A DNA stretch of 64,000 nucleotides, from contig NZ_QNRT01000002.1 in the NCBI RefSeq assembly GCF_003315245.1, positions 478,206 through 542,205 on the forward strand. The letters run 5' to 3'. The DNA is from Arenicella xantha. Lineage in GTDB: Bacteria; Pseudomonadota; Gammaproteobacteria; Arenicellales; Arenicellaceae. How positions within the stretch are numbered: position 1 is the first letter of the stretch; each line of letters begins with the position of its first letter. Under the pieces are notes generated by a model, which worked only from the letters and a program-made list of their open reading frames with translations, did no database searches and was not told the DNA's origin. This document shows positions 1 to 64,000 of the stretch, one piece after another. Position numbers and translations under genes: made by a program.

Positions 1-675
1 AACACTGCAAGTGCATCTGTTGCGAGCAATCTTGACTTCATCGATAACCTGCCAGCAGGTTTAGTGATCGCAACGCCGGCAAATGCATTAACATCTTGCA
101 CCGGTGGAACACTCTCCGCTGTCGCAGGAAGTAGCTTAATATCCTATACCGGTGGCACAGTCGCTGCTGGTAATACCTGCAGCCTATCAGTCGATACAGT
201 CTCATCAACCAGCGGCTTGTTCATTAACGTGTCAGGAGATCTCACCTCTTCGATAGGAAACAGCGGGGTAGCGTCAGCCACTCTTACGGTAAGTGATGCC
301 AATCTCAACGACAATGACAACGACTCAATCTTAAACTCGGTCGACAACTGCCCATCTATTCCGAACCCAACTCAAGCGGACTTCGACTCGGATGGACTAG
401 GTGATGCCTGTGATTCAGACGATGATGGTGACGGCATGCCCGATAGCTTTGAACTTGCGAATGGCTTAGACCCCTTCAACTCATTTGACCAGCAAGCCGA
501 CGCGGACGCAGATGGTTTCACGAACCTCGAAGAGTTTAACTTTGGCAGCAATCCCAATATTGCAGATACAGACACTAACAATAATGGCATACCAGACTTG
601 GTTGACCAGCGCCGTAGAAATACTAGCCCATTACCGGCTATCTTATTACTTCTCGATGAACAAACCCCTGATTAG
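1..675 (+). CDS. C-terminal part of a large secreted repeat protein (5' end outside window) with thrombospondin type-3-like Ca-binding Asp-rich repeats, ending in [15 protein letters not shown]
   Basis: Frame 1 is open from base 1 (the listed ORF starts at an internal Met at 64). The DxDxDGxxDxxD-type repeats ([33 protein letters not shown]) resemble TSP3/OmpA-like calcium-binding repeats. The N-terminal part resembles DUF11-type adhesin repeats. The C-terminal motif recurs at the end of the S8 protease at 46453..48417. Confidence 0.6.
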
Positions 676-687
676 AGCGAGATCAAT

Positions 688-1068
688 ATGTCACATCAAA
701 AACGTACCAATTTGACATCGGACCTAGCGTCTGAAAACTTAAATAATGAGTTATCTGCCACTGAACAAGCTAGAAGAAAACAATTGCTGATGATCGCCGG
801 AGTCGCTGGCGGCACGCTACTGCTGACTGGCTGGGGTAAGCCTATCGTAAATGCCATTGTTTTACCTGCGCATGCCCAGACCAGCATTTGCACCACCGAC
901 ACTGTTGTCGGCGGGCCGCTTGCGGGCAATGCATCCGGTGCCACCTCATGCCAGACTGCCTGTGAGGCAGAAGCCGCAGACCAATCGGCACAGCTATGTC
1001 GAGTCGAAGAATCACTTGACGCAATGAGCGCGACGCAATGCAGTTGTGAGCTTGATCTACCGAATTAG
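688..1068 (+). CDS. Small Cys-rich hypothetical protein with an RRKQLL (Tat-like) N-terminal region followed by a hydrophobic segment
   Basis: 126-aa ORF followed by a strong intrinsic terminator. The N-terminus reads RRKQLLMIAGVAGGTLLL. I recognised no family. Confidence 0.4.
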   Translation: MSHQKRTNLTSDLASENLNNELSATEQARRKQLLMIAGVAGGTLLLTGWGKPIVNAIVLPAHAQTSICTTDTVVGGPLAGNASGATSCQTACEAEAADQSAQLCRVEESLDAMSATQCSCELDLPN

Positions 1069-1107
1069 GAGGCGACTGAAAACCAACGTAATTCAATTAA
1101 TTTGAAA

Positions 1108-1139
1108 ATGCCGCCGTCGTGATACGCGGCATTTTTTTT
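1108..1139 (+). terminator. Rho-independent terminator (7-bp GC stem atgccgc/gcggcat followed by T8)
   Basis: aaaatgccgccgtcgtgatacgcggcattttttttg seen directly downstream of the 688..1068 ORF; it could also serve the convergent minus-strand ORF. Confidence 0.75.
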
Positions 1140-1177
1140 GCAAAGAACTTTTTGCACAAGACTTCGCAACGAGATGA

Positions 1178-1429
1178 CTAATTAGAATGCAGACTCAGCA
1201 TCATTTGAATGCCGTGGCGATCCAGCCCCGCCAAAAGTTTTGATTGCTCAGCACTGAGTTGACCGGAAGCTTGAATATATTTTTCAATCTCGACCGCTAT
1301 CTCTATCGTCGATAAATAGTAGAACGATGGATGTGTTTCGCTCAATTTGGACATGATGTCCAAAACGACACGCTCTTGCTTTGCGCTTTTTAGTTCACTT
1401 TTTTTCTCTTGCATAGGCATATAGTACAC
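1178..1429 (-). CDS. Hypothetical small protein
   Basis: 83-aa ORF with no recognisable motifs. Weak call. Confidence 0.3.
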   Translation of the reverse strand: MYYMPMQEKKSELKSAKQERVVLDIMSKLSETHPSFYYLSTIEIAVEIEKYIQASGQLSAEQSKLLAGLDRHGIQMMLSLHSN

Positions 1430-1939
1430 CTAAGTACGTGAATTTGCCGCTGGCGGCTTGATCCTCTGAACTGAATAGGTAGAATGCCTTTGTGTGCCGT
1501 ATGCCACGTATTTATTGCCCCTATAACAGAGAGGCACGTGACATCAGCGCTCGCTTTGACTAACATCTATTAATACCAAACCACCGTGACAATAAAAATA
1601 AAATTGCGTTGGTGAGGCTATAGCACCATACCAGTGCGACTATAATTTTTGGCTCGTATCAGCCCTAACCCGCGACATCCTCGCTAAGTTAGACCAACTA
1701 GATACAAGCGCAACGACGCGCTTTGAATGTATACGGTAGTTGTATAGTGTCACTAAATTGATTTCTAGCTATTTTAGGAGAGGCGGCATTTGCCATAAAA
1801 ACCTCTTAGCTTGCCAGTCAAGGACACTCACGACGAATATTACGCGGGTCAAGCGTAACCCCCCGATGCAGGCCTGACGCTGGGTCGATGTGTTCTGAGC
1901 CACGATGTTATAACCACCTATAACTAATCGGATTCAAAA

Positions 1940-3091
1940 ATGATTAAACGATATTCTTATGGCAAAGCCTTAAGCATCGCTATATTGGCACTACTCGTTC
2001 ACAGCGCCTCAGCTCAAGAAGTTCAAGACTCAAACACTGCAGGTGCTAGCACTCAGGTCGCGCAAGTCGCGGCTACACAGAGTGCTTCACCGACTCTCGC
2101 ACAATTAAATGCAAATTATCAGCAAGCGGCTAATGCCGAAGATTGGAAGCAAGCCGCAACTATTGCCAACCAAGCTTACCTAGCTGGCAAACAACTCTAC
2201 AGTACAGAAGATCCCTTATTAGCCGATCTTGCGGGCCAACTCGGACATGCCCAACTGCAATTAGGTGATACCGCAAGCATTGACGCCTTAACACAGGCAC
2301 TAGGCATTAAAACCCGCGTGTTTGGCGAAGAGTCTGAAAAGATCTTGCCAAACCTCATGGATTTTGGTGCCTCCCAAGTGTTGGTCGGCAACTTAGATGC
2401 CGCGAAAGACACCTTTAATCGTGCGCTTGATATCGCTGAAGATACATTTGGCAAAGGTTCAACAATGCTCGCCAAATTGAGCTCAGAAGCGGGTAACGCA
2501 TACTTTAATGCTGGTGAGTATCGCCTTGCTTCATCGTACATTTACGACACCTACGATATTTATAAAACCATGTTTGGCGCATTCTCAACAAAAACTGGGG
2601 ATGCCGCCTATCGCGTAGCTAAATTAAAAGAAGCATTGGGCAACTATTCGGGAATGGCTCTGTCGCTCAAACAAGCAGTGGCAACATTCCCAGATCCAAC
2701 CACTCCGGCTAACGACTACGAACGCTCGGTTCATCAAGATTTGGTCATTGCGTACCATGCTTCCGACAAACCTGAAAAAGCAACGCCTCATGTCCTAGCG
2801 CTAGCTCGCACCTCCAAGACCGACACATCAGAACCAACCTTAGTGGTCAAACCTAGCCCATCGTACCGAGGCAGTAAGCTGGACGGTTTCGTAACAATCC
2901 GCTACGACGTAGACCAACAAGGGTTCGTAAAAAATACCCAACTAATTGAAAATGAAGGTAACCGCAAACTGGTTAGCGCGGCCATGAAAGCACTAGATGG
3001 CTACCGTTATATTCCAGTTTTCAAAGACGGCCAAACAATCAGCACCACAGGGTTAGAAACAAAGATCATCTTTAAGTGGGACGACGTCTAA
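1940..3091 (+). CDS. Secreted TPR-like protein with a TonB C-terminal domain
   Basis: Signal peptide MIKRYSYGKALSIAILALLVHSASAQ. The C-terminal ~90 aa (VVKPSPSYRGSKLDGFVTIRYDVDQQGFVKNTQLIENEGNRKL…) matches the TonB_C fold pattern. Confidence 0.6.
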   Translation: MIKRYSYGKALSIAILALLVHSASAQEVQDSNTAGASTQVAQVAATQSASPTLAQLNANYQQAANAEDWKQAATIANQAYLAGKQLYSTEDPLLADLAGQLGHAQLQLGDTASIDALTQALGIKTRVFGEESEKILPNLMDFGASQVLVGNLDAAKDTFNRALDIAEDTFGKGSTMLAKLSSEAGNAYFNAGEYRLASSYIYDTYDIYKTMFGAFSTKTGDAAYRVAKLKEALGNYSGMALSLKQAVATFPDPTTPANDYERSVHQDLVIAYHASDKPEKATPHVLALARTSKTDTSEPTLVVKPSPSYRGSKLDGFVTIRYDVDQQGFVKNTQLIENEGNRKLVSAAMKALDGYRYIPVFKDGQTISTTGLETKIIFKWDDV

Positions 3092-3117
3092 CAGCGCAAC
3101 TGAGCTTGCTCAGCAGT

Positions 3118-3777
3118 TCACTCCGCTTCGTCACCTTGCGGCGACGCTGTTAACTTAGTTCGCGCCTTAGCCCAAGGGTCTACGGTGCCTGTTTCGGCAG
3201 GGGGAACCGTGTCGGCGCTACTTACGCGCTCTGCGGTGACATACTCCTCGGCAGTTTCAACGTTAGCATCCATCTCGGTCTGCTCATCAAGCGCCGTAAC
3301 ATCGACGCCACTCCCTGCCGACTCCGACTGCGTGGCTCGTCTACTTACTGGTTGATGAGCCGGCGTTGAAGCCTGCTTACTCTTGGTTTGGGTCGCTAAA
3401 ACCTGACGCTTGCTAGGAAACACGGGGCCGCTCGCAGGGTCATCGAAAAACTCAGCATCATCCACCGTTAAAACCGCAGGCTCACCTCTTCCAGCCGACA
3501 TATCGATTGTTCGCTCGCGTGGTGGCAAAGTATGCTCTTCATCGCTAGGTCGAGGGTACTGACAATATTGATACAAGTAGAATGCTTCAACTCGCTGCCT
3601 CGCCCAAGGCGTTTTGCGTAAGAACGTCAAGCTAGACTTGATACTGGGATAGCTGGTGAAACAATTGATATTAATCTGGCCCGCCAAGACATCCCAGCCA
3701 TAATGATCAACCAGCTCGGTTAGCAAGGCGTTAAGCTTGATACCATTTAAAGGATGATTTTGTAGATGACTTTTCAT
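3118..3777 (-). CDS. DUF2132 (VF530-like) domain protein with a long acidic low-complexity C-terminal tail
   Basis: The internal Met [40 protein letters not shown]…[10 protein letters not shown] resembles the VF530/DUF2132 four-helix domain. The longer listed ORF (to 4005) overlaps the start of the convergent gene and is unlikely. Confidence 0.4.
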
Positions 3778-4026
3778 GGGCGCTAGCCTACCACGGGATT
3801 TGCTTAAACGCACCTGTATTGCTAGCTGTCTCGGCAAATCAGCGAGCAAATACACAAGCCAATCTACCCGCCCCAAACCCTCAACGCAAGACCTTAGACC
3901 TGCAATACTAATTGCGCTACGACTATATACAGCCTCGCACCTCGTGACCGACACAGTGCTATCATAGCAGGCAACAAAGCGCGAAATAGTTGCACAAAAA
4001 ACCAATATCCAGAGAAGATATCAGCA

Positions 4027-5102
4027 TGAAAATAATAAGAAGAAGTCTTTTAGGGCTATTCACAGCACTCATTCTAATCTGGTTAGCGACAATCCTAGCG
4101 CTGCAATTTGAACACCATGAATACACTCCAGTCAGTCAAGAGCAGCGCGATCAAGCGTCGCACTACTTAGCAAACAAGATCACACCAATACCCTCCGACT
4201 GGCAATGGGAATCGTTTGAGGCTGAACCTGGCGTTATACTTAGAACCGGCATACTTGATGTCGCGAACGCCAAAGGAACCGTGGTTTTCGTACCTGGATT
4301 TACCGGCTCCATCGACATGTCCATGAGCACCATTACCCAGCTCTCGCAAAATGGTTACCGCGTGGCCGCCATTGAGTATCGCGGCCAAGGCAAGTCGTAT
4401 CGTCCACTCGCGCACCCAGAAAAAGGTTACGTCCAAGACTATCAATTACTGGCCAACGATTTAGCCAAATTCGCACGTCATGTAAAACGCAACAACGAAC
4501 CGCTGTATTTCTTCTCAATCTCCAAAGGCGCCCACCTCACCATGCGCATGGCAGCCGAATTCGACGTCGACGCAAGCGCCTATGCGCTTGTCGTACCGAT
4601 GATTAAAATCAATACCGGCAACACGGATTACCAATGGGTAGAGCGCAGCGCGAACGCACTGAATGCGATTGGTTTAGGCAAAATGTACGCGCCAGGACAA
4701 GCGCAATGGCCTCCCCTACCATTAAAGTTTGGCGAAGCGAATGAATGCAACAGCAATCCCGACACAGCCCAACTTCAAAGCGCTATGTTTGCCCTCGATG
4801 AATCGTTGCGAGTGCGTGGCACCACAGTTAAATGGCTAATAGAAACGATTCACTCGAGCCATTTACTAATGTCCGACGGATTTATGCACGCACTGACGCA
4901 ACCGGTAAAGATTTTCACCGCTGGGGACGACCGCCTAGTCGATACCGATGCAGCCCAGCAGTTTTGCTCATCGCTAACGCAATGCGAAGTGCAACACTAT
5001 CCTGACGCGCGACACTGTATCAACAGAGAAGATCCAGAACGAATGCACGCTATTGTTGATGCCGCGGTTACACATTTTGAGTCAGCCAACAAACGGGCAT
5101 GA
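4027..5102 (+). CDS. Membrane-anchored alpha/beta-hydrolase (lysophospholipase-like)
   Basis: N-terminal TM segment (LLGLFTALILIWLATILAL). GTVVFVPGFTGS…YRGQGKS is an alpha/beta-hydrolase signature. I chose the start at the Met preceded by gagaag. Confidence 0.65.
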
Positions 5103-5219
5103 AATCGAGTTGTGTTGTACATTGAGATTTACATCGCACTACTCGAAAACAGTAGCCATACGCAAACAACACATTTGAGAATGCATTGTCAGAGCTTGAA
5201 CATGACCCTTAGCTTAACG

Positions 5220-5765
5220 CTACGGCTTGTAAGGGTCATCTGCTAATAGATAGGCAATCACCTCAGACCGCTCATCCATCTTGTCGATCTTTGCTCGAAA
5301 CGCCTTAATATCGGCGTAATGCTCGCCAAAACGCTTAGCGTATAATCCATCCAAAATATCAGCGGACTCCTTTGAGCGCACGTCGCTTTGCCAGTGATCG
5401 GTAAATATCTCATTCAATCGTCCGGCCAAGCCCTGCTCCTTGAGCAACGCCCACTCGCCTTTATCAAGCCAAACAGCATTAATATGCGGGCTCAAATCGA
5501 GTCGATGCTCGGTTTCTTTGGCTATCCGATACTTTGTCATCAAACGCCCAGTCTTCGGACATAACAGCGCTCGTTCAGTCTCTTGGATTTCAACCTTAGT
5601 CGAAGTATCGCTTATAAATAGCGCATTTTCATTAGCGTCCTGCCACCGTAAATAGTCACCAAGCATGACCAAATTACCGCCACAATCAGTACAAGTATGG
5701 CAAGGAAACAAACCTTCCAGATAAGCCGGAATCAATAATCCAGACTCACAAGCAGTACATTTCAT
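5220..5765 (-). CDS. Zinc-ribbon domain protein
   Basis: N-terminal CxxC…CxxC…CxxC cluster (MKCTACESG…CHTCTDCGG). Family unknown. Confidence 0.45.
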   Translation of the reverse strand: MKCTACESGLLIPAYLEGLFPCHTCTDCGGNLVMLGDYLRWQDANENALFISDTSTKVEIQETERALLCPKTGRLMTKYRIAKETEHRLDLSPHINAVWLDKGEWALLKEQGLAGRLNEIFTDHWQSDVRSKESADILDGLYAKRFGEHYADIKAFRAKIDKMDERSEVIAYLLADDPYKP

Positions 5766-5866
5766 CGTCAGTCACCTCCGTTAGAAAATTATTTTCACTT
5801 ATATCAACATAGCATAAGGTGTTGTCATCATTGAATATTTTGTTACTAGAGCCTCAGCAAAAATCC

Positions 5867-5923
5867 TTACATGTAATTTATATTTGACAAACTTACATGT
5901 AATAGTATAAATTTCTTACATGA
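5867..5923 (+). promoter_or_regulatory. Consensus sigma70 promoter (TTGACA-N16-TATAAA) carrying two perfect palindromes TTACATGTAA plus a half-site over the start codon
   Basis: TTACATGTAA sits at 5867-5876 and 5893-5902 and is its own reverse complement. TTGACA is at 5884-5889 and TATAAA at 5906-5911. TTACATGA at 5916-5923 overlaps the ATG at 5920. This is the classic layout of a repressor operator inside a promoter spacer. Confidence 0.5.
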
Positions 5924-6546
5924 CGAAAAAATCATCCGCAGAATACCAAAGAGAATATCGCCGACGGTTGCGCGAACAAGGCTTGGTTAAGAAAGAGGTT
6001 TGGGTACTTCCTGACAACAGCAAGCAGTTAAGTGCTTTTGAGCAGGAACTACGTAAACCACAACTCAATCACACCGCAGGGTTAACGACAGGAGAGAGCC
6101 ATATGAATGAAAAAGCTGCACACCGCTGGACCACTGAGAGTTTATTCACCGCACTGAAAGAGCGCCCAGCGTTTAGCAACGGTAGCTGTTCGATAGAAAT
6201 CATTGACGGCATTGACTCATCAATTGTGATTTTAATGCATCAATATGGCGACCTTCCGATCTTCATTACCGCTGGCGGCGAGCAAATCTTAGCAGAGGCG
6301 GTACTCTTCTCAGTTAACGATGTCGCCGATACCAGCAAATTTAACGAATATGTATTGCGCACACACAAGTACCTTCCACTGTCGACCATCAGCATTGAGA
6401 CAGACTTGGAACATGGCGATTACTACCACATGTTTGGCGCGCTGAGCTCGTCATCGAGTATCAACGCGGTAGTTCTTGAAGTAGAAACACTAGCCGAAAA
6501 CGTGATCCAAGCAACAGAAGCTTTCAAAGCATTTTTAACAGTTTAA
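5920..6546 (+). CDS. YbjN/DUF2170-like (E. coli YjfI-like) protein; the alternative internal start at 6103 has a strong SD (GGAGAGAG)
   Basis: The C-terminal 147 aa (from MNEKAAHRW…) have the size and hydrophobic pattern of YbjN/DUF2170-family proteins, which precede the PspA homologue yjfJ in E. coli. The 61-aa basic N-terminal extension (EYQREYRRRLREQGL) is in frame. If the promoter above is used, the long form would be leaderless. Confidence 0.4.
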   Translation: MTKKSSAEYQREYRRRLREQGLVKKEVWVLPDNSKQLSAFEQELRKPQLNHTAGLTTGESHMNEKAAHRWTTESLFTALKERPAFSNGSCSIEIIDGIDSSIVILMHQYGDLPIFITAGGEQILAEAVLFSVNDVADTSKFNEYVLRTHKYLPLSTISIETDLEHGDYYHMFGALSSSSSINAVVLEVETLAENVIQATEAFKAFLTV

Positions 6547-6589
6547 CCGGCCAGGAACGGCCACCATTAATATAAACACCGGAGATAAC

Positions 6590-7279
6590 ATGAACATTTG
6601 GTCCAAGATGATAACCGCATTACGTGGCGGCGTTAATGAAGCAGGCGAAGCCGTGATTGACGCTCAGGCGTTGCGCATACTTGATCAAGAGATAAGAGAT
6701 GCCTCTGAAGAGCTGAATAAGTCCAAAGACGGTCTCGCATCAATCATCGCACAACAAAAATTGGCTGAGGAAAAGGTCAATACGATCAAAGCGGACATCA
6801 AAAAGAACGAAGGCTTTATTCTTGCCGCATTAGAAAAAAAGGATGAATCATTAGCACAAGAGCTAGCGGTAAGAGTTGCCAACTTCGAAAACCAACTCGA
6901 GAGTGAAACCGAGGCTGCCAAAACGTTTAAACTACAAGCGGACAACTTGCGTGAATCGATCCGAACCGCCGACTCGCAGATAAAGCAACTCAAGCAGCAG
7001 ACCGAAACCGTTAAAGCCACCGAAGCCGTACAGCGTGCGCAAAAAGTAGTCGCCGAACGGCACAGCGGCAGCAACTCAAAGCTACGTACTGCGCTGGATT
7101 CTCTCGATAGAATCCATGAAAACCAGAAGTTAAGCGCCGCAAAAATGGCCGCCGCCACCGAGTTGGCACAAGAGTCTGGTGAATCGTCACTAGATCAAAA
7201 GCTGCGCGATGCTGGCATTACCGGCGCATCGAAAGCCGATGACGTACTGGCACGCATGAAAGCCAAAACAAAGAAGTAA
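6590..7279 (+). CDS. PspA/IM30 (phage-shock protein A / Vipp1) family protein
   Basis: 229-aa all-helical protein. MNIWSKMITALRGGVNEAGEAV…LRILDQEIRDA is the characteristic PspA N-terminus, with coiled-coil heptads throughout. Good RBS ggagataac. Confidence 0.8.
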   Translation: MNIWSKMITALRGGVNEAGEAVIDAQALRILDQEIRDASEELNKSKDGLASIIAQQKLAEEKVNTIKADIKKNEGFILAALEKKDESLAQELAVRVANFENQLESETEAAKTFKLQADNLRESIRTADSQIKQLKQQTETVKATEAVQRAQKVVAERHSGSNSKLRTALDSLDRIHENQKLSAAKMAAATELAQESGESSLDQKLRDAGITGASKADDVLARMKAKTKK

Positions 7280-7496
7280 ATGCACCATTTATGGGTTCCA
7301 GCCCCTATTCAGGAGAGTCCGCGACGCAGGAGCAAACGCAGGGCTGGGATCTGTAAAACTCGCAAGGACACAGGCCAAGTTTAAATGCGATAATCGCCTC
7401 GAAGCATTAGCCGAACACTCAAAACGAGCGTTTAACCAGAAGTCACTAATAATAAATCACTTCGCCATCGAATGGCGATAACTAGAGGGAGTCTGC

Positions 7497-8180
7497 ATGT
7501 TCGCTATATTTCTGCATGAAAGCATGAACCCATTCCATCAAACGGTGACATCATTTCCAACTGTGATTTACACCATCTTATTGATTATTTGCGCTATCTA
7601 TTGGTTAGTTGCAGTAATGGGGCTTGTTGAAATTGACATCCTTGACTTTGATTTAGACGGCGACATTGACGCTGCCGACTCAACATCACTGCAAGAAGGA
7701 ATCGCTGGCATTTTGCATCGAATCGGCCTGGCTGGCGTGCCACTTACCGTGGTGTTAACAATCATCGCCTGCATCGGCTGGTTACTGTGTTACTACACGA
7801 CCTATTTTATTCGACCGCTACTACCCGATGTGACCCTAATTAGGCTAGCCCTTGGCCTTGTCACCTTTGTGGTCGCCACCTACATCACGGTTCTGACCAC
7901 TGCGCAAATACTTAAGCCGATACGTAGCCTATTTCAACGACTCGACTACGACGAGACCAAATACATTCTCGGACAAACGGTGGTTGTTCGATCATCCATC
8001 GTCAACCGAGACCGAGGAGAAGCCGAGTTAAACGATGGTGGCGCAGGATTACTGCTTAATGTCAGAGCCACTGGAGATGAACAATTCACTAAAGGTCAGG
8101 AAGTGGTTGTCATTGAACAACTCGAAGACCAAAACCTATTTCGGGTTGTTGCCAAAGCAGAATTTGGCTCAACCGAATAA
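7497..8180 (+). CDS. YqiJ/NfeD-like inner-membrane protein (C-terminal OB-fold NfeD domain)
   Basis: Several TM helices followed by a C-terminal beta-rich segment (LGQTVVVRSSIVNRDRGEAELNDGGAGLLLNVRATG…VVVIEQLEDQNLFRVV) typical of short NfeD partners of flotillins. It sits immediately upstream of the flotillin gene, as in yqiJK/yuaFG. Confidence 0.6.
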   Translation: MFAIFLHESMNPFHQTVTSFPTVIYTILLIICAIYWLVAVMGLVEIDILDFDLDGDIDAADSTSLQEGIAGILHRIGLAGVPLTVVLTIIACIGWLLCYYTTYFIRPLLPDVTLIRLALGLVTFVVATYITVLTTAQILKPIRSLFQRLDYDETKYILGQTVVVRSSIVNRDRGEAELNDGGAGLLLNVRATGDEQFTKGQEVVVIEQLEDQNLFRVVAKAEFGSTE

Positions 8181-8212
8181 ACCTATTTAACTTTTTCTAT
8201 AAGGAGACAATT

Positions 8213-10075
8213 ATGGCTGATCTATCTGGATGGATACCTATCGCATCTATTGTGGGCTTCATTGCGTTTGTGCTTTTCATCGCGTTACCCATTGTACTGA
8301 AAAAATTCTACATCAAAGTAGAACAAGGAACCGCCTTGATCATTAATACCCTGCGTGCCAAACCACGCGTCACCTTTACCGGTGGCATGGTATTGCCGAT
8401 CATTCACATGAAAGAGTTGATGAAAATTTCACTCATCACGCTCGAAGTGGATCGACGCGGTAAAGACGGCCTTATCTGTAAAGATAATATGCGAGCTGAC
8501 ATCACCGTGGCGTTCTATTTGCGTGTTAACGAAACTGAACAAGACGTGTTACGCGTCGCTAAAGCAGTGGGAACTCAACGCGCCTCTGACAACCAAGCGG
8601 TTTACACCTTGTTCGCCGCCAAATTCAGTGAAGCTTTAAAAACCGTTGGCAAGAAAGTTGACTTCGAGGAACTATTCGAAGACCGACAACGCTTTCGCGA
8701 TGCGATTGTTGAAGCCATTGGCCGCGATTTAAACGGCTATTCACTCGAAGACGTGGCCATTGATTACTTGGAACAAACGCCTAAGTCTGCGCTCGACCCG
8801 AACAACATTCTAGACTCTCAAGGCATCAAGAAGATTACCGAGCTCACTGCCAAACAAAACATTCAAACCAACATCTTCGAGAAAGATGAAGAGCTCGCTA
8901 TCACCAAGAAAAATGTCGAAGCTCGTGAAGCGATGCTAGAACTCGAACGTCAACAAGCCGACGCCGAAGCCAAGCAAGCTCGCGAAGTAGCCAGCGTGAT
9001 TGCTCGTGAAGAAGCCGAAACACTTAAGATTCAAGAAGAAGAACGCCTTAAGTCCGAAACCGCTTCTATCGAAGTAGTGAGAGATCTGGCCATACAGTCT
9101 GAGAATCAACAACGCGAAATCGAGATCGCCAATGAAAATCGCCAACGCGCGGTAGCTATCGAGACTGAAAAGGTCGAGCGTACTAAGCGCATGGAACGTG
9201 TGCACAGTGACCGCGAAGTGGAACTAACGCGCATTGAAGCCGACAAAGAAGTAGAGCGTGAGAAAAAGAACATCGCCGACATTATTCGCGAGCGCGTTGC
9301 TGTCGACAAAACCGTCGCCATCGAAGAAGAGAAGATCAACGAAGTTCGCGAAGTATCCGAAGCCGACCGTCTTAAGCAAATTCAAGTTAAAGGTGCTGAA
9401 GCAGTTGCTGAAGAACAAAAAGTCAAAGAGGTCAAAGCTGCCGAAGCCGCTGAAATCGCCGCGAAGCATAAAGCAACCGAAGTAACCACACTAGCTGAAG
9501 CTAACCTCGAAGCGGCCGAGAAAGACGCTGCTGCCAAGATCAAGCTCGCCGAGGCCACCAAAGCTCAACAAGCAGCGGCTGGCTTAGCCGAAGCCGAAGT
9601 GATCCGTGCCATGGGCCAATCAGAAGCCGAAGTCATTCGACAAAAAGGGGAATCAGAAGCCGATGCCGAGCTCAAAGTAGGTTCATCTAAAGCCGACGTA
9701 ACGCTGAGACAGTTCCGCGCCGAAGCCGAAGGTCTTACTGAGAAGTTCGAAGCCATGAACAGTATGAGTCCAGATGCACGCTCGCACGAGGAGTTCCGTA
9801 TGACGCTTGAGACAGCTCTAAAAGAGACCTTGGCCTCAATCGAAGCCGGCAAACTAATCTCTAAAGAGAATGCAGAAGTGCTCGCCACGGCGCTGCGCGA
9901 AGCGAAGATTGACATCGTCGGCGGCGAAGAGCATTTCTTTGACACATTCGCTAAATCACTGTCTATGGGTAAGGCTATCGACGGCTTGGCCAACAAGAGC
10001 GAGACCATTCAAGGCTTGCTAGGTCAGTTGTCGCACTTTATCCCCACTAAAGACGACAGCAAGTCAGCCAGCTAA
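8213..10075 (+). CDS. Flotillin-like SPFH/band-7 protein (YqiK/FloT-like)
   Basis: N-terminal TM anchor, SPFH domain, then ~350 aa of EA-rich coiled coil (AEAKQAREVA… AEAEVIRAMGQSEAEVIRQKGESEA). Strong RBS aaggaga. Confidence 0.8.
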   Translation: MADLSGWIPIASIVGFIAFVLFIALPIVLKKFYIKVEQGTALIINTLRAKPRVTFTGGMVLPIIHMKELMKISLITLEVDRRGKDGLICKDNMRADITVAFYLRVNETEQDVLRVAKAVGTQRASDNQAVYTLFAAKFSEALKTVGKKVDFEELFEDRQRFRDAIVEAIGRDLNGYSLEDVAIDYLEQTPKSALDPNNILDSQGIKKITELTAKQNIQTNIFEKDEELAITKKNVEAREAMLELERQQADAEAKQAREVASVIAREEAETLKIQEEERLKSETASIEVVRDLAIQSENQQREIEIANENRQRAVAIETEKVERTKRMERVHSDREVELTRIEADKEVEREKKNIADIIRERVAVDKTVAIEEEKINEVREVSEADRLKQIQVKGAEAVAEEQKVKEVKAAEAAEIAAKHKATEVTTLAEANLEAAEKDAAAKIKLAEATKAQQAAAGLAEAEVIRAMGQSEAEVIRQKGESEADAELKVGSSKADVTLRQFRAEAEGLTEKFEAMNSMSPDARSHEEFRMTLETALKETLASIEAGKLISKENAEVLATALREAKIDIVGGEEHFFDTFAKSLSMGKAIDGLANKSETIQGLLGQLSHFIPTKDDSKSAS

Positions 10076-10087
10076 GCACGAGCTGAC

Positions 10088-10113
10088 GGGGCAGCGCACA
10101 CTTATGCGCTGCC
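10088..10113 (+). terminator. 9-bp GC-rich stem-loop (gggcagcgc…gcgctgccc) after the flotillin gene; possible terminator or attenuator
   Basis: Perfect 9-bp stem seen in sequence. The downstream T-run is interrupted, so this may be only a partial terminator. Confidence 0.45.
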
Positions 10114-10167
10114 CTACTCTGGTGATTCTTATAAATCTCAGGATCACGCCCAATCGACCCGCCACCG

Positions 10168-10419
10168 ATGGTGATTTTTATGACTAAGTCCTACGACTAT
10201 ATTGAAATGGCATTTCGTTCAATCGAGTGCTTCTCCAAAGACGGAAAACTCAAGGCACACGAACTAGGTCAGGTCCTCGCTATTGCGGAGCGTGACGGAA
10301 CCATCGATCAGAATGAAATTCGCGTCTTGAGAAAAATTATTGGCAAAATAAAACCGTCTGAAGTGGACCGCGCGATGCGTGACAAACTTCAGGAAATATC
10401 AAATAAAATCAATAATTAA
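10168..10419 (+). CDS. Small TerB-like (tellurite-resistance TerB / DjlA N-domain-like) protein; tentative
   Basis: 83 aa. DGKLKAHELGQVLAIAERDGTIDQNEIRVLRKII resembles the TerB helical repeat (DG.i…E…l). A shorter start is possible at 10183. Confidence 0.3.
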   Translation: MVIFMTKSYDYIEMAFRSIECFSKDGKLKAHELGQVLAIAERDGTIDQNEIRVLRKIIGKIKPSEVDRAMRDKLQEISNKINN

Positions 10420-10479
10420 GCGCAACAACCCTCCAGTTACGCACTCAATTCCATGCGACCCCAATCATAAACGGACGAT

Positions 10480-13400
10480 ATGAGCAAAGACGAAACACAA
10501 ATTATTGACAACGCGGTCGCCGAAGCCGGCGCCTACGATGTAATTCGCAAACGCCTTAACGAGCAAGGTTCTAATTTACAGACGCTAGCGCAACAACTGA
10601 ATCAACAACGTTTATCTGAGTTCGGTGGCGTCGAAATCCAAGCCATTGCTCGCACTCGAGTAAGAACCGAAAACAACTGTATAGCACGCGATATTGTGCG
10701 AGTTGGCGATCAGCTTTTATTCGGCTATAACGTGTTTATCGGTCTCAAAAAAGAAACTCATATCGACGACGTTTTTGCCCTATTTGAACTAGTGCAAGAC
10801 GGCGACACCTTTGAGTTACAAGCAGCTGACATCCAAAAATCATTTCTGGCCGACTCTCGTTTCCAAGGCGATTTCGACGAACTGTATCGCTACTATAAGG
10901 AATCTCGCCTGGTTCAATTACGCGTTATCGATGGCAAGCTACTCGCTGGATTCCAAGTGGGCGAACGCGCCACAGACATTCGCGTGTTTCGTTGGGCGAT
11001 CTCCGCTGACGGCAAGCAGTTTGATTACATTGACAATCGCGGGGAACGCGATATCGAGCTTCCCACTCAATACGACTTCGAGTGGATCGAAACCAGTCGC
11101 GACGACTTCGTACATGGCCGACATCCGCACGTTAACATCGCCGACACCGTATTTGTCGAAACCATTAATGGCGAGCTCACGGTCAAGGTTGAGGACAATA
11201 CTGAAGACGGTCTTGGTATCTATTCCGAACAAGTACAAGAAGCCAACCAGTCACTAGACGACGCAAGTATTAGCTATGCCAAGGTTGGCAATCTCATTCT
11301 ATTGGCCGTAACGCCATATAAAGAAGAAAAAACGCGCTACCTCGTCTTCAACTCCCTAACCCAACAAGTCGAGCGCATCGATGCCATTGGGCAGTCCTGC
11401 ATCGGCCTGCCCGAAGGCCACGGCATTATCTTCCCTGGCGGAATTTATTTAGACACGGGCGAATCGAAGTCGTTTCCAGATGACATTAATGGTTTGACCT
11501 TCAAACGCATGATTCGCTCGCCCAACGGCGAAGATGTGCTGTATGTGTTCTACGAGCAAGTCGAAGGCAAGTTCGGATTATTTAGCTACAACCTAATTAC
11601 TCGATCGCTACAAAACCCAATTTTTGGCAATGGTTATGGACTCTTTCCCGACGGCAAGTTGATCGTTTTCTCAGCGGAGGCTGAACCCACTCGTGTACAT
11701 CCAATGCAACTTTGGCAGACCTCGTATATCAGCGCCGAATTTGCCAGCGAACAACCCGAGAGCACTACCGAGCTAGGCAAGATTGGCAACTCAGAATTAG
11801 TCCGCGGCATTTCAGACCTGTTCTCTATTCACCAACTCATTGAGAAAAAAGAAGTATCAATGCGCCACTACGAGGAGCTTCGAGAGGCCACGCGTAAGAT
11901 CTTCGATATGCACTATTGGCTCGACTCCAGCGCACGACCTGAAATTGCCGCTACGTTACGCGAAGTCGGACAAACCTCTGAACTGGTTATCGATGAATTC
12001 GAAAAAGTTCAAAGCATTCAACTGCAATCGAGCCAAGCGCTGAGCGAAGCAAAATCTAAACAGCGCACACTACTAAGTCGTATTCAAACCACCACTTGGG
12101 AAACTGCCGAACAGTTTGTCGCATCGATTCTCGAAATACGTAAGCAACGCGGCCATATCGCCACCATTAAAAGCTACCGCTACATTAATGTCGAAGAGCT
12201 CGAACAACTCGAACAGGCGCTGACTGATGCTGAAACACAACTGGGAACCCAGACCACCGAATTTCTAACCGCAGAAGACTCGCTGCAGTCCTACAGTCAG
12301 CACACCGCCGCATACGCCGAACAAATCGACATGGCTCAAACGAATGCTGAAATCCGCCCCATCATTGAGTCGATTGGCGAGACCACGGCACAGTTAGACT
12401 TGCTCTCGGAACTGATCACCACCTTGAAAATCGACGACACCACAGTGCGAACGCGTATTGTCGACACGATCTCTGAGGTCTACGCCAACCTTAATCAAAC
12501 CAAGGCACGCGGCACGCAAAAGCAAAAGGGGCTCGGCTCAGAAGAAGCAATCGCGCAATTTTCAGCACAATTCAAACTATTCTCGCAGAGCATCACGAAT
12601 GCGCTCAGTGCGTCAGATACACCGGACAAATGTGATGAACAGCTAGCCAAACTATTAGTACAGCTCGAGGATCTGGAGAGCCAGTTTAGCGACTACGATC
12701 AATTTCTTGGCGACATTATGGACAAGCGCGAAGAGATCTATGAATCGTTCGAAGCGCACAAGCAAAGCCTAATGGAAGCGCGACAACGACGCGCACAAAC
12801 TCTGAGTGATTCCGCCGCGCGTATCCTCAATAGCATCGAGAAACGCTCACTTAAATTAGCTAACAGCGACGACCTAAACACTTACTTTGCATCCGATGCC
12901 TTAGTACTCAAGACCGACGAGCTAATCGAACAGTTACGCGCACTTGACGCGCAGATTAATGCCGATGATGTGCAGTCACGATTCAAGGGAATCAAAGAAC
13001 AAGCTATTCGGGCATTACGCGACAAGACCGACATCTATGAAGACGGTGGTAAAGTCATTAAGTTGGGGCCAAAACACAAATTCAGCGTCAACCAACAAGA
13101 ACTCGACCTCACCATAATTCCGCGCAACGATCAGCTCTACTTCCACCTTATTGGTACTGACTTCTATGAGCCAGTAAGCGACCCTAAACTGGCCGATGCA
13201 CAGCAATACTGGTCAATGTCGCTCGAGTCTGAAACACCGGATATCTACCGTGCCGAGACACTCGCATTTCTAGTCCTTGATGCCGCGCGACAAGGGCAAC
13301 ACGAGCTTAGTATGAAGGGTTTATACGAAGTTCTAAAAAAACCAGACGAGCTGACCAAGCTACTACGTGATTTCTCCACGCCGCTTTATAAACACGGCTA

Positions 13401-15864
13401 TCAAAAAGGCATACACGACTTCGATGCGTCACTTATTCTGCAAGCCATTTTACCGGCCATAACCGCAGCTGAGCTGTTAACCTTTGAACCGAGTGCTCGA
13501 GCACTTGCCACCGTGTTCTGGCACAACTTGCCGTTATTAGAAAACCAAGATGCAAAAGAGCTGCAAGCGGACTGGTCACAACGCGCTATTTCAAGCCGCG
13601 TATTGCGCGAGCTCTTTACCGACGATCAGGCTTTACGCCTACTCGCGGTTGAAATTCATAATGCCATTGAACGCTTCTTAGCCACCTTTCCGATTCCCAA
13701 TATGGCATCTTCCAGCTATCGAGCGGCGGAATACCTGGTCGAACATTTAGCTGAACACAGCGGCAAATTCATACAGAGTCGCTACGCACGTGATTTGCAA
13801 GCGCACTTTGACCGTAGCCTGAACAGCGAATCCAGCAAACTATTCCGTGAGTCGATCAAACGGCTGGCACATAAACCCGACCAAGCTTGGTCGAGTGCGC
13901 ACGCTTGGTTAACCGCCGTATCAAACTCCATGCGTGACTCACACCCTGAAGTATTGACCATGCAACGCTACATACCCGAAGTTATCGGTCAGCTGATAAC
14001 CGGCGTCGACACCGCAGCGTCCTCAGCAAAATTAGAACTCGAGGTTGAAGGCTTGCTCGGGGAACATAACAAGATTTCCCAACAAACCTTGTCGTTTAGT
14101 CTCGACGAATACCTGCAAAGAATGGAGCATCATCAACGTGTGACTTTGCCAGCATATCGTGATTATCTAACGCTACGTAGCGACGTCATGAAGTCCGAGC
14201 GGAACAAGCTCAAGCTCGAATCGTTTAAAGCAAAACCACTTAGTTCATTTGTGCGAAATCGCTTGGTGAATGAATCATACCTGCCGTTGATTGGTGACAA
14301 TCTCGCTAAGCAAATGGGCACAATCGGTGACACTAAACGAACCGATTTGATGGGCTTATTAATGATGATCTCGCCACCAGGCTACGGTAAAACCACATTA
14401 ATGGAATACGTGGCCAATCGTTTAGGGCTGATCTTTATGAAGATCAACTGTCCTTCGCTCGGGCATGATGTTACCTCGCTGGATCCAGAGCAAGCACCTA
14501 ACTCCACCGCACGCCAGGAGCTAGAGAAAATTAACTTGGCATTTGAGATGGGTAACAATGTGATGCTGTATCTGGACGATATTCAGCATACTCATCCAGA
14601 GTTTTTGCAAAAATACATTTCGCTGTGTGATGGCACACGACGCATTGATGGGGTATGGCGCGGTCAAACAAAGACCTATGATATGCGCGGCAAAAAGTTC
14701 TGCGTGGTAATGGCGGGCAACCCTTACACCGAATCTGGCGAAGTGTTTAAAGTTCCAGACATGCTCGCAAACCGCGCAGACATCTACAATTTGGGCGATA
14801 TATTAGGCGGCATGGACGAGCAGTTTGGGCTAAGTTATATAGAAAATGCATTAACATCCAATGCCGTACTCGCGCCGCTCGCCACACGTGACATGCAAGA
14901 TGTGTATCGACTCATCGATATGGCCAAAGGCAAGAACGTGGCAGCCACCGAACTTAGTCATCAATACAGCGGAGCTGAAATCAACGAGATCAGCAGCGTA
15001 TTCGAGAAGCTATTCGTCATTCAATCGCTAATCTTAAAAGTGAATCAGCAATACATTGCCTCCGCCGCACAGGCTGATCGCTATCGAGTTGAACCCCCTT
15101 TCAAACTACAAGGCAGTTATCGCAACATGAACAAAATGGCCGAGAAAGTATCGGCAGTAATGAATCATGACGAGCTAATGCAACTGATCGAAGACCACTA
15201 TCAAGGCGAGGCGCAGCTACTTACCAACGGTACGGAGCAGAATCTACTTAAGCTTGCCGAGTTACGCGGTAACTTAACGCCCGAAGAAACAGTTCGTTGG
15301 GAGCAAATTCGAGCCGACTTTAAGCGCAGTAAAGCATTAGGCGGAGAAGACATCGATGGCAGCACGCGAATCGCCAATCAGATGATGGACTTAGTAGCAC
15401 GACTAGACGAAATCAATGAGTCGGTTGCGAGTTCCGTGGCTGCCAGCAAACAACAACATGCTAGTGATGGAGCAGCTCAATCTAAATTGGCTGAGCAACG
15501 ACTCGAGTTAGAAGCGAAACAAACGCGCGCGTTACTAAAATCTCTGGCGTCCATTAGCGAAGCGCTGGGCACACAGGCCGCTCCTACCGTTGAAGTGATT
15601 AATCAGCCATCAGACAAAATGATCAATACACTAGACATCATGGCAGCCGCGATGGAAACCAGCATACAACCGCTACTCCTAAGCATGGAGAAGAAGATGG
15701 ATATTGATCTGCGCACCTTAGAAAAAATCCATGATTTAACGCAGCGCATCCAAACGATTAAAGATGAAGCATCCTTGACCACGCGCACGACTCAGCGCAA
15801 AACGAGCAAAACTCAGCAAGGGTCTAGTAGAGAAGCGACTAAGCAAAAGCCAAACAAGGACTAA
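10480..15864 (+). CDS. Giant (1794 aa) coiled-coil P-loop ATPase with a MoxR/AAA_5(dynein/midasin)-like module; function unknown
   Basis: Walker A SPPGYGKTTLMEY, Walker B VMLYLDDIQH, sensor-1-like VVMAGNPYT and an Arg in VPDMLANRADIYN are all present. The ATPase is preceded by a ~430-aa globular N-domain and ~600 aa of coiled coil, and followed by C-terminal coiled coil. No TM segment. Confidence 0.75.
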   Translation: MSKDETQIIDNAVAEAGAYDVIRKRLNEQGSNLQTLAQQLNQQRLSEFGGVEIQAIARTRVRTENNCIARDIVRVGDQLLFGYNVFIGLKKETHIDDVFALFELVQDGDTFELQAADIQKSFLADSRFQGDFDELYRYYKESRLVQLRVIDGKLLAGFQVGERATDIRVFRWAISADGKQFDYIDNRGERDIELPTQYDFEWIETSRDDFVHGRHPHVNIADTVFVETINGELTVKVEDNTEDGLGIYSEQVQEANQSLDDASISYAKVGNLILLAVTPYKEEKTRYLVFNSLTQQVERIDAIGQSCIGLPEGHGIIFPGGIYLDTGESKSFPDDINGLTFKRMIRSPNGEDVLYVFYEQVEGKFGLFSYNLITRSLQNPIFGNGYGLFPDGKLIVFSAEAEPTRVHPMQLWQTSYISAEFASEQPESTTELGKIGNSELVRGISDLFSIHQLIEKKEVSMRHYEELREATRKIFDMHYWLDSSARPEIAATLREVGQTSELVIDEFEKVQSIQLQSSQALSEAKSKQRTLLSRIQTTTWETAEQFVASILEIRKQRGHIATIKSYRYINVEELEQLEQALTDAETQLGTQTTEFLTAEDSLQSYSQHTAAYAEQIDMAQTNAEIRPIIESIGETTAQLDLLSELITTLKIDDTTVRTRIVDTISEVYANLNQTKARGTQKQKGLGSEEAIAQFSAQFKLFSQSITNALSASDTPDKCDEQLAKLLVQLEDLESQFSDYDQFLGDIMDKREEIYESFEAHKQSLMEARQRRAQTLSDSAARILNSIEKRSLKLANSDDLNTYFASDALVLKTDELIEQLRALDAQINADDVQSRFKGIKEQAIRALRDKTDIYEDGGKVIKLGPKHKFSVNQQELDLTIIPRNDQLYFHLIGTDFYEPVSDPKLADAQQYWSMSLESETPDIYRAETLAFLVLDAARQGQHELSMKGLYEVLKKPDELTKLLRDFSTPLYKHGYQKGIHDFDASLILQAILPAITAAELLTFEPSARALATVFWHNLPLLENQDAKELQADWSQRAISSRVLRELFTDDQALRLLAVEIHNAIERFLATFPIPNMASSSYRAAEYLVEHLAEHSGKFIQSRYARDLQAHFDRSLNSESSKLFRESIKRLAHKPDQAWSSAHAWLTAVSNSMRDSHPEVLTMQRYIPEVIGQLITGVDTAASSAKLELEVEGLLGEHNKISQQTLSFSLDEYLQRMEHHQRVTLPAYRDYLTLRSDVMKSERNKLKLESFKAKPLSSFVRNRLVNESYLPLIGDNLAKQMGTIGDTKRTDLMGLLMMISPPGYGKTTLMEYVANRLGLIFMKINCPSLGHDVTSLDPEQAPNSTARQELEKINLAFEMGNNVMLYLDDIQHTHPEFLQKYISLCDGTRRIDGVWRGQTKTYDMRGKKFCVVMAGNPYTESGEVFKVPDMLANRADIYNLGDILGGMDEQFGLSYIENALTSNAVLAPLATRDMQDVYRLIDMAKGKNVAATELSHQYSGAEINEISSVFEKLFVIQSLILKVNQQYIASAAQADRYRVEPPFKLQGSYRNMNKMAEKVSAVMNHDELMQLIEDHYQGEAQLLTNGTEQNLLKLAELRGNLTPEETVRWEQIRADFKRSKALGGEDIDGSTRIANQMMDLVARLDEINESVASSVAASKQQHASDGAAQSKLAEQRLELEAKQTRALLKSLASISEALGTQAAPTVEVINQPSDKMINTLDIMAAAMETSIQPLLLSMEKKMDIDLRTLEKIHDLTQRIQTIKDEASLTTRTTQRKTSKTQQGSSREATKQKPNKD

Positions 15865-15906
15865 GCAGCACGCTTGACCGATAATTCGCCGCCATACAGG
15901 AGACCT

Positions 15907-15941
15907 AGCGCTGGCATCAAACAGGTTTTGATACCAGCGCT
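15907..15941 (+). terminator. Imperfect long hairpin between convergent genes (possible bidirectional terminator)
   Basis: agcgctggcatcaaacaggttttgataccagcgct has near-palindromic 16-nt arms. Confidence 0.4.
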
Positions 15942-15953
15942 AAACTTGAACAG

Positions 15954-17498
15954 TTATTTAACAGAGTCAGGACAACAACCACACACCGTCATCGGTACGC
16001 CTTTGTTGGTCCACTGCCCGTTCCACTTCGAGAAACCAGCCTGTGGTGCACACGCCGTTGGGCACGCCGCATCAGCTTGCGCTTGATTATTAATAAGAGT
16101 GGCCGACGCTACGTCTTTGCATTGCCCCAAAATCATGTCATCAAAACTATGACTTAGATGCGCAGCAAACGAAGTATTTGGTTGGTTCGCCACATTCGCG
16201 GTGCCGTTGTAGTTGTGACATCCGAAACAATTCAATGCGCCGCCGCCGTTTGCCGCGCTCCCTTGAAAAGTTGTCTCCAATACCACATTCGCTAGCTCTA
16301 ATGAGCCACGCTGATTGGTGGTCGATGCGGGGCTAGACGAACCTGAGCCTTTACTGATATCCGAAACCCACAAAGCCCCATTGAATTCGTAACTTTTCCA
16401 CACATCAAGACTAGCCGGTACGCCTGCGCCAGCCAACACGGTTTGTTGCGCTGCATTCAACTTTTCAATCAACGCAATATTAAGGCCATTACGTGTATCA
16501 ATAGGGTCGCCCTCTACCGTGCCATACGGAAACTCTTGGCAGATATCATTGCCACGCTGACCTGACGGCAAGCTAACCGTCGTAAATGGTTGAGACTCGT
16601 TGAGTTTTTGGCAGGCTGTGGCGTCGACTGCGCAAGCCTCGCTGGTAAAATCGTACGCCGATTGACCTTTGGCCATGTCCGCACAATCAACCGCATTGGC
16701 CTGATGGTCGAGGGTAATCCACACCATTTCTGGATGATTATCCGCCGCCACAACGATATGCCAGCCAATCATGCCAAGTGTGTAATCTACTCCATCAATG
16801 GTCGCATCTGACAACACAAATCCATCAGTGCTCTCATTCGGCTTCATGACTCTCCAAGCCATTTTCATTTCCACCGTTTTAGCTGGAAAGTTTGGCTCTG
16901 ACTGAATCGCTGCATAGTCACACAGATTATGCGACAAACGAATTTCGTAGAAAACCACGTTACCGGCTTGATCATAGATCGCGTGAGCGCCCGCTTGGTC
17001 TGTTCTTTCCGGCAAAATAATAGCGCCAGTATCGTCAATGGTTTTAGCGGTACGAATACTCAAACCCCGATCCTTAGTTGCACCGTCGCACGAATTTGCG
17101 CCTATTTCCAGCACCGGATACTGGGCTTGATCTTGCCAATTAGCCAAACCCGGTTTAGCACTTGGTGAAATCAGATACAGAAACCAGTCTTGTGCGAATT
17201 GGTAGAATTCACAAAATTCAGGAGAACCCGTCACTGGGTTACTGGCAATACTTCCAGGCACCTGCGTCACCGAACGTTGCCACCAGTTGGCTGCCTGACT
17301 AAAATCACAATTTTTGACCTGATCGGCATTCGACAAGCTCGCTGCTACAGCACTCGGCTCAGCCGCCCAAAGGGTCGGGGAATAAGCACTTTGTGCTATC
17401 ACAAAACTGGTTACAAGACACACGGCAATCTGTTTAGCGAGCCACAGACGTGCCCTTTTGCCACGAACATTCATTTTTGCAAGGATAATTTTTCTCAT
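15954..17498 (-). CDS. Secreted hypothetical protein with a single CXXCH (CFGCH) heme-binding-type motif near the C-terminus
   Basis: Start chosen at MRKIILAKMN… (GGAG RBS) with signal peptide …VIAQSAYS. The C-terminal region is Cys-rich (CFGCHN, CPTACAPQ, CGCCPD). Confidence 0.5.
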   Translation of the reverse strand: MRKIILAKMNVRGKRARLWLAKQIAVCLVTSFVIAQSAYSPTLWAAEPSAVAASLSNADQVKNCDFSQAANWWQRSVTQVPGSIASNPVTGSPEFCEFYQFAQDWFLYLISPSAKPGLANWQDQAQYPVLEIGANSCDGATKDRGLSIRTAKTIDDTGAIILPERTDQAGAHAIYDQAGNVVFYEIRLSHNLCDYAAIQSEPNFPAKTVEMKMAWRVMKPNESTDGFVLSDATIDGVDYTLGMIGWHIVVAADNHPEMVWITLDHQANAVDCADMAKGQSAYDFTSEACAVDATACQKLNESQPFTTVSLPSGQRGNDICQEFPYGTVEGDPIDTRNGLNIALIEKLNAAQQTVLAGAGVPASLDVWKSYEFNGALWVSDISKGSGSSSPASTTNQRGSLELANVVLETTFQGSAANGGGALNCFGCHNYNGTANVANQPNTSFAAHLSHSFDDMILGQCKDVASATLINNQAQADAACPTACAPQAGFSKWNGQWTNKGVPMTVCGCCPDSVK

Positions 17499-18029
17499 AG
17501 TACACTCCATATAACGGGGCTTTTGATCTAGCTTTGTATAAAGCTATTCATCTAGCCCCAGATCGTTAATAACTTAACAACAAACTGTGCTGTTAATCAC
17601 TCAATATGAGGGCGTCTAAGCGTCAAAACGGTGATGCGTTGTCGCAACATTCCATGCGGTCCTTTCCTGCCAAGCGCTATACCGGCTGGACACAACAGTT
17701 TAGTTTTTAAAAACCGTAATGCGCCAGTTTCTCCATAAGCTCTACCAAAACTATAGTAAAGCTTAATGTGATATTACGTTGGCGATGCCGTATCGTCCGT
17801 ATGACACAAATTACTTAAATTGCCGACTCCACACCGCCCCCCAGCGCGCGGTAGTCAGTCAAAAACTTGTCTGCTAACCGACAAGCTCCTAATTACCGTA
17901 AACTCTTTTTCTGGACAATGATACTGACGTTAGTCTAATAATGTAACTGCGACAATACTCACCTAATATTCCACTTCGCCAATTAAAATATTGCTGCGCC
18001 CTTTAAATTAGCTCTTTAGGATCCTAAAC

Positions 18030-18944
18030 ATGAACGATTTTACCGACCACCAAAAGCACACTGATTCAAGCATTGCCATCCCACAAGAAGCCTTCGACTG
18101 GTATGACGAATACGCCCACGGAGACATCGATCGACGTACATTCTTAGCGCGCTTGGGCACCTTAGCGATTGTTGGACTCAGCGCCAGCACGATAGCTGCT
18201 GCGCTCATTCCTGACTACGCATTGGCCGAGCAGGTATCGTTCAACGACCCAGATATTCGCGCGGAATACACTACCTTTAGTACCCCCAAAGGTCACGGAG
18301 AAGGTCGTGGATACTTGGTGGTGCCCCAAGGCAATGAGAAGCCGATGCCGACCGTGCTAGTAGTGCATGAAAATCGAGGCTTGAACCCTTATATTGAAGA
18401 CGTAGCGCGCCGACTAGGCAAACAGGGATTTATCGCTTTTGCGCCCGATGCCTTGCACCCATTAGGCGGCTACCCAGGCAACGACGATGAAGGACGAGCG
18501 ATGCAACGAAGTCTAGATCGAGCTAAGATCGAACAAGACTTTTTGGCCGCGGCAAATTTCTTAAAGCAGCATACAAAAGGTAACGGCAAATTGGGCGTGG
18601 TAGGGTTCTGCTTTGGTGGTTATATCAGCAATATGTTGGCCGCGGCAGCACCTGAGATTATCGACGCCGCGGTTCCGTTCTACGGCACGCCCGCCAGCGC
18701 TGATTTGATTCCCAACGTGCGTGGCCCACTGTTGATTCAATTCGCCGAAAAAGACGATCGGGTGAATGCCTCTTGGCCTGACTACGAAGCTGCACTCAAA
18801 GCCAACAAAGCGCCATATCAAGCCTATGTTTACCCAGATACCAACCACGGGTTCCATAATGACTCGACCAGTCGATACGACAAAGAAGCAGCAGAGTTAG
18901 CGTGGTCACGAACCTTGGCGTTTTTTACTAAACACTTGGTCTAA
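18030..18944 (+). CDS. Tat-secreted dienelactone hydrolase family protein (carboxymethylenebutenolidase-like)
   Basis: Twin-arginine signal DRRTFLARLGTLAIVGLSAS, then a DLH-family alpha/beta-hydrolase core (GYLVVPQ…VVHENRGLNPYIEDVARRLGKQGFIAFAPD). Confidence 0.8.
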   Translation: MNDFTDHQKHTDSSIAIPQEAFDWYDEYAHGDIDRRTFLARLGTLAIVGLSASTIAAALIPDYALAEQVSFNDPDIRAEYTTFSTPKGHGEGRGYLVVPQGNEKPMPTVLVVHENRGLNPYIEDVARRLGKQGFIAFAPDALHPLGGYPGNDDEGRAMQRSLDRAKIEQDFLAAANFLKQHTKGNGKLGVVGFCFGGYISNMLAAAAPEIIDAAVPFYGTPASADLIPNVRGPLLIQFAEKDDRVNASWPDYEAALKANKAPYQAYVYPDTNHGFHNDSTSRYDKEAAELAWSRTLAFFTKHLV

Positions 18945-19000
18945 CGGAGAGAAATTACGTGCTTACCACACACGCACACTAGATATTTTACGAAAAAATG

Positions 19001-19025
19001 AGGGCCAGCAAGAACATGCTGGCCC
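19001..19025 (-). terminator. Rho-independent terminator for the minus-strand gene (10-bp stem agggccagca/tgctggccct, T-run on the minus strand)
   Basis: Seen in sequence; cattttttcg follows the hairpin on the minus strand. Confidence 0.55.
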
Positions 19026-19058
19026 TAGAATGACAACTATTGAACCTTACATCGAGTT

Positions 19059-19598
19059 TTAAATCGAATCATCAAACGCGCGTGCATACACATCAGCGTT
19101 CGCTTCATGCACGTATCTGCGAGCACGTCCTAGTAGTCCAACATAATCAGCTCGATAGTAGACTTTAAGCGTAGTGTCTGATGGAACCAAAGATGTAATA
19201 TCGAACACAAAGTCCATCTCGAGCGAATTGAGCCCGATAAGATTAGTGGTCAGTTCACCAGTAAGCGGAGTGCCAGAAACAAGACTGGTTATTGCTCCAC
19301 CTAAGCCTGACACGATTATGGTGTCGTCATATAACGTGGTCGCGGCGATTAAATCTTCTACTATGATGTGCACCATAACCGACCCACCAGCTAAAAAAGC
19401 GGTAGGCAACAAGGTTCCGTCCGTCATTTCAAACCGACTTGACGCGGTTACCTCAGTAGCATCAGTTACCCCGATTGAAAATGATTCCGAGACTGGTATC
19501 GCTTGCGCAAATACCGGAGAACTCGACAATACAAAGACGGCGAGTAGTGCGCTTGCTGTGTACTTCACAAAAATTGAATAAACGTTTTTTACTAACAT
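19059..19598 (-). CDS. Secreted hypothetical protein
   Basis: Start chosen at MLVKNVYSIFVKYTASALLAVFVLSSSPVFAQA (signal peptide). The mature part is Thr/Leu/Gly-rich and beta-rich. Confidence 0.4.
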   Translation of the reverse strand: MLVKNVYSIFVKYTASALLAVFVLSSSPVFAQAIPVSESFSIGVTDATEVTASSRFEMTDGTLLPTAFLAGGSVMVHIIVEDLIAATTLYDDTIIVSGLGGAITSLVSGTPLTGELTTNLIGLNSLEMDFVFDITSLVPSDTTLKVYYRADYVGLLGRARRYVHEANADVYARAFDDSI

Positions 19599-20069
19599 AG
19601 TGGTACTCCATAAGAGTTTGCGTGGTTCCCCGCCCATAGTGTCTATAAACCACTGATTGAATTGACATCATCATGTAGTAACAATGCCAATATTATTGAT
19701 TCTGAACACATCCAAACAACAACAAACTAGTGAAACTTAGACTCAAAAAACAGCCAAAGCACCAGCATTGAAATCCCCTGTAAAACTGTACAAAATCCAC
19801 CAACGCTGCTTAGCTATGATGCCGCTGCAACCATTGCCACGACACTGACCGCATACCTAAACAGCGCTAAATACATGCCCCAAATTTAAAACTCCCCTTC
19901 CCACGCTTCAGCCGAATTACGACGTCATTGCCGTTATCAGTCTGTTTGAGGCGGCAGATAAAACCTCTTTTTACTTTACGACGTGGCTGCCAGACTCTAC
20001 CCAGCCACACTCGTTCCAATCCTCATACCCCAAGATGATTACGCTAAATACTCTACGCAAACTCCCAGA

Positions 20070-22226
20070 CTAAGGATTGATCTTGAGCGCGGGATCCCCA
20101 AGCAAATGCCAACCAAGTTGCACCGCCGGAAAATCGCTATACTGAGCCAATGCTTGCTTGGCCTGAATCATTGCCTCGCCGATAGTCATACCCTTAAGAT
20201 ACATGCGCTTATTTAGCTCAATACCTAACGCGCGCTCACCGACAGAACTAGTCAATGTCGATGCGCCCATAACACTAGCCGCCCCGTTCTCACCGGACAG
20301 CAGCAACATGTCGGATATCGTGTTGCCTCGAGGATCCACAAAATACGTGTTCCAGCAGCCCCACTGAGTAACCACCGTGGGCTTATTAAGGTTCGTTAGA
20401 TCGGCCACCTGCGATGCTCGCAACATTGGAGGAGTGGTATATGCCCAGCTCTGTTGTGATGAGTGCCCAATGTAAGACACCACCGACACGCCTTGGTTGA
20501 TGAGGCTTAGTAGCTTGTCATGCGCTTGCTGGTGACCATCGATATCAGGATAAACGCGAAAGTCTTCACGTACTCCATCGGACCACTCGCTCGGAATCGC
20601 AGCGATCATGTCGTCGGCATCCTTAGAGAACGACACGCCATTACCAAGGTCGTTCTTATCGGTCACCACCACTGTTCTACCTAAATACCCTGAGCGATTC
20701 TCATAGGCCTTGATCTTGCTCACTACATTGGCCAACTCACTCGGTGTTCTCGCGGAAATACGCGCCACCACCAGTTCGGGTATGCCATCTTCATTGAGGT
20801 CACCGTAGGCAACATCAGACGGAGTTTGAGTAATAGTCAGCGCACCACCTGGCGTAGTCACATAGCGCGTAGGTACTAAACTGACTGAACTCGAAGTGAT
20901 GTTTTTGTAGTCCAGCGTATCGCTGCCAAGTAGCACAACCATCGTCGTGCCCATATGCGTCGCTGCGTGCTTAATGTACGACTGGATCCCTTCCGCGCCA
21001 AACATGTGATGACCGAACTGAGCATAGATATCCGCCACATCGACGACCTTAACGAGGTAGTCTTGTGCGCGTAGTGCAACGAGTTCGTCGAGCGCTGCCC
21101 CTTGCAAACTAGCATGCGTAATAATCAGATATTCAGCGGTACCCGAAGTAATGTCCGTTGGCTCGAGAACCTCTTGCACTGTGGGTTGCGGGTAAGCGGA
21201 TTCACCAATTACAAGATACTCAGCGGCTACACCGCCGGTATTAAACACCACCGAGTCATCTTGATAGCGGATTCCGCGCTTATTTAGTTTTTCGATATGG
21301 CCATCGTCCAAACGCCGATAGACATTAGCCGAAGCTTCACCAAAGTTAGATACTTCGAGTTGCTCGGCATCAACAAAGCCAGCCAGATATCGTTGACCTT
21401 CGGCATCAGCAGAACGTCGATAGCTTACGCTGAATTGGTTCAGCGCAATCCGATCAAACGGCACGCCGGCAATCGCACGATAATTATATTTAAGTGTATT
21501 CGTACCTGCCTGTAAGGGTGCATTGTCAATCGCAAGCTGAGTCGCCGAATTGCCATCAAACTGCTGATCACCAACGACTATGCCATTTACTTCAATTTCA
21601 AAGTGATGATCATTGCCTTCAATCGCAAAATCGAGCAATCCGTACATATCAACCGTAATATCACCTACCGTTGCCGCAAGATTATCAACCTCAAATTGGT
21701 AACTCGGCGTGGCAAAAAAACTAAACGTCTGACCAAAGTGATAAGGGTCAGTAGATGATGGTGAGGAGAAATCATAAGTAACATTACGCTCAATCACCGC
21801 GGTATGTAGATAACTTGAAGCAGACTCCAAGCGTCGATTAACTCGGGTATGAAATGTTTGTATTGACTTACGGTTTGCTAGCGAACGATTAGCCAGCATA
21901 TGTAGCACATACACTTGTTCGTCACGGTACAAACTATCAGCGGGTTCAGCATAAAATTCAATGTAGCCGCCTCCTCCAAACTGACGATTGCGACCACCGC
22001 CTTTACCCGCTGTGGCTAACTGAACCCACTCGCCATTCAGACTCAAACCAAACCGGTCGTGCCTTAAACCGGCCAGATCAGCTCCAGCGTCGACCAACTG
22101 CTCGTAGGTAATGCGATGCATACCAGCTTGTGTAGTACTCAACGTCAATAATTCGAACGCAGCCGCCGTGTTTACAAAACCGCAAACTGCGAGTGCACTA
22201 AAGAACCTAATAAATAAATTTTTCAT
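20070..22226 (-). CDS. Secreted peptidase C25 (gingipain/PorU-like, clan CD) family protein
   Basis: Signal peptide. The catalytic-domain start pattern AEYLIITHASLQGAALDELVALRAQDYLVKVVDVADIY is present. A His-Gly-type motif YIGHS sits ~36 aa before a hydrophobic-block Cys (VVTQWGC), the clan-CD spacing. It lies 25 bp downstream of the giant adhesin and is probably co-transcribed. Confidence 0.5.
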   Translation of the reverse strand: MKNLFIRFFSALAVCGFVNTAAAFELLTLSTTQAGMHRITYEQLVDAGADLAGLRHDRFGLSLNGEWVQLATAGKGGGRNRQFGGGGYIEFYAEPADSLYRDEQVYVLHMLANRSLANRKSIQTFHTRVNRRLESASSYLHTAVIERNVTYDFSSPSSTDPYHFGQTFSFFATPSYQFEVDNLAATVGDITVDMYGLLDFAIEGNDHHFEIEVNGIVVGDQQFDGNSATQLAIDNAPLQAGTNTLKYNYRAIAGVPFDRIALNQFSVSYRRSADAEGQRYLAGFVDAEQLEVSNFGEASANVYRRLDDGHIEKLNKRGIRYQDDSVVFNTGGVAAEYLVIGESAYPQPTVQEVLEPTDITSGTAEYLIITHASLQGAALDELVALRAQDYLVKVVDVADIYAQFGHHMFGAEGIQSYIKHAATHMGTTMVVLLGSDTLDYKNITSSSVSLVPTRYVTTPGGALTITQTPSDVAYGDLNEDGIPELVVARISARTPSELANVVSKIKAYENRSGYLGRTVVVTDKNDLGNGVSFSKDADDMIAAIPSEWSDGVREDFRVYPDIDGHQQAHDKLLSLINQGVSVVSYIGHSSQQSWAYTTPPMLRASQVADLTNLNKPTVVTQWGCWNTYFVDPRGNTISDMLLLSGENGAASVMGASTLTSSVGERALGIELNKRMYLKGMTIGEAMIQAKQALAQYSDFPAVQLGWHLLGDPALKINP

Positions 22227-22250
22227 AGCTATTTCTCGATCGTCGCTAGT

Positions 22251-25200
22251 TTAGTTTTTCGATTCAGACTCAATGCCTGTATCGTCCGCTTCTGGCAGAT
22301 CTAGATCGTACTCACCGGATGATCGTAGCTGGTTCAAACGTCTATTAATGTTAGTACGTACTGAGTCAACATCCTCCACCTTCGGGCGAATCCGTGACCA
22401 ATCGAACTCTTCTGGGGTAATCATATTTGCGCCATAAGAAGCATCAGTCTTGAATGGACCATGTGCTGTGACTTCCTCGGCATTTGATATATCCACCAAT
22501 GAAAACCACTTAGCATCGGTATTTACTCGGTGAACGTATTGTCGTGTTTCCATGGCTTCACCAGGGCGACCAACAATCATTTCAGGCGTTAATAGAGTCC
22601 ATTGATCGGCCTCACGAGAGTAGATTTGGAAACCCGCATGACCTACTTCGTTACTGGTTTCCCAACTAATTTCTACCCAATCGCCTTGACGCTCAGCTTT
22701 CAAATAATTGATGGTTACTGGCGTCGTTGCAAACTGTTGCTGATATGCGAAGTCAATGGCTGACTGCGTTGCGCCACCCGATAACGAGTAGCTCGGCGAT
22801 GCGTTGTCACACAGCGCTGCAGTCGGCGAATCACAAACGCGATCTTCTGGCAATGGTTCACCGGCTAGATCTGGGTCACCGGTCTGTCCGTAACCATCAA
22901 CCACAGAGCCACTGGTAACCACTTCGACTCGATAGTTACCGTCCGGCAAATTTGCAAAACTATAATCGCCATTGGCGTCTGTAGTGGTTTCCGAGAGCTT
23001 CACAAAACTACCGCCCTGCTCCACATACAACTCTACAACCACCGCTTGGGCTGGCACATCGGCATTACCACCAGGGCTACCGTCTAATTCCGTCGCTTCT
23101 AGTGTGCCGTTGTCATCAGGTTCGACCAAAGAGATATCCTCTATCACGATGGTGCCGCTAATTTCGTTCGACCCATTGACCCCGAAATCCGCGGTCAAAT
23201 TAGGCGAGTTAGTGGTCAGAGCATAGGTCCAAGGCTTAGCTAGATTGTCACCAACCCCGCCGGTCACCAAGGTTCCGTCACCAATTTCGCTATAACCTAC
23301 CGCATCGAGCACAACAACAATATATTGCCCGCTCGGCAAACTGGTGCAGTAATATTCACCATACTGATTAGTTCGTACCGTTCGAACCAAATTGTCCACA
23401 CCTGGCACTGGCGCATTAGTTACCAGACCTGGATCATTTGGCGTCTCGCTGGAATCACTGTCTAACCAACACTGAATAGTAACCCCCGAAATTCCCGGCT
23501 CATCGTCATCGATAATGCCATCGGCATTAACATCGAACCAAAACCGGTTGCCTATAGAACCTAATTTAACGTCCGACACATACCCTGCGTCTTGCCCAAC
23601 GATATCTGCACCGCCAGCAATAACGATTGGAGTAGGAATCACCTCAAGGGCATTCAAACCGCTTGTCACGCTCGATAAATCCGTGACCTGAATCGTATAG
23701 CTGTCATCTGGCAAACCATTGAAAACGTAGGATCCGTTGGCATTGGTTTTAGTGGTAGCCACCACATTTCCACCGCTATCTAGCAAGTTCAGCGTAACGC
23801 CTTGAAACTCACCGTCGTCAGCGGCGAGATAATCACCATTTGCATTTGAATCGGAGTAAATAGTGCCGGCAATGCTACCTAAATCGCTACCAACTTCAGG
23901 ATTAAAACCGAAGTCAAGGTTGCCAATATTGTTATCCGAATCACTCGCCAAATCGATTGGGAAGTAATTAAATGATCCAACCGACAGATTGGTCGGCTGT
24001 GTATCGTTTAAGTCAACGCCCGCCGCGCCATCAACATCAGCTGACTCATAGCCAACGATTAGCCCGTCAATTAAATCAGCGCCGGTGATACCGGAAATAA
24101 TCCAACTCCCATCAGCGTTGGTGGTAGTGGTTAGAATAATGTCGCCCTGTGGGTTCGCTCCGGTTGCAGTAGATGAGTCATAAATATTGACAGTCACTCC
24201 AGCAATTGGCGCTTCGCCAGCATCGTGAACGCCATCGTTGTCGACATCTACCCACATAAATCCTGACAGAATACCGTCACCGACACTCGGCTCGTAACCT
24301 ACATCCACCTCAGTCACACGTTCACCTTCTGATAATAGAACGGCTTGTGGGTCAACCGTCAAATCTAGGCCTGCCGGAATATCAGCGGGGTTTGCATCCA
24401 CCAGATATTCACCAGCCACCAGGTCAGGGAATATATATTCGCCATTCGCGTCAGTTTGAGTCGAAGCAACAAACTCGGGGTCAGTGGGATCACACGGAGG
24501 GGAAGCAATTGGGCTGGTACACAGATAAACTGTCATACCCGACAAATTCAACTCAGGATCATCAGCCAAACCATTGGTGGTGCCGCCGGCATTTGCCGCG
24601 TCCACAAACAATTCCCCAGAAATTGAGCCGGTCACTTCGTCGTTGATGTAACCGAAGTCAACATCACTTACATCGGCGCCGGCAACACTTACCGACAGCG
24701 CATCTAAACCACTGGTTAAGTCATAGCCAGACAATAGCGATGCCTGGTCTGTTACCGCTACCACATAGTCACCATCGGCTACACCCGAGAAGCTGTAATC
24801 GCCACTCGAATCCGTCACCGTGGTAGCTAGCACTACCGACGGCAACACACCGTCATCATCCGCCAAATCGGGCAAAACCACACTACCGTTGCCGTTCATA
24901 TCGAAGAGACCAGCAATCACCGCCACGCCGTTTACCGTGGCCGTATCTGCCGCGTCTATCAGCGCGTCACCATTGATGTCGATATTACCGTCAATTACGC
25001 TGTAGCCAAGATACAGTCCATCATCAGTGGCGTCGATCAAACCATCACCGTTGATATCAAGCTGGCCGTCAATGACTTCAAGTTCGGCACTTAGCAGTGA
25101 TAGTGTCACGTCCGCAAAGCCAACCTCACCAAGGTCTTCTACACCATCTTTGTCGGCATCCACAAACACCGTGCCAGAAACATCGTTCAGCGTTGCATCA

Positions 25201-28200
25201 ACATAACCAAAGTCCACGTTGCTAGCGCTGCTGCCTAGTTCCAGAGTTAACTCTGTGGCGTTGTTAACAGCACCATCTGGATCTTCGGTTTGCGCACCGC
25301 CAGGGGCGGTCACAAGCACTTGGTAATCACCAGGCACCAGACCATCAAAGGCATAGCTACCATCAGACCCAGAATTTACTACCGACACGGTTGTCTCGTA
25401 ACTTCCGTTGCCATCGGTGTCTTGCAGCAACGTTACCACCGTACCACCAATGCCTAACTCGCCATCAGTTTGATCTGCGCTGGAGTCTGCGTCGCTATAA
25501 ATTACGCCGCTTATCGAACCAGAATTGTTAAAACCGAAACTATCTTGGTTATCGGTGACGCCACCAGCGACGATTACGGCATCAGAGAGTAAATTCTCTG
25601 CTTCGGATGTCGTTCCATTAAAACCGTTTAATTGGCCCTCGGTATCGTTGACCGCTAATAAATAGGTACCATCCTCCAAACCAGTAAACGATACATCGCC
25701 GTTTTCATCAGTCTGCTGAGTCGACACCACATCCGGCTGGCCATCGCCATTTAGGTCATCCGGAATACCATTTGAATCATTGTCTAAGTAAAGATTAATT
25801 GACACGCCAGCAACACCATCTTCGCCAGGGTCTTTAATGCCGTCTTGGTTCGTGTCGATCCACACCGTATCTTCAATCGTATTGAGCGCAGGATTATCAA
25901 AACCAAAGTCCACGTCGGTTACGGTCGACACACCGATATTGAGTGTGATCGGCGAACTGGTATAAGCACCTTCGCTTTGGGCACCGAGCGTTGGCGTGTA
26001 ACCAACTAATTCGGGATCGGTGGCGCTTAAGCGCACAGTGTAGTCGTCGCCAAATGCCACATTGGTAAACAAGTATGACCCATCAGCACTGGTGGTCGTA
26101 GTGTCTAGCAATATGCCTGACGCGTTATACAGCTCAACCACCACACCAGCAATGCCAGCCTCACCAGCATCTTGAATACCATCGCCGTCAGCATCAGCCC
26201 AAACGAGGTTGCCAATTGCGCCAGTATTGGCCGGCGCAACATAACCAAAATCAATACCAGTAACTGCATCGTTGGGTTCCAAAGAAACCGCTTTAGGGTC
26301 AACACCGCCAACACCAAAGGTGTTGATTAAACCCGCTGGTAAGGTAGTGTCATCAACGTTAATCGTATAGTCGCCAACCGGAACATCCGTGAAGGAATAC
26401 GCCCCATTCGCATCGGTAACGGTGGTCGCTGCCACGCCGCCTAAGTCATCCAATAACTCAACAACAATACCAGACAGCTCGGCTTCTTCGAGATCGTTGA
26501 TCCCATCTCGGTCTTGATCTAACCAAACACTGCCGCCAACACTCGATGTTTGAGCATCAACAAAGTTGTTATTCGCGTCGACTTCGTCAACCGCCACCGA
26601 CACAGGAATCTGATTGTCATTGGCATTGCCGTTGCCCGCTGCATCGGTGTCTACTGATTGCGTATCACTCACCGATGAATAACCCGCAGGGTCGACCTCG
26701 ACAATCACGTAATCGCCAACTATGACGTCTTCAAATAGAAAGTCTCCGTTAATATCCGTCACAGCCGTATAAGCTAAAACTCCGTCGCTAGGATCACCGT
26801 CACCATTTGGGTCGGTGTACAACAGTATACTTACCCCAGCTAGATCAACATCACCAACACCATCGAAGTTCTGATCGGCTGATACATTGCCAGACACATC
26901 TCCCGTGGCAAGTTGGTCGGTCACTGAACCCTCAATCGGTGTGGGCAATTCTACCGACGTGGTCGACGCCGTGTTTTCTAGCTCCGTAATTCCGGCGGCA
27001 ATAGGGTCATCAACAATTACATCAAAAGTGACTACCAATGTCTCCCCTGGCGGCAAGTCTATATCATCGCCTGCGGTCACCATATTTGGTGGCGCACTCG
27101 CAGCATCGTTAATTGTTCCTAAGTACTCGTAGTTAACAGTGAAATCAAGCGAGCCTGAGGTGTTCGTGCCGCCAGACAAAGTGTATGTATCTCGCCATTC
27201 GAACGAATAGTTACCTACCGCGTTACCTGTCTGCGCATTTGGGCCAAAAGTTACGTTCCATGGACCTTGGTTATTGCCTCCAAAGCTTCCAGGGCCAAAG
27301 GCATATGTCGTGCCATTTGCTATCGACACATCAAGCCCTATGTCACTGCGCCAATCAGTTGTGCCGCCAGCACTTGCGAAGGCGAACGACGTTATAGAGC
27401 TGTCTGCTGGCAAATCAGGTGTTGTGTTGTAAGCTTGGGTCAGCGTGGATGCAAAGTTTTGATTCGCCGCGAATATATGATTAAAACTATCCGAAACGAG
27501 CCCAGGATAAGTTTTTTGCGCAGTTGCGTTCACATACGTCACACCGGGTGGCAATAAGTCGCTTAATGTAACGTCGTTGGCAGTGCCTGAACCGGTGTTG
27601 GTGACGGTAATGGTGTAGGTAAGCGTATCGCCAGGGCTCACAGCGGCGCCGGCCGCACTCGATACTTTAGTGATCTCGAGCTCGGGTTCATCGACCGCAC
27701 AAAAAGTAAATCCAGCCAACCTTATCGCATGACCATCACTTTCACCGTGCGGTGCTGGTTCGCCGCCACTGGCTTCCGCTGCCGCATCATCTGGCCCATT
27801 TGAGTAACTCACACTTAACGAATCAATCAAATTTGGCGCACTAATCGTAATCTGCCCTGCTGGATCAGTTGTCGCTACACCACCGGACACGCCTGTGACA
27901 TAGTTTGCCGAGGATGTCTGCCCTACCACTGTCACATTGCTGCCAGCGTTTGAAATTGTAATCGGCACATTCGAGCCACTTAGGCTTGCGTTGACTTGCA
28001 CCACGTCTTGGAACGATGACACAGGAAGCGTATTGCTTGGCGCGTTGTAACCAACATCGTCTATATCGGCAACCTGATAATCCACAACATAACCTGGTTC
28101 TGAAAACGAAAATTCAAAGCCGACCACATCGGTCGAGTCGCTTGAAGCCATGCCAACCGTTAAAAAGCCGGTACCAAAAGCCCCATTTGTTTCGGTAGTA

Positions 28201-28601
28201 ATATCCAAACCTGGCGGTGGATCAATGTCACAACTGCCACCGGCCGCTATGACATTAGCCGGACAAGTAAAATTTGAATCAAAATTTCGACCATCAGGAT
28301 CGATTAAGGTTGCAGTCACGACAACACTTTGCGGATTACCAAGCCCGTCCGTATAGTTGACCGTATAGTTTTGGCTCGCGCCATCCGTATTATTGGTGTC
28401 TAACCACTCATTGCCAGTACCCACGCCGGTCGACCAAGAAAAAGTCGCCGGAGAACTATTAGCCGGACATGTTTGTGCATACCCAGAGGTCGGGAATAGT
28501 AAAAATATTCCGATCGTGGCTAATAGCCCAGAGTGTTTTGCATCCAGCGAACCGAAAATACACCCAACCAAATCGCGAAACTTACGATTGAATTTCATCA
28601 A
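22251..28601 (-). CDS. Giant (2116 aa) secreted adhesin-like protein with DUF11 and many SdrD-B/Cna-B-type Ca-binding repeats
   Basis: Signal peptide. DUF11-like segment [34 protein letters not shown]. More than 10 repeats of the (F/W)xDx(N/D)xDGxxDxxExGxxGVxVxL type, giving extensive intragenic DNA repeats. Confidence 0.8.
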
Positions 28602-29178
28602 ATATCCCCCCAGGGAAAAATTGTGCGCTAGTTAACGCTCCTTTTAAAAGGCAGGGGGAGAACTGACAATATGATTGGCCACGACAGCGCCAACCATATT
28701 GTAGTGGGTCGGGGTAAACTAATTAGAGTACATAACAGTCGATAGCGAATCGATTTTGTGAGCCCTCACACAAACTACAACAAATTCTTTGACTGAATTC
28801 GATTGCCTAAAGTAGTAACACATTAGGTCAGAACAGCATAGCGCTATCGTATGTAATCTAACAGTAATTACCCCCCACGGATCAATCCCCCTGCTAGACT
28901 ATTGACACTAACTAATCAAGTCCCAAATGGCAAGCTGAAAACAATACAATCGGTTGTATTTTACAAAAAAAGACATTTGGCAAAGATATATGCAAGATGA
29001 TTGTCAAGTTTTACACTTTAATCGTTCCAATTAGGCTCGATACTAGTGCGCCGTTCTAACTAAGGGTCGCGTCCCACAGCCAGTCCTTTGCCCTTCCACA
29101 ATCGATTCGATAGAGCTTATTTCAACGTCGTTCGAGCACATGCCCACACACGACAATCAAGTGCTAGATGATTGATTG

Positions 29179-29940
29179 CTAGCAAACCCTATAATCGTTC
29201 TGTGACATAAGGTCGACACCACACGGCAAAGCCTCTATCCAGTCTAAAAACGCATTGACCATTTTCGGCCCTTTAAAAGATCGGCCATGCTGTGGCACCA
29301 TCCACTGCACGTCAAGCGACCGCACCATATTGGCCCAGTAACGACACACTGTATTGCTATTCATATAGCGTTGATGAAATCCTTTCATGCTTGGTATCGC
29401 TTCATCGAATGACTTGAATGGCATATCCAAATTGTCATGCGTGAGGTTAGCGCCCATATCCCCAGAAAAAAGCACTTTGCTAATGGGATCATAAAACTGA
29501 AAATTACCCTCAGAGTGCAGAAAGTGAGCAGGAATCGCTTTAATAACTGTTCGACCTAGCGGTATGTCCATGCCGCGATCTGGTATGGAAATGATTCGAT
29601 CTTGCATTTTGCCAGCGCGCGAGAAATGCGGAATAAATCGCTCCCAAATCTCCGGGCACACGAGCTTGCAATCGGTACCGTTCATCCAACGATTAATCGA
29701 TGCAACAATATCAGGGTCTTGATGCGATGCAAGTACGTATTCGAGCTCCTTACTATTCACATGCTTGTTCATTTCCATAAACAACCCACTGTAAGTTAAC
29801 TCACCGCCTGGATCGATTAACGCGGCTTGACCATTATTCGCAATTAAAAACTGATTCGACTGTACACTCGCCTGATCATTAACCAAGTCCGTGAAAGCGA
29901 TGTTTAGGTGGTTATCTTTATCAAATAACTTAATACTCAT
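29179..29940 (-). CDS. MBL-fold metallo-hydrolase
   Basis: HxHxDH-type motif LASHQDPDIV plus downstream His/Asp ligands. Confidence 0.7.
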   Translation of the reverse strand: MSIKLFDKDNHLNIAFTDLVNDQASVQSNQFLIANNGQAALIDPGGELTYSGLFMEMNKHVNSKELEYVLASHQDPDIVASINRWMNGTDCKLVCPEIWERFIPHFSRAGKMQDRIISIPDRGMDIPLGRTVIKAIPAHFLHSEGNFQFYDPISKVLFSGDMGANLTHDNLDMPFKSFDEAIPSMKGFHQRYMNSNTVCRYWANMVRSLDVQWMVPQHGRSFKGPKMVNAFLDWIEALPCGVDLMSQNDYRVC

Positions 29941-30402
29941 CGGCTTGCTATCCGCTCGCTATATTTATTTGAGCGCTATTTTAGTGAACGGATGTAAGTG
30001 ATAATTGATCTGTGTCAATTTATGCCAGCATAAACTAACTAACAGCTAACTGGTGTTAAAAGTAAGCGTCATCGCTCATCAATCAGCCTGTTGAACGAGC
30101 CATAAAAAATCAACCAATAACCCTAACTCTTTTTCCCTCAAGTAATTTCATTTTGAGCTTTCGCTCAAACCTAGATAAATTTTCTATTTTTTATTTGTAG
30201 GCTGAGAGCACTAACTCATCGGCCTAAAGTGCTTTGAGAGCAATACTCGACTTCAATTGACTAAACAATCGTAACCAATTGTATTAATTAGAATTTCACC
30301 TATTCTAAAACTAGGTTCTCGACGATAAAACCGCAATGAAATAGCACACTCCAGCTGCCCTATTAAAGTAGATTCTATATTTCACATGCCGATAAAAAGG
30401 TG

Positions 30403-30430
30403 TTGACAACATTTTTTATCGGCGTATATT
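30403..30430 (+). promoter_or_regulatory. Near-consensus sigma70 promoter TTGACA-N16-TATATT
   Basis: ttgacaacattttttatcggcgtatatt seen in sequence, with no annotated gene immediately downstream. Confidence 0.35.
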
Positions 30431-30642
30431 CCCGCCCCCATGAAATACACGTTAAACATATTCAACCTTCCAACGCTCTGCGTGCGGCCAAGTGCTGCCC
30501 ATTTGAGTGTGGATTTTTCGCGCCTGGAGAACATCAGCGCGGTCGCCATCGCGTATGGCGCACAAGACAATTTGATTAGTTAACGTAGTCTCGAAATATT
30601 CGAAGGCTGCGTAAGCGGCCTTCTTGGAAATGCATTTGCAGA

Positions 30643-30677
30643 AACCTCGGTGGTCGTATGACCTCGAGGTTTTTTTC
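30643..30677 (+). terminator. Terminator-like hairpin (aacctcg…cgaggtt) followed by T7
   Basis: gaaacctcggtggtcgtatgacctcgaggttttttt lies ~240 nt downstream of the promoter at 30403. Confidence 0.4.
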
Positions 30678-30921
30678 GTATTGGGAGCGACAAATACGAC
30701 ACCTCAGGGAACAAGAGATATCAGTGAGTACGATAAAAACCCACCATTGCATACGCCTCAAGGGGCACCTAGGTTCATGCAACCGTGGCATACCGTTCAC
30801 GCTGAACATAAGTTCGACATTGTTCATTCGTCTGAAACGAATGCTGGCTCGAGAGTCCAGCCTGGTGCCAACCGCGTGCGGTCTTGGTATACCTCAAATG
30901 AATGGCACGTCAAACACCAAC

Positions 30922-30991
30922 TTGGTTGTAGCTAAGCGGTCTAGCAATGAGATTTATCTCATGTACGCAGGTTCGATTCCTGCCATCCAAA
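30922..30991 (+). pseudogene. Degenerate tRNA-like sequence (cloverleaf with a perfect T-arm but a 6-nt anticodon loop and one acceptor mismatch)
   Basis: Acceptor TTGGTTG/CATCCAA (6/7), D-arm GCTA-AGCGGTC-TAGC, T-arm GCAGG-TTCGATT-CCTGC. The anticodon stem ATGAG/CTCAT leaves only ATTTAT as the loop. Confidence 0.4.
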
Positions 30992-30995
30992 CACT

Positions 30996-31063
30996 AGTAG
31001 CTCAGTGGGTAGAGCAGCGAACTATTAATTCGTCGGTCGCGGGTTCGAGTCCCGCCTACCAAC
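30996..31063 (+). pseudogene. 5'-truncated tRNA-like sequence (tRNA-Asn-like body; loop CTATTAA, anticodon ATT instead of GTT)
   Basis: Canonical D-arm GCTCAGTGGGTAGAGC, anticodon arm GCGAA-CTATTAA-TTCGT, T-arm GCGGG-TTCGAGT-CCCGC and a 3' acceptor strand CTACCAA, but no matching 5' acceptor strand. Confidence 0.45.
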
Positions 31064-31432
31064 CTATCACGTTGGATATTGCGCGAAAGCGCGTTTTAGC
31101 AAGTGGGAAGTTCCCGCGCTGAGTATCTTGGATGTCACGATAAACCAGGCTGGAAACGGCCTAGTTCTAAAAGGCAACAAGATGCTCAGCAACACACAAG
31201 AGACTTGTGCCGTTTATCAACGCAGATGAACTCTCTGGCAACGGTTTGTTACTGCAAGATCAGAAATCTGGAAGCAGTATCAAAACAGGCAGTTTTACCA
31301 ACCTGGTCCAGCGATGCAGTCCGCCAACATGAACCGCCCGTCGCCTGTGTGTGGGAACTTTCTACGACTTAGCAATTTTGCAATAACCCGTAGACGAATA
31401 TGTCTATACAAAAAAAGAGAGAGGAACCGATC

Positions 31433-32569
31433 ATGATCTTATCAAGAATCGTAATCGCCCAGCATGAACGCGGTCTTGTCCTCAAGGACAAACGAATTCA
31501 TGACATTTTGATGCCAGGTATTTATTGGCGTTGGAATTTCGGATCCCGCATCGAGGTGCTGGACACAAAAAACGCGGAAGTCAGCAACCCTGAGTTACAT
31601 AAGTTGTTGGACTCCACTGCAGAGAATGATCTGCAACTGATACAGCAGTATTTAAGCGTGGTTGAACTTAGCGAAACCGAGCTTGCGTTGGTCTACCAAC
31701 GTAAAGCTTTGCGTCAAGTTTTGACTAGCGGTACTCGTCACGTGTTCTGGAAACATGCCCCCGGTTTGGAAATCAAACTGGTGGACACCAAACAAGACTA
31801 TCGAGTAGACAAGTCACTAGCGAACATTCTAGCAAGACGTTCCGGTATTACCGGATTGCTGAACCAAGTCACCGCCGCCGAAGTGGGCTCCAAGCAATTG
31901 GGCCTATTGTGGGTAGACGGTGAGCTAGTCGACACGCTGGATGCTGGTTTGCATGCATTCTGGAAAACCAACCGTTCGATCAAGGTCGAGCTAATGGAAC
32001 TCCGTTTGCAAAACTTGGAAATCGCCGGTCAGGAGATTCTGACACGCGACAAAGTGAGTCTACGACTTAACTTGTCGGCCAGCTACCAAGTGACAGATGG
32101 CGTGCGAGCGCGTCTACAGTTGAAAGACTATGAAGATTATTTGTACCGTCAATTGCAATTCGCTTTGCGTGAAGCGGTCGGAACCAAAACTTTGGACAGC
32201 CTGTTGGCTGATAAAGAAGCGCTCAACGGCGAACTGTTCCGCTCCGTGGTAAAGCAAATGGCTGAGTACGGTATCAAAGTCTCCAGCGTCGGTGTGAAAG
32301 ACATCATCTTGCCTGGCGAGATGAAAGAAATTCTGAACCACGTAGTCGCAACTGAAAAAGCGGCGCAGGCCAACGTTATTCGCCGACGCGAAGAAACTGC
32401 GGCCACACGATCATTGCTGAACACCGCTAAGCTGATGGAGTCAAACCCAACGCTATTGCGCTTGAAGGAACTGGAAACGCTTGAAAAAGTAGTCGAGAAA
32501 GTCGACAAAATCAGCGTTTTCGATGGTCTTAACGGCCTACTTCGAGACACGGTGAAGTTGCAGGTCTAA
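31433..32569 (+). CDS. SPFH/band-7 (slipin-like) domain protein
   Basis: SPFH core with the C-terminal motif …GVKDIILPGEMKEILNHVVATEKAAQANVIRRREETAA. Start chosen at the second Met with RBS gagagagg. This is the second SPFH protein in the window. Confidence 0.7.
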   Translation: MILSRIVIAQHERGLVLKDKRIHDILMPGIYWRWNFGSRIEVLDTKNAEVSNPELHKLLDSTAENDLQLIQQYLSVVELSETELALVYQRKALRQVLTSGTRHVFWKHAPGLEIKLVDTKQDYRVDKSLANILARRSGITGLLNQVTAAEVGSKQLGLLWVDGELVDTLDAGLHAFWKTNRSIKVELMELRLQNLEIAGQEILTRDKVSLRLNLSASYQVTDGVRARLQLKDYEDYLYRQLQFALREAVGTKTLDSLLADKEALNGELFRSVVKQMAEYGIKVSSVGVKDIILPGEMKEILNHVVATEKAAQANVIRRREETAATRSLLNTAKLMESNPTLLRLKELETLEKVVEKVDKISVFDGLNGLLRDTVKLQV

Positions 32570-32759
32570 TGCAATAAATGAAAAGTCTCCTCACTCAATC
32601 CGGAGTGAGGAGCACAACAAAAGGTAAGAGCGTGAGCGATTTTGTTCTGAGATAAGGCGCAACAGGGCACAGGTGAGGCGCGTACAAATTGTACGTAACG
32701 AACCGAGCACTGTTGCAACGAAATATCAGGGCAAAAGTGCCACGCGGGAAAGAATCAAA

Positions 32760-33956
32760 ATGCCCATTTTACAAACAATTAACAAAGGCCATGTTCCCGT
32801 CAAAGTCTATACAGACGATATTGAGCACTCGGCCTACCAACAACTCGTGAATATGTCGCAGATGCCATTTATTCACTCCCATATCGCCGCCATGCCAGAT
32901 GTGCATTGTGGGATTGGCGCTACCGTAGGTTCAGTTATTCCAACCAAGGGCGCCATCATTCCTGCGGCAGTGGGCGTGGACATAGGCTGTGGCATGAACG
33001 CAATTCGTTTAAGTATCAAAGCAGATCAACTGCCCGATAACTTACGCGGATTAAGAAGTGCCATAGAACGTGATGTGCCCGTTGGCTTCAACATGCACAA
33101 ATACGATGCAGTACCCGACTCCACGGTCAGAGCTTTATCTAACGGCTTATCTAACATTTGGGAGAAACACCCAAAGTTGAAAAGCAAACAGAAACAGCCA
33201 TACCAAACCTGGATTCGCCAATTGGCGACCTTAGGCGGAGGCAACCACTTCATCGAATTGTGTCTAGACGAAAACGACGATGTGTGGGTAATGCTGCACT
33301 CCGGCAGTCGCGGTGTTGGCAATGCGATTGGTCAGTATTTTATTGAGATGGCACGGCGCGACATGGAAAAGGTTCAAATGAACCTACCCGACCGCGACCT
33401 AGCCTACTTCAATGAAGGTACGAGCCACTTTAACGACTACATAGAGGCGGTCGGCTGGGCGCAAGACTACGCCATGATCAACCGCCGAGAGATGATGCGA
33501 TTAGTACTCAAAGTGCTAAAAGCAAGATTGCCGAATTTTAAAGTAACGAAAGAAGCAATTAACTGTCATCACAACTACGTGTCAGAAGAGCATCACTTTG
33601 GCGAAACCGTGTTCGTGACCCGCAAAGGCGCGATTAGAGCAAGAGAAGGAGAGTTAGGAATCATCCCCGGCAGTATGGGCGCTAAATCGTTCATCGTAAG
33701 GGGCAAAGGTAACGAAAGCTCCTTCTGCTCTTGTTCACACGGAGCTGGCCGAGTGATGAGCCGCAGCAAGGCAAAACGGTTGTTCAACGAACAAGATTTG
33801 GCAACGCAAACCGCCGACGTGGAATGCAAAAAAGACAAATCCGTCATCGACGAAATACCCGCAGCCTACAAAGACATCGACAAAGTAATGGCCAACCAAA
33901 CCGACCTAGTAGATGTAGTACACACCCTAAAGCAAGTAGTTTGCATCAAGGGCTAA
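32760..33956 (+). CDS. rtcB: RtcB family RNA-splicing ligase (3'-phosphate/5'-hydroxyl RNA ligase)
   Basis: MPFIHSHIAAMPDVHCGIGATVGSVIPT is collinear with the E. coli RtcB N-terminus. The metal-binding His/Cys motifs (…NCHHNY…, CSCSHGAGR) are present. Confidence 0.9.
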   Translation: MPILQTINKGHVPVKVYTDDIEHSAYQQLVNMSQMPFIHSHIAAMPDVHCGIGATVGSVIPTKGAIIPAAVGVDIGCGMNAIRLSIKADQLPDNLRGLRSAIERDVPVGFNMHKYDAVPDSTVRALSNGLSNIWEKHPKLKSKQKQPYQTWIRQLATLGGGNHFIELCLDENDDVWVMLHSGSRGVGNAIGQYFIEMARRDMEKVQMNLPDRDLAYFNEGTSHFNDYIEAVGWAQDYAMINRREMMRLVLKVLKARLPNFKVTKEAINCHHNYVSEEHHFGETVFVTRKGAIRAREGELGIIPGSMGAKSFIVRGKGNESSFCSCSHGAGRVMSRSKAKRLFNEQDLATQTADVECKKDKSVIDEIPAAYKDIDKVMANQTDLVDVVHTLKQVVCIKG

Positions 33957-34053
33957 ACCGTCACGGCCGAGCAAAACTCGGTCGTGACACTTAACGAACA
34001 ACAACGGCGCAGCTCAAAGAGCGAGCCGTCTATAGACTCCCCGTTTGGGGTCG

Positions 34054-34147
34054 CCATAATTTAGTGTTCTTGAAAGGGGGTCGTCGGCGAGGACTGTCTG
34101 AGCGAAGCGAGTTCCGCAGCCGCCCTTTCAAGAACACTAAATTATGG
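34054..34147. repeat. Perfect 25-bp inverted repeat (ccataatttagtgttcttgaaaggg / ccctttcaagaacactaaattatgg) with a 44-nt loop
   Basis: Seen directly, 100 bp after the rtcB stop. No U-tract follows, so it is not a standard intrinsic terminator. Confidence 0.8.
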
Positions 34148-34362
34148 GAACCCGAAGGGCGACTACAACAGGGGCGTGTTTCTTTGGTTCCGTTTCTTTG
34201 CACGAGCAAAGCACCCCAAGGGCATCTGAAAATGAACGCCCGTCGCGGCGAGCGACAATCTCTAACAAAACGCAAAAACGAAATGATCAACCAACCACCA
34301 AAACAAAAATTGAAACCAAAACCAAAATAACCCCTGCCCAACAAGCAGGCAAAAAACAAAAA

Positions 34363-35379
34363 ATGAACACTCAACTACTAACAGACGTGATCACCTGCTT
34401 ACCAAAAGGAAAAACCCACTACCGATACTTCAAAGGCGCCTACGCCCCAAGACTCTTATCGATATTGCTTCCTGAGCAAGCCAGCGTTCACCAACTAAAA
34501 CAAACACGATTCAAGCGCTTGTTAGAGCATCCAACAGTCAAACCTATTGTGGCCAACTGTGGCAATGGCGTGCTCGACGCAAATCAACTGAATAACGTAT
34601 GGCAAGACCCCTCTCAACCCTTCCTACTCACAGTAAGCCGTTGGGGCGGCGAACGAGATCGCAGCTGGTTTCAAACTTCGCGCCATGGTGAAAACCTGGT
34701 GCTGCAATTGAACTTACCGGTTGAGCATCAGCGCCAATACCAAGCGCATATTGACGACAGCGGTAATGAAACACTGAACGGCGCCGACTCATGCCACCCA
34801 GTGCAACTGCCGAAAGACAATCCAAACTTTCGCGAAACCCTAGCGTGGTCACGCATCGACATAGACTTTGACACCAACGAAGCCCTAATCGAAGAAGTAC
34901 AAAGCGACGGCGCAAGATACCTTATGTGGTGGGAGAAACGCTACAAGCGCTGCCGCTGCGAACGCTGCCAGCAACGCCTGAAGTACATCGATTGGATGCA
35001 ACGCTACCGAGAGATATGGGCCGAAGCACTTCTGTGCGCAACCATCGAATTCATCCAAAACGAACTCGGTGTAGAACGCATCTTTATGCACACTGCTCGT
35101 TCTGGTTGGCAGGTAAAAAATATGGATCGAGACTGGCACGCGCCCCGCTCGTTGTATTCTGATTTGCCGAAGAAGTTTGCGTTTAAACAGACGTGGGCAG
35201 CACCGGAGTTTTTGTTGGCGACCAAGTGTTATCAGCGTTTGATTCGTAAGCAGCCGGATATTGATTTTTATCAGTTGAGTTTGGATGAGTTGCGTCAAAC
35301 TATCCGTCGTCCAGAGGAACGCAGCGACGCCGGATCTCGTCATGCAAATGTAGGAGGTGCATCATGTCACGCCGTGTAG
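34363..35379 (+). CDS. Hypothetical protein (338 aa) downstream of rtcB
   Basis: Start chosen at MNTQLLTDV…, after the hairpin. The listed longer ORF runs through the inverted repeat. The product is Cys/Trp/Arg-rich with no family I recognise. Confidence 0.45.
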   Translation: MNTQLLTDVITCLPKGKTHYRYFKGAYAPRLLSILLPEQASVHQLKQTRFKRLLEHPTVKPIVANCGNGVLDANQLNNVWQDPSQPFLLTVSRWGGERDRSWFQTSRHGENLVLQLNLPVEHQRQYQAHIDDSGNETLNGADSCHPVQLPKDNPNFRETLAWSRIDIDFDTNEALIEEVQSDGARYLMWWEKRYKRCRCERCQQRLKYIDWMQRYREIWAEALLCATIEFIQNELGVERIFMHTARSGWQVKNMDRDWHAPRSLYSDLPKKFAFKQTWAAPEFLLATKCYQRLIRKQPDIDFYQLSLDELRQTIRRPEERSDAGSRHANVGGASCHAV

Positions 35380-35874
35380 GAAATACCATCGTGCCGCGCA
35401 ACCATGTGGTGCGCGCTTCTGCGTCTCGGCGTGGCGGCGTGCATGAGCGTGGGCGGACTGCTGAGCGGATGGGGAGTCGGGCGAAAGTTCGGGAGATGGC
35501 TGAGGATTGGCGGGAGGATTTGGCGTTTGAGCGTGAAGTTCGGGTTGAGCTAAATGATGATGAATAACTGAGGGTAAGATGATGAGATTTAGAGAATTAC
35601 TTAGACTGCGAGGGTTTGGTTTCCATTAGTTACTTTTAGCTGATGGAGGCTGATATGAGATATGTTACTTGGTTTAGACAACCGCGTACTAAGAATGAAA
35701 TGTGGCAGTTTTATACTGCTTTTGATGATGAGTTGGGGGTTCGGATTAAGGTTCGGGTGCGTCGGAGTCCTAAGTACTTGCCTACTGCTTGGGATGATTT
35801 GGAGCGTGGTGAGTTTGGTGTGCGTTGTTGGAAGATTTATGGGAGGACCCAATGGAAGTGATGTTTATAAATTA

Positions 35875-36068
35875 TGGATGGGGCCAATTACTATGACAAT
35901 GCTGTTGAAGAACGATTCTTTGGCCGCTTGAAGTACGAATAGCTCGCCAATGTTATCCATTTAACTCGCGATGGAACTATCAATGACGTTAACCAATACA
36001 TCCGCTACTATAACGGCACTAGACTCCACGCAACATAAGATTACCAAACTCCAAACGAGTACGAAAAC
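35875..36068 (+). pseudogene. Relic of an IS3-family transposase (OrfB C-terminus) with two in-frame stops
   Basis: Translation GANYYDNAVEERFFGRLKYE*LANVIHLTRDGTINDVNQYIRYYNGTRLHAT*DYQTPNEYEN matches the conserved IS3 OrfB tail (C/Y-DNA-ESFF-LK-E … YI-FYN-R-HS-LGY-SP-EYE). Confidence 0.6.
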
Positions 36069-36331
36069 TCTCAAATCAATGTGTGCAACCAAACCAAACT
36101 AGTACATTACACTTCGGTCGCACACCGTGAGACGCAGAATACAGAACGCGGGCCTACTGTGCGTTTACTATTTATATGCTTGCAGAAATGATCGGCGATC
36201 TTTTGACTTTGTCAGCCTTCCAAATTTGGTCGGCGAACATGTAAGTCCCTCGTGGGCAGCTTCTCGTTGCTGGAGACTGCGTAGTCCGAGCCTAAGCTGC
36301 GGTACAGTACTTCTTTATATTTACACCGATC

Positions 36332-37033
36332 TTACTGTACTGCACAGCGATTAAATCGACCTTCGAGCTGATGTTGCACTTGGCGCCAATACTGCAAACA
36401 CATGACATCACGTGCCAATAGACGTGCGTTCAGGTCGGACTCACCCTTTACCTTGAGGGTGAATTTCGACTGAGCCTTGAAGCCTTGGAGTGCGTTTTGA
36501 AAACGATTACCTTCGCTTTCGTCAATCGATGTAATACAAGCCAGTGCAGTTGTATCAAGCTTATCCAAAAGGATCGCGCAATTTTTACCCATGCCCTCAG
36601 TCGACACGTCGACCTCTCTTGACGGCGCGTCCCAATCGACTAAGAAGTTGGTCTCACTGCTCCACTTGCCTGGGGCGCCGCCGCCTGCAAACCCGCTAGC
36701 CCCCTTTAAGTTCTCGGTGAAAATTTGCTCGAATTGCATACGATACGGAACGTACCAGTCAGATGGGGTATCAATATCCGGTAAACAATCAGCTGCATGC
36801 AGCATTTTTGCGCGCTTTCTAGCCGCTAGACCTGAGCCGTCAGAGATTGCTGGCATTGCCACGGCCGGCGATACGCTGACAATCGAACAGCCTTGGAAAG
36901 TGATGGCGAGCGAAGCATCTGGCAAATCTTTATCGGCGTTGGAGCCACAGGCGGCTAGTAACATGCAGACAACGATGAGCAGTGCAGTTGATGAGCGTGC
37001 AAGATTCGAGCAATCAATCATATAATTATTCAT
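36332..37033 (-). CDS. Hypothetical lipoprotein
   Basis: Signal peptide with lipobox LLAAC|GS. No family recognised. Confidence 0.5.
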   Translation of the reverse strand: MNNYMIDCSNLARSSTALLIVVCMLLAACGSNADKDLPDASLAITFQGCSIVSVSPAVAMPAISDGSGLAARKRAKMLHAADCLPDIDTPSDWYVPYRMQFEQIFTENLKGASGFAGGGAPGKWSSETNFLVDWDAPSREVDVSTEGMGKNCAILLDKLDTTALACITSIDESEGNRFQNALQGFKAQSKFTLKVKGESDLNARLLARDVMCLQYWRQVQHQLEGRFNRCAVQ

Positions 37034-37440
37034 TGACCTTCCATTGATGGAGCGTCACTATACTTGAAATTAGTAAATAGAACGAGTGAGGATGATCTGT
37101 TTTATGTAGTCAGCCTCGGGTGACGATGCGCGTCTAAGTCGTACCTAACCGACCGTTAAAGATCTTTAGCCCCAACTGCCATTTGACGTTAGATTATTGG
37201 TTGCAAGATGCCGTTTTGCAGTAGCGTGTTTTGAGGCGCCTACGCTGCCTTGTGTAAAATTGCCTTAGGCGTGGCTCATATTACAAGGACACCCCTCACT
37301 AGAACAGGTCAGCCTAAAAGTCCTCCATCATTAGAACGTTCCATAAAACTGTAGCGAATACTCGCCCTACTCCTCTAAAAGAAAGGACGGGGGTCAGGAT
37401 CGAGGGAGTCATAGATCAAAAACCTGCCCCTCCTTGCTTG

Positions 37441-37660
37441 TTCCGAATATCAACCCTTTCTGAGTCATCACACCGATATCGTTGAGTACGGCTTCGTCCA
37501 TCGTTTCGGAGAACAAATCGCGATAGTTCTCTAACCGCAACGCCACCGACGGCATATCGAACTCCGTTTCGATTCAATCCAAATTGTCTGGGTAGCTTAC
37601 CTTATCAGGCTGTCATTGTTAATTCGGCTCTGACCCCTTTTCTCTCCCCCTTTTCTTCTT
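37441..37660 (-). repeat. Copy A (shorter, ~80% identical) of a ~300-bp repeat derived from the 3' end of a COG1943/RAYT-like transposase gene plus ~90 bp of conserved flank
   Basis: It aligns with 39720-39935 and 42395-42610. The shared block ccgtttcgattcaat(c/t)(c/t)aaattgtc(t/a)gggtagcttaycttrtcaggctgtcattgttaattcggctctg(a/c)ccccttttc is present. Confidence 0.7.
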
Positions 37661-37702
37661 ATATCGATATCACCAATCGTGGCGGACTAGCATCGAACAA
37701 CG

Positions 37703-37732
37703 CAACACAACACAACACAACACAACACAACA
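37703..37732. repeat. Pentanucleotide microsatellite (CAACA)6
   Basis: caacacaacacaacacaacacaacacaaca seen, ~310 bp upstream of the start of the 38043 gene. Confidence 0.85.
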
Positions 37733-38042
37733 AATCATCGTTCAAGCGTCTGGATACTTCTATAAAAAATAGCGCTGACTGATGGTTATTTCAGAGAAAT
37801 ATACCGCAGATAGAGCAAACGCAGCCACCCAAGGTACAGCGTAAGTCTTTGAACGAAATTAATTCTCAGAAAAACCTTCTAAAGCCGTTCACGTATTTTT
37901 AAAAAAGACTCACTTAATTGAACCATACCTGTTCCGCTAAACACTTATAGGGAAGTACGTGTGTTTCCTCGTCAGGCATCACACAGTCATTAGCGGTGTT
38001 CGCCAACTTTGGTTGAACAATCTAGAAAGCGGAAGGTTTAAT

Positions 38043-39530
38043 ATGGTTCATTTCTCACGTCAATTGTGTCGGTCCTTGTCTTTGTTTTTCACGACTTTGG
38101 TTATTCATGGAATAGTCCTTTCAGCGTCTGCCGCCGAAGTTCCTGAGTATCAGGACATATTTCCTGAGCTGTCGTTAAATGGCAGCATCAACAGAATCCA
38201 AATGACGGAAAGCGGAAAACATCTGGTGGCATTGGTGGAGTCTGCCACTACCGGACAGAATGAACTATTTAGTATTCGCTTAGATAACAGAGTAGCTACC
38301 AAGCTGCATGTACCCTTAAACGGAGGTAACCAGGTTTCAGGTTTCAAAATAAGCCCGAATGGGAATCTGGTAGTGTATCGGACTCAATTTCTTACAGACT
38401 CGTCTGATCAACTATTTAGCGTCTCAATCAATGGTGGTGAGTCCGTCGTACTTAATCCCTTGTTGCTGAGCAATCGCTCTGTGAGGGATTTCTTGATTTC
38501 ACCCAACAGCCAATTTGTTGTTTTTCAAGGTGATATCGATGTCGACGAGAGAAGGGAAGTTTACAGCGTCCCCATTCAAGGAGGTACAGTAATTAAGCTG
38601 AACTCAAATCTTATAAACGGACAGTCTTTATTTGGCCTTGAGATAACGCCGAACAGTGATCGAGTTATCTACAGGAAGACAGACCCGAGCTTTAAGACTG
38701 ATCTTGTCAGTGTGCCAATCGGCGGCGGCTCAGAGGTGCGTTTGCATCCAACACGAACGAACGGCGCATCTGCAAAAAGTTTCGGCACGTATTCCTCGGA
38801 TGGTCGTTCAGTTTTATTGGGGTTTGGCTATGGACTTTTTCAGAGTGAAGATGTTTTTATAGCCACAATCGATGGAAGCACACCGCCACTGCATGTGGTT
38901 AAGCGGTCAACTACCGATTTCAAGATATCTGAAGCGCACTTTACTTTGGATGATCGATTCATCATTTTTCTCGGAAAAAATGAAAGCGCTACATCAAATA
39001 ATCAACAGCACTTATTTAGATCCGACCTTGCTGAGGACGCTGCGCTGGTGCGATTCACACCGATATTACCCAACGCCTTAGGTATTCGCCAACCTTTTCT
39101 TCACCCAGACGGTATCCACGTTGTCTATCGAGCAACACCTAGCACCTCGAATATATTTGAAGTATTTCAGATACCAATTGCCGGTGGCGAGCCAGAGTTA
39201 TTAAGTGGCGTCAGCTCTGCTAATTATACAACCAATGACTTTCTGGTAAGCAGGGATGGTAAACATATAATGTTCAACAAAATTCTATTACCTAGTTTCG
39301 TCCAACAACTATTTGTGACTTCGTTTAATGATAAAAAAACCAGCGCAATTAGCGACACCTTCTTCACCGAATCGGAAAGTACCATTGGCTATGACATAGG
39401 GTCGTCGATCTCAAACTCACTCTTCCTATCGCTAAATCGTGATGCCGTGTTTGTTCCTAAAGTCGAAAATGATGAGCTTTGTGTGCCTATTAAAGTTAAA
39501 AATGGTCGTGTCGCAGTAGTCTGTTTATAG
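38043..39530 (+). CDS. Secreted TolB-like PD40 beta-propeller repeat protein ending in ELCVPIKVKNGRVAVVCL
   Basis: Signal peptide MVHFSRQLCRSLSLFFTTLVIHGIVLSASAA (RBS ggaagg). Repeated blades of the form (F/Y)SxxxxGGxxxxL…(I/F)SP(N/D)…V(V/I)(Y/F). The C-terminal motif is shared with the protein at 58336..60066. Confidence 0.6.
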   Translation: MVHFSRQLCRSLSLFFTTLVIHGIVLSASAAEVPEYQDIFPELSLNGSINRIQMTESGKHLVALVESATTGQNELFSIRLDNRVATKLHVPLNGGNQVSGFKISPNGNLVVYRTQFLTDSSDQLFSVSINGGESVVLNPLLLSNRSVRDFLISPNSQFVVFQGDIDVDERREVYSVPIQGGTVIKLNSNLINGQSLFGLEITPNSDRVIYRKTDPSFKTDLVSVPIGGGSEVRLHPTRTNGASAKSFGTYSSDGRSVLLGFGYGLFQSEDVFIATIDGSTPPLHVVKRSTTDFKISEAHFTLDDRFIIFLGKNESATSNNQQHLFRSDLAEDAALVRFTPILPNALGIRQPFLHPDGIHVVYRATPSTSNIFEVFQIPIAGGEPELLSGVSSANYTTNDFLVSRDGKHIMFNKILLPSFVQQLFVTSFNDKKTSAISDTFFTESESTIGYDIGSSISNSLFLSLNRDAVFVPKVENDELCVPIKVKNGRVAVVCL

Positions 39531-39635
39531 GGGCAAGATAAGCACGACTGGAACCTAGATTGATAGGCTCGCACTGCGAGCCTTAGAGAACGCTACTGAG
39601 GTTTTAGATACCTACAAGTAAAAAGCAAGTAAAAA

Positions 39636-39935
39636 GGGTCAGAGCCGTTTTTTCGTTGGCCGCCCTATTGGGCGATGCTCAACCTCACGACCAAGTAGCT
39701 CAGCAACCTGCGACCGAAACTCATCGGATCCTAATATCAAACCTCTCGGAGTCGTCACACGGGTATCCTTAAGTACCGCTTCGTCCAACTTTCCAGAGAA
39801 CAAATCGCGATACTTCAATAACTGCGACGCCACCGACCGCATATCGAACTCCGTTTCGATTCAATCTAAATTGTCTGGGTAGCTTATCTTGTCAGGCTGT
39901 CATTGTTAATTCGGCTCTGCCCCCTTTTCTTCTTC
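39636..39935 (-). repeat. Copy B of the ~300-bp transposase-tail repeat
   Basis: ~88% identical to copy C over ~300 bp. The embedded ORF 39639..39842 (…LGSDEFRSQVAELLGREVEHRPIGRPTKKRL) matches the C-terminal tail of COG1943 IS200-like/RAYT-type proteins; the Y1 catalytic domain is absent (stop 7 codons upstream of the Met). Confidence 0.75.
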
Positions 39936-39936
39936 G

Positions 39937-42213
39937 TTATTTTTCAATATTAAACCAACTGGGCGTATCAAATTGGGGCTTGGCATTGATGTTCATTTCT
40001 GAATATTCGCCTTTAAATACCACTTCTTTTTTATCCATTAAACGAAACTTATGCGGCCACTGAATGCCGTTTTCCAAAGGGCGGTAATCCGATTCAAGAA
40101 TATAACGCCCATCATCAAAAAGCACTTTGCGAATGTGACCAGTGTCGCGATCTAAACCAATTGCAGGCGATAACAGGTCACCTGTATTCATGATCCACCA
40201 GCTTTGATCTCCGTGTTCTGGTATATCCAATGGACCTAACAACCTGAGCTCATCACTGCGCAAAAAACTTAAGAAGTTTAAATCCATATTATTCAAAAGT
40301 TGGTTTTGCTTGTTCTTTTTTAATGCTGAAATCTCTCCCTTCTTATGTTGCTCTGAACGTTCAGGAGTTCTTAAATACAATTCTTCTAATTCTGGAAGAG
40401 ATTGGGCAACATGCTTCTTAGAAAAATCAAAATATGAGCGAGAAACTTTAACTTTCTGTTGGCTATTTATCGTGGTGAGTGTGGTTGAGAATCTATCGAT
40501 ACTGGTGAGTAGTTCTTTTCCACCAAAGGCATTTCTCAACATCTCAAGCATATGTTTTTCTGTCGGTTCTTGTTCTGCAAGATGTTGATGGCGAATAAGA
40601 GGTTTACCTGCAAGGATGGTTGTTGCTTTGCCTTTCTCTAAAGCTATTTGGCCGTTGATCAATACATACTCTAATCCCTCTGAATATTGCTGAGAGTTTT
40701 CATAAGTGGCTTTATCTTTGAGCTCCGCTAAGTTGAAAATATTAATATCTGCGTAGTGGCCGACAGTTAACCTGCCTCTATCGGCTATGCCGAGAAATTG
40801 TGACGGTAGCGATGTCATACCTCGTATTGCAAATGGCAGGCTTATTAATTTTTCATCGACCACAAATTTACGTATTTTTTTAGTAAAGGCCGCAAAATCG
40901 CGCGGATGTCCCTGTCTGTCCCCGGCTGGCTCAGAGCCGCCATCGGTACTTGTCATCATCCATTCTTGTGTTGCCAACAAACGAATATTGTTCATATCGT
41001 ATAGGCCAATGTTCATCACACTCGCATCGTTTTGGGCGCGTACAATTTTGATAACCGTCTCGAACACAGAAAGGTTGTAGATCTCTGCGACTTCTTTTAA
41101 AGTTTTGCCATTGAGTTCAGGGTTGGCGTCGGCAAACATTAGCTTTCCGGCGCCGCCTCTAATATTTAACATACGTTTGCTGTCTTCTCGTATGCGTGCG
41201 TTTGTTTTAGCCTCTGTTAGCCTGTTGAATAATTGTTCAATGCCACCGGCTAAGGCCCAGTCGGGAAGAGTGTAAGCAAGCAGCGAGCTTCGCGTGGCGA
41301 TATATGGGTGCTGAGCGGCGACAACGTCAACACCTCGAAGGCGCGCATTATTGATTAGTTTTACACCGATATCTGCGCGACCGTAGTTGTGCCTTCCCTG
41401 CGGAGTAAAATGGCTAAAGATAACTCTATTGCCACTTTTCTCTCCGATATCGATGGCCTCAGCAACGGATGCATCATAGCCAATGCCATCGAGAACAGAC
41501 CCCATATCTCTATCGTGTGTGTCGTAAACCCCATTGTATTTACGCGCAATAGACGCAACCGAGATAACCTCTTCGGTAGAGGCGTAGGTAGCGGGTCTAT
41601 AGAATAGACCTGATGATATTCCAAACGCACCTTCTTGCATCCCGCGTTCAATAAACTGTTGCATTGCTTTCAATTGCGCCGGCGTTGGGGCGTCAGCACT
41701 CATTCCCAATACTTTCTGGCGCGCTGCATTAAAACCCACGTAAGAGGCCACATTGGCGCCAATGCCGTGTGCTATGTACTCAGCATATTGTTGTGCAACG
41801 TCATTGTTACCTTGGCCATCAACACCCAAGACAACAGTTGTTACTCCCTGGTATAACTGCGGCAGCATTTTTCTCGCCTCAGGATGCCCTGGCTCAGCGT
41901 GACTGTGCATATCAATAAATCCCGGTGTCACATAAAGTCCGTTGGCTTTGATAACCCGCTTTGCTTTAACTTGGTGGCTATCCGCATCGCCAATAAAAGC
42001 AATTCTTTCACCGGAGATGCCAATGTCCTGATACGCCCATGGATTGCCACTGCCATCTAAAACTTTACCACCGACTATCAAGGTATCAACGGTTGTTAAC
42101 GGAGCAGCATTGGGCTTGGATGCTGAGATCTCATTAGTGTTAGCCGACAGAGTTTGGGGCACGATAAGACAGACTACCAATGACAACTGTAAAAACTTTA
42201 GCCATTTTTTCAT
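39937..42213 (-). CDS. Secreted N-acyl-D-amino-acid deacylase (D-aminoacylase) family amidohydrolase with a ~200-aa C-terminal extension
   Basis: Signal peptide MKKWLKFLQLSLVVCLIVPQTLSA (RBS aaggaaac). Metal-binding motif GFIDMHSHAEP and D-aminoacylase-family collinearity. The stop codon abuts repeat B. Confidence 0.7.
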   Translation of the reverse strand: MKKWLKFLQLSLVVCLIVPQTLSANTNEISASKPNAAPLTTVDTLIVGGKVLDGSGNPWAYQDIGISGERIAFIGDADSHQVKAKRVIKANGLYVTPGFIDMHSHAEPGHPEARKMLPQLYQGVTTVVLGVDGQGNNDVAQQYAEYIAHGIGANVASYVGFNAARQKVLGMSADAPTPAQLKAMQQFIERGMQEGAFGISSGLFYRPATYASTEEVISVASIARKYNGVYDTHDRDMGSVLDGIGYDASVAEAIDIGEKSGNRVIFSHFTPQGRHNYGRADIGVKLINNARLRGVDVVAAQHPYIATRSSLLAYTLPDWALAGGIEQLFNRLTEAKTNARIREDSKRMLNIRGGAGKLMFADANPELNGKTLKEVAEIYNLSVFETVIKIVRAQNDASVMNIGLYDMNNIRLLATQEWMMTSTDGGSEPAGDRQGHPRDFAAFTKKIRKFVVDEKLISLPFAIRGMTSLPSQFLGIADRGRLTVGHYADINIFNLAELKDKATYENSQQYSEGLEYVLINGQIALEKGKATTILAGKPLIRHQHLAEQEPTEKHMLEMLRNAFGGKELLTSIDRFSTTLTTINSQQKVKVSRSYFDFSKKHVAQSLPELEELYLRTPERSEQHKKGEISALKKNKQNQLLNNMDLNFLSFLRSDELRLLGPLDIPEHGDQSWWIMNTGDLLSPAIGLDRDTGHIRKVLFDDGRYILESDYRPLENGIQWPHKFRLMDKKEVVFKGEYSEMNINAKPQFDTPSWFNIEK

Positions 42214-42312
42214 TGTTGTTTCCTTGTTCTTCTTTGCATAAAAACGCATTTATCCAGGTAAATCGTTGGTAGTGTAGTACCCCAAATTATAAGCGAAGTT
42301 CTAAATAAAAAA

Positions 42313-42610
42313 GGGGCCGTTTTTTCGTTGGCCGCCCTCTCGGGCAATGCGCGCCCTCACGACCGAGCAGCTCAGCAACCTGCGCCCGAAACTCATCGGT
42401 TCCTAATATCAAACCTCTCTGAGTCGTCACACGGATATCGTTAAATACCGCTTCGTCCAACTTTCCAGAGAACAAATCGCGAAACTTCTGTAACCGTAAC
42501 GCCACCGGCGGCATATCGAGTTCCGTTTCGATTCAACCTAAATTGTCAGGGTAGCTTACTTTATCAGGCTGTCATTGTTAATTCGGCTCTGCCCCCTTTT
42601 CTTCTGGGTT
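42313..42610 (-). repeat. Copy C of the ~300-bp transposase-tail repeat
   Basis: The embedded ORF 42287..42514 (…LGTDEFRAQVAELLGREGAHCPRGRPTKKR) is in the same orientation as copies A and B. Confidence 0.75.
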
Positions 42611-42716
42611 TTTCTCAAGTTACGAGTGGGCGCACACTCTTCCACAGGTGTCCACATTCTCCTAAATAAATGCTATAGTGACGCGCAAAATTAAATTTTG
42701 AAGGACTAGACTAAGG

Positions 42717-44129
42717 ATGCATTTACGTCAATTCAGCATTGGACTTATATTCTTTTTTTGCGCAGCCAATACCGCCTATGGCGCAGCTTACCGTACGTCT
42801 GAACTAAGCAGTGAGTTTAAGCAAGCTCCTCCTGGTGATGGATCTATAGCTCAGCTTAATGAGCGTTCTATTGTCTACGTCACAAAAGAGAGCTACGGTT
42901 TGGCAATCAGGCTTTTTGATCTCGGCACGCAAACCTCTAAGCTGCTAACTAAAGTTGAAGAAACGTCAGTTTTAGCTGCATCTAGCATTACTGCTGGAGA
43001 AGGTTACGCACTGCTAGATATATTAGGTCGAGTCTATGTGACTGATGGCACCACCACAGGTACAAAATTCATTAAGGACTTTGGGTACGGTTTTGCAGGT
43101 AACGTGGGGTCGGAATTTTCAAATCTCATTGAATCCTATGTGTCGGGCAACGTATTTTATATGCTGGTAAGGAATGTTGACAACGACCAAAATTATGCCC
43201 CAGTCTTATGGCGCTTTGATGCAGGCAAATCACAACTTAATAAATTAAACACTGACGCTTTGGGTATTATAAACGGCGTTACACCCAACAAAGGTGGTAC
43301 TGCGGGATCAGTGACATTACTGACACACAACGTCGGCGGTGGTACCAACGTTTGGAGAAATGATAGCCGTGGCTTTGACAATTTCGAATTGCGTGATTCG
43401 AGCACGTTCGATCTAGGAGATTCACTGGCATTTCGTAACGCCACATCAAACTCTAAGGGCACCTTTTTCTGTGTCATCGGATACGATCAACAAGGAAGTT
43501 ATTCGGCAGATAATTCCGGTTTAATGCGGATATCTAACTCCGGCCAGTTAGATAAACTAACCACGGGTTGTTCAGATACTCCTGTCGTAGTGAATGACAA
43601 ACTCTATTTCCAGAGAATTTCTGGGCAGACGCGAGCAATTTGGGAAACAAATGGAAACGTCGGAGCGATGAATCGACTGCTAATTTTGAACTCTTCTTAC
43701 CCAGTCAATGGATATGAAGGCGTCCAGTCAATCTGCGCAGTTCAACAACATATCTACATTCAAGACTATTCTTACGATCAAGGCGACTCGGACAATGCTC
43801 CGAATCGTTTGTTTAAAATCGATTTACCATCTTCATCAACAGAACACGTTGTGCAACGTCCCCTAACAGGAAGCCTCTTAAGCTGCTCGAAAACAAAAGC
43901 GGCGATTTCAGCGAGTGACTTATTGAGTCGCAAGGCGTTTTTTCTTGATGGTGGCACTCAGAAAATGCGTGTGATTCTGCCTACTGACGCAGTACCAGAT
44001 ATCGAGTTATGGGAATACAATGAGCACTATTACAGCATAGTTCATCTAGATTCGTATCGGACGTCTTATTTCGTCAAGCTAAAACTCACCTACCCCGAAC
44101 TCTCAGCGCTTAATTTGATTTTAGATTGA
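42717..44129 (+). CDS. Secreted hypothetical protein (470 aa)
   Basis: Signal peptide MHLRQFSIGLIFFFCAANTAYGAA. Beta-rich with no family recognised. Confidence 0.5.
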   Translation: MHLRQFSIGLIFFFCAANTAYGAAYRTSELSSEFKQAPPGDGSIAQLNERSIVYVTKESYGLAIRLFDLGTQTSKLLTKVEETSVLAASSITAGEGYALLDILGRVYVTDGTTTGTKFIKDFGYGFAGNVGSEFSNLIESYVSGNVFYMLVRNVDNDQNYAPVLWRFDAGKSQLNKLNTDALGIINGVTPNKGGTAGSVTLLTHNVGGGTNVWRNDSRGFDNFELRDSSTFDLGDSLAFRNATSNSKGTFFCVIGYDQQGSYSADNSGLMRISNSGQLDKLTTGCSDTPVVVNDKLYFQRISGQTRAIWETNGNVGAMNRLLILNSSYPVNGYEGVQSICAVQQHIYIQDYSYDQGDSDNAPNRLFKIDLPSSSTEHVVQRPLTGSLLSCSKTKAAISASDLLSRKAFFLDGGTQKMRVILPTDAVPDIELWEYNEHYYSIVHLDSYRTSYFVKLKLTYPELSALNLILD

Positions 44130-45102
44130 GGCAAAATTGCAGGGAGAAGTAAGTCGTCTACTAGTAGTGGTTAGTGTTTGGGTGACACCGTTTTTGTACG
44201 AGTCCGTTGGACTGTTCGTTTATAAACAAACTAACGCTCACTTTCGATTGCTCGCATTAACTAGAACACAGAACTCATCGACACTGCATTGATCGCTGCT
44301 TAACTTATAAATGCTGCTAAAGGCTCCCATCTATATTCTGGTAAAGGATCGGGACAACCACTCTAACGAAGTGCCGCAAACAGCTGGCTCATCAGTTTTA
44401 CCAATCAATGGTTGGAAAATACGCTTATGACTAGATTAACTCGCCGGTTACGAGCCGCAACTACACACTCGTTCGGTTCCGGCTGGATGCAAAGCTCTCC
44501 AGACAAGCCGTCCCTTCGCTTAAATAAGTTGAATGAGAAAAGTTCACCTAGATAACTCGTTTTCTATAAAAGCGCTTGGCAACCGCGAATCGCGGGTAGC
44601 TTATATAGCTGCCTTCGCACACTCACATTACAATATGCTCTGAACCAACCCAAGACTGAAACCGACTTTCAAACTTGGCGGCGAGCACCGCCCACGACTC
44701 CGAATCAAGCCCGAGCAACCTGAGTAGCAGCATCGCGTTGTGTGTTCTAACCCCACGTCTACCCTCACGCATAATTTACCCAGTGCAATCCACAAGCTCT
44801 AAATGGTGCTTCAGACTAAACGGAATACCTTATATAGCATTTGATGCTTATTTTGCGCCGTTATGTGATGGCAAACGCAGTGAATTACGATTTTTCCAGT
44901 ATGTTTTCCACCGCCGCTGAAGTGAAATTTAGATCTACGTACGCCATGTAAGTTTAAGCAAAGCAATGATTAACGATATCCGTGTGACGTATAAAAGAGG
45001 TTTGATATGATGCACCCTGCTCACCAACCTTTATCTTGGTATTTTTGGTGGTAGTCACTCCACTGTGTTGAACTGAAACACCAAACTTAATAGAGTCATA
45101 TA

Positions 45103-46194
45103 ATGTATACGTTGTTAATCACATTTTTTGTTCTTGCGATCTTCTTTTCTTTCATGTGCTCGCTATGGGAGGCGGTGCTGCTTAGTATTACGCCAACCTA
45201 CGCCCGTATCCAACAACAAAAAGGCACAGCTACTGGCAACTACCTCAACGCATTTAAGCAAGACATTGATCGTCCGTTATCAGCAATTTTGACGCTGAAC
45301 ACCATTGCTCATACTGTCGGTGCGATTGGCGTGGGCGAGCAAGCCGCGGCCATATGGTCCGAAAGCAATCCACTTATTACTCGTTTAGTCGTGCCGGCCG
45401 CCATGACGCTGGCAGTTCTATTATTATCTGAGATTGTGCCCAAGACCATCGGCGCACTTTATTGGCGCAAACTAGCGGGCTTTACGGTTGCTTCGCTACG
45501 ATTTCTACTCGTTGTATTGGCGCCGCTTGTATGGATGAGTCAACTACTAACAAAATTACTCAAGACAGACGGCCACGGCGCAGTGCTGACGCGAAATGAT
45601 TTTCTAGCCATGACAGAAATGGGGGCTGAGGACGGCGTCTTAGAAGCAGTCGAATCGAAGATGTTGGGTAGCATGCTGCGGTTTCAGGGGATCACGGCGA
45701 GCGACGTAATGACTCCACGCACAGTGGTTTCAGCCACTCCCGAAGAACAAAGCATTGGCGACTACTACAACGCACGCAAAAGTACTCAGTTTTCGCGTAT
45801 TCCCACATTCACGCAAAACAATAAAGATCATATTTCTGGTTACATCCTGAAAATGGACGTGATGGAAGCAATGATCGACAATCGTGAAAATGATTCCGTG
45901 GCGAGCTTAAAACGCGACATCATTGCTATTGGTCAAAATTTTGCATTGACTGAGCTATTTACTACATTGATGCAACGCAAAGAACATATAGCCGTGGTAC
46001 TCGATGACTTCGGTGGCATGGCTGGCATCGTCACGATGGAAGACGTGATTGAGACGATGCTGGGTATGGAGATAATAGATGAGACCGATACCGCGACCGA
46101 CATGCGAGTGCTCGCGCAAGGCCTTAGGAAAAAACGAGCCAAATTATTGGGAGCTATCGACTCGGCAGTCACCGATGACAACGTGACCCCATAA
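45103..46194 (+). CDS. CNNM/CorC-family transporter (DUF21 TM domain plus CBS pair; no CorC_HlyC domain)
   Basis: Four TM helices, then CBS-pair features (…GITASDVMTPRTVV… / …HIAVVLDDFGGMAGIVTMEDVIETM). Confidence 0.8.
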   Translation: MYTLLITFFVLAIFFSFMCSLWEAVLLSITPTYARIQQQKGTATGNYLNAFKQDIDRPLSAILTLNTIAHTVGAIGVGEQAAAIWSESNPLITRLVVPAAMTLAVLLLSEIVPKTIGALYWRKLAGFTVASLRFLLVVLAPLVWMSQLLTKLLKTDGHGAVLTRNDFLAMTEMGAEDGVLEAVESKMLGSMLRFQGITASDVMTPRTVVSATPEEQSIGDYYNARKSTQFSRIPTFTQNNKDHISGYILKMDVMEAMIDNRENDSVASLKRDIIAIGQNFALTELFTTLMQRKEHIAVVLDDFGGMAGIVTMEDVIETMLGMEIIDETDTATDMRVLAQGLRKKRAKLLGAIDSAVTDDNVTP

Positions 46195-46452
46195 AGTAAA
46201 GCAGGTTAGAATCAATTTTATCTCACGAAAAAGCATTGACTTCAAACCACACAAACTTTGTAGGCCAGCTACTGCAACGTACATTTAGAACTAACGAAAA
46301 CCGACAATAACTATTACTCATTTAAAGGGCCCTGAATCAAGATAGTTTAGGAAAGCCCGCCTCGTCAAGGCCTGATCGATATCTGCCGGCTAAAGACCAC
46401 ATAGCGTTTTTGGTTACACTGTTCTGAAAACTCGGTAGAATGCATTGCTATT

Positions 46453-48417
46453 TTGGATTTAAAAATGGGGCTTAGCTTGAAAAAACAAATCATTATTTGC
46501 GCTTTATTATTAAGTATAGGGTGCTCGAATTATTCTTTTGCCAGCGTATTTGATGAGGCTGGGTCGAACCAAGAAAACATGGTGACTAGTGAGCCCACAG
46601 CAAATCACACTACAAACAAGCGCGCCAAGTTGAAGCCTTTCAACACGCTTAAGAAAAACAACGATGTTCAATTTAAGCCAAGCCTGCGCAAATTTGGAAA
46701 ATTTCTTGCCAAAAGCCTGTCTAATCAAGAAGAAACGAGTGCTAAAACTGATGGTGCAAACACACCGAATACGAGCGCCTTCGTACATCGCAATCAGCAC
46801 GACCAAATCCAAGTTTATATTGACTTCTTTAACCTCGACGAGGCCGTTGAGAAGGCTATCAGAAATGCCGGCCTCACTATTGAACTAGTTAGTTCTGATT
46901 TAAACCGAGTACAGGGCTGGGCCAATGAACAAACTCTTCTAGCGCTAGCTGAAGATAGCAATGTCTTGAGAATTTCAGCGCCCAATTATGCGTTTCCAAA
47001 ATCGGGTGCCGCAGTAACTCAAGGAGACCAAATCCTAGGTAGTGACCTCCTGCGACAAATTGGTCATACGGGAAAAGGAGTACGTGTCGGGATTCTTTCT
47101 GATGGGGCGAAGAACTGGACGCAAGCACGAGATTCTGGTGACCTACCTGCCAAGATTACGCTCTATGGAAATTGTGATTCAGGCAGTACGAGCGCTGATC
47201 TTTGTCGAGCCGGTGGAGGCACCTGCAATGAAGGAACAGCTATGGCCGAGATAGTACATGACATCGCGCCCGATGCTGACATAGCGGTAGCATCAGTACG
47301 CACATCGCTGGAATTCATAGATAAGATAAACACTCTAATTAACGACTTTGGTGCCGATATCATCGTGGATGATCTTGGCTTTTATGGAGAACCATCGTTT
47401 TATGACGGTGACATCGCAACCGCCGTGGCGAATGCATCAAAGCGAGTGCTGTTCGTGTCCGCAGCAGGAAACGACGGGTATGGCCACTATCTGGCTAGTT
47501 ACCGAGGCTCTCATGAACCAATTTGGCTTGATAATCCAAATTATAGTAACACTTCCGTTCACACGTTTGTTGATCCGTTGAGAGGTAACACTTACTACCC
47601 TGCTGAAGAGGATCATTATCACGGGTTTATCGTCACAGCCAATAGCGCGTCAACCGTCATCTTACAGTGGGATGGTCGACTTGGCGGATTTGGTAGCCGA
47701 AATGCTCTTCGACTCAGAATACATGATAGCCAAGGATATGTTGTTTACGCGAGTGACGGCACTCGAACAGCTTCCCCCGAGGATGCAATCGAGGGCGTCT
47801 GCATTCCAAATCCATCTAACGATGATAAAGTTTATTTTGTCACCGTCGAGCTAACTAACGGTCCAGTTTATCAATTTCATTTTAGACTCTTTTTTCTAGG
47901 TCAGGGCGCCATCGAGTACCCTATGGCCGAGTCAAGCATATTTGGTCACCCAAGTGTTGAGCGAGTCTTGGCTGTCGGAACCATAAATTCAAGTCAAGTC
48001 AACACTGGAGAGGTCGCGTTTTACTCCTCTCAAGGCCCGGCCCTTATACACACAACCTCCAGAAATTCAGTGACTGGAGGTGCCCAGTTTGAATCACAAC
48101 AGAAAAGAAGAAAACCGGACTTAGTTGCGCTAGATCAAGTTTCCGTATCGGGGGCCGGTGGGTTCCCGTCGCTATTTTATGGCACCTCTGCTGCTGCACC
48201 TCACGTTGCAGGAATTGCCGCACAGCTAATGAGTGTCACAAATCTCGTGAAAGCTGACGATGTCCGCAGAGCACTTATAAACGGTGCACAAGATATAGGT
48301 AAAAAAGGGTTTGATTTCACGTCTGGCTACGGATTAGTAGACGCTGAGCAGGCTCTCGACAAGCTGCAATATGGGAACCCACTCCCTGCAATATTTTTAC
48401 TTCTGGATAAGCGGTGA
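46453..48417 (+). CDS. Secreted subtilisin-like serine protease (peptidase S8), lipoprotein-like signal, ending in NPLPAIFLLLDKR
   Basis: Classical Ser motif YGTSAAAPHVAGIAAQLMS and Asp-region GKGVRVGILSDG. N-terminal signal with LLSIGCS. Confidence 0.8.
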   Translation: MDLKMGLSLKKQIIICALLLSIGCSNYSFASVFDEAGSNQENMVTSEPTANHTTNKRAKLKPFNTLKKNNDVQFKPSLRKFGKFLAKSLSNQEETSAKTDGANTPNTSAFVHRNQHDQIQVYIDFFNLDEAVEKAIRNAGLTIELVSSDLNRVQGWANEQTLLALAEDSNVLRISAPNYAFPKSGAAVTQGDQILGSDLLRQIGHTGKGVRVGILSDGAKNWTQARDSGDLPAKITLYGNCDSGSTSADLCRAGGGTCNEGTAMAEIVHDIAPDADIAVASVRTSLEFIDKINTLINDFGADIIVDDLGFYGEPSFYDGDIATAVANASKRVLFVSAAGNDGYGHYLASYRGSHEPIWLDNPNYSNTSVHTFVDPLRGNTYYPAEEDHYHGFIVTANSASTVILQWDGRLGGFGSRNALRLRIHDSQGYVVYASDGTRTASPEDAIEGVCIPNPSNDDKVYFVTVELTNGPVYQFHFRLFFLGQGAIEYPMAESSIFGHPSVERVLAVGTINSSQVNTGEVAFYSSQGPALIHTTSRNSVTGGAQFESQQKRRKPDLVALDQVSVSGAGGFPSLFYGTSAAAPHVAGIAAQLMSVTNLVKADDVRRALINGAQDIGKKGFDFTSGYGLVDAEQALDKLQYGNPLPAIFLLLDKR

Positions 48418-49055
48418 AAATGAGCAAAGTAGTAATACAAGAACGCCCCACTAGACACTCAAAAGCCGACGCGAAGCTGGAGACCCATCACTACGTCCCT
48501 AGTTTCTCCACTTCTCGTCATAGGTGTCCTGATAAGTTTTTATGGAGCGAACAATTTCGTGGGCATTGGTAACAACCTTGTCTTGCTCTCCACCCAGCAA
48601 AAGCTGCAACTGAGGGAGGTGACTCATTCGAGCCCAGTGGAACAACAACTGTGCGATTTATGATTGATTCAAACATTAGACGCTCCCTTAAAACGAAACT
48701 TTAGGAAGGTGTCAGATCTTGCAGTTTGCACGATCAACCCGAAAGGGGAATGGTTGGGGTCAAAGCCGAGTCGAACTAAGCCGCGATACAGTTCATGGCG
48801 GCAACTAGATTAAGCTGATGCCTACATAAAACAGGTTCAAATAGCCCTAAATCAATCGTGTCATGCACCGCCCAATAGTTCCCTGACTTCAACCCTAGCA
48901 GAGCTCCTTAACACGCTTAGTTTGTTACCTCTGCAGTGCAGCTGAAACAGCTTAGGAGGCCGCCTTTAGACCCGACTAATCGTACACAAGCAATAGTGGC
49001 AAAACACAAGGTAAAGCCACTATTCCTGCAATCAAAGTCACACTCTATAACATAA

Positions 49056-49592
49056 TCACTTAGCTGCCTTAGTTATGCAGCCATTACTATTATTGATCAA
49101 ACATGACTGCTTGCTAGCGCACGACGCATCACGTTGTACCGTGCCACCATATGCCGTGCAGTCACTTGTACTAATGGCCGCGGAGTTAACTCTTGTGGAG
49201 TTCTGCTGCGACGTTTGTCTATGATCACGTGGCTTTCGTGTGCTGCTCGATGCGGGGGCGACTCTTTGTGGGCCACCAGCCTGAGGCGTTTTGTCTGGGC
49301 GATCTGCGACTCGATCGCGTGTTAGGCAGTCCGAAGTCGAGCCGTAGGCATTTTTACACGTATTCACCTCGCTCGACTGGCACAAACTGGATGCAAGATC
49401 TGTGCCGTAAGTTGAGTCACAATCCTCATTAGCGCTGTCAACACAGCTGCGCAGTTTAGCGTCACACCACTCAGTTCGATCCTCCGAACCAGGCGCACCC
49501 TTGCGCGCTGCTTCGGCGTTGGTAGCGTATGCTGTGAGTATGATAATCGTTGCCGCAAGCGTGAGATACTTGCTCTGTAGAAAGTGGTTCAT
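49056..49592 (-). CDS. Small secreted Cys-rich hypothetical protein
   Basis: Signal peptide MNHFLQSKYLTLAATIIILTAYATNAEA. About 12 Cys in the mature part. Confidence 0.4.
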   Translation of the reverse strand: MNHFLQSKYLTLAATIIILTAYATNAEAARKGAPGSEDRTEWCDAKLRSCVDSANEDCDSTYGTDLASSLCQSSEVNTCKNAYGSTSDCLTRDRVADRPDKTPQAGGPQRVAPASSSTRKPRDHRQTSQQNSTRVNSAAISTSDCTAYGGTVQRDASCASKQSCLINNSNGCITKAAK

Positions 49593-49624
49593 TCGATTGT
49601 CTCCCTGATTGACTATGTAATTGA

Positions 49625-50518
49625 CTATTGATTTTTCAACATCATGGCAGCCCATACTTCGGGGCGTAAATTTTTCTTGCTGGTGTATTTTTCGCTGCGA
49701 GTACGTAAGGTGGTGGCAAGGTACTCGGTGCTATCAGGCCAACCTAAATGCCCCGCATTGTCCCGCGCGTAGTAGATCATTGGTTGCTTATGCTTCACGT
49801 TATAGAGGATTACCCAATCTTTACCTGCCCGTACTGTGGTACCAGGCTTGCCACCAAGCACGGCCCACTCATAGACAGGCTTTTTGTCCCAGTTCAGGTT
49901 AATGCCCTTCTTACGTTTGCTGTACTTAAGAAATCTCCAACTGTTGTTCGGTGTACTTGCACCCGGTGAGCGTGGCTTCGGTTGACGACCAAGCGCAATT
50001 AGCTCCCCGTACTTGATGGGTTGCGCGCGAAGTGCTTCACCGCGATCTTTAACGCCGACACGTCGAGATTGATCCTTAGGCACGAAGACCCAGTAAGAGC
50101 TATCAGCAGCCGTTTTGGCGCTGGCGTTATTAGTCCAACCCAAGTTAATGCCGCCGAAATAACCCTGACGTTCGTACTGCAGAAACTTCCTATTGTCGAG
50201 GCCTTTGAGGTTGTAGCGACTTCCGATAGGTGACGTAGGCTTGATCACCGCATCGACTACCCCAGACCCATTAGCGCCAATCATCCATGTCTTAAACACA
50301 GCAACTTCATTTGCAGCACTTTCAAAGTTGACTCGATGATCGACGCTTGCCCGCTCTCGTTCAGCAGCGTGACCGTTTATGACAAACAGCATTAGTAAAG
50401 CAGCACCTAGCTGCAGCGCGGTCCGAATTGTTGTGTGCCAGTCAAACAGCTGGATTAGATTAGATCGCTGATCAACAGCATTGCCGGTACACTTACTGGC
50501 GAGTTTTTTATAATTCAT
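49625..50518 (-). CDS. Hypothetical secreted/membrane-anchored protein
   Basis: Hydrophobic segment ALQLGAALLMLFVINGHAA. No family recognised. Confidence 0.45.
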   Translation of the reverse strand: MNYKKLASKCTGNAVDQRSNLIQLFDWHTTIRTALQLGAALLMLFVINGHAAERERASVDHRVNFESAANEVAVFKTWMIGANGSGVVDAVIKPTSPIGSRYNLKGLDNRKFLQYERQGYFGGINLGWTNNASAKTAADSSYWVFVPKDQSRRVGVKDRGEALRAQPIKYGELIALGRQPKPRSPGASTPNNSWRFLKYSKRKKGINLNWDKKPVYEWAVLGGKPGTTVRAGKDWVILYNVKHKQPMIYYARDNAGHLGWPDSTEYLATTLRTRSEKYTSKKNLRPEVWAAMMLKNQ

Positions 50519-50779
50519 AGGGTTTACACCTTTATTGGGAACATGGTTGGTAGGGGGAATGGTTAAACGTTCTGGGTTAGATGACGTATCCTTGTCAAAT
50601 CGAAGTCAATCCTAAAGTTCGATCAGACTAGCCTTAACTTAAGCGGTATGAACTGTGATAGCTATTATCAAGTTGGATGAGGTTTCGGCAACAAAGAACG
50701 ACGGCCGCGTTCTACAGTAAGCAATTTACTCACGAGGATCCTCATGCCGGCCCCATACTTTGATAATTGCCGGGGCATA

Positions 50780-52348
50780 CTAAATCTCGAATGCGCCGAC
50801 ATCGCATTCGCCATCGAGGTTGATGACGGCGATTTTTTTGCTAGCAGTGACTATCGGAACAAACATACCGGCGATATCACGCACTTCACCGCGTTGATCG
50901 GTCGACGGGCATTGCGATGGGTTTGCAGTGCCGATCGCTGGGCTAGTTAGGCTTAGTGCATGTGTGTCAGTTGAACCACCGTTGTTTGCCAGGGGCAACA
51001 AGCCTGGGTCGCCAAAACGACTAGCCCCGCAGGAAGCATCTTCAATTATGGTAGCGTAGTCTACGGTAATGGTACTGTCGATATTGTCGCAGTCACCATC
51101 ACCAAGAGAATTAGCAATAATACTGTTGCTCAGGTTTATGGTAGCCGAACTTGCTGCAACTCCGCCACCGTATAGGTCAGCTGAATTATCCGAAACAGTG
51201 CTATTAATTAGGGTGATGCTACCGGAGTTAGCGTTAATTCCGCCGCCGCGATAATTCGATAAATTACTCGATACGGTACTGTTAACCAAGCTTACGTTGG
51301 CATAGTTACCAGCAAAAACCCCTCCGCCCGCATAATAAGCCGAATTACTCGACACGCTACTGTTGCTTATGCTCATACGGGTATAGTTACGGGTGAAAAT
51401 ACCGCCGCCGTTGTAGGCGTGATTACTCAATATATTGCTACCACTCAAGCTTGCGCTAGCGTAATCGCTTATCTGAATTCCACCGCCGGAACTAGCCGAA
51501 TTGCCAGACACGGTGCTGTTAATTAGGCTCACGCTGGCTGAGTTGACAGCATGAATTCCGCCGCCTCGAATTGCAAAATTAGCAGACACAATACCACTGT
51601 CGATATTCACGCTGGCAGAATTATGGGCGTAAATTCCACCGCCGTTGTCCGCTAAGTTACTCGATATGACACTGCTATTTAAACTTACGCTGGCTGAGTT
51701 AAGGTAAATTCCACCACCAAGACCTGCGACGTTTTCAGACACTGCACTGTTGTTTAAACTTAAGCTGGTGGACACCGTACTAGCATAGATTCCGCCACCG
51801 CCAAGATTTGCCGAATTACCAAACACTCTGCTGTCGCTTAGGCTTAGCTTGGCCGAGTTGATCGCGACCACGCCACCGCCAATGCTTGCGGATCCGCCAG
51901 TTATATTCAGGTTAAGTAAGCTTACGGTCGCTGAATTAATATAAAGAACACGCGACGCGTTATTTGCGTCAATGGTAATTCCGCCAGTGATGCTGCTGGC
52001 ATTAATCTCAATATTCTTACTTTCAAGCTCAAGCGCGCCGGCCAACAGAGTGATCGTGTTTGATGCCAAACTGTTTGCAAACGTAATCGTGTCGGTGCTC
52101 GTGGGGATACCCCCTGATACGCAGCCGTTGCCGAGACTCGAAGGATTGTTGGCCGACGCAATAGCCTCACGCAAACTGCAGCCAGTGACTGAATTGGTAT
52201 CTAAATTAGAATTAACCGAAATTGTGTTCGCCTGCACCGCACTGTGTGCCAAGCCGAGGCCGATAATGCTCGCGCGAATAGCTAGGTTTAATGGCGTCAA
52301 GCTGATCGCGGTACTTGCACTAGGCTTTTCGATACGATTCGATTTCAT
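50780..52348 (-). CDS. CSLREA-domain parallel beta-helix protein with tandem Pmp-like (polymorphic membrane protein) repeats
   Basis: N-terminal GCSLREAIASAN. About 15 tandem copies of a ~20-22-aa unit (NSASVSLxNSxVSxNxAxxGGGIxx). The C-terminal CDVGAFEI motif is present. Confidence 0.7.
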   Translation of the reverse strand: MKSNRIEKPSASTAISLTPLNLAIRASIIGLGLAHSAVQANTISVNSNLDTNSVTGCSLREAIASANNPSSLGNGCVSGGIPTSTDTITFANSLASNTITLLAGALELESKNIEINASSITGGITIDANNASRVLYINSATVSLLNLNITGGSASIGGGVVAINSAKLSLSDSRVFGNSANLGGGGIYASTVSTSLSLNNSAVSENVAGLGGGIYLNSASVSLNSSVISSNLADNGGGIYAHNSASVNIDSGIVSANFAIRGGGIHAVNSASVSLINSTVSGNSASSGGGIQISDYASASLSGSNILSNHAYNGGGIFTRNYTRMSISNSSVSSNSAYYAGGGVFAGNYANVSLVNSTVSSNLSNYRGGGINANSGSITLINSTVSDNSADLYGGGVAASSATINLSNSIIANSLGDGDCDNIDSTITVDYATIIEDASCGASRFGDPGLLPLANNGGSTDTHALSLTSPAIGTANPSQCPSTDQRGEVRDIAGMFVPIVTASKKIAVINLDGECDVGAFEI

Positions 52349-52513
52349 CGTCTATCCTAGTTTGGTAAAGAGAAGTTATGCACTGATTTACGATTGCATC
52401 TACTCAAGACTAACAGCCTGTTTGCATTATTTTTAACGTGCGTATTCATTAAATTTTTCCTATTTATCAATTTTGGTTCTGCGCTCTTGCTGCGCTTGGC
52501 GAATCAACATCAA

Positions 52514-53581
52514 CTAGAACCTTGCTTCAATTACCATGTTTGTGGCGGTCTCAGTGGCCCGGCGGACATTGCCAAAACCAGCTTGAGTAAGTACGTCAGT
52601 CAGTTTTTTCTCGCCAGCCTGCGCACCAAGACCCAAGCCCACTTCTTGTGCTCGTGATGCCGGAACGCAAACAGTGGTGGAAAAACCATAAAATATAGCG
52701 CCTAGCAAATTAAGGTTCTCTTCCAAACTGTCATTGGCTAATGGCTCGACCAACATGAAGCTGCCATCTTCCTTCATACATTGTTTGATATTTGCGGCAG
52801 CACCGACCGGGTCCCCCATGTCATGCAGCGCATCGAAAATACACACAAAATCAAAATCTCTGTCGGTTATTTCCTTGGCTGAAATTGTGTGAAATTCCAC
52901 ATTTGAGATGCCGGCGGCAAGTGCTTTTGCTTTGGCAGCGTCAATCGATGGTTGATGAAAGTCATAACCATGCACGGTTGAATTGGGGTAGTGTTGTGCC
53001 ATTAATAGACTTGAGGATCCGCGACCACAACCAATGTCTGCGACCTTTCCGCCCTGTTGTAGCTTTTCGTCAACGCCCTGCATCGCGGGGATCCAGTTAG
53101 CTATTAGGTTTACTTGATAGCCTGGGCGAAAAAATCGATCCGTGCCACAAAAGCAACCAGGATTATGATCACCCCAAGCACGACCCTCGCCAGTTTTTAG
53201 TGTCTCAATAGCTGTTTCGCTTTCCATTACTTGTGTAATTACTGATTGAAAAAAGCCTTGCAGACAAGTTGGCTCGCCTTCGTGCGCAAACAACGCTGCT
53301 TGCTCAGGGCTTAGTCCAAATTCACTGGTCTGCGGGTTATAGTCTATGTATCCTGCAGCCGCATTGGCCGACAGCCACTCAAGCAAATAACGCTCATCTA
53401 CATTCGCCTTTTGCGCCAACACCTCTGCCGTACATGCCCCCGCTTGATCCAAGGCTTTATATATCCCTGCTTGATCGCCCATGTAGGCCATAAACAGCCC
53501 CATGGCGCCGCCAATGTCGGCGAAGACTTTGCCAAAAAGCTGATTAAATTTTTCTTCGTTAATGTCCACTTCATTCTCCAA
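52514..53581 (-). CDS. Class I SAM-dependent methyltransferase
   Basis: Motif I VADIGCGRGSSSLLMAQ, acidic motif II …VHGYDF…, motif IV FDFVCIFDALHDMGDP. The N-terminal helical domain resembles the dimerisation domain of small-molecule MTases. Confidence 0.75.
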   Translation of the reverse strand: MENEVDINEEKFNQLFGKVFADIGGAMGLFMAYMGDQAGIYKALDQAGACTAEVLAQKANVDERYLLEWLSANAAAGYIDYNPQTSEFGLSPEQAALFAHEGEPTCLQGFFQSVITQVMESETAIETLKTGEGRAWGDHNPGCFCGTDRFFRPGYQVNLIANWIPAMQGVDEKLQQGGKVADIGCGRGSSSLLMAQHYPNSTVHGYDFHQPSIDAAKAKALAAGISNVEFHTISAKEITDRDFDFVCIFDALHDMGDPVGAAANIKQCMKEDGSFMLVEPLANDSLEENLNLLGAIFYGFSTTVCVPASRAQEVGLGLGAQAGEKKLTDVLTQAGFGNVRRATETATNMVIEARF

Positions 53582-53903
53582 ATTAATACACGATCAAACG
53601 TATTTATGCGGTGGTCCTCACCTGTCACTACACAACTTTGTGCAACAGCGGCTCGCATAAAATGCATTCAATTAGTTAGCGCTTGCTCAAGCTCGATCAT
53701 GGTAAACACCCTAAAGCGAACCACTATTCGGAACTTCACGCGCAGTAATATTACGCCGCAGTGTGCTACCCTCACTCTGCTTGGCATAACTTGACATCAG
53801 TCATTTTAGCTCTAAGCTGCGTATAAATTACTTAGGGAATTCTTGTGATTTTCTTGTGATTTCCCTATATTTTGCTGTCTATGGATGATTTAGATAAATA
53901 GTT

Positions 53904-55526
53904 TTGAAATACCAACTCGATGGTTACGAACTTTGCACTAACGCGATGGAGCTAACGCGTTTTGGCCGCCCACAACGAACCGAACCGCTGCATATTAAAT
54001 TACTGACGTTCATGTTTCAGAACCCAAACAGGGTATTGTTGTATGAAGAGCTAGTGGCGGCAGTATGGTATCCAGCTGTGGTATCAAACTCTGCGCTGAA
54101 TGCAGCAATAAGCAATACCCGAAAAGCCTTAGGTGATAGTGGAAAGTGTCAGAAATACATCAAGACTGTGTCAGGGTCTGGGTACCGTTTTATTGCCGAT
54201 TTCAGCATCATCGATACACCACAATTTGCTAATTACGCGCAAAACAGCTCTCAAAACGTGAAGCTTCCACGTTCCGATCAAACGAACTCTACACATAAAG
54301 AACCGGCACTACCCAACAAACCATCCATCGCCGTACTCGATTTTGATTGTGTGGCGGCAGACCAATTCAGCACCTTGTTCGCACGCGGGCTTTGTATCGA
54401 TATCAACGCACAACTCTCTCGACAGTCACATATATTTACCATCGCTAGAGCGTCCGCAGCCCGGCTAAACCCCAACCTAATGCGGCCCGAAGATATTGGT
54501 CGGATTCTTGGTGTGCGGTATTTAGTGTACGGACACGTTTTGCATACCGGTTCACAGTTTCGCATTACACTGTCAATCACCGATGCGACTCAAGATTGTG
54601 AGATTTGGTCAGAACAATTTGATTGCAGCGCTGATGGTCTTTTAATGCTGCAATTGGAAATTATACTGGCCATCGCCAGCGCGATTGATCGCGCGGTCGA
54701 GACCTGTGAAATCGAACGAGCTTTCCTGTTACCAACTGAAGATTTAAACGCATGGGAGGCGTATCACAGAGGGCTTTGGCATATAGATAAACCAACACCA
54801 AAAGACATTGCCATTGCTCAAGCTCACTTTCAATACGCGATCAAACTTGACCCACGTCTTTGCAGAGCCTACGCAGGACTTTCAATTATTCACACCAATA
54901 AAGTTTTCATCAACGTAGACGGCAATACCACTGAAGACATGTCTCAGGCCAGCGATTATGCCAAAAGAGCTATCGAACACGGAGACCGAGATGCATTAGC
55001 GCATTGGTCTTGGGGCAAGGTATTATTCCTTGCTGGAGAGCATCAACAATCTCTTCAGGTTTACCGCAACGTCGTGTCCCTAAGCCCCAGCTACGCGCAC
55101 GCCTACGTGGCTATCGCGGCAGTATGTGCGCACCATGATAAAAATACTGAGGCTTTAACCCACATCGCGCAAGGTGAACGCTTGAGCCCATGCGACCCCT
55201 TACAATTTGCCCAAGACTCGATGCGCGCAGTGGCTTTGGCAAATCTGCAACATTATCAACAAGCCGCCGACTCGGCCGTAAACGCAGTCGCGGCCCCAAA
55301 TGCCTACTTTATGACCTATGCGGTGGCTGCCGCCTGCCTCTACTTATCCCAAGATATTCAATCAGCAAAAGCCATGGCCGACAAGGCCCTACAATGCCAA
55401 CCAGACTTTTCTGTTTCGGCCTACCAACGTTGCTTTCCAGCTAGTGATGAATCGTCTAGATCTGATTTCATTGAGGCAATGATTGCTTCAGGTTTACCAA
55501 GAACTCAGACAGTTAGTCAGAATTAA
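53904..55526 (+). CDS. CadC/ToxR-type winged-helix transcriptional regulator fused to a TPR-like domain (no obvious TM)
   Basis: N-terminal OmpR/PhoB-like wHTH (…LLYEELVAAVWYPAVVSNSALNAAISNTRKALGD…YIKTVSGSGYRFIA). The C-terminal half is helical-repeat rich. Confidence 0.6.
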   Translation: MKYQLDGYELCTNAMELTRFGRPQRTEPLHIKLLTFMFQNPNRVLLYEELVAAVWYPAVVSNSALNAAISNTRKALGDSGKCQKYIKTVSGSGYRFIADFSIIDTPQFANYAQNSSQNVKLPRSDQTNSTHKEPALPNKPSIAVLDFDCVAADQFSTLFARGLCIDINAQLSRQSHIFTIARASAARLNPNLMRPEDIGRILGVRYLVYGHVLHTGSQFRITLSITDATQDCEIWSEQFDCSADGLLMLQLEIILAIASAIDRAVETCEIERAFLLPTEDLNAWEAYHRGLWHIDKPTPKDIAIAQAHFQYAIKLDPRLCRAYAGLSIIHTNKVFINVDGNTTEDMSQASDYAKRAIEHGDRDALAHWSWGKVLFLAGEHQQSLQVYRNVVSLSPSYAHAYVAIAAVCAHHDKNTEALTHIAQGERLSPCDPLQFAQDSMRAVALANLQHYQQAADSAVNAVAAPNAYFMTYAVAAACLYLSQDIQSAKAMADKALQCQPDFSVSAYQRCFPASDESSRSDFIEAMIASGLPRTQTVSQN

Positions 55527-55617
55527 ATAGACAAGTAAGCGTTCACATCAGCCGGAACCGAGGGCCGATCACGCAAATTGCCATATAACTAACCATTATC
55601 ACTTGCTAGTAGCATCG

Positions 55618-56027
55618 TTAGCCTTCAATTAACCGCATTTTAGTGCCCGCAGCTCCGTTGAGCTGAACTAATCGCTGCCCCCACGACTCAGTCAACTCAC
55701 AGTCTTGATCCATGATAAATTCCATTCGGTAGAATTTTGCATCACACCGAAAGACCAACTCATCAAGCTGACCTGATACCTGGTCGACGGTGAAGCGATT
55801 CACCAGTAGCCAGCATAGTTCATACCCACGATCTGATTTTTGAGCATTGCTCGCAACGATTCCCGCTCGGCTGTAACCTTTTCGATCTGTCTTAAGGGTT
55901 CGGCAAAAGGCCCCGATTCAAGATTGACTAAATTCAGCAGTTGCCAATGACTTCCCTTAAACTGTTGAAGATATTGAACCTGCATCAATATCGCCTCTAG
56001 GCTAACGTCTTTAGACCTGACTATCAC
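55618..56027 (-). CDS. Two small overlapping ORFs (75 aa and 61 aa, ATGA overlap); possible two-gene module such as a TA pair, or one frameshifted gene
   Basis: The ORFs 55800..56027 and 55618..55803 are translationally coupled. Neither matches a motif I recognise. Confidence 0.25.
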
Positions 56028-56381
56028 CGTGTGCTCTGCGGTGAAAAAGCTAGTGCCCTAAACAAAATTGGGAACACTGTTCACCGACCTTTTACAAAGC
56101 GCGCATAGAATTCTTCTGCCTTCCTTTTTAGGCAGCCCAACTTCCTATGACGAAAAATCATGCTAGTAGACCGTAACCTAGTTTAGAGTCTAGACTCGAG
56201 GAACAACTGGAAAATCGTGATCTAGCATTTATAAGTCTAGTGAACATATCGGTCCAGCATAAATACCTGGCGAGCGCTAAGTCATTGAGGTGTACTTTTC
56301 GATCGAACCGACTAGGCCTTAAAGGCGATCTGCTCGCGCGTTTTGCAATTATTTTTAACGATGTTGTAGTGGAGGCTTTGA

Positions 56382-58253
56382 ATGACAATTAAGCGGTTGA
56401 TGATAGTCGGAAAATTTTTAGGTATTTGCGCATTAGTACTGATTGTCTCAATCTGGTTAGCGAGTGTGCTCGATCAACCAGAGCTGGTTGAATGGCAAGA
56501 CCCGTGGCAGCAAAAACGCGAACATGTGCAAGCCCAAGACTATATGGTTGTCGCCGGCACGCCATGGGCAGCTCAGGCCGCGGCCGACATATTAGACAAT
56601 GGTGGCAACGCGTTTGATGCAGCGGTGGCGGCTCTATTAGTATTGAACGTTACCTTTGGTGAAGCGGCCAGCTTTCCGAGCATTGCGCCATTACTAATTT
56701 ATGACGCTAAAAATAATGAATCGCGTTCCTATGTCGGTGTAGGCACAGCACCAGCCGCCGCTACGATTGACGCTTTCAATGCCCGAGGGTTTAAAGTTGT
56801 ACCCAAAATGGACATCTACTCGCAGTTGATCCCTGCATCGCCAGATGTGATTGCCCGCTTACTCAGCCAGTATGGCACTCGATCTTTTAAAGAAGTCAGC
56901 GCACCTGCGATACAGATTGCTACGGATGGTTTTCCCGTACATAAAATCATGTTGCGTAACCTCGACCTCAATGTGTTTGAGCGATTTGCTTATAATTATT
57001 TATTACCTTATAACGCGAAGGTGTACCTCGATAACCGGTGGTGGCGCCCTTTGCGTCATAAACAAAGGTTTACGCGGCCCGATTTAGCCAAGACGTTAAG
57101 CCAGTTAGCTCAAGCAGAAACGAAAGCGCTCCTAAATGGCGGAGATCGCAATGCCGGTTTACAAGCAATGCGAGATTATTTCTATAACGGCCCGTTAGCT
57201 GAGAAGATTGTTAAATTGCATAAGGAAAAGTCAGGCTTGATTAGCGCTGATGATTTGGCAAACTATTCTGGCCATTGGGAAAAACCATTGTCCGGCGATT
57301 TTCAGGATTTCGAGATTCAAACCAACGGCACATGGACCCAAGGTATTGTTGTGCCAATGGTGCTACAGATACTAGATGGTATCGACTTAAAATCCATGGG
57401 CCATAACTCAGAGCAGTACGTTCATACGGTTGCCCAAGCAATTGAATTAGTAATGGCTGACCGAGAAACCTTTATTGGCGACCCTGAGTTTAATGACGTG
57501 CCGATTGAGCAGTTATTGAGCAAAGAATATGCGGCTTTACGCCGTGGTTTAATGAACAAGAAGGCCTTTAACGCCATCCCCAATGCCGGTGCGCCGCTTG
57601 AGATGCAAGCAAATGGTGAGCAAGTTAATTTGAATGCGCACGTGGCATCGCTGTATAACAAAACGATTGGTAGAGACACCAGCTACCTTAGTATTGTAGA
57701 CAAAGATGGCAACGCGGTATCGATGACACCAAGCGACTTCCCACACTCTCCGATGGTGCCAGACACTGGTATGACGCTGGGTATTCGGATGACGCAATTC
57801 AGGCTAGATGACACTCATCCATCATCATTAGAGCCAGGCAAACGCCCACGGGTAACTCCTCATGCACTGATGGTTTTTAACAAGTCTGATCAATCGCTTT
57901 ATATGAGTTTAGGAACCCCTGGGGCTGATATGCAAACCCAGGCGTTAATTCAAGTTCTTCTAAATCACTTGGTGTTTGATATGGACATTCAAACAGCAGT
58001 AGACCAGCCCCGTTTTCGCTCGAGGAACTTACCAGACTCTTTTTCACCGCACAGCTATTCACCGGCCACCTTGGATCTAGAGGATGACTTGTATCAGTCG
58101 ATCTCGGTAAGCTTGAATAAACGTGGCTATACCACCAAGCGTTTTGAAAAGCTGCACAATCATTTTAGCGCCGTAGGCGCTATTGTGCTAAAAAATAACC
58201 GCTTGTTTGCCGGTGCCGACCCGAGAGAAGGCACCACCGCGATCGGTCATTAG
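56382..58253 (+). CDS. Gamma-glutamyltransferase (GGT) family protein with N-terminal membrane anchor
   Basis: Autoprocessing/nucleophile region DTSYLSIVDKDGNAVSMTPS (T-nucleophile context) and GGT collinearity. N-terminal TM/signal. Confidence 0.75.
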   Translation: MTIKRLMIVGKFLGICALVLIVSIWLASVLDQPELVEWQDPWQQKREHVQAQDYMVVAGTPWAAQAAADILDNGGNAFDAAVAALLVLNVTFGEAASFPSIAPLLIYDAKNNESRSYVGVGTAPAAATIDAFNARGFKVVPKMDIYSQLIPASPDVIARLLSQYGTRSFKEVSAPAIQIATDGFPVHKIMLRNLDLNVFERFAYNYLLPYNAKVYLDNRWWRPLRHKQRFTRPDLAKTLSQLAQAETKALLNGGDRNAGLQAMRDYFYNGPLAEKIVKLHKEKSGLISADDLANYSGHWEKPLSGDFQDFEIQTNGTWTQGIVVPMVLQILDGIDLKSMGHNSEQYVHTVAQAIELVMADRETFIGDPEFNDVPIEQLLSKEYAALRRGLMNKKAFNAIPNAGAPLEMQANGEQVNLNAHVASLYNKTIGRDTSYLSIVDKDGNAVSMTPSDFPHSPMVPDTGMTLGIRMTQFRLDDTHPSSLEPGKRPRVTPHALMVFNKSDQSLYMSLGTPGADMQTQALIQVLLNHLVFDMDIQTAVDQPRFRSRNLPDSFSPHSYSPATLDLEDDLYQSISVSLNKRGYTTKRFEKLHNHFSAVGAIVLKNNRLFAGADPREGTTAIGH

Positions 58254-58335
58254 AACAATTCCTACTTAGCGGCATAAGCGCACAACTCTGCATGTTAATT
58301 ACTGGTTTCTGCGTACACCGAAGCCACACCTAACA

Positions 58336-60066
58336 TTACAAACAAACCAGAGCGCCTTTGCCGTTACTCGGGAGTATCGGAAAACAAAGCTCATCGCGGT
58401 ACTCTACCGCGCCGATATCGCATGCCCTGCCATCAAAACGCGAAGAACGTAATTGGTCGTCTCTAAACGGCGGTGGTGGCAGCGCTGCCGATTGGATTAC
58501 CGTCTCTGTACCACGACAGCCTTGTATGTAAACTGTTTGTGGCCCACTTGGCGACGAGATTGTAAAGGTATCTATAAAAGCAACGGCAGCGTCAATCGCT
58601 GGGCTCCCACTGGCCAATGCGTGATGCGCACGACTTGTTCCGCTCTGCTGGAGCGGCTTAATAATTCCATTTAGCGCCGTTGGTCGATCACCATCCACAG
58701 TGAGAATTAGATTATCGTTCTGCGAAAAATTATAAGCAATAGGTGGCGAGTCAGGCGCAGCTTTGTAAGTTGCTTGATGGGACGAAAAAGTAAATGCTTC
58801 CGATGAGCCAAACACCGAATGGCTAGGGATAAAGTTAGTTTTATTGTCATAGATCAAAAAAATATTCTTGCCCGACGACAGAGATGCATCTGCACCAAGG
58901 TTGCCGGCTATAATGGAATTCGTGATAAAAAATTTGCTATTCAATTCATTTGCCGCATGGGTAAAGGCGACATTGACCGCGGCGAAATCACCCAAGTTAT
59001 TCGCAATAGTAGAATTCGTTATCAAAAGGTCAACTTGCCCAAGCGCACCCGATATAGCACTCCCCGATTTGGCTCTATTACCGGAAAGGGTTGAGTCGAG
59101 GATCGACACATTTAAATTGCGGCTGATTCGAAGGGCTCCACCGGTCGACGTGCTGATTGATCCTTCTTTGTAACAAGTATTGTTTGCGAAAGCCGATCGC
59201 ATAATAACAACTCTCGGTCTAAGATCAGACGTGACAACGCCAGTTTTTCCACTAGCGATATTAATGGCGCCGCCGGAGCACCCCCTATTTAGACTTGAAT
59301 CAGTCTCAGCGACGTTGGCTTGAAACACGCTATCGATAATTGTTACATTGCCAAACAAGTTGCTGATTGTAATCGCGCCTCCAGACAGTAATCGAGATGC
59401 GCTATTATCACTGCTGTTTACACGAGCTCCGTTACTAATAAATCTCGTGTTTTCAATGGTGACATCTGCGCCATCCACACCGTTGAAAAAGATTGCCCCA
59501 CCTACTGCCCCGCTATTAGAGTCCACACTTGTCGCTGCATTCTGTAGAAAGTCAGAATTACGGATAGTCAAACTGCCACCAATCACACTGACCGCCCCTC
59601 CGCGCGGTGTAGTAGTCATACCTGGAAGCGAGTGGTTTCCTTTAGAGAAAATCAAATTCTCTAAAGTGAGAGAGGCTTGCAGCACACTAATAAACCTGAA
59701 TGGTTGACTGGCAGAATTAGCTCGCGTAATCAAAGCCTTGCCACCCACGCCACGAATCGTGAGTGGATCCACATTGGTATATTCTATAAATGCATTCCGC
59801 GCATCATGCGCCTGAGTGACGTGTGTTTCAATTGAGCTCGGCACCAATATCAAATTTGAAAAAGGTTGAGTGGCACTACTAGTTGCCAACACGCAACCAC
59901 CGACACTACTTTCTACATTCATCGATTGCATTGCTTCAGACAAACTGCAACCACCGGCATCCGTAGCCGAGTCTACGGTGGTTTCCCATACCGACGGTGC
60001 TGATCGCGCCAGCGCACCGTAAGAGCAACACAACACCGATACCAATATTAATGCTAGACCTTTCAT
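58336..60066 (-). CDS. Secreted CSLREA-domain parallel beta-helix protein ending in ACDIGAVEY…ELCFPILPSNGKGALVCL
   Basis: Signal peptide. N-terminal GGCSLSEAMQSMN (CSLREA-like). Beta-helix repeats of the form N…G. The C-terminal CDIGAVE motif resembles that of 50780..52348; the final 18 aa match the tail of 38043..39530. Confidence 0.6.
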   Translation of the reverse strand: MKGLALILVSVLCCSYGALARSAPSVWETTVDSATDAGGCSLSEAMQSMNVESSVGGCVLATSSATQPFSNLILVPSSIETHVTQAHDARNAFIEYTNVDPLTIRGVGGKALITRANSASQPFRFISVLQASLTLENLIFSKGNHSLPGMTTTPRGGAVSVIGGSLTIRNSDFLQNAATSVDSNSGAVGGAIFFNGVDGADVTIENTRFISNGARVNSSDNSASRLLSGGAITISNLFGNVTIIDSVFQANVAETDSSLNRGCSGGAINIASGKTGVVTSDLRPRVVIMRSAFANNTCYKEGSISTSTGGALRISRNLNVSILDSTLSGNRAKSGSAISGALGQVDLLITNSTIANNLGDFAAVNVAFTHAANELNSKFFITNSIIAGNLGADASLSSGKNIFLIYDNKTNFIPSHSVFGSSEAFTFSSHQATYKAAPDSPPIAYNFSQNDNLILTVDGDRPTALNGIIKPLQQSGTSRAHHALASGSPAIDAAVAFIDTFTISSPSGPQTVYIQGCRGTETVIQSAALPPPPFRDDQLRSSRFDGRACDIGAVEYRDELCFPILPSNGKGALVCL

Positions 60067-60383
60067 AGACTCTCCCTAAAAACGTATTCTCACGCGTATG
60101 CACAAAGACCGAAGAGTCTAACCTTGTTGGACAATAATGAAATTATCCTATGATAATTTCGCTCTATTTTTTGAACGTTGCCATAAGAAACTATGTGCAC
60201 GACGATCATTCAAAAAAAACAAGAATAAAACAAACGTGACCAATGAGTTAACGCAGTATCTCTGCTGTTTATTACTACGAGTCAGCAGTCTAAAACCCCA
60301 CGCTGATTCGCCAGTTAGCGTATTGATGCAGTGTATTGATCATGATTTTGAGTAATATAGTGGTACTCGTTCTCAGGGATGTG

Positions 60384-60767
60384 CTATTTCCAAAAATACT
60401 TCTGAGTCGCTAAACTACTTACTTGATACTTTTCAATTACCCGTCTGGGCTCGAACACATTGAATTCGGCATGCCAAAAGTACCATTGCTTATGACCAAT
60501 AACTACGGTGCCGTGCTCTCTATACAGCTCGCACAGCGACACCGGAATCTTGAACCCGTGCGTATCTTCAAGTAACTCGTTCAACTCCTCACGCGAGAAT
60601 TCCTTCACCCACTTCGGTAAATAACACTCTCCAACATTTCGCTCATAGCCCTCTCCCAGATGGGTACTGTAGTCAGTCAGAAAACGTTCGAAACAGACCA
60701 AGTAATCCGTAAGCGAAACATTGCCTGGTAGAATCAATTGATCAAAATACTGAGTCGAACTAGTCAT
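60384..60767 (-). CDS. Hypothetical cytoplasmic protein (127 aa)
   Basis: Trp/Tyr/Glu-rich with no motifs I can name. Weak call. Confidence 0.3.
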   Translation of the reverse strand: MTSSTQYFDQLILPGNVSLTDYLVCFERFLTDYSTHLGEGYERNVGECYLPKWVKEFSREELNELLEDTHGFKIPVSLCELYREHGTVVIGHKQWYFWHAEFNVFEPRRVIEKYQVSSLATQKYFWK

Positions 60768-60951
60768 TCTTATACGCGTAGTGAGCTGGATTGAAGACGA
60801 CCTTTAAAAAGTTCGCTTCCTGCGTCTCTCGTATTGTCCAGAGATACAGCGCTAGATCAGTTCAAGACAGGTTTGCTAGCATGTTGCTGAGCACATGAGA
60901 TACTTTGGGCTAAAAACTCACACAGAAGAACAGCTTAAGGTTGAATCCAAC

Positions 60952-61560
60952 TTACTCAGGCAAACTATTTAAATAGTCGATCAACCGAGTAAAGTCATCA
61001 GCTGACGATACCGCGGCAAGGATGACTTGGTAGCGACCATTAACAACGAAGCTCGGCACGCTTTGAACCTTGCGGTTAATCCCCTCCTTATTCATCTGAC
61101 GCAGTTTAGTATCCGCTGAGAAAGATCTAAATAACTGTTCAACTTTTAGGCGCTCATAGCCAATATCGACAAAATAGCCGATGATCTCCTCATCACTATC
61201 GAATAAGTCTTGCTGCAGGTGAATTCGCTCAAAAATCGCATTTTTATATTGTTCGGCATGGAGCAAGGTCATCAATACAAATACTTTCTGAGACTGTTTG
61301 GCTTTTCTACCGCCATAAGGCATGTGCACACGACGCAAATTGATCTCTGGCATTGCGGCTTGCATTGACTCTACTAATGGTTCCATGGCGTAGCAACCGG
61401 GGCAGCTGAACGAGAAAAACTCGACCACCTCTGGTGATTCTGAAAGTGTAGAGTGCTCAACAACAGAATAATGAGTGCCTTCTACAAAGCTTTGTGCCTG
61501 AGCCGATTGAACGACAAACAGTGACAGGCATAACGCTAAAGCTATAAGTATGGCTCTCAT
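60952..61560 (-). CDS. dsbA: DsbA-family periplasmic thiol:disulfide oxidoreductase (active site CPGC)
   Basis: Signal peptide MRAILIALALCLSLFVVQSAQA. FFSFSCPGCYAMEP thioredoxin-fold active site. DsbA-like length. Confidence 0.7.
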   Translation of the reverse strand: MRAILIALALCLSLFVVQSAQAQSFVEGTHYSVVEHSTLSESPEVVEFFSFSCPGCYAMEPLVESMQAAMPEINLRRVHMPYGGRKAKQSQKVFVLMTLLHAEQYKNAIFERIHLQQDLFDSDEEIIGYFVDIGYERLKVEQLFRSFSADTKLRQMNKEGINRKVQSVPSFVVNGRYQVILAAVSSADDFTRLIDYLNSLPE

Positions 61561-61595
61561 CGTAAAAACACGATTGCTAATATAAAAACAGCTGA

Positions 61596-62336
61596 TCATA
61601 GCGGCGCTCCGTCTAAATCATTTAGTCGTCGATTTGCGAGTTCGATCAGGCTCATAAGACGATCCGGTGTCATAAAACCAGGTTTAAGCTCGCCATTCGG
61701 TAACACGACGGTCGGCGTCGATGTAATGCTCAGCGCTCGTGCTAATGACATTTGCTGATTCAGCTGCGTAGCTTCGCAATTCTGAGGCGCGGGTATCTGT
61801 CCTTGCATTGCATCGGTAATCGCCGCCGCAGGCGTATCAGAACATAGAGCATTGAGTGTCTTGGTATAGGATGCGGAGTCAACTCCGGCCCTTGGAAGCA
61901 TCACGTAGTTCACGGTAATGCCACGTTGATTCATATCGTCCATATAATTATGTAGCTTGCGGCAATAGGGGCAGTCGATGTCGGTGAACACCGTGATCTG
62001 ATGTTTTTGGCCATTGCTACTTGGGTAACGAATGAATAAGGACTCTGGCTGCTCACTCAGCAACGTTTTGCGCGCCAGGGCTTCTTTCTCGGCAACTAGA
62101 TCAACCTGACGTTGGGTATCAATTACTGGCCCAGCAAACACATACCGTCCGTCATGAGTTGTATAGAAGTTAGAGGTACCGACTACCACCGATTTAAGTT
62201 GTGCATCGTGGTCACTGACTTGAATCGATTGATCGCCAAACACCGCTTGCAAACGTTCTTCCAAACCTTCAGCTCGCACTTCGCTGATCGCCCCACAGAC
62301 CATGGCGACATAAAGAGTTAATATGATGTTTTTCAC
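61596..62336 (-). CDS. dsbC: DsbC/DsbG-family disulfide isomerase (active site CPYC)
   Basis: Signal peptide, N-terminal dimerisation region and TDIDCPYCRKLH active site. There is a 4-bp overlap between its start and the dsbA stop. Confidence 0.75.
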   Translation of the reverse strand: MKNIILTLYVAMVCGAISEVRAEGLEERLQAVFGDQSIQVSDHDAQLKSVVVGTSNFYTTHDGRYVFAGPVIDTQRQVDLVAEKEALARKTLLSEQPESLFIRYPSSNGQKHQITVFTDIDCPYCRKLHNYMDDMNQRGITVNYVMLPRAGVDSASYTKTLNALCSDTPAAAITDAMQGQIPAPQNCEATQLNQQMSLARALSITSTPTVVLPNGELKPGFMTPDRLMSLIELANRRLNDLDGAPL

Positions 62337-62438
62337 TGGTTAATTACCTCATGTTGAGGCCGCAGTGTGGGTTAATCGAACGCTATAAATAAAGTATAAA
62401 AATCTATAAGTATCTAAATATCCATATTTATCAGAAAC

Positions 62439-63458
62439 TTAAGACACACCTATCACCCGACTTTCGGTAGTGCTCGCATAATAACTGTCGGTATCTTCAG
62501 GCTCGCAGTAAGAGGTTTTCTTAGTGTCAGTGTTTAATTGTCCGCATTGTGTTTCATAGTTTTCAGGTCTGGTACCGTTGGATTCAGAACCAGAACCATC
62601 AGCGCCTTGCTGCTCACCTGAGGATGCTACCGGCAAGCCTAACTCTCCCTCTAGCATTTCAATTCGTCGCTCGACCACGTCGACCGAACATTGCGCGATC
62701 ACGTTTGCTTGCCCTGACTCTCGCGCATAACGCAGAGCGTCATGCAACCGGCCCTCACGCTGACGCACACGGCTGAGCAAATCCGTAGCGGTCATTTTGT
62801 TGTATGCGTCAAGCGTGGGTTTTTCTAATAGCGCCTGCAACTGTGCTGAAGACTCCGCTGTTTTATCTTGTTTGAGCAGGGTCTCGGCCAAGAACAAGGA
62901 CGACTCCACTGACTCCGGATTCTCAGTCAATGCAAATTCAAACCATTCAGCAGCCAGCTCATTGTCTTCGCGTTCCAATGCCACCACGCCCTTAGAAAAA
63001 GCGCTATGCGCCGGCAGTCGATCGGACTTAGCGGTCGTTATATCGCCCCCGTTCATTGTTGTCGAAATGGTGGCAGTCATTGTGAACCACGCCATCAAAC
63101 AGAGCGCAGCCGAAGCCATGCTTGCAACGAACTTCAGCGGCATGCGAATTGGGCGTCGCACCACCTTAGTCGGCACCGTCCATTGGTATCCTTCATTGGG
63201 CTGGGTTCGCAGGAAATCTGCTCTTAGTGGCGGTTTGCGTAACTCACTGATTAGCTGAAACAAGAGATGATCACGCGCATAGTTCGAGTCCCAAACACTC
63301 GCCATAATCTCTGACTTGGCAATTACTCGCTCGCGATTTTGAATAAGTAAATTCAATAGCTTCTGCGCCTTCGGCCGCAACGCCACTTGCTTGCCTCGAT
63401 GCGTGAGTTGGTAATTCATTGAGTCAAACCTAAACTCATCAAATTTATATACGGTCAT
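62439..63458 (-). CDS. ToxR-like transmembrane transcriptional regulator (wHTH + TM + periplasmic TPR-like domain)
   Basis: Start chosen at MTVYKFDEFRFDS…. OmpR-like wHTH (…KSEIMASVWDSNYARDHLLFQLISELRK…NEGYQW), one TM (LKFVASMASAALCLMAWFTM), periplasmic helical domain. Confidence 0.6.
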   Translation of the reverse strand: MTVYKFDEFRFDSMNYQLTHRGKQVALRPKAQKLLNLLIQNRERVIAKSEIMASVWDSNYARDHLLFQLISELRKPPLRADFLRTQPNEGYQWTVPTKVVRRPIRMPLKFVASMASAALCLMAWFTMTATISTTMNGGDITTAKSDRLPAHSAFSKGVVALEREDNELAAEWFEFALTENPESVESSLFLAETLLKQDKTAESSAQLQALLEKPTLDAYNKMTATDLLSRVRQREGRLHDALRYARESGQANVIAQCSVDVVERRIEMLEGELGLPVASSGEQQGADGSGSESNGTRPENYETQCGQLNTDTKKTSYCEPEDTDSYYASTTESRVIGVS

Positions 63459-63610
63459 TTGAGACACCACTTGGAAGCTTCTATCAGAGTTAATAAGCTT
63501 AGCATATCTCACATAGATCATTTCCTTTGCAGCGGTAGTTAGCAGCCAAGGCTTACCGCGCCCTACGCCCTGCCATTAGCAAAGACACGCTAAATTAATA
63601 CACACATTAA

Positions 63611-64000
63611 TTACCGCAACTCAACAGTGTTAGAGACCACACGTAGATCCCCCCAACTTCTCGGTAGCACAGAATCAGGGCGTGCCTGCAAGAGCCGTTG
63701 TCCCTCATTCCCTAAGCCATAACGAAAGCCATTCACCTGTAGGCTTACATCGGTCTCATGTCGACTCACTGATAAACTGAGTGTGAATGACCGACATTGC
63801 CGGCCATGGCAGGAGAAGCGACTGGTGCCAGCATCAGCACTGGCAATTCCATTGAGCGTCATTGAGTTAACGATCACCGCTTTGGGTTTGACACGCCCCG
63901 TAATAATGTCGCTGTCGGGCGCAGTAACTTTGAGAACCAGCAAACGTTCATCAGCCACGATTTCATCACTTTCAATCCGGACTTCAACGCCCTCTGTAGC
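63611..64000 (-). CDS. Hypothetical protein, N-terminus outside window
   Basis: The minus-strand frame is open to base 64000. No motifs recognised. Confidence 0.3.
   Translation of the reverse strand, partial: ATEGVEVRIESDEIVADERLLVLKVTAPDSDIITGRVKPKAVIVNSMTLNGIASADAGTSRFSCHGRQCRSFTLSLSVSRHETDVSLQVNGFRYGLGNEGQRLLQARPDSVLPRSWGDLRVVSNTVELR

Follow-up and report, generated by a model that had tools for sequence, protein, structure and literature searches.

To our knowledge, the catalogued prokaryotic C-terminal sorting signals (LPXTG, PEP-CTERM, GlyGly-CTERM, MYXO-CTERM, PGF-CTERM and others) share a three-part design and are handled at the cytoplasmic membrane. A second way of holding a protein by its C-terminus is found in Escherichia coli PBP5 and PBP6, whose C-terminal anchors are amphipathic helices of about 18 residues that keep these periplasmic proteins on the membrane surface. 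In JDVT-CTERM, CFI-box-CTERM and MYXO-CTERM signals, the three parts are a signature motif, a transmembrane helix and a cluster of Arg residues, and the signals are cut by intramembrane proteases (bioRxiv 10.1101/2023.06.07.544157). For MYXO-CTERM, cleavage leads to anchoring at the cell surface after Sec export (PMC11980579). A sorting enzyme with many client proteins is typically encoded away from its clients (bioRxiv 10.1101/2023.06.07.544157).

We analyzed a window of 64,000 nucleotides from the marine gammaproteobacterium Arenicella xantha (the whole stretch of DNA studied here) in which two proteins, an S8 peptidase and a protein with TSP3 repeats, end in nearly the same short tail. In its loose form, the tail consists of Pro-x-Pro-x, five or six hydrophobic residues (mostly Leu), one to nine mostly acidic residues, and the stop codon. 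A tag with a hydrophobic run below membrane-spanning length and an acidic end cannot work by the three-part design. If the tail sorts or anchors its carriers, then it would do so by a mechanism different from handling at the cytoplasmic membrane in diderm bacteria.

Results

Comparison of the tail with described C-terminal signals

The tail resembles VPLPA-CTERM and PEP-CTERM (TIGR03370 and TIGR02595; exosortase systems) in its position and in its beginning. Like them, it is a short C-terminal element on unrelated Sec-exported proteins, and it has a proline signature (PLPA, P-x-P) directly before hydrophobic residues. In contrast to VPLPA-CTERM and PEP-CTERM, whose transmembrane helix is about 20 residues long and comes with an Arg/Lys cluster, the tail has a run of 5-6 hydrophobic residues, well below the length that spans a membrane (approximately 18-22 residues), and an acidic end in place of a basic cluster. 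An earlier note on this DNA, made from the sequence alone, had argued that the tail is not an anchor of this type, and the length of the run, the charge of the end and the absence of a model match all agree with that view. Searches of NCBIfam (June 2026) and Pfam with the full proteins (E<=1) and with seven tail-only peptides (E<=10) gave no model that matches the tail, and we found nothing relevant in the literature on the tail peptide strings or on similar tails. As far as NCBIfam, Pfam and the literature show, the tail is uncatalogued.

Signals handled by the myxosortase/CPBP family (JDVT-CTERM, MYXO-CTERM and CFI-box-CTERM) are found at the same end position on homologous S8 peptidases. 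Two distant homologues of the A. xantha S8 peptidase have JDVT-CTERM where the tail would be (P0105, 36.5 bits, and P0108, 31.9 bits; cutoff 27), and a third has CFI-box-CTERM there (P0107, 80.7 bits; cutoff 40). The JDVT-CTERM model matched distant homologues only (P0105, P0108, P0117 and P0118). The features that these signals need (an invariant Cys, a helix across the membrane and a cluster of Arg residues) are all missing from the tail. Cys is absent from both tails in the window and from the 71 strict homologue tails described below.

Like the GlyGly-CTERM signal of the rhombosortase system, the tail marks the C-termini of secreted proteases in marine Gammaproteobacteria, but it has no Gly-Gly motif, transmembrane helix or basic cluster, and so does not belong to that group. 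The mode of action that we propose below is closest to that of the helices of PBP5 and PBP6, which are likewise C-terminal peptides that act without an enzyme and hold a protein on the membrane without spanning it; the tail differs from them in being only about eight residues long and uniformly hydrophobic, with an acidic cap. The C-terminal domain (CTD) recognized by PorU in the type 9 secretion system (T9SS) likewise acts as a signal at the C-termini of a variety of secreted proteins, and the window encodes a PorU-like C25 peptidase. However, that domain is folded, comprises 70-100 amino acids and is limited to Bacteroidota, whereas the tail has 13-17 residues and no match to a CTD model.

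Two other kinds of C-terminal signal were considered and rejected. The N-terminal signal peptides on both window proteins and on most homologues speak against a type 1 secretion (T1SS) signal, as do the upstream repeats, which are TSP3 rather than RTX GGxGxD repeats. The tail is also not an outer-membrane beta-signal: the termini are acidic or polar rather than aromatic, and the run is contiguous Leu/Ile rather than alternating.

The two tails in the window are conserved as peptides

The S8 peptidase terminates in GNPLPAIFLLLDKR followed by the stop codon (longer excerpts of its end are QYGNPLPAIFLLLDKR and KLQYGNPLPAIFLLLDKR, both also ending at the stop), and the two copies of the tail are identical in 10 of 11 residues, the sole change being Leu/Phe (Table 1). 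The coordinates of both copies match the frame translations and are those that the earlier note had assigned. That note had also described the tail as common to otherwise unrelated exported proteins and strictly C-terminal. Both points hold. When the complete S8 peptidase was compared with the complete TSP3 protein by BLASTP, only the 13-residue tail aligned (9 of 13 identical).

We back-translated PLPAI[LF]4D into degenerate DNA and found exactly two matches in the window and none in 100 shuffles. A six-frame scan of the window found no third exact copy. The 30-nt DNAs that encode the two tails have six synonymous third-position differences over 10 codons. Based on these differences, we conclude that conservation is at the level of the peptide and that the tail is not a DNA repeat. 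Origin of the tail from a repeat or a terminator is ruled out by the same differences and by the lack of a hairpin overlapping the tail. The suggestion in the earlier note that the window may be enriched for such tags is based on two kinds of C-terminal tag, on four proteins.

The carriers are predicted to be exported

Both carriers have N-terminal signal peptides, from which we infer that both are exported through Sec and have the corresponding topology. The signal peptides are of type I. A lipobox-like LSIGC in the A. xantha S8 peptidase is not conserved (a lipobox is present in just 10 of 101 homologues), and we therefore rejected lipoprotein anchoring of this protein.

The S8 peptidase matches Peptidase_S8 (PF00082) with 66.1 bits (gathering cutoff 21.8; E=4e-18). 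Translation more likely begins at the ATG at 46465 (as in the Logan product) or at the codon at 46477 (as in the 646-aa protein P0001 at NCBI) than at the TTG at 46453. The gene of the other carrier is cut by the edge of the window, and we obtained it in full from a second assembly of A. xantha (L109), which brought the A. xantha DNA examined to about 73 kb. The complete protein has, in order, a signal peptide, about nine DUF7933 repeats (E=2e-27), TSP3 repeats (TSP_3, E=1.6e-11) and the tail.

Table 1. Positions of the tails and their carrier genes in the A. xantha window.
Feature	Position	Strand	Details
S8 (subtilase) peptidase gene with N-terminal signal peptide	46465..48417	+	100% identical to A. 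xantha S8 family peptidase P0001
C-terminal tail of the S8 peptidase, N-PLPAIFLLLD-KR and stop	48376..48417	+	N, 48376-48378; PLPAIFLLLD, 48379-48408; stop, 48415-48417
3' end (last 224 codons) of the gene for a 1362-aa protein, predicted to be exported	1..675	+	Full gene, L109:5900-9988
TSP3/TSP3_bac calcium-binding repeats just upstream of the tail	295..609	+	Residues 99-203 match the MtsC TSP3 region
C-terminal tail of the TSP3 protein and stop	625..675	+	S, 625-627; 10-residue motif, 628-657; stop, 673-675
Possible third, degenerate tail, YPELSALNLILD and stop	44091..44129	+	On a 470-aa protein with a signal peptide and no family assignment

Most close homologues of the S8 peptidase end in the tail

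We took the best 120 homologues of the S8 peptidase (34-54% identity, mostly metagenomic) and sorted their C-termini by type. The tail was at the extreme C-terminus of about 83 of them: 71 had the strict form (a hydrophobic run and then a short, non-basic end) and about 12 had one interrupting residue. Seven had a variant, LPAII-EAAKxxN, about nine had a classical tripartite signal, and the remainder had large extra C-terminal domains or were truncated.

The strict tails are uniform in their layout. The hydrophobic run was most often five residues long (n=49), followed by six (n=16, as in both window proteins), four (n=3) and seven (n=3). A Pro lay no more than four residues ahead of the run in 67 of the 71, and the one to nine residues after it were net negative in 68. 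In a MAFFT alignment of 82 S8 homologues, the consensus was ...GRVDAxxAxxxLxxxxxxPxxxLLLxDxx. The P, LLL and D columns of the tail reached a majority, whereas the columns of the preceding linker did not. The two tails in the window end in DEQTPD (TSP3 protein) and DKR (S8 peptidase); DKR has a net charge of +1, against the acidic norm.

Near-exact copies of the motif were found in P0002, in P0068 (...PLPAIFLLLLEEDE) and in P0121 (...PLPAIMLLLNDEE), and all carriers with an organism name are from Arenicella. The earlier note had said that the idea of a tag would fall if the motif were confined to the two window proteins or internal in their homologues. We found it well beyond these two, and the homologues hold the tail at the C-terminus. 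The conservation that the note had proposed thus holds for the tail, but not for the exact string PLPAI[LF]LLLD, which is a lineage-specific form of a far more degenerate tail.

The tail also follows TSP3 repeats in a second group of proteins

A search with the C-terminal 130 residues of the TSP3 protein retrieved 53 short metagenomic proteins. In about 20 of these fragments, the tail came straight after a TSP3_bac repeat pair, with endings such as ..TPILQLLLLDDDARR, ..APIFLLLLSED, ..LPAILNLLLDDQ, ..MPWLELLLLDD and ..KPWLLLLDD. Together, the repeats and the tail make up a conserved module at the C-terminus, about 80 residues long, which closes in ..P..ΦΦLLLLDD in the alignment (A6).

The sequences upstream of this module were varied. 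They included an FG-GAP repeat (P0154, E=1e-14), DUF7933 (P0124), S8 domains (P0086, P0113 and P0135) and several unclassified sequences, and the module was also present on small proteins with signal peptides of their own (P0131 and P0152). At locus L110, an insertion sequence splits an S8+TSP3+tail gene, and P0135 is the 3' part of that gene. The tail in the S8+TSP3 fusions is about 100 residues away from the protease domain.

The predicted structure of the tail differs between the two contexts

AlphaFold2 (AF2) modeling of the S8 alignment gave a mean pLDDT of 83.4, with residues 640-647 (AIFLLLDK) as a short helix (pLDDT ~78-87). In the model of the TSP3+tail module, the repeats had a pLDDT of 94-96 and the tail was a low-confidence coil (pLDDT 52-61). 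According to this model, the tail is not docked on the TSP3 region. Since the tail is predicted as a helix in one context and as a free coil in the other, it appears to need no particular partner domain. The pLDDT of approximately 80 for the helix in the S8 peptidase could instead reflect packing on the protease.

Searches for the tail alone recover few carriers

A degenerate DNA search for exact PLPAI[LF]4D in 185,579 species genomes (source genome masked or absent) gave 21 matches, with about 13 estimated from base composition, and none of the 21 was at the C-terminus of a long open reading frame (ORF). A metagenome DNA scan with the relaxed pattern PxPxΦΦLLLDDE gave at least 81 loci, and those among the matches listed were all chance or internal matches. 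A known carrier that fits this pattern (P0008, from JGI) was absent among the matches listed.

Additionally, we searched protein databases with a tail-only profile. There were just two matches at E<=10 in a database of 5.8 billion proteins, and no proteins at E<=0.001 among 1.84 billion cluster representatives. So few matches are found in databases of this size because the tails score merely ~15-25 bits. Using a regular expression and a local HMM, we found S8 and TSP3 proteins but no further carrier families in approximately 250 kb flanking the tailed genes. Within each genome, the tag may therefore be rare and present on few proteins.

No partner gene recurs next to tailed S8 genes

We compared nine neighborhoods of tailed S8 genes (the window, L024, L025, L026/27, L110, L111, L112/113, L114/115 and L116). 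Apart from synteny within one clade, there was no recurrent partner gene or sorting enzyme, and the earlier suggestion of a co-distributed protease or transpeptidase was not borne out in these nine. The one clade keeps the order str operon, LysE, S8, methyltransferase and metallophosphoesterase; we rejected the set of S8, methyltransferase and metallophosphoesterase as a sorting system since in this clade it looks like ordinary synteny.

Two candidate enzymes scored below their cutoffs. A rhomboid lay 1 kb downstream of the tailed S8 gene in one lineage (one of the nine contexts); its best match was rhombosortase (TIGR03902), with 43.6 bits against a cutoff of 84. The PorU-like C25 peptidase in the window scored 136.8 bits against NF033707, far under the cutoff of 420.

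Discussion

Based on these comparisons of sequences, we conclude that the tail is a real, modular C-terminal element under selection, on exported proteins and independent of the family of its carrier. The sequences show directly its layout, its place at the very C-terminus, its conservation, its occurrence on different protein families and its replacement by known sorting signals in homologues. Probably, the tail is a tag for envelope sorting or anchoring that has not been described before. The strongest case for sorting or anchoring of its carriers comes from the distant S8 homologues, which bear catalogued signals in the same position. The S8 family thus appears to use different C-terminal anchors in different lineages. 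The range of carriers, which bears on how broad such a tag would be, rests on S8 peptidases and TSP3-linked fragments, many of which possibly come from few families.

The reading that we favor, tentatively, is that the tail is a short hydrophobic anchor that does not span the membrane and acts without an enzyme in sorting or retention after Sec export. The N-terminal signal peptide would take the carrier through Sec. For a stop-transfer anchor in the inner membrane, a hydrophobic run of 5-6 residues is too short and an acidic end is wrongly charged, and the tail should therefore cross this membrane with the rest of the protein. The whole tail would then arrive on the periplasmic side and serve there as a sorting or retention element. 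Its proline-capped, Leu-rich helix of about eight residues could reach one leaflet deep into the membrane, and the acidic end (together with the calcium-binding TSP3 repeats, where present) would be held at the cation-rich surface of the membrane. The tail would in this way do directly what lipid anchors derived from tripartite signals do in related proteins. We infer both that the tail anchors its carriers and that no enzyme processes it. A run of 5-6 residues is very short for stable association with a membrane, which speaks against an anchor.

The tail might instead be recognized by a dedicated machine whose genes lie elsewhere in the genome (a processing peptidase, a transpeptidase or a secretion component) and that cleaves it or to which it is handed over. 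We think this rather unlikely. With a proline signature before a hydrophobic stretch, the tail is built on a logic similar to that of the signature motifs in known sorting signals, and it occupies the position of JDVT-CTERM and CFI-box-CTERM in the distant homologues. There are also the rhombosortase-like rhomboid and the PorU-like peptidase described above. However, no candidate recurred in the nine neighborhoods, the rhomboid is limited to one lineage and scores below its cutoff, and the known intramembrane sorting enzymes need a substrate helix that spans the membrane, which the tail does not have. An enzyme encoded elsewhere would still be compatible with the missing neighbor, as is usual for sorting enzymes with many clients (bioRxiv 10.1101/2023.06.07.544157).

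A purely structural or regulatory role, in which the helix docks on its own protein (for example, in autoinhibition of the protease) or drives oligomerization or aggregation, seems unlikely to us, and less likely than either an anchor or a signal for a machine, because the tail follows long flexible TSP3 linkers and unrelated passenger domains. Runs of leucine are sticky, and the predicted helix in the S8 peptidase would fit such a role. The free coil predicted in the TSP3 context does not, nor does the distance between the tail and the protease domain in the S8+TSP3 fusions, and in homologues the tail is replaced by bona fide sorting signals.

It is very improbable that the tail is a non-functional remnant of a PEP-CTERM or VPLPA-CTERM domain that has lost the second half of the helix and the basic cluster. 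PLPA directly before hydrophobic residues does resemble the start of these domains, a likeness that we take as a lead only. Against decay, the run of 5-6 residues and the acidic end persist across more than 80 homologues (34-54% identity) as well as in a second family, which indicates selection, and no model of either signal matched even at E<=10. A chance resemblance between low-complexity sequences is scarcely credible. By composition, an estimated ~2 per 4000 proteins should have a Pro, five hydrophobic residues and an acidic residue near the C-terminus, and the matches listed from the exact genome scan and the relaxed metagenome scan were chance matches only. However, no long ORF ends in one of those matches, about 83 of 120 homologues keep the tail at the terminus, the tails found by homology all lie 0-9 residues from the stop codon, and the near identity of the two window tails stands against none in 100 shuffles. 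The conservation of the tail appears to effectively exclude both decay and chance.

The anchor that we favor touches on a wider possibility, which we regard as doubtful but worth stating: that the tail represents a new class of sorting signal that breaks the tripartite rule, either as a self-sufficient anchor or as the substrate of a sorting machine in the periplasm or outer membrane, and that Arenicella, along with many marine bacteria not yet cultured, uses it on secreted proteases and calcium-binding adhesins. If the tail does sort or anchor proteins, proteases and adhesins could be better annotated in marine metagenomes.

The window may contain one more carrier. The 470-aa protein with the candidate third tail has no Pfam match, and its C-terminus resembles the interrupted tails of P0127 (..LPAILNLLLDDQ) and P0136 (..LLPIITIILD).

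The VCL tag in two otherwise unrelated proteins

The VCL tag, another C-terminal tag of the window, was the only similarity that BLASTP found between its two carriers. The shared tail has 19 residues, DELC(V/F)PI..NG..A(V/L)VCL, of which 12 are identical (E=1e-4), and outside it the two proteins are unrelated. A choice-of-anchor Q domain (36.7 bits; cutoff 25) is also present in the one encoded on the (-) strand, in agreement with an anchoring or sorting role of the tail. A separate protein of the window, the one with the mannan-binding domain, has a Cys-rich end, ..VCGCCPDSVK.

A PorU-like peptidase is a candidate for processing C-terminal tags. The best NCBIfam match of the Peptidase_C25 protein was the T9SS sortase PorU, at 136.8 bits, far under the cutoff of 420. 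This PorU-like peptidase is in a gammaproteobacterium, and the same window holds two kinds of C-terminal tag. We consider it a candidate processing enzyme.

Table. Locations of features in the window and in other loci with tailed S8 genes (L handles).
Feature	Locus	Position	Strand	Remark
126-aa ORF	window	688..1068	+	start 13 nt past TSP3-protein stop
Mannan-binding-domain protein, 518 aa	window	15954..17510	-	C-terminal MVL domain, 27.4 bits (cutoff 25)
Peptidase_C25 protein	window	20070..22226	-	E=2e-59
2116-aa protein	window	22251..28601	-	Peptidase_C25 gene directly downstream
VCL-tag protein	window	37959..39530	+
VCL-tag protein	window	58336..60066	-
470-aa protein	window	42717..44129	+	signal peptide; ends YPELSALNLILD
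Methyltransferase	window	52514..53581
Rhomboid-family protein, 489 aa	L112	12850..14319		best match rhombosortase, 43.6 bits (cutoff 84)
Same	L113	4606..6075
S8+TSP3+tail gene, interrupted by insertion sequence	L110	6302..10537
S8 part	L110	6302..7894
DDE transposase	L110	7945..9732
TSP3+tail part	L110	10001..10537

Relatives of the Leu-rich tail

The end of the 470-aa protein may be a degenerate, interrupted form of the Leu-rich tail that the S8 peptidase and the TSP3-repeat protein share. The protein had no family match, and its gene lies 2.3 kb upstream of that for the S8 peptidase. One sub-clade of S8 homologues (P0081, P0082, P0084, P0093, P0096, P0098, and P0099) has another conserved tail, ..(F/L)LPAII(E/Q)AAKxxN, which retains the LPAI core and has an amphipathic stretch in place of the Leu run and acidic end.

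Neighborhoods of the tailed genes

Synteny around tailed S8 genes was conserved within one clade, with Arenicella sp. 4NH20-0111 among its members. The order in five loci (L025, L026, L027, L114, and L115) is fusA-rpsG-rpsL, LysE, S8, a convergent class I methyltransferase, and a metallophosphoesterase. In the window, too, a methyltransferase gene lies 4 kb downstream of the S8 gene. The rhomboid gene of L112 and L113 is 1 kb downstream of the tailed S8 gene and was found in a single uncultured lineage only.

The 126-aa ORF is probably co-transcribed with the adhesin-like TSP3 protein. It had no family match. It contains a segment of twin-arginine-like or membrane type, EQARRKQLLMIAGVAGG, and its C-terminal half is Cys-rich.
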